Below, piece by piece: positions 1 to 24,002 of a stretch of 24,002 nucleotides of DNA. The notes under the pieces were generated by a model. It ran no database searches and had not been told where the DNA came from. It saw nothing but the letters and a program-made list of their open reading frames with translations. Every line of letters begins with the position of its first letter. Position 1 is the first letter of the stretch. This DNA comes from a virus (taxonomy: Duplodnaviria > Caudoviricetes). Position numbers and translations under genes: made by a program. Location of the stretch: the IMG/VR virus record IMGVR_UViG_3300025648_000085, positions 1 through 24,002 of that record; one strand, 5' to 3'.

Positions 1-10
1 TTCTCCTCTC

Positions 11-322
11 CTATTGTAGGGTGCGTGGGCTTGTAGGTGTAGATGGACTAGCTGGTGTTGTGTATTGCGGTGTACCTACTACGCCAGTTGTATAACCACT
101 TGGGCTTGTAAATACAATCTGATTAGGGTAAATAGTAGCAGTCTGAGTGGTGTAACCCATAGGGTTTACAAATTGGGCTGTGTTTCCTTGAATCTGTACT
201 GTACCTTGACTGTAACCTTGTGGGTTTGTCATCTGATAAGTTTGTGCTTTAGCTGGTATTCCGTATGCAAACATACCACCTAATATTGCACCTAATAAAC
301 AAGCGCCTAATAAGTCTTTCAT
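11..322 (-). CDS. Hypothetical exported protein (signal peptide plus three 20-aa repeats)
   Basis: Hydrophobic N-terminus ending AKA|Q; (N/S)PxGY(S/T) recurs at exactly 20-aa spacing (Y37, Y57, Y77); Pro/Ser/Thr tail; AAAGGGG RBS upstream. Confidence 0.7.
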   Translation of the reverse strand: MKDLLGACLLGAILGGMFAYGIPAKAQTYQMTNPQGYSQGTVQIQGNTAQFVNPMGYTTQTATIYPNQIVFTSPSGYTTGVVGTPQYTTPASPSTPTSPRTLQ

Positions 323-336
323 TTTTAAACCCCTTT

Positions 337-357
337 AAAAATTGCCCCTGTAGGGGC
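337..357 (-). terminator. Probable intrinsic terminator/attenuator
   Basis: Minus strand GCCCC-TACA-GGGGC hairpin followed by AATTTTT, just after the stop of 364..561. Confidence 0.5.
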
Positions 358-363
358 TGTTAA

Positions 364-561
364 TTAATTTGTGTAACCTTGTGCTTTACGAATTGTTTTT
401 TCGGTTGGAGCTTTTAAAACTGTTGCTTTAAATTCTTCACCATTAGCGTAAGGAAGTGCATTAGCAATTATGTCAGTAGCACGGTCTTGGTCAATATTAA
501 AACCATCCTCTACCCATGTTTCAGCAATTTCAAATTCTACAGTCCACTTATATGTTTTCAT
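364..561 (-). CDS. Hypothetical phage protein
   Basis: 65-aa ORF with strong AAAGGGGAA RBS and an upstream promoter-like region. Confidence 0.75.
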   Translation of the reverse strand: MKTYKWTVEFEIAETWVEDGFNIDQDRATDIIANALPYANGEEFKATVLKAPTEKTIRKAQGYTN

Positions 562-572
562 TTAATTCCCCT

Positions 573-652
573 TTGTTACTCGTTATTGAGTAATAACAGT
601 TTCGTACTGTTTTTTGGTATTGTCACTAAGTATTTTCCCTAATGTTGTATTT
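573..652 (-). promoter_or_regulatory. Putative promoter region with TACAACA and TAGGGAAAATACTTA motifs and a leader hairpin
   Basis: Motif pair also seen at 3314-3339; GTGACA -35-like hexamer follows it; hairpin TTGTTACTC/GAGTAATAA at 573-596 just before the RBS. Confidence 0.45.
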
Positions 653-737
653 ATGGTACTTATAGGTATTAGTTAGGTTATGTTATTAGTACCTATAGGT
701 GTTAGTAAGGTCTTTAATAGTAATTCCAAGAGGTTTA

Positions 738-917
738 AGCACACCTAGCCTACCTAGGTTTGCCTTCAAATGCTTCCATTGAGGAATCGCATCACCCGAC
801 AGTCTTGCATGGTATAGGCACTATCTTCGCCACCTATATTGCGCTGTTTCAACCATTACCCCCAGTAGCGCTGTGATTCCTTTCCCCTGGTATGTCGTTA
901 GAGCCTCAAGAAAGGAA
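738..917 (-). ncRNA. Candidate structured non-coding RNA (five hairpins, possible pseudoknot), family not recognised
   Basis: Stems 917-910/884-877, 871-867/845-841, 838-833/818-813, 793-783/777-769, 764-754/748-738; about 48% GC against about 29% in 561-730; TAGAAT -10 at 927-922; no convincing ORF. Confidence 0.6.
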
Positions 918-929
918 AGTAATTCTACA

Positions 930-1196
930 TTATTCTCTTTCAATAAAACTGTTGTTTTTTGGCACAATTTCAGGCCAGACCCATAACCATGATTTAGGAA
1001 ACATATCTTGGCGAGTTACTAAGCCATGCGATTCTTTTTCGATAAGGGCTGCAAGCATCATTAGCTTATCAACTGGAATAGCGTTTTGTAGCTTCCATTT
1101 ATTAACTGCTTGAACTGACACGCCTGTTCTTTTGCTAACGGCTTTAACACCGCCCAAAAGACTTATCATTTGCTGGTGAGTAAGATTAAGGTTCAT
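930..1196 (-). CDS. Cro/YdaS-like helix-turn-helix transcriptional regulator
   Basis: LGGVKAVSKRTGVSVQAVNKWK HTH followed by IP...LIEKESHGLVTRQDMFP, typical of the Cro/YdaS family. Confidence 0.8.
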   Translation of the reverse strand: MNLNLTHQQMISLLGGVKAVSKRTGVSVQAVNKWKLQNAIPVDKLMMLAALIEKESHGLVTRQDMFPKSWLWVWPEIVPKNNSFIERE

Positions 1197-1202
1197 TACG
1201 CA

Positions 1203-1231
1203 AGTTTAACCCCAAAGTATTATTTTTACAA
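1203..1231 (-). promoter_or_regulatory. Sigma70-type promoter for the cro-like gene (leaderless transcript predicted)
   Basis: TTGTAA (1231-1226)-17 nt-TAAACT (1208-1203); the ATG at 1196 lies 7 nt downstream of the -10; no SD. Confidence 0.6.
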
Positions 1232-1237
1232 CACTTG

Positions 1238-1266
1238 TTGCAATTCTTTAAATTATGGTTTAAAGT
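1238..1266 (+). promoter_or_regulatory. Sigma70-type promoter for the recombination operon with overlapping operator-like palindrome
   Basis: TTGCAA (1238-1243)-17 nt-TAAAGT (1261-1266); CTTTAAA-N6-TTTAAAG at 1246-1265. Confidence 0.6.
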
Positions 1267-1308
1267 ATTACTTATAGCAATTTCGCTATGTATTTAAGGG
1301 GAACTTAA

Positions 1309-1539
1309 ATGTCTGAATTAAACCAAGTAATGCTAGAAATGGAAGAACGCTTAGAAATAGCGCTTCAAAACATGGAATTTGGCACAGAGTTAGCACAAGA
1401 CGATATTGATGTCATTCGTGCAGCTTGTGGCAAACCTAACAACAAACGCAATGTATTGCTTCAGTCTGTATTTGAAGATTTTGGTGGTATTTTTGGAAAT
1501 CCTCTTGAGTCTTTTCCAACAATTAGAGGTGCAAAATGA
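1309..1539 (+). CDS. Hypothetical protein
   Basis: 76-aa ORF, AAGGGGAA RBS, ATGA overlap with the next gene. Confidence 0.75.
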   Translation: MSELNQVMLEMEERLEIALQNMEFGTELAQDDIDVIRAACGKPNNKRNVLLQSVFEDFGGIFGNPLESFPTIRGAK

Positions 1540-1970
1540 GTCAATCTGAAAGCATTGCTAACTTAGCAAAAGCACTATCCATTGTTCAAGGACAACTTAC
1601 TTATGCGACCAAAGATTCTGCAAATCCGTTCTTCAAGTCTAAATACGCTGATTTGGAGAGTGTTTGGGATTCTTGCCGTTCTCTTTTATCTGCCAATGGG
1701 CTATCTGTTATACAAATGCCTGGAAACTATTTCGAGGGCCGTATGTGGCTAGTAACACGCCTTTGCCATGCGTCTGGAGAATGGATTGAGCAAGAAATGT
1801 CTATACCAGTTGCAAAACAAGATGCTCACGGCTGTTTAGCAGCTATTACCTATATGCGTAGAGGCGCTTTGACGGCTTTCTTAGGAATTGTCCAAGCTGA
1901 CGATGACGGCAATACAGCATCAAACAAAACAGAATTTAAACCAGCAGTAGTTAAAGCAAAGGAAATCTAA
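1536..1970 (+). CDS. erf: ERF-family single-strand annealing protein
   Basis: KDSANPFFKSKYADL, HASGEWI and AITYMRR...GIVQADDDGN motifs of the ERF superfamily. Confidence 0.9.
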   Translation: MSQSESIANLAKALSIVQGQLTYATKDSANPFFKSKYADLESVWDSCRSLLSANGLSVIQMPGNYFEGRMWLVTRLCHASGEWIEQEMSIPVAKQDAHGCLAAITYMRRGALTAFLGIVQADDDGNTASNKTEFKPAVVKAKEI

Positions 1971-2224
1971 TGTCTTATATTCCAAAAGAAGGCTCGGGGA
2001 GTTTATTCAAAAATGACCGCAAAACAACGGAAAATCACCCTGATTACACGGGTTCGATTATGGTTAATGGTAAAGAACATTACCTTTCGAGTTGGATTAA
2101 AGAAGGTAAAAAAGGCAAGTTTTTTAGCATTGCGATTGGCAAAGAAAAAGCACCAGTAGGATTTAAGTCTGCTGGTAGCGATGAAATTCAGCGCCATACC
2201 ATTGAAGATGATGTTCCTTTCTAG
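1970..2224 (+). CDS. Putative small ssDNA-binding protein
   Basis: GSLFKNDRK...HPDYTG...W core, acidic C-terminal DDVPF tail like SSB, adjacent to erf. Confidence 0.6.
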   Translation: MSYIPKEGSGSLFKNDRKTTENHPDYTGSIMVNGKEHYLSSWIKEGKKGKFFSIAIGKEKAPVGFKSAGSDEIQRHTIEDDVPF

Positions 2225-2233
2225 GAGATAGCC

Positions 2234-2431
2234 ATGCTGAGTCACATCAAAGATGTTATTGGCGAAAAGGCCATTATTACAATGGAAGCCTATGGGGTAG
2301 ATGAAGAAAGAAGGTTAATTTCTTTTGAACCCATAGATTTAGAGTTAATACTCAAAGATGTGATTCAGGTATGCGCTGATATGTGCATTACTGAAATAGA
2401 TAGAGAAGCAATTTTAGAATTACTTAAATAA
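2234..2431 (+). CDS. Hypothetical protein
   Basis: 65-aa ORF with AGGAG RBS inside the operon. Confidence 0.7.
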   Translation: MLSHIKDVIGEKAIITMEAYGVDEERRLISFEPIDLELILKDVIQVCADMCITEIDREAILELLK

Positions 2432-2450
2432 GCATTTAAAGGGGAAATAA

Positions 2451-3200
2451 ATGTCAGAACATTGGTACTGTGCCGTTACAGGCTCACCACGCTATACAAC
2501 TACAGGTAAAAATGGAAAAGAACGCAATACAACTTTGCGAGATGCAAAAGCAGCACCAGGCACTCTCGTACCTTCCGTTTCTACAATTAACAGCCAATTA
2601 TCTAAAGCTGGACTTGACACTTGGAAACAAACCCAAGTCTTGTATGCTGCTACAGAAAACCCACGATTAGATGGGGAAGATGAAAAATCTTGGATTTCTA
2701 GAATATTAGAGTTAGCCAAGCGCAAAAGTCGTGAAGCTGCTGATAGAGGCACAATTATCCACGATTGGATAGAAGCCCACTATTCGCAAGAATATGTGCC
2801 AGATATGCCAGCGTATGTCAAAACTGTAGATGAGGCTATAACGGCCCATTTTGGGGCGCAGTTATGGATTCCTGAACAGAGTTTAGTTAACGCAGCAGAA
2901 GGATATGGTGGTAAATGCGATTTGTATTGCAAGCCACACCATGACTTCTCTGGGGTCGTTATTGACTTCAAAACCACGGAGAAATTCCCTGGTGATTTAA
3001 CACCCTACCTAGAGCATACACTACAGCTTGCAGCGTATAGAGAGGTTTTAGCCCCATCTGCACGATGCGCTAATGTCTATATCAATGGTGAAACAAATGT
3101 AGTCGCTATTTATGAACATAGCGAGCAAGACCTTAGAGATGGCTACCAGATGTTTCTAAATTTGGTAAATATTTATAAATTGAAAAATAAGTTAAACTAA
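2451..3200 (+). CDS. PD-(D/E)XK exonuclease (RecB-like phage exonuclease)
   Basis: PSVSTI, RGTIIH, E..., GKCDL, IDFKT and QLAAY motifs; partner of ERF. Confidence 0.85.
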   Translation: MSEHWYCAVTGSPRYTTTGKNGKERNTTLRDAKAAPGTLVPSVSTINSQLSKAGLDTWKQTQVLYAATENPRLDGEDEKSWISRILELAKRKSREAADRGTIIHDWIEAHYSQEYVPDMPAYVKTVDEAITAHFGAQLWIPEQSLVNAAEGYGGKCDLYCKPHHDFSGVVIDFKTTEKFPGDLTPYLEHTLQLAAYREVLAPSARCANVYINGETNVVAIYEHSEQDLRDGYQMFLNLVNIYKLKNKLN

Positions 3201-3204
3201 TTAC

Positions 3205-3314
3205 GAGGCTGGCTTGGTTTCCCCTTCCATTACTCCTTCACACGAGAGTCAGCCTCACCTTCCAATGACCGAAAGCGTAAAGAAGCAAGTAGGTCGCCTT
3301 TTTGTCTCTTTTTT
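3205..3314 (+). ncRNA. Candidate small RNA / structured 3' element with pyrimidine-rich loop and loop-E motif
   Basis: 11-bp stem 3205-3215/3246-3256 with a CU-rich loop; second hairpin 3266-3296 with GAA/AGUA internal loop; T-rich tail; G-U pairs favour the + strand. Confidence 0.55.
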
Positions 3315-3368
3315 ACAACAAACATAGGGTATATCCTTATGTCAAAGTGCATGAAACTTTAATAAATT
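3314..3368 (+). promoter_or_regulatory. Putative promoter region with TACAACA and TAGGGTATATCCTTA motifs
   Basis: Same motif arrangement as 627-649 on the minus strand; ATGTCA-18 nt-TAAATT follows. Confidence 0.45.
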
Positions 3369-3461
3369 ACTTACATAGCAGGTCTTGACACTATTCAGCT
3401 TTATGGCCCTTTGGGATTTCAAACTAAAAAGACATGACCTGCTACTTTTAATTGGGGATTT

Positions 3462-3695
3462 ATGCAAACATATATTAGTAGTGTATTTGAGGGTGAAGCC
3501 CCTTGTGACCATTGCAGTCAAAAAACAGACTGTCAAGAGTATGAATTAGCTTGTAGGGCATTTTCTTATTATGTTTTGCATGGCAGATTTCACGACCATA
3601 CAGTCAGGATGCCAACCCATAACTTATTTAACAAAATCTTTAAAGAAGATGATAAAGCGTTAAAAAATTATCTTAAATCTAAGGAAGCAGAATGA
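3462..3695 (+). CDS. Small cysteine-cluster protein (metal or Fe-S binding)
   Basis: C-x2-C-x5-C-x6-C (PCDHCSQKTDCQEYELAC); GGGGA RBS; ATGA overlap with the next gene. Confidence 0.7.
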   Translation: MQTYISSVFEGEAPCDHCSQKTDCQEYELACRAFSYYVLHGRFHDHTVRMPTHNLFNKIFKEDDKALKNYLKSKEAE

Positions 3696-4471
3696 ACCCT
3701 ATTGCATTTGTAGTTACATCAACTAACCAAGGTACTCTTATTCTTAATAAAAACGACTATAAGATGGTAGAAGATGGTAAAGGCTTTGGAGTAGGATTTT
3801 CTTTATTAAATACAGGTAGTTACGATGCAAATGAAGTAGATTTTTTAAAGATTATTTTGCAAAAAAGGCGTGAAAACTTTGGTGATGGCGTAATAGCAAT
3901 AGATTGCGGTGCAAATATTGGTGTACATACAGTATCTTGGGGTAGATTAATGACAACTTGGGGTCATATTATTAGCCTAGAAGCCCAAGAAAAGATTTAC
4001 TATGCTTTGTGCGGAAATATCGCTATAAACAACTGTTTTAATGTCACGGCTAAAAATTTAGCAGTTGGCGCAGAAAATGGCAGCTTAACGATTCCAGAAC
4101 CCAATTATTTTAAGCCTTCTTCTTATGGTTCTTTAGAGTTAAAAGACCATCCAGAAAAAGAAGATATTGGTCAAGAAGTTACTAGCAAAAAACAAATTGG
4201 TCTAGTAACAATAGACTCTATAGGCTTGCAAAGATGCGACTTGATTAAGATTGATGTAGAACGCATGGAAGAAGAAGTATTAGCTGGCGCATGGAAAGTC
4301 ATAGATGAGTGCCATCCTGTGCTGTTTATTGAAGTAGCAAAGTGTACAAGTTTAGATGCAGCCTTAACAGAACATGGTTACAAACTATACCCATTAGGCG
4401 CTAATCTGTTAGCTGTGCATGAATCTGACCCTATGCAAGTTACTGTTAATGAAAATGGGCTAACAATATGA
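3692..4471 (+). CDS. FkbM-family SAM-dependent methyltransferase
   Basis: IDCGANIGVHT motif I, LEAQ, LIKIDVERMEEEVLAGA and PVLFIE motifs. Confidence 0.9.
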   Translation: MNPIAFVVTSTNQGTLILNKNDYKMVEDGKGFGVGFSLLNTGSYDANEVDFLKIILQKRRENFGDGVIAIDCGANIGVHTVSWGRLMTTWGHIISLEAQEKIYYALCGNIAINNCFNVTAKNLAVGAENGSLTIPEPNYFKPSSYGSLELKDHPEKEDIGQEVTSKKQIGLVTIDSIGLQRCDLIKIDVERMEEEVLAGAWKVIDECHPVLFIEVAKCTSLDAALTEHGYKLYPLGANLLAVHESDPMQVTVNENGLTI

Positions 4472-4668
4472 GATATAGACCTAAATCTGCTTTTAAAGAA
4501 ATGTTTAAGTATAAAAATCACATTACGCACACTCTTGAAAAGCTAGTCGCCATTGAAAGCAAAAGACGCATTGTAGAAGTGTCTAGTGGGCCATTATGGT
4601 ATATCTTTGGCTACAAATTAGTGTCTAAACCTTGGTTAACTTACGAGGAAATGTATGACTGCAAATGA
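4468..4668 (+). CDS. Hypothetical protein
   Basis: 66-aa ORF coupled by an ATGA overlap. Confidence 0.6.
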   Translation: MRYRPKSAFKEMFKYKNHITHTLEKLVAIESKRRIVEVSSGPLWYIFGYKLVSKPWLTYEEMYDCK

Positions 4669-4894
4669 ACTAGCTGATGAATTAGATAAGTCTAGACAAA
4701 AACCCTATACATCTGAGCATTTAGTTGGTAAAGCCGCCAATATGTTGCGCCAATTTGGGCTTGCAGAAAGCATTGTTAAACAGCAAGCACTTGAAATAGA
4801 AGAATGGAAACGCAAGTACAAAGATATGCACAACTTGGCAACACAGGCAATGAGCAAAGTACATCAATTAGAAAAAAAGGCACAAGAGAAATGA
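4655..4894 (+). CDS. Hypothetical coiled-coil accessory protein
   Basis: 79 aa, GAGGA RBS, ends KKAQEK. Confidence 0.7.
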   Translation: MTANELADELDKSRQKPYTSEHLVGKAANMLRQFGLAESIVKQQALEIEEWKRKYKDMHNLATQAMSKVHQLEKKAQEK

Positions 4895-5130
4895 TTAAAA
4901 ATAACCATGACGGCACAATTACTTTAATTGATGTATGGACTGCTTGTTCTGCTTGCGGTCAAAAAGTTACTGGTGATTCTATTCATACTTGCTCGCCACA
5001 GCTAAAGACACTAACAGATGAGGAAATAATTGATATAGCTAAAGAACATATACATCAAAGACTCGAAGGAGAAAGATTTGGTTATGTTGAATTTGCTAGA
5101 GCAATACTAAAAAAGGCACAAGAGAAATGA
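4873..5130 (+). repeat. 22-nt exact direct repeat AAAAAAGGCACAAGAGAAATGA (4873-4894 and 5109-5130)
   Basis: Seen directly; each copy encodes KKAQEK* and the next start codon. Confidence 0.95.
4891..5130 (+). CDS. Hypothetical accessory protein with CxxC...HxC zinc-binding motif (start revised to 4891)
   Basis: ATGA overlap at 4891; CSACG...HTC; LTDEEI...FARAILKKAQEK. Confidence 0.7.
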   Translation: MIKNNHDGTITLIDVWTACSACGQKVTGDSIHTCSPQLKTLTDEEIIDIAKEHIHQRLEGERFGYVEFARAILKKAQEK

Positions 5131-5318
5131 ACTATTCAGACTTTGTAATTCGCAGTTGTCGTAAAACCCCTAATTCAATGGCAGAAGCGTTTAAAACAGA
5201 TGATTGGTGTGTAGCTATTACTAAGCCAAAAGAAAGCGAATACAGCGTGTTTTGGAGTGTTTTAGGGGTATTAACAACACTAGCTTTAGTGGCTTATTTA
5301 ATAATTACCCGTTTTTGA
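5127..5318 (+). CDS. Small membrane-anchored protein
   Basis: C-terminal hydrophobic helix VFWSVLGVLTTLALVAYLII; ATGA overlap. Confidence 0.7.
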   Translation: MNYSDFVIRSCRKTPNSMAEAFKTDDWCVAITKPKESEYSVFWSVLGVLTTLALVAYLIITRF

Positions 5319-5362
5319 TATAATAACGAAAACCCCTAGTAGTTTTCGCTACATAGGGGTTT
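5316..5362 (+). promoter_or_regulatory. Extended -10 promoter and leader hairpin of the HNH gene
   Basis: TG-A-TATAAT at 5316-5324; hairpin AAACCCCTA...TAGGGGTTT at 5330-5362. Confidence 0.55.
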
Positions 5363-5389
5363 CTGACCACCACAATATAGAGGTATTGC

Positions 5390-5881
5390 ATGGCTGACCA
5401 AATTATATCCCAACAAAAATTAAAAGAAACTTTTGATTACGAAAATGGAAATTTATACTGGAAAAATGCAAGACAAAGCATAAAAGCTGGTACTAAAGCT
5501 GGAACATTAAACCAAGATGGTTATGTTCATATTAAAGTTGATAAAAAAAGATACAGAGGTCATAGACTTATATTCTTCTATCATTATGGATATTTTCCTT
5601 TTGAGGTTGACCATATAAATGGAATAAGAAATGACAATAGAATTGAAAATTTAAGAGAAGCCACTAAAAGTCAAAACGCACATAATAAACAAAAACCAAT
5701 TAACAATAAATCAGGTGTTAAAGGTGTGCATTGGAGAAAAGACGCAAATAAATGGGCTGTTGAAATAGCATTAAATGGGAAAAAATACCATTTTGGTCAT
5801 TACACAGATTTTAAAGATGCTTGTTTTGTTGCTTTACAAAAGCGTTATGAATTACACAAGAATTACGCAAAAGCGCTTTAA
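5390..5881 (+). CDS. HNH homing endonuclease with C-terminal AP2-like DNA-binding domain
   Basis: HRLIF...VDHINGIRNDNRIENLREAT..QN; NKSGVKGVHW....KW.VEI...GK..HFG. Confidence 0.9.
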   Translation: MADQIISQQKLKETFDYENGNLYWKNARQSIKAGTKAGTLNQDGYVHIKVDKKRYRGHRLIFFYHYGYFPFEVDHINGIRNDNRIENLREATKSQNAHNKQKPINNKSGVKGVHWRKDANKWAVEIALNGKKYHFGHYTDFKDACFVALQKRYELHKNYAKAL

Positions 5882-6396
5882 CCGTTCTTGCACATATTTA
5901 ATGCTTCTTTTTCTTCATTATCGACACGCTTTAACCATCCTGCACCAAAGATAGGAAATGTCTTTAATGAACGGTAGTATTCCCGCCTAGTTTCTGAGAA
6001 TTTTGAGATAAGAGTTGCACTATTAGTTGCGAGAATAAGGCTTCTTGTTGCTGGGCCAATAACTCCGTCAGGTACACATCCAAGAGATTGTTGAAGCAAT
6101 TTAACGCTTCTGCCTGGGCCTGCGTTAACTGCCATTGAAAAACTAAGCAAGTCGAGTCCCCTAGGTAATACTTCTCCATAGCAAGGCCTCCAGTATCTTT
6201 GTTCATATAAAGGTGCTACAAGGTCAGGAGTAAGGTTTTTCATACTATTAACAGGATGACCTATCCATTCTTCCCAAACCGCTTTAGTAACGCCTAGATT
6301 CGTTTCTCCGCCTGGGTCACCTTTAAGGCCTTGTGCGCCAGTCCAACCACCTTCAGACTTTAAAACTAATGCTAAACACTCTTTAAAATTGTTCAT
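5878..6396 (-). CDS. Endolysin, glycosyl hydrolase family 108 with peptidoglycan-binding C-terminus
   Basis: EGG catalytic motif, DPGGETNLGVT, VNAG, LQQSLG..DGVIGPAT, FGAGWLKR. Confidence 0.92.
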   Translation of the reverse strand: MNNFKECLALVLKSEGGWTGAQGLKGDPGGETNLGVTKAVWEEWIGHPVNSMKNLTPDLVAPLYEQRYWRPCYGEVLPRGLDLLSFSMAVNAGPGRSVKLLQQSLGCVPDGVIGPATRSLILATNSATLISKFSETRREYYRSLKTFPIFGAGWLKRVDNEEKEALNMCKNG

Positions 6397-6803
6397 TTAA
6401 TGCCTATTTGGGCGTTTATCCATTCTTGCAAACTAACTACTTGTTGGGTTGTTTCTGAGCAGGAGCCAGCAAGAACATTGTAGGCGGTGATAACATCAAC
6501 TGACTTGGGGGTAGTGGAAAGTCCTGACACTTGACTGCTGTTACTGTTCCACACGCTTGTAGATTTGTAATAATTCCGCAAAGCAGCAATTTTTGCATCG
6601 TATTCATTGGCGATTCCTTTAGTGACTAAAGCGTGTTGTTTTTGGATTGACTCGACATGGGCTTCTTGTATTTTGGCAATAGCCTCGACTTCTACTTTAA
6701 AATTAACATATTTGTTATGTTGATATTTTCCATAACCAAAACCAGCTAAAGCTATAACGCTTAAACCAGCCATAATCCATGTACTTATAGGCAATGGAAA
6801 CAT
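6393..6803 (-). CDS. Rz: Rz-like inner-membrane spanin
   Basis: N-terminal TM, coiled coil, C-terminal C...LQEWI; contains an embedded lipoprotein gene. Confidence 0.8.
   Translation of the reverse strand: MFPLPISTWIMAGLSVIALAGFGYGKYQHNKYVNFKVEVEAIAKIQEAHVESIQKQHALVTKGIANEYDAKIAALRNYYKSTSVWNSNSSQVSGLSTTPKSVDVITAYNVLAGSCSETTQQVVSLQEWINAQIGIK
6437..6607 (-). CDS. Rz1: Rz1-like outer-membrane lipoprotein spanin embedded in Rz (+1 frame; absent from the ORF track)
   Basis: MNTMQKLLLCGIITNLQAC-GTVTAVKCQDFPLPPSQLMLSPPTMFLLAPAQKQPNK; LQAC lipobox; Pro-rich; AAAGGA 7 nt upstream of the ATG. Confidence 0.8.
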   Translation of the reverse strand: MNTMQKLLLCGIITNLQACGTVTAVKCQDFPLPPSQLMLSPPTMFLLAPAQKQPNK

Positions 6804-7357
6804 TAAACAATCCTTGGTGAAAAAGCAAAAGTAGCAGGGTAATCTTTTATAAGTGCGGTATTGTCAACCCATTGTGTAGGAGTAATAAACCCTGGTTCTA
6901 CGAGGGCCTTGATGTTCCAGCCAAAGTTTAAATATAAACACTTAGAACCTAATTTCTTGTAATAAACCCATTGAAATAGACCATGACCTTTAACAAGGAT
7001 ATGACCAGGTTTTGTAGGGCTACAGTCTAAATCGCCTGAATAGCTCATTCCTGTAGAACCATCAAAGGTTTTTACGGCAAAGCCGTAGAAAGGATTTCTC
7101 CATAACCAATGGCATCTTGACCACCAACTAGGGGGAAATAAATTTTGAAAAGTATGGTCACCATCTAAGCTATTGTCTGGAGTTTGAAACCATGACAAAA
7201 ACTTAAATAATCTTGGCCCATTTCCTTGCTTTGTAGCGTTGTCTAACCAACCTACTTGATTAGACTTAAATAGCACGATTAATGGTGCTAATGGATAAGT
7301 TAACGCTGTGCCAATTAGGTTAATAATGACTAAAAACGGATATAAGATGTAGTTCAT
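6803..7357 (-). CDS. Membrane-anchored protein of unknown function in the lysis cassette
   Basis: N-terminal TM; Trp-rich WFQTPDNSLDGD and WLWRNP motifs; coupled on both sides. Confidence 0.7.
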   Translation of the reverse strand: MNYILYPFLVIINLIGTALTYPLAPLIVLFKSNQVGWLDNATKQGNGPRLFKFLSWFQTPDNSLDGDHTFQNLFPPSWWSRCHWLWRNPFYGFAVKTFDGSTGMSYSGDLDCSPTKPGHILVKGHGLFQWVYYKKLGSKCLYLNFGWNIKALVEPGFITPTQWVDNTALIKDYPATFAFSPRIV

Positions 7358-7539
7358 TCTACAGGCCCAGTAGTAAGAAAACGCAATATAGCCACAATAA
7401 TACCAATGCCAACCAGCAATACGCCATAGTATCTTTCGCTTATAACTGACTGCAAATATGAAAAATTATCAAATAAAGCACCAAAAATAACCAACGCAAG
7501 CGAGAACCACATAGTCCTCGATTGACGCATACGCTTCAT
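7354..7539 (-). CDS. Putative holin, two TM helices (start revised to 7539)
   Basis: MKRMRQSRTMWFSLALVIFG...VLLVGIGIIVAILRFLTT; ATGA overlap with the upstream gene. Confidence 0.65.
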   Translation of the reverse strand: MKRMRQSRTMWFSLALVIFGALFDNFSYLQSVISERYYGVLLVGIGIIVAILRFLTTGPVE

Positions 7540-7757
7540 TTGTGAAATAAAAAACTGGTAATGTAAGTAATAAAACCGCCAACAATAGAAGCGATTGTCA
7601 TCCCCATCCAAAAACCGCCTTTTGACTTATTGGCAAGTTCTAATAATTCTTTAATGTCCCTATCCATTGAGTCCACTTTAGCTTGTAGATTCTCAACTTG
7701 ATTGACCAAGCCACCAAATTTAAACATATCAAAATCGTCAGCCATGTCAATACTCAT
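7536..7757 (-). CDS. Small coiled-coil plus C-terminal TM protein (holin/antiholin-like)
   Basis: VENLQAKVDSMDRDIKELL then KGGFWMGMTIASIVGGFITYI. Confidence 0.65.
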   Translation of the reverse strand: MSIDMADDFDMFKFGGLVNQVENLQAKVDSMDRDIKELLELANKSKGGFWMGMTIASIVGGFITYITSFLFHK

Positions 7758-7921
7758 TTTTTAGGTTTACGGGTAGTTGCTTTTTTAACTGTCTTTTTAA
7801 CAACTTTTTCAAATTCAGGCGCTACATAATCTTTTTGCGTAGCAGGGAAAGGCCATGTAGATTCAACACTTACTTTAGGCATATAGCCTAATCTGTCAAA
7901 TAACCAAGATACGATAAACAT
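7754..7921 (-). CDS. Small protein with Lys-rich tail (start revised to 7921)
   Basis: TAATG overlap at 7921; ends KVVKKTVKKATTRKPKK. Confidence 0.55.
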   Translation of the reverse strand: MFIVSWLFDRLGYMPKVSVESTWPFPATQKDYVAPEFEKVVKKTVKKATTRKPKK

Positions 7922-8292
7922 TAGGCGCTCCATTGTTCTGTAGGTACTGTTGGCCATGTAGGATTAGCTACAGGATATACAGCTAATTGACGAATTGTGC
8001 TTCTATATGATGCAAAAACAGATTGATTCATTAAATAAGGATTAGAAACAGCAGGATTAGCAACATCAGGAATAGTTGTCCAATCTGTTGCAGATAACAA
8101 TGAATTTGCTTTGTTTTTACAAGCATTTAAAGGTGCTTGTTCATCTAATACAAGTTGTTCCGCTACTACAGCTTCTTCAGTAGGCTGTGTAATCTCAGGC
8201 GATAACCATACTAAAGTGCTGTAATCTTCGCCAAAAATACTAAATTGTGCGCTAGGCGCTAATGCCTGTATTGCTTGTGCCATCGTAGCCAT
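7921..8292 (-). CDS. Tail fibre assembly chaperone-like protein (start revised to 8292)
   Basis: LLSATDWT..PD...YR..IRQL...WPTVP motif; follows the tail fibre gene via TAATG overlap. Confidence 0.7.
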   Translation of the reverse strand: MATMAQAIQALAPSAQFSIFGEDYSTLVWLSPEITQPTEEAVVAEQLVLDEQAPLNACKNKANSLLSATDWTTIPDVANPAVSNPYLMNQSVFASYRSTIRQLAVYPVANPTWPTVPTEQWSA

Positions 8293-8957
8293 TACAAAAT
8301 CTCCATCAAAATAATGCAAGAAGAACCAGTATCACCTGAACCAACAGCAACTAAAGCAGAAGAACCGTTTGTGCAACGCTGGCGTACTGTATAAGTAACG
8401 GCAGAAGTTGTTGCAGGACTATCAATCACATTAATTGAGAATGGGTTTCTATTTTCTTGTGATGCGCCCTCAATAGGCAAATACACTTTATTAATACGAT
8501 AGCTACCTGTTACTTCTGCTGTGCCGTTATAAATGTCAATGTTTTGTTCATTGTCATAGTTGTAAATGTAAGCAGAAGAAGAAAAAAGAACTAAGATTTT
8601 GCTAGATGCGCTACTAGGAGTAATAGATGCAGTAACAGAAGTATTAACAAAACTAGCAGAAGTTGTTGTGCTTTGGGCATTAAATGTAGCAACAACAGTC
8701 TGGCGAATCATGCCTGATAGCTGACCTAAAGATACTGCGTCTGTAGATGCTGTGCCATTTGCTAATCCAGTAATCTTATTGTTGCCCATCTGAAGATTGC
8801 CAGTAGCGGTAGTTTGACCGTCAGCAGCTATGCTTCCTGATAATGCGTTTGCAATGTCAGATAGCGTTGTATTAGCCCATGTAGAGCTAATTGTAGTATT
8901 TGTAACTACTGGATTACCCGTAGGTAAGCTATATGTACCGCTACCGTTTCTACTCAT
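8292..8957 (-). CDS. Short tail fibre / receptor-binding protein
   Basis: MSRNGSGTYSLP..NPVV..TTISSTWAN N-terminal anchor, KITGLANGT..TDAV..GQL neck, beta-rich C-terminal domain. Confidence 0.65.
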   Translation of the reverse strand: MSRNGSGTYSLPTGNPVVTNTTISSTWANTTLSDIANALSGSIAADGQTTATGNLQMGNNKITGLANGTASTDAVSLGQLSGMIRQTVVATFNAQSTTTSASFVNTSVTASITPSSASSKILVLFSSSAYIYNYDNEQNIDIYNGTAEVTGSYRINKVYLPIEGASQENRNPFSINVIDSPATTSAVTYTVRQRCTNGSSALVAVGSGDTGSSCIILMEIL

Positions 8958-10623
8958 TTGTTGCTCCTTTGTAGCCAGTTTGCAGGCTTCTAATACTTAA
9001 TAATTTAGCTAAATTTGCTTGGTCAGGCGTCATTTTAGCACCCTGAATTAAGCTATTTTGAACAGGATTAGATAATGCAGCAGCCCTTAAAGCTGGTCTA
9101 GCAGCAACGCCAGCAATAGCCATAGGGTTAGTTAATAATGCTGCCAATCCACCCAATCCATAATCTATAGGACTAATTTGTGGCAAGCTACCCATTTTTT
9201 CTGTAACTTGAGAAGCCTTTGGAAATTGACTAGCAAACTCAGCTACAGTTTTTAATTCTTCTGATAATGGTTTACCACGCTTTAATTGGGCAGCTAATTG
9301 TCTTGAATCTACTGTTCCTGAAGCTGGATTTAAAGCCTTTTCTACAGAATAAGATTTAGCAATTAATTGTCTTGCATCACGAAATTCTTTAAGCAAAGAA
9401 ATATCATTAGTATCTTTTAAATGTTTTTCAATGGTATTTTCAAGCAAGGCAGCAGCATCTTTACTAGCTTTTCCTAAATCTGTATCTCCTGAAGCATAAG
9501 CCTTATTAGCTGTATTTCTTAAATCACTAATCTTAGCAATAACAGCAGAAGAATCAAAAGATGGGGATTTTAAAGAATCTATTAATGCAACAACAGGACT
9601 AGCGGGAGCATTAGGGAAGCCTTCTTGTGCTTTTAATGCTTTACCAGCAATCTTATTAAGTCCTTCTGTATATTCTTTTCCTGGGGTAATTTTGCCAATA
9701 TTTTCCAATTTAGCATAAGATTCACCAGCAGTTTGACGCAATCCTTTTAATACTTCGGGAAGGATAACTTCATCTTCAGGAAGTCCCAAAGACTTTGCTA
9801 CTAACTTATGGGTAATTTCTTGGTTTCTTGCACTAGCATTTTGAGCAGTAGTAATCTTTCCTGCTACACCTTCCATTAAACGATTGGCAATATCACCTCT
9901 TGCTTGTGTAGGGGGAATTACATATCCTACATCTCTAGCTTTTTGTACAGCACCAGCCATTTGTGCTGGTTGCTCTGGCCCACGCAATATTCCTGCTAAC
10001 TTTTGAAATGGAGTTATTGCTGCGCCAATAGTAGCTCCAATACCGCCTTGTTTTACTTGTTCTTTATATAATTCTTGACCTGTTTTACCTGTTTCTTCAG
10101 GTGTTAACATTCCAGAAATACCACCTAAAGCAGCATTTTGCATTAATGGTGCAGATTTAGCAAAAGAAGGAATAGCGCCTATAGCACTACCACCAGCCAT
10201 TGCAGGCGCAATCATTCCAGCTATTCTACCTGCGCCATAAGATATAGGATTAGCTTCTTGATAAGCACTAGCTTGTTGCCCTAATCTTTGGGCTAATTGA
10301 CTTGTTCCTAAATTACCACCTGTTGCTAGTTGAGAAGCAGCAACAGGCACATCTACCATTGATTTAGTAAGTCCAGCCATTGCAGACTCTAATGGGCGTG
10401 GTTCTGGCTGTACATTAGTACGATTAACTAATAATGGTTTACCAGTAGCAGCACCACCACCAGTTTCACCAAATTGTGCAGCAGGAGCAGCAGAAACTTC
10501 TACACTAGCTTTAGGCTGATATAGTTTTTGTGCTTGTGCAATAACATCTTCTTGTGAAGCACCAGCAGGGCCTTCTAATGTAATTTCTTTACCATCAGGA
10601 GCTTGTACTGTGTATTGAGTCAT
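8950..10623 (-). CDS. Probable internal virion / DNA ejection protein
   Basis: 557 aa, Ala/Gly-rich with hydrophobic segments; last of a series after the tail genes. Confidence 0.55.
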   Translation of the reverse strand: MTQYTVQAPDGKEITLEGPAGASQEDVIAQAQKLYQPKASVEVSAAPAAQFGETGGGAATGKPLLVNRTNVQPEPRPLESAMAGLTKSMVDVPVAASQLATGGNLGTSQLAQRLGQQASAYQEANPISYGAGRIAGMIAPAMAGGSAIGAIPSFAKSAPLMQNAALGGISGMLTPEETGKTGQELYKEQVKQGGIGATIGAAITPFQKLAGILRGPEQPAQMAGAVQKARDVGYVIPPTQARGDIANRLMEGVAGKITTAQNASARNQEITHKLVAKSLGLPEDEVILPEVLKGLRQTAGESYAKLENIGKITPGKEYTEGLNKIAGKALKAQEGFPNAPASPVVALIDSLKSPSFDSSAVIAKISDLRNTANKAYASGDTDLGKASKDAAALLENTIEKHLKDTNDISLLKEFRDARQLIAKSYSVEKALNPASGTVDSRQLAAQLKRGKPLSEELKTVAEFASQFPKASQVTEKMGSLPQISPIDYGLGGLAALLTNPMAIAGVAARPALRAAALSNPVQNSLIQGAKMTPDQANLAKLLSIRSLQTGYKGATNE

Positions 10624-11807
10624 TATTTAACACCTATTACAGACCAACCATTAGCTGATGGAATATTAAGTTGTTGATTAGCATTAGGTTGTACTTGTTG
10701 TACTTGTTGTGGGGCTTGCCTTGGTGGCATTTGATTAACTGCAAAATAAGGGGCCATTTGAGCAGTAGCAGGGTCTTTAGACATAATTTGTAATTTAGTC
10801 TGGTAATTATTATAAGTAAACTCTCCAGCCCTTTTAGCAGCATTAGCAAGTTGCTTTAATTCACCAGGAGTAAGGCTTATATCTCCTGATTTAGCCCTTT
10901 CAGCCAATTTGCCTTCAGATTCAGTAATAGCGCCTTGACCGTGCATTTCTTGACGACCTTGCAATGTAATCTCAGCAAGTCCTTGAATAGCGGCACGAGT
11001 ATTATTAATTTTTTGTGTCAAATCACCAGAAGCACCACCAAATGTAGTGCCTAATTGTGCAATACTTAATTTTTGATTAGCCAAAGGCCCAGTAAACAAT
11101 TTATTAGTATCCAAAGCATTAATAACTTGATTTGCAGCATCTATACCTTTAACAGCGCTAGTAGCTTGTAATTGACCTTCTTTCATCATTGGGCCAACTT
11201 GTGCGGCAATACCTTTATCCATACTTACGCTTACATTAGAAGCACCAGCACGCTTTAATTGTTGTTCATAATCAAAAAAACTACCAGGGAAACCTTGTGA
11301 CTTAGCCATTTCATACCCACGAATAGCCTCAGTTTTCTTTTCTCCACCTTGCGCCATAGGCTCAAATTGACCTGTACCAAAATTCATGCGACTTATTGTT
11401 TCGCCTTCGCCTAATTTTTGTGGCTTTAAAAACTCTGTTGCAGCAGATTTTAAATAACTTGGAGCGTATTGACTTGTTGCTGCGGCAAACTGTTCTTGTG
11501 GCGTTTTTGCAGATGTATAAGCATTAACAGCTTCACCTTCTTTTTGTCTTACAAGTTTTGCAAGTTCTAATTGTTTGTTTTCTGCTTGTTTTTGACCATA
11601 CAAACCTGCTGCTGTTTGCAATAGGTTATTAACACCTTGTAATGGGCTAGGCTTTACATAGCGACCACTAATCATTTGACCTTGTGGCTGTTGTTGACCT
11701 TGTTGCAAAAGCATTTGCGCTAATGCTTGCTGGCGATTTAAGCCTACAAGTTCTTCTGCATAAGGGTTTTGTAATGCTGTTAAATCAGCGCTTGTAATAT
11801 CAGCCAT
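10623..11807 (-). CDS. Probable internal virion / DNA ejection protein
   Basis: 394 aa, Gln/Ala-rich helical; GQMISGRYV motif; position in module. Confidence 0.55.
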   Translation of the reverse strand: MADITSADLTALQNPYAEELVGLNRQQALAQMLLQQGQQQPQGQMISGRYVKPSPLQGVNNLLQTAAGLYGQKQAENKQLELAKLVRQKEGEAVNAYTSAKTPQEQFAAATSQYAPSYLKSAATEFLKPQKLGEGETISRMNFGTGQFEPMAQGGEKKTEAIRGYEMAKSQGFPGSFFDYEQQLKRAGASNVSVSMDKGIAAQVGPMMKEGQLQATSAVKGIDAANQVINALDTNKLFTGPLANQKLSIAQLGTTFGGASGDLTQKINNTRAAIQGLAEITLQGRQEMHGQGAITESEGKLAERAKSGDISLTPGELKQLANAAKRAGEFTYNNYQTKLQIMSKDPATAQMAPYFAVNQMPPRQAPQQVQQVQPNANQQLNIPSANGWSVIGVK

Positions 11808-12687
11808 TTTGACCTCTTAACAAATTAATTAATGATGCTGTTGTTGTGTCAGGTACAGTATTTTGTTGTGATGTGCTTAAATATGGATTTTGACGCTGAT
11901 AAGCAGTCATGCCACCAGTTCCACCCGCCATTGTGCTATAACCGCCACCACCTGTGCCACCTGTCATTTTGCCTAATGAATTTACACCCATACGCAATAA
12001 TTGGGCTTTTTGCAATGCGCTTAAACCAGCAGTTGTACCAGACCCTAATCCAAGACCCGCAGCCGCTTCAGTTGCAGCAATGCCAGCAGGAGAAGCCGCA
12101 CCACCTAAAGCACCAAATGTGCTACCAGCAGCAGGATAAGTTAATGACCCAAAAGTTCCAGTAGAAGCAGCAGGGTTTATACCAAAGCCACTTGAAGCAC
12201 CACCAGCAGCACCTTCACCAGCCAATGCACTAGCACCATAAGCACCGCCTAAAACAGTACCAGCAAGAGTTAATGCACCAGCAGGCGTTGTAGCCCAGTC
12301 TGTAAAGTTACTACTTTGTTTTCTATCAACTGGAGTGTTAGAAAGCGCCCCAGTTTTAGGGTCTATTTGATACTCATAAGCACCAGTAATAGGTACATTT
12401 TGACCATTAAGATTATAAGTTTGGTCTAATGGGCCAAGAGCTAAATATTGTTCATTATTCATTCCTGAGCGAATTGCATCAGGATGTGCAGCATATTGTT
12501 GTTGATACCAAGATTGTGTTGGGGTATATCCTACAGATTTACCTGTAGAATCTACAGTAACAGTACCACCACTAGCATCTTTGTATTGGTATGTTGTATC
12601 GCCATTGACATCAGTCATGCCACCAGCAGCGCTTAATTCATCAAGCGATGGTGCAGAACTTCTGAGTGAGGATGCTAAATCAGCCAT
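11800..12687 (-). CDS. Probable internal virion protein, Gly/Ala-rich
   Basis: 295 aa with potential membrane-inserting GALTLAGTVLGGAYGASALAG. Confidence 0.5.
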   Translation of the reverse strand: MADLASSLRSSAPSLDELSAAGGMTDVNGDTTYQYKDASGGTVTVDSTGKSVGYTPTQSWYQQQYAAHPDAIRSGMNNEQYLALGPLDQTYNLNGQNVPITGAYEYQIDPKTGALSNTPVDRKQSSNFTDWATTPAGALTLAGTVLGGAYGASALAGEGAAGGASSGFGINPAASTGTFGSLTYPAAGSTFGALGGAASPAGIAATEAAAGLGLGSGTTAGLSALQKAQLLRMGVNSLGKMTGGTGGGGYSTMAGGTGGMTAYQRQNPYLSTSQQNTVPDTTTASLINLLRGQNG

Positions 12688-12688
12688 A

Positions 12689-13462
12689 TTAACTTAATGC
12701 GTAAGCCGTTAAAGCTGTGCCGCCTAAACCAAACAAACCATTTTGCAAATTAGCAGAAGAAGCATTTTGCATATTTTGGTTAGAAATAGCGTTTTGATTA
12801 GATAGACCAGCACCACCTAAATAATCAGGCCCAGCAACAGCAGCTTGAGTGTATGGGTTTACATAATTAGGTGTTGATAAAGACTTAATATTAGCCGCAG
12901 TTTGATTTTGTGCTTGAGTTGCTTGTAAACCTGTTTGCATACCACCCACAATAGCGCTTGTTCTGGCATCGTTTTGTGTTTGACCAAGCAATGTTTTAGC
13001 ACGATTATAGGCTTCTGAACCAGGCATAATTCCTTGATTTGCTAATTGCACATCAGATGATTCTGATTGATGTTGTTGTTGCGGTGCAAGGCGTTGCATA
13101 ATAGCGTCAGAATAAGTTTGTCCTGGATTAATACCATACATAGGATTTGCTTGACTTGCTTGCAAACCAGCTAATGATGAATTAGTTAAATCTTGTAATG
13201 GCTGGCTTAAAGATTGATTTGCTGTCCATACTGGATTGCCATTAGCATCTGTGCTTTGACTATAGTTTAAAGAACCATAAGGCGTATTTTGATTAACTCT
13301 ATTAGCAGAGGTAGCGTATTGTGCGCCAGCTTGATTACCTAATGCTGTGTTATATGCTGCATTAGACCAAGGGTCTTGAGTGTTATAAGGGTTTCCAAAT
13401 GGAGATTGTGTACCACCACCCCAAGATAAACCTAAGCCATTTAATCCTGTATTTGTTGCCAT
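12689..13462 (-). CDS. Probable DNA transfer/pilot protein (P22 gp7-like position)
   Basis: NRVNQNTPYGSL motif, LANQGI.PGSEAY, Q/N-rich, C-terminal GLFGLGGTAL. Confidence 0.55.
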   Translation of the reverse strand: MATNTGLNGLGLSWGGGTQSPFGNPYNTQDPWSNAAYNTALGNQAGAQYATSANRVNQNTPYGSLNYSQSTDANGNPVWTANQSLSQPLQDLTNSSLAGLQASQANPMYGINPGQTYSDAIMQRLAPQQQHQSESSDVQLANQGIMPGSEAYNRAKTLLGQTQNDARTSAIVGGMQTGLQATQAQNQTAANIKSLSTPNYVNPYTQAAVAGPDYLGGAGLSNQNAISNQNMQNASSANLQNGLFGLGGTALTAYALS

Positions 13463-13542
13463 GTTAATTCCTCAAAGTTTTTTGACTATAACCAAGGAAT
13501 CGGCTGAACCAATTATAACTTGATTTATAGCTTATTTCTTAA

Positions 13543-15303
13543 TTAAAGCACACCGCCTTTTTCCATCACATAGTCTGTTGATACCCAATGCACATCAATT
13601 CCTTGTGAAGCCATACTCATATTAATACCAGCCGAGAATCCTAAGCCTGTAACTCCTTGCCAAATACGGTTAATACTAAGGTTTCCACCCCATGTATTAG
13701 CATCCCATTTGGCATTATCCCAAGTGCCTAAATCAGTACTAGCAGGGTTAAATGCAATTTGTCCTAATTGGTTTTGATAATCAAAATCGACATTAATACC
13801 ACATAAAACGCTTGGAAAACCATTATCTGTTTGAATAATAGGGCGCACTAATGTATAGCGTTTTAACTGTCCTGGTGCATCAAAATAGCTATAAGCCTGT
13901 TGTACTGAAGCATTAATATTTGCGCCATCATCGCTATAGCCATTCCAAAATTGACCTACATAGCCATTCCCACCAAAAAATAGGTTATCGTAGCTTAATT
14001 CAAAGCAAGTAGCGTTAATTCCAGTAAAACTACACCATGCTTTAGAGATAGTGTGCATGACATATTGCTGTATTCCTTCATCTGAAGGCACATTAATAAG
14101 CAACATATTAGGACTAGCAAAATATATTATTTGCCAACCAAAATTAGCAGAATAAAGGCTAATTTCTCTTGAAATTTCAAAATAAATCTTATCTGTAATG
14201 TTAACTCTAGGGTCTAATCTGCTAGATTGAAGTGCAGAAGCGAGTGGTACTAAACCATCTTGAGTAAGCAATAAAAGGTCACCAGCCCATTTTAAAAAGC
14301 ATCTGCGACTAAATGTTTGTCCTAATTGCCAAACACCTTTTAATGCCCAAGCGGCAGGGTCAGAAGGGTCTGTGCCGTTATAAACAATGACTTCACCGTT
14401 ATTAGTTACAAACACAGCATAGTCATCAACACCTTGTCCAGCATCAATAGTCCATGTACCCATTGCTTGAATGTAGCCACCCATACGGGCAATACCACCA
14501 AAATCAAGTGATAAAGCAGCGCCACCAATAGCATCAGTAGGTAAATACCATACTTTCATGCTGTTTTTCTCGGTGTAATACAAGCGATGTTTAAACAAGT
14601 TTACATTGATAAGATTTTTAGAATCCACACCAGTAATGTATAACGCAACGGTATATGTTCCTACTACAGTAGCATTAGCCACAGGAGTAGTTAACATTGT
14701 GTATGTTAGCGTTGTAGTGCCTGTTACTGTAACAATAAATGTGCCGTTATAGTCGCTTGATGTAGCACCTGTTACTGTAATTTGATTTCCTGTTGCTAGA
14801 CCATGTGCTGAGGCTGTAGTCATTGTTGCTACTGCGCCCACATGGGTAATAGTGCTAATTGTCTGGGCAGTTGATGTATTAGCTGTTGTAATCCAAGTTG
14901 TGCCGTTATAGACTAAATTAGCGTCTGTACCATTTACGGCTGTTAAATAATGCCCACCAATGTTGGACATATTGACATATTGAAACTTGTCGCTTGTAAG
15001 GCTAGTTACTACTTGTGTAGCAGTAGAGGTATCAGCGTTATATATCTTTGTGCCTGCTGCTGCAAATAGCTTTTGAGTAGTTGGCCCTGCATAGTTCATT
15101 AAAGTATTAACTTGACCTGTTATGCCTGTTGAATACTTTGTATATCCTAGTCTTAACTGAACATCAGTAGGAGTAGGATAAAAGTTGTTAAGTGTTACAG
15201 CATCAGTAGCAGGCATTTGGGCAATAGAATCCCTAGCGTTCCACCCACCTATAGGCGCTGTAATTGAAGCAGTTGTAGCAGAATTTGGTTTAGCTGTTGC
15301 CAT
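13543..15303 (-). CDS. Tail hub/nozzle protein (P22 gp10 or T7 gp12-like)
   Basis: 586 aa beta-rich; APIGGWNARDS N-terminus; WD..WD..W repeat; follows the adaptor gene. Confidence 0.65.
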   Translation of the reverse strand: MATAKPNSATTASITAPIGGWNARDSIAQMPATDAVTLNNFYPTPTDVQLRLGYTKYSTGITGQVNTLMNYAGPTTQKLFAAAGTKIYNADTSTATQVVTSLTSDKFQYVNMSNIGGHYLTAVNGTDANLVYNGTTWITTANTSTAQTISTITHVGAVATMTTASAHGLATGNQITVTGATSSDYNGTFIVTVTGTTTLTYTMLTTPVANATVVGTYTVALYITGVDSKNLINVNLFKHRLYYTEKNSMKVWYLPTDAIGGAALSLDFGGIARMGGYIQAMGTWTIDAGQGVDDYAVFVTNNGEVIVYNGTDPSDPAAWALKGVWQLGQTFSRRCFLKWAGDLLLLTQDGLVPLASALQSSRLDPRVNITDKIYFEISREISLYSANFGWQIIYFASPNMLLINVPSDEGIQQYVMHTISKAWCSFTGINATCFELSYDNLFFGGNGYVGQFWNGYSDDGANINASVQQAYSYFDAPGQLKRYTLVRPIIQTDNGFPSVLCGINVDFDYQNQLGQIAFNPASTDLGTWDNAKWDANTWGGNLSINRIWQGVTGLGFSAGINMSMASQGIDVHWVSTDYVMEKGGVL

Positions 15304-15305
15304 AT

Positions 15306-16217
15306 TTAGCTACCATAGCCAGTATCAGGTATATTGGCATAACCAATAAGAACCTTAGAAGGATAAGGTGCAAATGACAGATTAGGCGCACCTTTGTCAT
15401 TAGCTTTAGCTATGTTTAAGTAACGGAAATAGTCTTGTTGCAGCGCAGTAGTATCAAACGATTTTACTTGGAAATATTTGAGTTTTGTATAAAGCACTAA
15501 AACACGATTATCAAATACAGTCGTATCAGAGTCTAATGTAAAGCTGTTTTTAACAGCATTTGCAGCACTTCTAGCCCAACCTTTACTGCGATATTCCCAT
15601 CCTAAATACTCTTGGGTATTCATAATAGGCCATATTTGGAATTGATTATCCAATATGCGCCATCTAACTCTAGGGCCAGTTGAGATATAACCAGACTTTA
15701 GCCATTGCCATTGTTGGGCATCTTCAGGCCCTAACATTTCCCAATGTTTGGATTTATCCCATTGAGTTCTATCGGTAATCGTTTCAAAGTCATCAGGCAA
15801 ATCATAAGCTGTTTGGGCAAGAACTACTGATTGTGTACCACTTCCAGAGGCAACTTGACTCATTACTACTTGTTTTGTGTTGTTATCTGCTGATACTACA
15901 TAAGTATCTTGTGGGATGTTATACCCTGATAATTGCCATTGGCTTGTAACAAGAGAGATATTAGTAGCAGGTGCTACAGTCAATGTAGTAGAACCATTGA
16001 CCGTAGTTGCGTTAGCTGTAATAGATTGAGTGTAAAAGCGATATTGGACTTGTAATGCTTGCCAATCGTGCTCTTTTAATAAGTCATAACCAGCCCCATT
16101 CATCAATGCCAAGATTTGTTGCGTATCTTGAGAAGGATTACCTGCAACATAAGTAGGCACAGCGAGGTTTAACTCGGCAGATACCTGTTGCACAAGTTGG
16201 AGCATGGTTGATGACAT
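15306..16217 (-). CDS. Head-tail adaptor (tail tubular protein A-like)
   Basis: TMLQLVQQV..EL, HDWQAL and YDLPDDF motifs. Confidence 0.65.
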   Translation of the reverse strand: MSSTMLQLVQQVSAELNLAVPTYVAGNPSQDTQQILALMNGAGYDLLKEHDWQALQVQYRFYTQSITANATTVNGSTTLTVAPATNISLVTSQWQLSGYNIPQDTYVVSADNNTKQVVMSQVASGSGTQSVVLAQTAYDLPDDFETITDRTQWDKSKHWEMLGPEDAQQWQWLKSGYISTGPRVRWRILDNQFQIWPIMNTQEYLGWEYRSKGWARSAANAVKNSFTLDSDTTVFDNRVLVLYTKLKYFQVKSFDTTALQQDYFRYLNIAKANDKGAPNLSFAPYPSKVLIGYANIPDTGYGS

Positions 16218-16218
16218 A

Positions 16219-16842
16219 TTAAGCCTCGGCTACTTTGTTTTTGCGTGTTTTTGGGGTCTTTTCCGCAACAGCCGCAAGTAGCGCTTCCATTTGTTCTTGC
16301 ATTTTGGATAGCTTCGCATCTGTTTCTGCTGTAATTTTAGCATTTTCTTGGCGTAATGCTTCTAATTCTTCTTGTCTTTGTGCTACTTCGGCAGAATCAG
16401 ACGCTAAATTCAAGAAAGCCTTAGCTTTTAAGCGAAAATTATGGGGTGACATACCAGCTACCATGCCAATTCTTTGCAGTTGTTGGTCAGAACAGTCAGC
16501 AATAGATTCAACTGTGTGGAATTTAAGTCCACGCAATTCTTCAGCTTGACTGCGAGTAATCTGAGGCCATTGTTCTAATGGTGTTCCAACAATGTTTTCA
16601 TGGTTTGCAACTTGATTCTGATAATGCGCCCATTGACGGGGAAAGCGTGCTTTGTGTGATTCTTGGGCATAAGTGTCAATTTCTGTCAGATTATCTCCAG
16701 GAATCATAATCCTTACAAAGTCGAATTCTTTAAAAATAGGTCTGCCAGCAGCATTTGATTCGTCATCTTGCTTTACTGACTTTTTATAGAACTGGACTGC
16801 TAGTCGTGCGTCTGCACCTTGAACATCGCTATCAATAGCCAT
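16219..16842 (-). CDS. Hypothetical protein with helix-hairpin-helix-like segment and coiled coil
   Basis: GTPLEQWPQI...ELRGLKFHTVESIADCSDQQLQRIG; C-terminal coiled coil. Confidence 0.6.
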   Translation of the reverse strand: MAIDSDVQGADARLAVQFYKKSVKQDDESNAAGRPIFKEFDFVRIMIPGDNLTEIDTYAQESHKARFPRQWAHYQNQVANHENIVGTPLEQWPQITRSQAEELRGLKFHTVESIADCSDQQLQRIGMVAGMSPHNFRLKAKAFLNLASDSAEVAQRQEELEALRQENAKITAETDAKLSKMQEQMEALLAAVAEKTPKTRKNKVAEA

Positions 16843-16875
16843 TTAATTCTCCTAAAGTGGTTTAGGTACTACAGT

Positions 16876-16917
16876 TAAAAGAAAAGGGACTCCCCTTGTG
16901 AGAGAGTCCCAGTTTTT
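16876..16917 (-). terminator. Intrinsic terminator after the capsid/decoration genes (possibly bidirectional)
   Basis: GGGACTC/GAGTCCC stem (16886-16910) with T runs on both strands. Confidence 0.75.
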
Positions 16918-16934
16918 ACTACATTATCTGTTGA

Positions 16935-17216
16935 TTAAACAGATGCAATAGAGAACCAGCCATAGTCACCAGAAGCCATAGAAGCTGCTGTGAAATATGA
17001 ACCAGCACCCAAAGTCGCTTGGAATGTTGAAGCATTTACTACAACGGTTGCTGAAGATGCTGCAATAGCTACACCTGCTTGACCGTAAACATAACGCTTA
17101 CCATCTGATGCAAATGTTTCTGCACCTAATGGGCCAAATGAAGGCAAACTGCCTGATGCTACTGTTTGAGGTGCTGTCAAATTAACACCTGCGATTGGAA
17201 GAACTGAATATGCCAT
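16935..17216 (-). CDS. Probable capsid decoration/cement protein
   Basis: 93 aa, Ala/Gly/Ser-rich, DGKRYVY and GDYGWF; directly after the MCP. Confidence 0.6.
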   Translation of the reverse strand: MAYSVLPIAGVNLTAPQTVASGSLPSFGPLGAETFASDGKRYVYGQAGVAIAASSATVVVNASTFQATLGAGSYFTAASMASGDYGWFSIASV

Positions 17217-17248
17217 GATATTTTCCTTAAATAATTAAATAGACTGTT

Positions 17249-17268
17249 AAAACAGGGGTTTCCCCCTA
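17249..17268 (-). terminator. Weak terminator/stabilising hairpin after the MCP gene
   Basis: TAGGGG-GAAA-CCCCTG-TTTT on the minus strand (GNRA loop). Confidence 0.55.
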
Positions 17269-17272
17269 TTTA

Positions 17273-18253
17273 TTAACTACCAGTCAACAAGCCTTGTAGG
17301 AAGCTGTTTGAAGTTGTAAGATTCCCGGCCCAGCCATACAATTTTACAATCGCATCCTGGTTGATAGCCTGACGCTCGCCACCGATAGGTACAAAGTTAC
17401 GCTCTTTATGTGGGCGTAGGAAGATGTAATTGGTGTTCAACATATACATATATGTAGCTGTTTCTTGAGCACCATAACCACCGCCTAATACCACATCAGC
17501 AGATGTACCACCACCGTAGAACTTCAATGAAGCAAAACCAGCAGCGCCTGATTCCTCAGAAGCGATACGCTGAATAGCTTGCAAAGCGCCTACATAGTAA
17601 CCATACAAAGTGTTACCAGCAACAATTAAGTCAGCCTTGTCTGTACCACGAATCTGCTTGATAGCAGCAGTAGTCATCGCAGCAAGGATGGTTGTTGAGG
17701 AAGTAGCACCAGTAGTGATTTGGTTCTGCCAGAATGTCCAAGTAGCACGGTTAATACCACCGTAAGTACCAGATGTAGGAGAAACTGCAACAGCAGCGCC
17801 CAAACCATCTAAGTTCTTACCACCGTTACCAGTACCATCACCGTACAAGTCACCAGAAATGCGGTTAAGCAAACGGGCTTCAGAAACTTGCATACGACCA
17901 TCTAACAAGTCGATGATTGCTTCTTTAGAACTGTTTTGCAACATTTCTAGACCAGACATTGTTACTGAGTCTGCGTACTGTGCAATTTTGAACTGAGCAG
18001 CAGAAATAGGGCTATCTGGAGCGATGTTCAATACTTCATATCCTGAATAGGAGTTTGCGTTGTTGGTTGACGCATCATCGTACATAATTTCTTGGAGGAT
18101 TACATTACCGCCTGAGAAAGGCTTAATGTTACCCTTTTGATTTAAACGAGTAAGAATTGCGTTGTTTTGTGTTAAGTTATCTGCCAAATCACCGCTACGA
18201 CTTTGAATAGTGGTAGCGATAATATCGGTGATTGCTGAGTTAGCAAATGCCAT
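17273..18253 (-). CDS. Major capsid protein
   Basis: 326 aa after the scaffold; SGGNVI, YSGYE.L, NSSKEAIIDLL, LYGDGTG..GK..DGL, YGGINR..W.FWQN. Confidence 0.85.
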   Translation of the reverse strand: MAFANSAITDIIATTIQSRSGDLADNLTQNNAILTRLNQKGNIKPFSGGNVILQEIMYDDASTNNANSYSGYEVLNIAPDSPISAAQFKIAQYADSVTMSGLEMLQNSSKEAIIDLLDGRMQVSEARLLNRISGDLYGDGTGNGGKNLDGLGAAVAVSPTSGTYGGINRATWTFWQNQITTGATSSTTILAAMTTAAIKQIRGTDKADLIVAGNTLYGYYVGALQAIQRIASEESGAAGFASLKFYGGGTSADVVLGGGYGAQETATYMYMLNTNYIFLRPHKERNFVPIGGERQAINQDAIVKLYGWAGNLTTSNSFLQGLLTGS

Positions 18254-18281
18254 GATTATTATCCTTAAAAATGTTAATTAG

Positions 18282-19331
18282 TTAAACCCTACGACTCATT
18301 GCTTCGCCTAATTGTTCGGCTATCATTGAGCGTCTATCCTTTTTATCGCCTGAGTCTGCCACTTTTCCACTAGGTGTAGTAGATTTCGGACTTACCGCAG
18401 CCGCCTTCGCTTTCTGTACTTGCTGCGCTTTGATTAACGCTTGTTTGGAATCCTTCAGGAGTCTGTCCTGTTCTAATGCCCAAACTTCATCATTCATACG
18501 CACAGCTTTCTTGTAAGCTGTTTCTAGGTCTTGGGCTTTCCCTAACTCAAGTAATTGAGCCATTTCTTCCCTTACCACATCAAAATGCGGAAACTTCTCC
18601 ACATCACTTCGTACTCTTTCAATTTCACCCATTAAGCGTTGATTTTCCTCTTGGGCAAACCGACCTTTAATAGATGAAACTTCCTGATTTACCTGATTTA
18701 ACTGGTACATCAGTTGTTGAGTGTATGGGTCAAGCTGTTGTGCTTGAACAACACTTTCACCATTTAATTGTATTCCATATTCTTGTGCAAGTCTTTGAAA
18801 AATTTGTACTTTCTGGTCATAAGGCGCATTTGTCAGAATTTGGTCAGCCCTAGCCAAGTTTTGAATGTACTGTACAGGCTTAATATTGCGTCTTTCTAAG
18901 TCAGGTACAAATGGCGCTACTGCCTGTTCATACTCTTTAGCCCTATCAGCTTCAGCTTTATAAGTAGAAACGCCTTTTTTATACTCTGATTCACGCTGAT
19001 TAGCATATTCAGCAAATTTAACAAAGTCATCCTTGTTAATTTGTTCGCCTTTTTCTAGCTTATCCCAGATATTGACATATTCTTTCTTCCAGGTTGAAGG
19101 GCGAGTTATCTTTTCCTGCGGTATCTCATCCTCAGCCTCAGACTCAGTAGCTTCAATGACTTCGGAAGGTTCTTCGTGGTCTGATTCGCTAACTTTCTCT
19201 TTAGCGGATTCTTCGGAAATATTGTCCGTTTCAGGCACTTCAATGTCTTTTTCGATAGGTGCTTCAAGAGTGCCTTCTTCTGCTGCTTCTAGTGCAGCTT
19301 CTAACATATCCCTACGGTCTAATTCTGCCAT
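18282..19331 (-). CDS. Capsid scaffolding protein
   Basis: Acidic disordered N-terminus, PSTWKKE, helical body, DLETAYKKA; immediately upstream of the MCP. Confidence 0.75.
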   Translation of the reverse strand: MAELDRRDMLEAALEAAEEGTLEAPIEKDIEVPETDNISEESAKEKVSESDHEEPSEVIEATESEAEDEIPQEKITRPSTWKKEYVNIWDKLEKGEQINKDDFVKFAEYANQRESEYKKGVSTYKAEADRAKEYEQAVAPFVPDLERRNIKPVQYIQNLARADQILTNAPYDQKVQIFQRLAQEYGIQLNGESVVQAQQLDPYTQQLMYQLNQVNQEVSSIKGRFAQEENQRLMGEIERVRSDVEKFPHFDVVREEMAQLLELGKAQDLETAYKKAVRMNDEVWALEQDRLLKDSKQALIKAQQVQKAKAAAVSPKSTTPSGKVADSGDKKDRRSMIAEQLGEAMSRRV

Positions 19332-19339
19332 GATTTTTC

Positions 19340-19711
19340 CTAGTATTTAAGTTTTTCGTATGCTATTTCAGCTATTTGACGCTTTCGTGCTTCTTGGGAC
19401 TTTTTACTAATTTCTACGGCTTTTCTTTCCATAGGTACATCGTTGCCTAATTCAATACAATGGTTGCGTTTTAGGTTCTCTCTATGCTTAGAACGACTTG
19501 AAATCCATGTGCCATCTGCCATGCTAATGTGGCCTTGAATATCAGACATCACCATGTGGGTAGTCTGTCTAGGGGCATTTTGCTTCTCTAACCATGACTT
19601 TTTAGCTTCTTCGAGTCCCAAAGTGGGAGTCCATATTTCCATGAAATAATCTTCATCGCTAAGTTTTGCAACATGATTTCCTTCTTCATATCCGCAATTT
19701 GGGCATTTCAT
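19340..19711 (-). CDS. Hypothetical head-module protein (start revised to 19711)
   Basis: AAGGAG RBS before MKCPNCG; SMADGTWISSRSKHRENLK.N.CIELGND. Confidence 0.65.
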   Translation of the reverse strand: MKCPNCGYEEGNHVAKLSDEDYFMEIWTPTLGLEEAKKSWLEKQNAPRQTTHMVMSDIQGHISMADGTWISSRSKHRENLKRNHCIELGNDVPMERKAVEISKKSQEARKRQIAEIAYEKLKY

Positions 19712-19778
19712 TACATTCTCCTTATTTATGTCTAGAAAAACTGCCATAATTGGTGTAAATAATCTTTTGTAATCATTT

Positions 19779-20681
19779 TTACATTCGCTTTATAAGTTCA
19801 GGGATTTGGTCATATTCGTGGGGTCTTAAAGCAACTACAGAATCGTACCATCTGCCATTCTTCCAACGCCAGCAGACAAATTCTTCTTTAGGTAACAAAA
19901 CAATGGTTTTAATGCCCAATGCGCCTGCAAGATGGGCTGTTCCTGTATCAACTGTAACAATGCCTTTACACGCTTTCATGTGGCTTGCAGACTTATTCCA
20001 GTCTGTTTTCCAACCATCGTCAGGTAAAGAGTTAAATACACCATCAGTTTTAGGGTTTAAGCTGTAGCAATCGCTTCCTACGAGCTTTTCCATCTCACGC
20101 ATATCTATAGACTTGATGTAGTACAAAATCTGCTTAGAAGCCTCCCAATTCACTCCAATCTTGGGTGGAATATTGCTAGGAATAGCGTGTAAATAACCTT
20201 CAGAACCTACTATTTTCTTAGTAGTAACAGGAAATAGATTTTTAGCAATAGGATGCGAAACAGACAAATAATAGGGTAAAGACATTAAGCCAATCCAATA
20301 ATCTGACTCTGTTGCTACACCTATATCGACTTCATTTGTAAAGACATCTACAGCGTCTATTTGACCTAATAAGTAATGAAGTGAGCCTTCTTGTAGGACT
20401 ACGACCTTTTTAGCGCCCAATACCTTTAATGCAGGCAAGAATCTAGCAAACATAATAATGTCACCAAAGCCTTGTTCTACCTGTACAGTAATGGTTTTCC
20501 CTAATAAAGATTGACCTTCCCATACTGGGATTTTTAGCGCAGGTCTAGTAGGTGAGGGTTCATTTTTAATGATGTCCTCATGCCAGCGATATTCGTATAA
20601 CTTAAAACCTTGTTCATATCTGCCAGCGTGTAAGTGTTTAGAGGCTAGGCTAAATTGCTCTTGGGGGTTTACAGTAGTAAT
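19779..20681 (-). CDS. GT-B glycosyltransferase (GT9/heptosyltransferase-like, TPR-associated type); true start uncertain
   Basis: Frame open from 20693; GRYEQGFKLYEYRW, PVWEGQSLLGKTI, EQGFGDIIMFARF, LMSLP, IGVNW, IVTVDTGTAHLAGALG, WRW, WYDSV. Confidence 0.8.
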   Translation of the reverse strand: MTTVNPQEQFSLASKHLHAGRYEQGFKLYEYRWHEDIIKNEPSPTRPALKIPVWEGQSLLGKTITVQVEQGFGDIIMFARFLPALKVLGAKKVVVLQEGSLHYLLGQIDAVDVFTNEVDIGVATESDYWIGLMSLPYYLSVSHPIAKNLFPVTTKKIVGSEGYLHAIPSNIPPKIGVNWEASKQILYYIKSIDMREMEKLVGSDCYSLNPKTDGVFNSLPDDGWKTDWNKSASHMKACKGIVTVDTGTAHLAGALGIKTIVLLPKEEFVCWRWKNGRWYDSVVALRPHEYDQIPELIKRM

Positions 20682-21142
20682 AGTATGGCTTCCTCATCGT
20701 CTAGTTCTGCTTGTCGTTTGGCTTCGAGTATTGCAATCTCCTGCTCTAAGCGGAGTTTTGCTTCTCTCATTGCTACTGCGGTTTGCAGGTCTTGTTGCTG
20801 TCTAACAAGATTAGCGATGTATCGGTCAATATTTGCTAGGTTTGACGGTATATCAACGCTAACTTCTTGATTGGATTGTACTTTATTTTGTTGTATTGGC
20901 GCAACTGGTTTAGGGTCAACTAAATCAGCAATAGTTTGCTTACGATTTTTTGCATCTGCTTTAAGTGCTTCAATGCGTTTTTCTTCAGCTTTTCTACGCT
21001 TTTTATCTAATGCTTTGTAGCGCTTCCATTCTTCTGGTGTCCAACCATCACCACCTGTAGGGCCAGAAGGCGTAGGTGGAGTGATAACAATCTGAAATGC
21101 GTTATTTTGAAACGCAGTAGGTTGAAAAGCAGTTTGAAACAT
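20669..21142 (-). CDS. Hypothetical virion-module protein
   Basis: AFQ repeats at the N-terminus, coiled coil, C-terminal DDEEAILLLL; TAATG coupling. Confidence 0.7.
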   Translation of the reverse strand: MFQTAFQPTAFQNNAFQIVITPPTPSGPTGGDGWTPEEWKRYKALDKKRRKAEEKRIEALKADAKNRKQTIADLVDPKPVAPIQQNKVQSNQEVSVDIPSNLANIDRYIANLVRQQQDLQTAVAMREAKLRLEQEIAILEAKRQAELDDEEAILLLL

Positions 21143-22092
21143 TAGGCCGTGTAACTACCGCTAGAAGTAAACGACAATATAGTGTTGCTACCTGAAGTAG
21201 TAACTGTAGGGCTTCCAGTAGTTGTGCCTGAATATGAAGCCGTTGGGACAGAAACAATAACAATACCTGAACCGCCTGCTCCTGATGTAAATCCACCTGA
21301 ATCATTTACATCTCGAACGCCACCACCACCACCACCTGTGTTTGCAGTTCCGCTTGTTGCTGGGGTAAATCCTTGAGAATTTCCAGCACCACCACCACCA
21401 GTACCACCTGCACCATTTGATGTGTTGCCACCACCACCACCACCGCCAGCGTAATAAACTGATGAGCCAGTAATAGTAGAAATTGCCCCTATACCACCAT
21501 TACCGCCAGTATTTCCTGAATCTGCACCACCAACAGCACCTGCTCCACCGCCACCTGCGCCATTTGCATTTCCTGAGTTATTGCCACCAGCGTATCCTTG
21601 TCCAGTAGTTCCTGAACCACCTGTGCCGCCATTATATGAACCGCCACCACCTGAACCGCCTGATTTTGCGGCAAGCCCGCTATATGCTCCGCCACCACCA
21701 CCGCCAATAGCAGTTTGACTAAAAGCACTTGAATTTGAACCACTATTTCCAGCTACACCTGCTCCACCAGAATCAGTAACAGCCGCACCACCAGCCCCTA
21801 CTGTAATTGTATAAGCTGTTCCAACAGAAAGCGTTGTTGAACCAGTAAGAAGTCCACCACCGCCACCACCAGCACCAACTCTAGCACCACCAGCGCCACC
21901 GCCAGCAACTATTAAATAAGATGCTGAATAAGTTTGACTAGTAATGCCAGTCCAAGCTACTCCTGACCATATTTCAGCTTGATTTAATGTGGTGTTATAA
22001 CCAAATTGCCCCAGCGCAGGACTTGACGGCCTACCAGCAGTAGTCCATTGTGCAGGAGCAATACTTCGTGTGCCGTCAATAATTACAGTCAT
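21142..22092 (-). CDS. Glycine-rich adhesin/tail-associated protein (paralogue 1)
   Basis: WTTAGRP...GYNTT N-domain; YLIVAGGG...GGGGG repeats; GGSGIVIV...FTSSGSYTA. Confidence 0.7.
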   Translation of the reverse strand: MTVIIDGTRSIAPAQWTTAGRPSSPALGQFGYNTTLNQAEIWSGVAWTGITSQTYSASYLIVAGGGAGGARVGAGGGGGGLLTGSTTLSVGTAYTITVGAGGAAVTDSGGAGVAGNSGSNSSAFSQTAIGGGGGGAYSGLAAKSGGSGGGGSYNGGTGGSGTTGQGYAGGNNSGNANGAGGGGAGAVGGADSGNTGGNGGIGAISTITGSSVYYAGGGGGGGNTSNGAGGTGGGGAGNSQGFTPATSGTANTGGGGGGVRDVNDSGGFTSGAGGSGIVIVSVPTASYSGTTTGSPTVTTSGSNTILSFTSSGSYTA

Positions 22093-22439
22093 TACACTAC
22101 CTCAACCCAAGAAGTTGTTGGCTCATCCCATTTGTATGCTTTGCCATCTTCAGGCATGGGTGTTGGTGCTTCCCAAGTCCAAGTGTCTTTATTTAAAGTC
22201 CAACTTGCAAAAGGTTGTGGCGCATAAAACACATCATTAGCTTGGTCGTATGTGTAACCTACACCAGCATAGTTGCCACGCAAAGGTGTGCCACCCAATA
22301 AGTGCTTGCCACCTATTGTGTTGTAGCTAGTTTGCAGCCAAGTGCCAGGACTTGAATCTACGAATGTTGTAAAAAAGTCAGGTTCAGCAACGATTACTTG
22401 CGTTACTTTACCATCTACTACTTTTGCAAAATGTCCCAT
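22092..22439 (-). CDS. Conserved partner protein of glycine-rich adhesins (start revised to 22439)
   Basis: MGHFAKV...QTSYNT...LRGNYAGVGYTYD...PQPFASW...WDE. Confidence 0.65.
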   Translation of the reverse strand: MGHFAKVVDGKVTQVIVAEPDFFTTFVDSSPGTWLQTSYNTIGGKHLLGGTPLRGNYAGVGYTYDQANDVFYAPQPFASWTLNKDTWTWEAPTPMPEDGKAYKWDEPTTSWVEVV

Positions 22440-22441
22440 AA

Positions 22442-22756
22442 TTAACCTACCATCCAAGTTGTTCCATTGTCATAAACTGGCACAGTAATAGCGCCACCAC
22501 CAACTACTGCTGTTAAAGCAACAGGCGTTAAAGCATTAGAAACAAATGCCCTTCTTCCTGCTGTTCCTGCTGCTGGTAAAGTTGATACTGTATAAACAGG
22601 CATTTTTACCCAACCAGCAAATGTAGAATTTTGGCTTGTATCAATAGTTAATGCAGTTGTAGTGCCATTAGTTTGCACTACCAACTGACCTGATGTATCA
22701 GGATTTACGCTAAACGCTGTTCCGCTAGTTGTTCCTGCTGAAATTATGGTACTCAT
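22442..22756 (-). CDS. Small tail-associated protein
   Basis: DTSGQL..QTNGTTTALTID; YTVSTLPAAG..GRRAFV; VPVYDNGTTW. Confidence 0.6.
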   Translation of the reverse strand: MSTIISAGTTSGTAFSVNPDTSGQLVVQTNGTTTALTIDTSQNSTFAGWVKMPVYTVSTLPAAGTAGRRAFVSNALTPVALTAVVGGGAITVPVYDNGTTWMVG

Positions 22757-23652
22757 GCTGTGTAGCTTCCTGATGAGGTAAATTTAATTACTGTATTAGA
22801 ACCACTTGTAGTCACAATTGGACTACCTGTAGTTGTGCCTGAATAATTAGATGTTGGAACAGAAATAATAACTACTCCTGAACCTCCAGCACCACCAGCA
22901 TAACCAGTTGACCCATTTCCAAAGCCACCACCACCACCACCACCTGTGTTGGCTGTTCCTGCTGTACCTGCTCCTGAATTAGAGCCTGCTCCACCACCGC
23001 CATTTCCACCTGCGCCAGCAGTTCCACCAGTATATGTTCCGCCACCACCACCGCCTGCATAAGTTACTGATGAGCCAGTAATTGACGATGCTGTTCCGTT
23101 TCCTCCAGCTCCACCAGTAGTGTTTGTTCCATTAGCACCTACAGCACTAGAGCCACCTCCACCACCACCACCATAATTAGGGCTTGAAGAGCTTCCAGTT
23201 CCTCCAGAATTTCCTTGGCCGTTAGTTCCTGAGCCACTTGCCGCTTCAGCTCCACCACCGCCTGAACCGCCTGACAAACCAGCGTTTACATATCCTCCCC
23301 CTCCGCCACCACCTAAAGAAGAAAAACCAAAAACACTTGAATTTGAACCTGTAACGCCAAAATTTGGCGCAAGTGCTCCAGTTGCTCCAGCTCCACCAGC
23401 ACCAACAGTAACTGAATAAGTATTTCCTAAAGTTAAAGTATTAGTTCCAGTTAAATATCCGCCTGCTCCGCCTCCACCAGCATCAGAAGAGCCACCACCG
23501 CCTCCACCCCCAACAATTAAATAAGATGCTGAATATCCAACAATCATATTTCCAGTAACAGCGGGAATAGTAATAGTATTTGTTCCAGCTACGGCTGGTA
23601 CTGCTAGAGTAATAGCGCCACTTGTATCACCTGATATAACGACTGAACTCAT
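22753..23652 (-). CDS. Glycine-rich adhesin/tail-associated protein (paralogue 2; start revised to 23652)
   Basis: MSSVVISGDTSGAITL..PAVAG..TITIP N-domain; same Gly-rich domain and C-terminus as 21142..22092. Confidence 0.7.
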   Translation of the reverse strand: MSSVVISGDTSGAITLAVPAVAGTNTITIPAVTGNMIVGYSASYLIVGGGGGGGSSDAGGGGAGGYLTGTNTLTLGNTYSVTVGAGGAGATGALAPNFGVTGSNSSVFGFSSLGGGGGGGYVNAGLSGGSGGGGAEAASGSGTNGQGNSGGTGSSSSPNYGGGGGGGSSAVGANGTNTTGGAGGNGTASSITGSSVTYAGGGGGGTYTGGTAGAGGNGGGGAGSNSGAGTAGTANTGGGGGGGFGNGSTGYAGGAGGSGVVIISVPTSNYSGTTTGSPIVTTSGSNTVIKFTSSGSYTA

Positions 23653-24002
23653 TAAATTACCACCCATCTTGAGCCTGACGGCACGGTTACAGACTGCCCT
23701 GAAGCTACTGTTACAGGGCCTACGGACATTGCATTATAGCCACTTGTAATAGAAAAACTTGCGCCAATCGAGGCGTTTGACTGCAATATGCCATTGCTTG
23801 CAGATAAGTTTGGAGCAGTTAATGTTGAGTTAGCATAAGTAAAGCTAGATGAAGCACCAAAAGCACCAGCATTGTTGTATTGCACTTGAGTTGTAGAACC
23901 AGCAGGAGTAGCCGCTACTGTTGCCCAAGTACCATCACCACGCAAATAAGTCGCAGAAGATGGAGTTCCTGTAACAATACCCACAGCAGTTGCGGCTACT
24001 CC
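23652..24002 (-). CDS. Tail fibre-like protein, 5' truncated by the window edge
   Basis: Frame open to 24002; TYLRGDGTW, GSTTQVQYNNAGAFG, NAMSVGPVTV..G.SVTVPSGSRWVVI. Confidence 0.65.
   Translation of the reverse strand, partial: GVAATAVGIVTGTPSSATYLRGDGTWATVAATPAGSTTQVQYNNAGAFGASSSFTYANSTLTAPNLSASNGILQSNASIGASFSITSGYNAMSVGPVTVASGQSVTVPSGSRWVVI

Follow-up and report, generated by a model that had tools for sequence, protein, structure and literature searches.

IMGVR_UViG_3300025648_000085 is a linear virus record of 24,002 bases from a freshwater-type phage; it is about 70% complete, and we used it whole and call it the window. The major head protein, tail and lysis genes lie on its minus strand, and its plus strand carries a short operon for an Erf-like annealing protein, SSB, an exonuclease, a methyltransferase and HNH. 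At one end of the window, an 88-aa reading frame points towards a structured non-coding element and stops 12 nt before it. This frame matches phrog_35 (E 1e-11) and, below that profile's cut-off, P22_Cro (E 1e-5), so the position downstream of a Cro-like gene given in the earlier note stands. The second reading frame after the element, of 103 aa, ends 10 nt before the contig does. Its homologue lies downstream of the RNA in 12 loci, 11 of which also hold the truncated initiator gene described below, while the twelfth ends early; the window's own copy of that gene would sit past the contig end, after the 103-aa frame. Between the 65-aa and 103-aa frames, a GC-rich hairpin with A/T tails on both sides (344-357) is a possible two-way terminator. 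The features of the locus are:

930 to 1196, minus strand: Cro-like regulator, 88 aa
922 to 927, minus strand: -10-like box TAGAAT, probable promoter of the element, from positional conservation
724 to 917, minus strand: full conserved element of about 194 nt (extended Betaproteobacteria-1 RNA), from the alignment of 82 homologues
794 to 917, minus strand: part covered by Rfam family RF02932
774 to 797, minus strand: repeat copy 1, with variable core TGGAA at 778-774 in the P4 loop
724 to 746, minus strand: repeat copy 2, with core TGGAA at 728-724, 50 nt after copy 1 and ending the conserved element
560 to 723, no strand assigned: AT-rich tract, candidate DNA-unwinding element (GC 28% at 624-723, the 1.6th percentile of the record)
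11 to 322, minus strand: 103-aa reading frame

An extended member of RF02932

The earlier note held this RNA to be unassigned to any named family, a claim of novelty that fails as stated because positions 917-794 of the minus strand give a clear and full-length match to RF02932, Betaproteobacteria-1 (93.1 bits against a gathering threshold of 49.4, E 2e-17, model positions 1-120 of 120). All three consensus stems are kept, with no broken pair in the cmscan alignment, and this is the sole match at gathering level in the whole record. When positions 1-3000 were compared with Rfam at E up to 5, the only other match was a chance one to C0299 (E 3.4), with none to ribozyme or riboswitch families and none to the ColE1 RNA I or RNA II families. 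We take RF02932 to be one of the 224 motifs of Weinberg et al. 2017. Rfam lists it as sRNA, with no function in its output. A literature search on the family name and accession returned nothing relevant, and no paper giving RF02932 a function was found in a literature that mostly lacks subscription papers. The name Betaproteobacteria-1 is absent from the main text of that paper (PMC5737381), whose supplement may already note context or pseudoknots.

An 18-letter core pattern retrieved 119 viral loci, and 18 of the 20 of these that were scanned exceed the Rfam cut-off. From 120 loci, 82 homologues were aligned with MAFFT without structure (median identity 56%, about 55 effective sequences); the others were dropped, 27 by the member filter, 1 for its short length and 10 for an identity of 95% or more to a retained sequence. 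The 27 include three real-looking loci (L062, L067, L070) and three truncated ones. A stricter pattern gave 87 matches in GTDB genomes, and 67 of the 80 matches listed carry betaproteobacterial names. The family thus occurs in Betaproteobacteria and their phages, including Acidovorax phage AP1 (OM049504), where an unannotated copy lies at 11878-12055 of the phage record (L415:8972-9149), 57 nt after the primase gene. AP1 was retrieved with a homologue as query, while blastn of the window's own element against named phages gave no match. Since AP1 is an isolated phage that carries the element, direct tests are possible. A plasmid search found one full copy, on a 1.5-Mb replicon.

Conservation among the 82 homologues runs about 70 nt 3' of the end of the Rfam model, down to 724, and relatives' contigs from four public runs match down to the same position and then diverge; the end at 738 proposed earlier has to be moved accordingly. 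The sequencing-run search gave small shares (0.09 at most), and its contigs are relatives that run past both ends, with no transcript ends visible. The element and RF02932 have the same three nested stems, to which the element adds P4, P5 and a matched repeat in the further 70 nt or so; it also has three pseudoknots and a crossing stem, none of which appears in the Rfam consensus line.

Pairs were chosen by mutual information on the alignment of 82 homologues, which supports a fold of six stems (P1, P2, P3a, P3b, P4 and P5) and three pseudoknots. The stems are given here with the hairpins H1 to H5 of the earlier note to which they correspond:

877 to 917, minus strand: P1 (H1; MFE), two-sided changes in 8 of 8 pairs, 81% of cells paired
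862 to 890, minus strand: PK1, 890-887 (CCAG, at the base of the P1 loop) with 865-862 in the P2 loop
841 to 871, minus strand: P2 (H2), 871-867 with 845-841, 94.3% paired
810 to 855, minus strand: PK2, 855-852 in the P2 loop with 813-810, 91.8% paired
798 to 837, minus strand: H-type pseudoknot core, P3a (837-832/819-814) crossed by P3b (825-820/803-798)
769 to 793, minus strand: P4 (outer stem of H4), 793-790/772-769, beyond the Rfam model
738 to 764, minus strand: P5 (H5, extended), 764-756/746-738, 84.8% paired

Across 46 pairs, 90.4% of alignment cells are paired, compared with 73.0% after shuffling and 35-47% when the partner is slid; two-sided changes occur in 35 of the 46, and the covariation score is 0.471 versus 0.180. 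These figures lean upward because the pairs were chosen on the same alignment. Two pairs covary almost perfectly, 835-816 (AU 38, GC 27, CG 17) and 824-799 (AU 30, CG 30, UA 20). PK1 is 95.7% paired, with two-sided changes in three of its four pairs; a fifth pair was rejected at 9% paired. All four PK2 pairs change on both sides and are among the top mutual-information pairs. The H-type core encloses the stretch GGUGGCGAAG at 834-825, and its stems P3a (H3) and P3b (Rfam's third stem) are 94.3% and 99.8% paired, an invariance partly imposed by the search pattern. P4 is 89.6% paired, with two-sided changes in 4 of 4 pairs, and two pairs of P5 interchange G-U and G-C. In the homologues G-U cells far outnumber A-C cells (517 versus 78), which bears out the minus strand, already favoured in the earlier note from G-U pairs, and favours RNA over DNA.

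The evidence for this structure is comparative only. Folded singly, the sequence reaches -51.3 kcal/mol (z -0.16), a stability equalled or bettered by 75 of 200 shuffles, and neither strand shows excess stability (z -0.16 and -0.86). The five hairpins proposed from the sequence have all their arms present on the minus strand; H1, H2, H3, the outer part of H4 and H5 covary, while the inner part of H4 (TTCC/GGAA) was rejected, being paired in 27-76% of homologues per column. Two long-range pairings had been proposed to make a pseudoknot or switchable fold, CGACA with TGTCG (39-84% of homologues per column) and TTGAGG with CCTCAA (32-79%). Neither is conserved, both look like chance complements, as does inner H4, and the three pseudoknots found instead are different ones. 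Translational bypassing over the repeat was considered because of a conserved TGA/TAA and rejected, as no constant reading frame crosses or follows the element.

A matched repeat between a probable promoter and an AT-rich flank

Several of the top covarying column pairs are identical rather than complementary, which revealed two imperfect copies of about 23 nt, spaced 47-52 nt apart in 64 of the 82 homologues. Their variable cores have at least 5 nt in common in 79 of 82 homologues, compared with 16.9 (28 at most) in 2,000 partner shuffles. There are 39 distinct cores, and with one row per core the mean common length is 6.6 versus 3.6. Identity between the copies at four column positions is 0.85-0.91 versus 0.35-0.49, in an alignment whose record numbering for copy 2 is off by one. 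The common core is short (mean 6.8 nt) and broken by conserved mismatches, which makes it weak for an RNA-DNA hybrid, and part of the identity, on the 5' side of the copies, could be due to an alternative fold in which they pair with the 5' strand of P5. The variable core needs a reader outside itself. Its complement is not enriched inside the element (7 of 79 versus 9.9) and is found in the 600-nt flanks in 1 of 38 loci on each side, which leaves the template DNA strand as what we infer to be its simplest partner. An iteron array was rejected, since third copies show no excess (3 and 8 of 38, versus 6.4 and 7.0).

The TAGAAT box at 927-922 that the earlier note had read as a -10 is present in the sequence, although the promoter scan does not call it because no -35 lies at 16-18 nt. 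A TAnnnT box stands just before P1 in 28 of 51 leader-less viral homologues, against a background of 20%. A T-tract leader immediately precedes the RNA in 28 of 79 viral loci, and 25 of these 28 have a -10-like box 200-260 nt upstream of the core, a wider window that has no matched background. In about a third of viral loci the promoter and the RNA are separated by a long hairpin leader that contains internal complements and a T-tract, about 130 nt upstream of the RNA (L004, L007, L009, L016, L023, L027 and others); this leader could be an attenuator or an antisense target that controls the RNA. The terminator scan found none closing the RNA. Downstream of the element, an antisense promoter consensus occurs in 4 of 53 loci versus 15.1 shuffled, and promoter-like sites of the downstream genes are likewise not enriched (13 of 53 versus 15.1).

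The contrast in GC content noted earlier was confirmed, at 47.4% for 738-927 versus 29.2% for 560-737. In 49 of 50 loci the 100 nt that follow the element have a GC content below that of their locus; ranked against the whole genome rather than intergenic DNA alone, these 100 nt fall in the lowest 2% in 11 of 17 complete genomes carrying the three element types described below and in the lowest 10% in 15 of 17. Inside the AT-rich tract of the window, 644-709 holds a tandem pair of imperfect 33-nt repeats, 76% alike, together with inverted repeats, and these flanks vary among relatives.

A swappable slot and a truncated initiator

Clustering of neighbouring genes gave two replication modules that are never found together. 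One consists of cro, the RNA and a 123-aa protein; the other of a ParB-like protein, an SF2 helicase and a Toprim primase, and in this second module the RNA may stand at either end. We counted both modules in the 105 loci that have 1.5 kb to each side: 29 hold the SF2 helicase and Toprim primase, 25 the truncated initiator, none both and 51 neither. In L194 the RNA is followed by a DnaC-like loader, and some carriers have other neighbours, such as the terminase in L010. Extra genes (PAPS-reductase-like, HNH, methyltransferase) may be inserted between cro and the RNA without displacing the RNA (L003, L026, L032, L044, L052, L058; L007, L072; L027).

The 123-aa protein matches only about positions 179-260 of the initiator profiles phrog_270, 9474 and 9327 and starts at its own Met. 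It is the C-terminal part of an O-like initiator, without the origin-binding half. Its longer relatives have N-terminal DNA-binding domains, PF13730, PF04492, PF09681 and PF07120. The initiator domain stands alone in 63 of 63 loci picked by Cro (at most 29 open codons before it) and in 80 of 80 picked by the 123-aa protein, and in these loci no lambda-type full-length initiator with an N-terminal origin-binding domain follows cro. Pseudomonas phage PfAn1, by contrast, has a 317-aa reading frame after cro; this initiator-like frame (L437:2497-3450) lies between cro and a P-like gene and was left out of the GenBank annotation. Of the reading frames scanned in two complete genomes, G013 (56 of 62) and G016 (53 of 55), the 123-aa protein is the sole initiator, helicase, primase or polymerase match, a 'primase' profile match in G016 covering only a methyltransferase part, and the scanned frames include no integrase or cI. 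The frames scanned in G010 (31) and G011 (29) gave no initiator, helicase, primase or polymerase match. The predicted structure of the truncated initiator (pLDDT 78) is uninformative, with no Foldseek match at E up to 0.001 and a best VIA Z of 5.5, and a sequence search of solved structures gave nothing. Model residues ~76-121, the last third of the protein, in one copy (L003:3262-3630) show a weak likeness to SAP/LEM/Rho-N helical modules, at a Z under 4 that is not significant.

The place after cro appears to be a slot. We chose 80 loci by their Cro protein alone; 58 of them, close relatives and not independent events, extend 1.5 kb or more downstream, and every one of these carries exactly one structured element: this RNA (type 1) in 44 and an unrelated type 2 in 14. 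Type 2 is about 250 nt long, occupies the same slot, has two-sided changes in 23 of 40 predicted pairs and has no Rfam match. It occurs in L219, L224, L226, L227, L244, L245, L269, L270, L281, L285, part of L440-L481 and L436:1891-2144, and GenBank MW202674 has the same layout with type 2. Type 3, of about 180 nt, was found in 83 loci (L292-L374, for example L298:2433-2612), none of which holds type 1 or 2. It has two-sided changes in 15 of 36 pairs and no Rfam match in the three loci scanned, follows cro in 62 of 64 loci and lies upstream of the truncated initiator in 56 of the 57 with room for it. Among 20 near-complete records, 10 have type 1, four type 2 (a fifth weakly), three type 3 and two none, and none has two types.

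Selection by the 123-aa protein gave 80 loci, of which 32, partly overlapping the core-pattern set, have this RNA; those with cro and without it mostly have an ORF-free gap of 330-510 nt that holds other conserved elements, for which Rfam gave no match. Selection by primase gave 20 loci: five have type 1 and 14 have, by eye, another common conserved stretch after the primase, so a fourth element type is possible. Other conserved non-coding stretches occupy these slots after the primase stop codon in L422-L435 and also in L420, G020 and G024; they match none of the three profiles and, in those scanned, nothing in Rfam. L422 and L423 look like type 2 by eye, but the type-2 profile does not bear this out. 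Types 1-3 are absent from 23 control loci, the majority with a long reading frame for the initiator; this control is weak in that 15 of 22 loci look like one near-identical group and the hosts probably differ. One control, L539, combines a short initiator frame with the lack of any recognised element.

Outside phages, 43 genome loci without phage modules carry copies among island genes, where homology ends at the promoter and RNA; the large gene that comes next has the same orientation in 18 of them and the opposite one in 25. In Burkholderia, Paraburkholderia and Caballeronia contigs (L122-L199), stand-alone promoter and RNA units occur up to three per genome, some truncated, near Tn7-like transposition genes, restriction-modification genes and other defence-type genes, and could be remnants, satellite origins or decoys. 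In a single case (L186) the copy has a reverse-transcriptase gene on one side and a type I-G-like CRISPR-associated gene on the other.

A proposed RNA-based origin and its rivals

An element that is always present, single-copy and swappable, that serves two replication modules, borders an AT-rich flank and accompanies a halved initiator is most simply read as an origin, and the matched repeat suggests that the P4 loop seeds an R-loop at copy 2. We regard the proposal that the element is the phage's RNA-based replication origin, with an R-loop formed where a loop of the RNA base-pairs to the template DNA of the second repeat, as evenly balanced between true and false, and as the leading explanation, one that is directly testable. 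The earlier note had guessed at an RNA-primed origin replacing a protein initiator. The comparative data, with every one of the 58 slots filled and the initiator halved, support the guess, though with an initiator that is cut in half rather than absent.

In the scheme that we infer, the RNA would be transcribed from its own predicted promoter, and the P4 loop of the nascent transcript would pair with the template strand at copy 2, 50 bases downstream. The resulting R-loop would be held open at the edge of the AT-rich tract, where the hybrid could prime synthesis or the displaced strand could be exposed for helicase loading, and the stand-alone C-terminal initiator domain, or the helicase-primase pair in other carriers, would recruit the fork machinery. 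A broader and more tentative proposal, to which we give rather less than even credence, is that a widespread group of betaproteobacterial phages dropped the origin-binding half of a lambda-O-like initiator and instead uses an interchangeable RNA, in at least three unrelated knotted folds. In the fold described here, a reprogrammable loop would locate the phage's own genome through base pairing and so open the origin to whichever partner is present, the protein half that was kept or a helicase-primase. The island copies count against an origin, since a free-standing live origin would not be expected where there are no phage modules.

The nearest parallels are other RNA-based origins. According to the accessible parts of PMC4412123 and PMC3035462, ColE1 RNA II is a folded transcript whose upstream stretch can pair with the template downstream, without an origin-binding protein, and the hybrid joins an rG stretch in RNA II to a dC stretch in the template (PMC4412123, in the same part). 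In our element an upstream stretch of RNA equals a downstream stretch of the non-template strand in the same 79 of 82 homologues, from which pairing with DNA is presumed. Unlike ColE1, it is found in a phage, is about 194 nt long, has a variable matched core rather than a G/C stretch, shows no excess of consensus antisense promoters in our scan, is partnered by a truncated initiator or a helicase-primase, and has no Rfam match to the ColE1 RNAs. In the available portions of PMC7157519 and PMC3035462, cluster A mycobacteriophage prophages and MRB plasmids likewise have RNA-based origins in which a non-coding RNA region replaces a Rep protein, there serving maintenance of an extrachromosomal prophage or plasmid; our comparison with these is by description rather than by sequence. 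Unlike them, the complete relatives here have no integrase or cI match and keep half an initiator. ARRPOF, GEBRO and PAGEV are also pseudoknotted, span 200-350 nt and come from regions needed for or tied to replication, as the parts available of PMC5737381 and PMC12990946 describe them, but they are plasmid-borne, belong to other Rfam families and do not match the element. The T4 origins oriF and oriG also have a promoter followed by an AT-rich unwinding element; their description in the accessible text of PMC4412123 includes no conserved knotted RNA and no matched repeat.

A different kind of parallel is HK022 putR, a structured RNA about 270 nt after the rightward early promoter PR that acts over 10 kb without a protein factor (PMC9378689, in the part available). 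Like putR, the element follows cro, and it might act as a nascent RNA that binds host RNA polymerase and allows read-through of terminators in a long rightward operon. The genes downstream of it are co-oriented in phage loci, against the 18 co-oriented and 25 opposed in islands. A host target that is itself conserved would fit a conserved core. Among the frames scanned in G013 and G016, where most of the genome is co-oriented downstream, none was named as an N- or Q-like antiterminator, and the lack of excess promoter-like sites for the downstream genes fits as well. However, put is about 70 nt with two stem-loops in the same part of PMC9378689, which describes no repeat and no link to initiator truncation, whereas the element has about 194 nt, six stems and three pseudoknots; its island copies show no preference for co-orientation, T-tract leaders lie directly upstream of the RNA in over a third of viral loci, and the matched repeat, truncated initiator and helicase/primase neighbourhood would be left unexplained. 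We therefore consider a put-like function, the main rival, unlikely. The sharp ends of the promoter and RNA unit, which stands alone in islands too, would also suit a free RNA that acts in trans or as a scaffold and that, without any DNA pairing, binds either the truncated initiator or a protein of the host, for example to divert the host helicase, and the two repeats could be two protein sites. Yet 39 cores are matched within copy pairs, over two unrelated modules and protein-free copies, a diversity that base pairing fits better than protein readout, and no terminator closes the RNA, which together make this decidedly unlikely.

Covariation by itself cannot separate RNA from single-stranded DNA, a point made in the available text of PMC5737381, and a Toprim primase adjoins the element in many carriers; the element might instead work as a folded single strand of DNA recognised by a primase or restart primosome. 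Conserved G-U pairs, the interchange of G-U with G-C and the conserved upstream -10-like box all oppose this reading, which we find quite improbable. The ribozyme and switch guesses of the earlier note found no support. A catalytic or ligand-binding RNA would fit the dense pseudoknotted core with its many invariant bases, and copies 1 and 2 could, judged by eye, alternate in pairing the 5' strand of P5; that invariance is partly imposed by the search pattern, however, downstream of the element no gene, start codon or terminator is constant, and no known ribozyme or riboswitch family was matched at the permissive threshold used, which leaves such a function with very little credence.

A literature search made mostly without subscription papers turned up no printed account of the longer fold, the matched repeat, the swappable slot or the truncated initiator. 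These findings give the orphan family RF02932 corrected boundaries and a specific, testable job, and point to at least two uncatalogued structured elements (types 2 and 3, with a possible fourth after primases) that swap with its RNA. If the origin reading is true, it would explain how replication starts in common phages of 34-37 kb in which no gene for an initiator, a helicase, a primase or a polymerase can be recognised; it would also add to the RNA-based origins a design of an RNA plus half an initiator, and may offer compact replicons with tunable specificity.

Follow-up and report, generated by a model that had tools for sequence, protein, structure and literature searches.

Genomic context of the RNA array

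The window, that is, the whole stretch of 24,002 nucleotides analysed here, is a 24-kb virus record from a freshwater phage. According to PHROG matches, its + strand carries a repressor-like gene and an erf-ssb-exonuclease operon, and its − strand carries lysis and virion genes. The final gene of the operon (2451-3200, + strand) encodes a PD-(D/E)XK-type exonuclease (PHROG 298 exonuclease, E = 3.5e-19; PF12705 on homologues), and an array of two structured RNA cassettes begins 4 nt 3′ of its stop at 3200. The 35,687-bp record G006 encodes an exonuclease identical to that of the window and carries the same RNA element. None of the five genomes tested yielded a tyrosine integrase. The host search returned a single match, a 4.8-kb contig in a Bacteroidetes MAG, and yielded no host; a betaproteobacterial host is suggested on the sole basis of the name of an Rfam motif and of tRNA matches in Burkholderia and Ralstonia phages. 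That motif, Betaproteobacteria-1 RNA (RF02932, 93 bits, 917-794, − strand), lies downstream of the repressor-like ORF at 930-1196, occurs in many relatives too and is the only Rfam match in the window. In a related genome (G001:C1) the exo-cassette region is present twice, at 1522 and 36936, which is probably a terminal redundancy of the assembly.

Fold and conservation of cassette 1

Cassette 1 (3205-3259, + strand) forms a three-way junction. A 10-bp stem P1 (3205-3214 with 3247-3256) supports two short hairpins, P2 (3215-3217 with 3227-3229) and P3 (3233-3235 with 3244-3246), and is followed by the tail ACC (3257-3259). The P2 loop, UUUCCCCUU (3218-3226, + strand), is conserved, predicted to be unpaired and complementary to an early-gene ribosome-binding site (RBS). 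The P3 arm, CUC-CUUCACAC-GAG (3233-3246, + strand), has a loop of variable type (3236-3243) and by its position presumably resembles the T-arm of a tRNA. The sequence-only reading had described this region as one sRNA with three anti-Shine-Dalgarno elements, two of them on a 30-nt loop above an 11-bp stem. The strings that it quoted are all in place (TTTCCCCTT at 3218-3226, CTCCTT at 3233-3238, CCTTCC at 3258-3263, and AAGGGGAAA at 2439-2447); the region is instead made of two separate cassettes in a modular array, and the supposed open loop folds as P2 and P3. The folding z-scores were −3.3 for cassette 1 alone and −2.4 for cassette 2 alone, while the entire stretch from 3190 to 3330 scored −1.1, no better than shuffles.

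Among the best 80 loci, cassette 1 lies behind the exonuclease stop in all 78 that are complete (the other two end too early), and it is retained where an extra ORF is inserted after the exonuclease gene (L018 and L059). In 43 distinct cassettes drawn from the clade of the window (clade 1) and a five-C relative, the second pair of P1 is A-U in 27 and G-C in 16, and the fifth is C-G in 12, G-C in 12, U-A in 16 and mismatched in 3. These counts come from a script that worked by anchoring, because a MAFFT alignment misaligns helices of unequal length. P2 pairs were taken from each minimum free energy structure, so that only the variety of P2 counts as evidence; it is 3 bp long in the window, and relatives have longer covarying P2 and P3 stems. 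The median z-score of the 43 cassettes is −3.55, with 38 below −2, and the C-run is predicted to be unpaired in 42.

The 79 clade-1 cassettes contain TCCCCT in 78 cases, TTCCCCTT in 65, CTCCTT in 16 and CCTTCC in 8, and thus only the first of the three proposed anti-Shine-Dalgarno elements is a conserved, displayed loop. The other two do not hold up as loops: CUCCUU contributes its CUC to P3 as the 5′ strand, and CCTTCC consists of the RCC tail plus spacer. The AAGGAG offered as a target of CTCCTT does occur at 19723-19718; it is inside ORF 19340-19747 as listed and would serve as a site only with a later start. It had also been argued that an unconserved loop would reduce the element to a mere terminator, and the loop is conserved.

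The P3 loop is TCACGG in 46 of the 79 clade-1 cassettes, TCCGTG in 17, CTT[CG]ACAC in 15 and of another kind in 1, and no consistent target for it was found in the phages' own genomes. The loop CACGGA (46 of 79), which we take to resemble a CsrA/RsmA site, and UCCGUG (17 of 79) are exact reverse complements, and as judged from complementarity these two types could pair loop to loop (examples of such clade-1 cassettes are L007:3533-3595 and L009:3755-3813). The loop CUUCACA, present at 3236-3243 in the window, recurs on covarying stems across scaffolds and clades, as a payload of loop-E cassettes in L017, L038, L361, L363, L376, L384 and L418; a consistent target for it was absent from seven phage genomes.

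Cassette 2 and the wider array

Cassette 2 (3267-3298, + strand) is of a loop-E type: a 4-bp stem, a GAAA/AAGUA internal loop, a 2-bp stem and the loop GUAAAGAA make up its body (3267-3295), which is followed by GCC (3296-3298). Across 11 aligned variants, 98.5% of the cells pair, four of the six pairs have changes on both sides, and the GAA/AGUA elements (GAAA and AGUA) are fixed in all 11. Related sequences can beat shuffles in such a comparison; slid controls dropped to 17-42%. The GAA/AGUA signature pointed out in the sequence-only reading is real and invariant, but it belongs to a separate and optional cassette, which 30 of the 80 best loci have and 50 do not. The loop-E scaffold was found in 53 distinct versions at 95 of 243 loci (some contigs counted twice), with payloads ranging from a tetraloop to about 90 nt. 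In our reading, cassette 2 is a loop-E-stiffened carrier of an exchangeable payload; a search of phage genomes found no target for the payload of the window.

A U-rich tract (3299-3314, + strand) closes the array and, as its sequence suggests, is a candidate terminator tail or RNase E site. Termination at this tract is possible. A terminator scan found no site at 3205-3314, and the array departs from a plain intrinsic terminator (a GC-rich hairpin with a 3-8 nt loop of free sequence and a U-run directly after) in that its loops are conserved. In relatives, one to four cassettes stand in tandem, separated by U/A-rich spacers of 6-10 nt, and the members are cassette 1, loop-E cassettes, a pseudoknotted cassette and, in L017 and L411, a tRNA-Asn; cassettes are gained and lost between close relatives. 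The pseudoknotted third cassette (GGGC-GUUAA...GGAUG...CCAAAU...GCCC) is found at 63 of the 80 best loci (e.g., in the region L005:3863-3946) and not in the window. Its long-range pseudoknot covaries strongly in distant clades (L359, L365, L371 and L373), it has no Rfam match, and it is a candidate ribozyme, aptamer or decoy. An apparent UUUUCCCC loop in L197 and L359 was considered as an anti-RBS loop and rejected, being half of a pseudoknot in another cassette.

In both cassettes of the window, the closing pair is G-C and RCC comes next, an arrangement shared with substrates of RNase P. In clade 1, every complete locus has a cassette 1 with a 5′ G, a closing paired C and then RCC; the search pattern required RCC, and no complete locus was lost thereby. 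The tails of the 53 loop-E cassettes are ACC in 32, ACT in 10, AAC in 9 and others in 2. The motif RCC at the 3′ end is reported to guide RNase P (PMC12710915). At the 5′ foot of P1, the indications of RNase P are the sequence hallmarks, namely the G1-C pair and the RCC tail, and from these we infer that each cassette may be released as a tRNA is. The tail CACCU was also considered as a mimic of the 16S end, and this was dropped because GCC, ACCC and ACT tails occur as well. ARAGORN recognised no tRNA or tmRNA gene in G006 (L092 and L093), which bears the same element. Overall, the array of this phage group, which has many metagenomic members, comprises at least three structured RNA scaffolds that match no Rfam family.

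Ribosome-binding sites with a run of G in the early region

The exonuclease RBS AAGGGGAAA (2439-2447, + strand) is the top predicted target of the P2 loop. The predicted duplex has 9 bp and −12.9 kcal/mol, and no other called start of G006 gives a stronger one with the loop; the four strongest predicted duplexes in G006 all involve AGGGGA starts in the exo-proximal region. Two further predicted targets have the RBS AAGGGGAA, one (1296-1303, + strand) before ORF 1309-1539, the first gene of the operon, and one (566-573, − strand) before ORF 364-561, and both positions agree with those first reported. The AAAGGGG of ORF 11-322 (330-336, − strand) is a weaker predicted target. Within the window, AAGGGGAA occurs only at the exonuclease start, at these two AAGGGGAA starts and as the antisense of cassette 1 itself.

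In 15 genomes, whose relatedness means that the pooled early/late test overstates the evidence, a four-G RBS was found at 107 of 484 called exo-proximal genes compared to 13 of 379 genes in the opposite-strand virion block. Each of the 15 genomes has 3-11 such sites in the exo-proximal region versus 0-2 in the virion block. Exo-proximal here means −9.5 to +2.5 kb of the exonuclease gene, with genes called by a crude caller and a further 39 genes in neither class, and "early" was assigned by position and gene function. The four-G site is therefore present on only about a fifth of the exo-proximal genes, and the virion genes mostly have AGGA-type sites. The A flanks of the G-run are modestly more conserved than the flanks of GGAG sites (0.57-0.68 compared to 0.40-0.57). 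Any Shine-Dalgarno-like word is enriched at gene starts, e.g., AAGGAGAW (20 of 29).

Loops and ribosome-binding sites in other clades

Covariation between loop and RBS was counted over 167 loci. A four-C loop occurs with a four-G exonuclease RBS in 78 of 78 loci, and a five-C loop goes with a run of at least five G in 25 of 25; the exception is L017, with six C in the loop and four-G sites. In four five-C genomes, five-G sites were found at 22 of 114 exo-proximal genes compared to 2 of 102 late genes. In a third clade, the same junction displays an ACACAA/ACAAAA loop. The 22 starts classified there, in 10 loci, include no four-G and one five-G site; a loop without a C-run thus accompanies canonical RBSs, and the same pattern was seen by eye in a metagenome scan. 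The exonuclease tree unites the five-C clade with the ACA clade (support 0.91), and the joining of the four-C clade is weak (0.39). These results suggest, on the thin basis of three related clades with two or three transitions, that loop and RBS change in step between clades. In the ACA clade, P3 is UCC-UUCACG-GGA, and CUCCUU is therefore largely stem there; once opened, it could pair with the canonical AAGGAG starts of that clade.

At early starts, two further clades (52 loci) have AGGUG, yet the RNA that they carry displays UGUCCC and/or CUCCUU, either on a loop-E scaffold or on a plain hairpin. No conserved anti-AGGUG loop was found in six genomes, using a loose scan that also missed a true cassette in some controls; a private RBS therefore does not require a loop that matches it. 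AAGGAG starts are few in these clades (0, 3, 6, 1, 0 and 0 in six genomes), and the seed CUCCUUGUU has no target in its own genome; both findings favour an outward target there. This seed (L113:4721-4775 and L124:4715-4770) is complementary to AACAAGGAG, which in another clade (L363 and L366) lies at the RBS of the first early gene, a match that may reflect cross-phage antagonism.

Promoter-proximal leaders of L380, L384, L403, L407 and L421 contain GUGA, then 5-10 A-rich nt and then AAGGA(G/A), and the CUCCUUCAC of this clade could pair with such leaders in two parts. The leader GUGA also closes a 5′ hairpin and stays where the CUCCUUCAC RNA is missing. Of the pattern scans for new clades, one gave mostly chance matches, an overly tight one gave only the subtype of the window, and a further one gave 13 distinct stem-closed matches, 12 of known types and 1 chance-like. 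The metagenome scan found no new C-run clade.

Comparison with known RNAs and early-to-late switches

RNAIII and RsaE are host-encoded RNAs of Bacillota that use an unpaired UCCC motif against G-rich RBSs, with extended pairing to specific targets. Cassette 1 has in common with them a UCCC-type loop facing a G-rich RBS, and homology is not expected.

C4 RNA is described as a three-stem phage RNA that RNase P cuts from a longer transcript at the foot of P1 and whose loop occludes an RBS (PMC5320573), and it also appears as a table entry in PMC2864571. On that description, cassette 1 has the same three-stem layout, with the anti-RBS loop first, as the C4 antisense RNA of phages P1 and P7 (RF01695). 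The junction closed by P1 is present, with covarying P1, P2 and P3, and the P2 loop is predicted to pair with AAGGGGAA as the b′ loop of C4 does with its RBS. In contrast, no counterpart of the a′ target upstream of the RBS was found, since 15 genomes contained no consistent 8-mer or 6-mer complement near the G-run RBSs; with a second loop that has no own-genome target, cassette 1 lacks the a′/b′ two-site specificity of C4. The RF01695 covariance model matched nothing in the window at the gathering score or at E ≤ 10, and none of five whole genomes at E ≤ 1. Unlike C4, cassette 1 is predicted to target a whole class of RBSs and lies in a multi-cassette array, and a further difference is the lack of a tyrosine integrase match in the five genomes tested. 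Thus, it works like C4 in layout and is not a member of the C4 family, having neither a model match nor an a′ target.

The cuckoo/alpha-r14 sRNAs are 2-4 adjacent hairpins that each display CCUCCUCCC, a constant pyrimidine loop on variable stems (PMC4615179). Cassette 1 also keeps a pyrimidine loop constant on variable stems, but its UCCCCU loop is single and belongs to a three-way junction that ends in an RCC tail, and no CCUCCUCCC repeat was found.

In phage T4, RegB inactivates early mRNAs through a motif in the translation-initiation region, spares late mRNAs and eases the early-to-late transition (PMC3014915). We propose RegB as a functional analogue of cassette 1, with the difference that RegB is a protein, a nuclease dependent on ribosomal protein S1, whereas the agent predicted here is a base-pairing RNA. 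The SAS of Cluster K mycobacteriophages recurs upstream of some of the phage genes, where it overlaps the RBS, and was proposed to bind an RNA or protein (PMC3203893). It measures 13 bp, and the available text of that report names no partner, while the motif here has 7-9 nt and the genome that carries it also encodes an RNA loop complementary to it.

The Rfam search that the sequence-only reading had called for gave no match to the element at the gathering score or at E ≤ 10, and Rfam on the cassettes of 20 and of 8 related loci returned only Betaproteobacteria-1 RNA and tRNA. A blastn search of 3200-3460 against annotated phages gave no match. No description of the cassette RNA was found in the literature searched; four supplementary files of Fremin 2023 (PMC10690425) do not contain the motif, and an earlier, uncharacterised listing elsewhere in that work is possible. 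Taken together, the cassette array is a real, conserved and apparently uncatalogued phage RNA.

A proposed mechanism and its alternatives

The best reading of these data, with a probability of about 0.45, is that an RNA cassette released by RNase P would block early ribosome-binding sites as a class. The cassettes would be transcribed with the exo operon, and the transcript would be processed like a tRNA precursor, with RNase P cutting at G3205 and G3267 and 3′ trimming in the U-rich spacers. Released cassette 1 would then accumulate, and its UUCCCCUU loop would pair in vivo with AAGGGGAA leaders on both early arms. Such pairing would presumably repress, rather than otherwise affect, the translation of early genes as a class, and virion genes with AGGA-type sites would escape. 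The likely use would be to close the early phase by a delayed negative feedback and, in addition, to silence the early genes of a related phage that arrives later. This mechanism is consistent with the conserved covarying folds, the G-C-closed and RCC-tailed stems, the complementary loop, the early/late partition of RBSs and the covariation among clades. On the other hand, few related clades covary, the AGGUG clades mismatch, and RCC is replaced in 21 of the 53 loop-E cassettes. The anti-RBS reading of the cassette-1 loop is well motivated but unproven. Of the earlier proposal of a 3′-derived sRNA that shuts down early translation, what stands is a structured non-coding RNA that closes the exo operon on its 3′ side and has a UUCCCCUU loop that is conserved, matched to early RBSs and covarying with them. 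Three RNA runs of the same study had no reads on 1000-4500, which speaks neither for nor against expression.

The targets of the loops might instead lie outside the phage, in host mRNAs or in the early RBSs of competitor phages, so that the match to own sites in the clade of the window would be a by-product or serve kin exclusion only. The AGGUG-start clades speak for this, since they display UGUCCC and/or CUCCUU with few AAGGAG starts of their own, which looks like self-avoidance, and the CUCCUUGUU seed finds its complement in other phages rather than at home. However, in the clade of the window and its five-C relative the loop tracks the own RBS, and 63 of the 79 clade-1 cassettes lack CUCCUU; we consider a purely outward role unlikely. 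Somewhat less probable still is a role of the cassettes as tRNA-like decoys or as RNAs that bind proteins, for instance to counter defences that cut tRNA or sense RNA; the loops would then be protein sites and the RBS complementarity incidental. Acceptor-like ends, a tRNA in the same array, cassette turnover among close relatives and the recurring loops CUUCACA, GUAAAGAA and ACAAAA, for which no antisense target was found in phage genomes, would fit such a role, but it leaves unexplained why the length of the C-run follows that of the RBS G-run and why loops that go with canonical RBSs lack the C-run.

An action in cis appears improbable; here the folds would process, stabilise or terminate the exo mRNA at its 3′ end, or the loop would fold back to RBSs on its own transcript. 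The array does start directly past the stop and end in a U-tract, and on the shared transcript the exo RBS, its best target, lies 770 nt upstream of it. A terminator, however, needs no conserved loop, junction or RCC, nor up to four closely spaced tandem cassettes; the terminator scan lists nothing at the element, and matching RBSs are also found on early genes of the opposite strand, beyond reach in cis. Very improbable is the other role suggested in the sequence-only reading, that cassette 2 imitates the sarcin-ricin loop of rRNA and decoys ribosome-targeting enzymes. The sequence signature is there, GAA and AGUA being invariant across a covarying stem, and a GNRA loop caps some distant variants. 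However, the 5′ strand bears GAA and the 3′ strand AGUA, which we take to be the reverse of their order in the rRNA motif. In the window the cap is GUAAAGAA on a 2-bp stem, with no GAGA tetraloop beside the bulged-G motif, while ribotoxins are reported to read this tetraloop together with the bulged G (PMC2896532). For lack of the GAGA tetraloop, and with a cap that is freely swapped for unrelated payloads, the mimic fails, and 50 of the 80 close loci do without the cassette altogether.

Returning to the early-RBS-blocking cassette, a wider version of this reading, doubtful as it is, would be that genes are split by RBS dialect and that an RNase P-released RNA reads the early dialect as an RNA-only counterpart of T4 RegB. 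This RNA would be one unit of an interchangeable, tRNA-operon-like array in which each G-C stem with its RCC handle carries a swappable loop, some of the loops being directed at the dialects of rival clades. If true, one 55-nt RNA would give temporal control and kin exclusion over an entire class of RBSs, and it would offer an account of why phages maintain private start-associated motifs on their early genes, as has been asked for the SAS of mycobacteriophages. Natural compensatory pairs exist, namely four C with four G and five C with five G.

Other elements past the array

An imperfect dyad, TAGGG-N5-CCYTA (3325-3339), lies just past the array, is kept in nearly all clades seen and is likely an operator ahead of the next promoter. 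Between a promoter-like stretch and ORF 3462, a long stem AGCAGGUC/GACCUGCU (3376-3444, + strand; z-score −3.0) surrounds an exchangeable payload of about 45 nt, of which relatives have at least three types. Finally, a hairpin, AAACCCCTA-GTAG...CTAC-A-TAGGGGTTT (5332-5369), is located just upstream of an HNH endonuclease gene (5390-5881).
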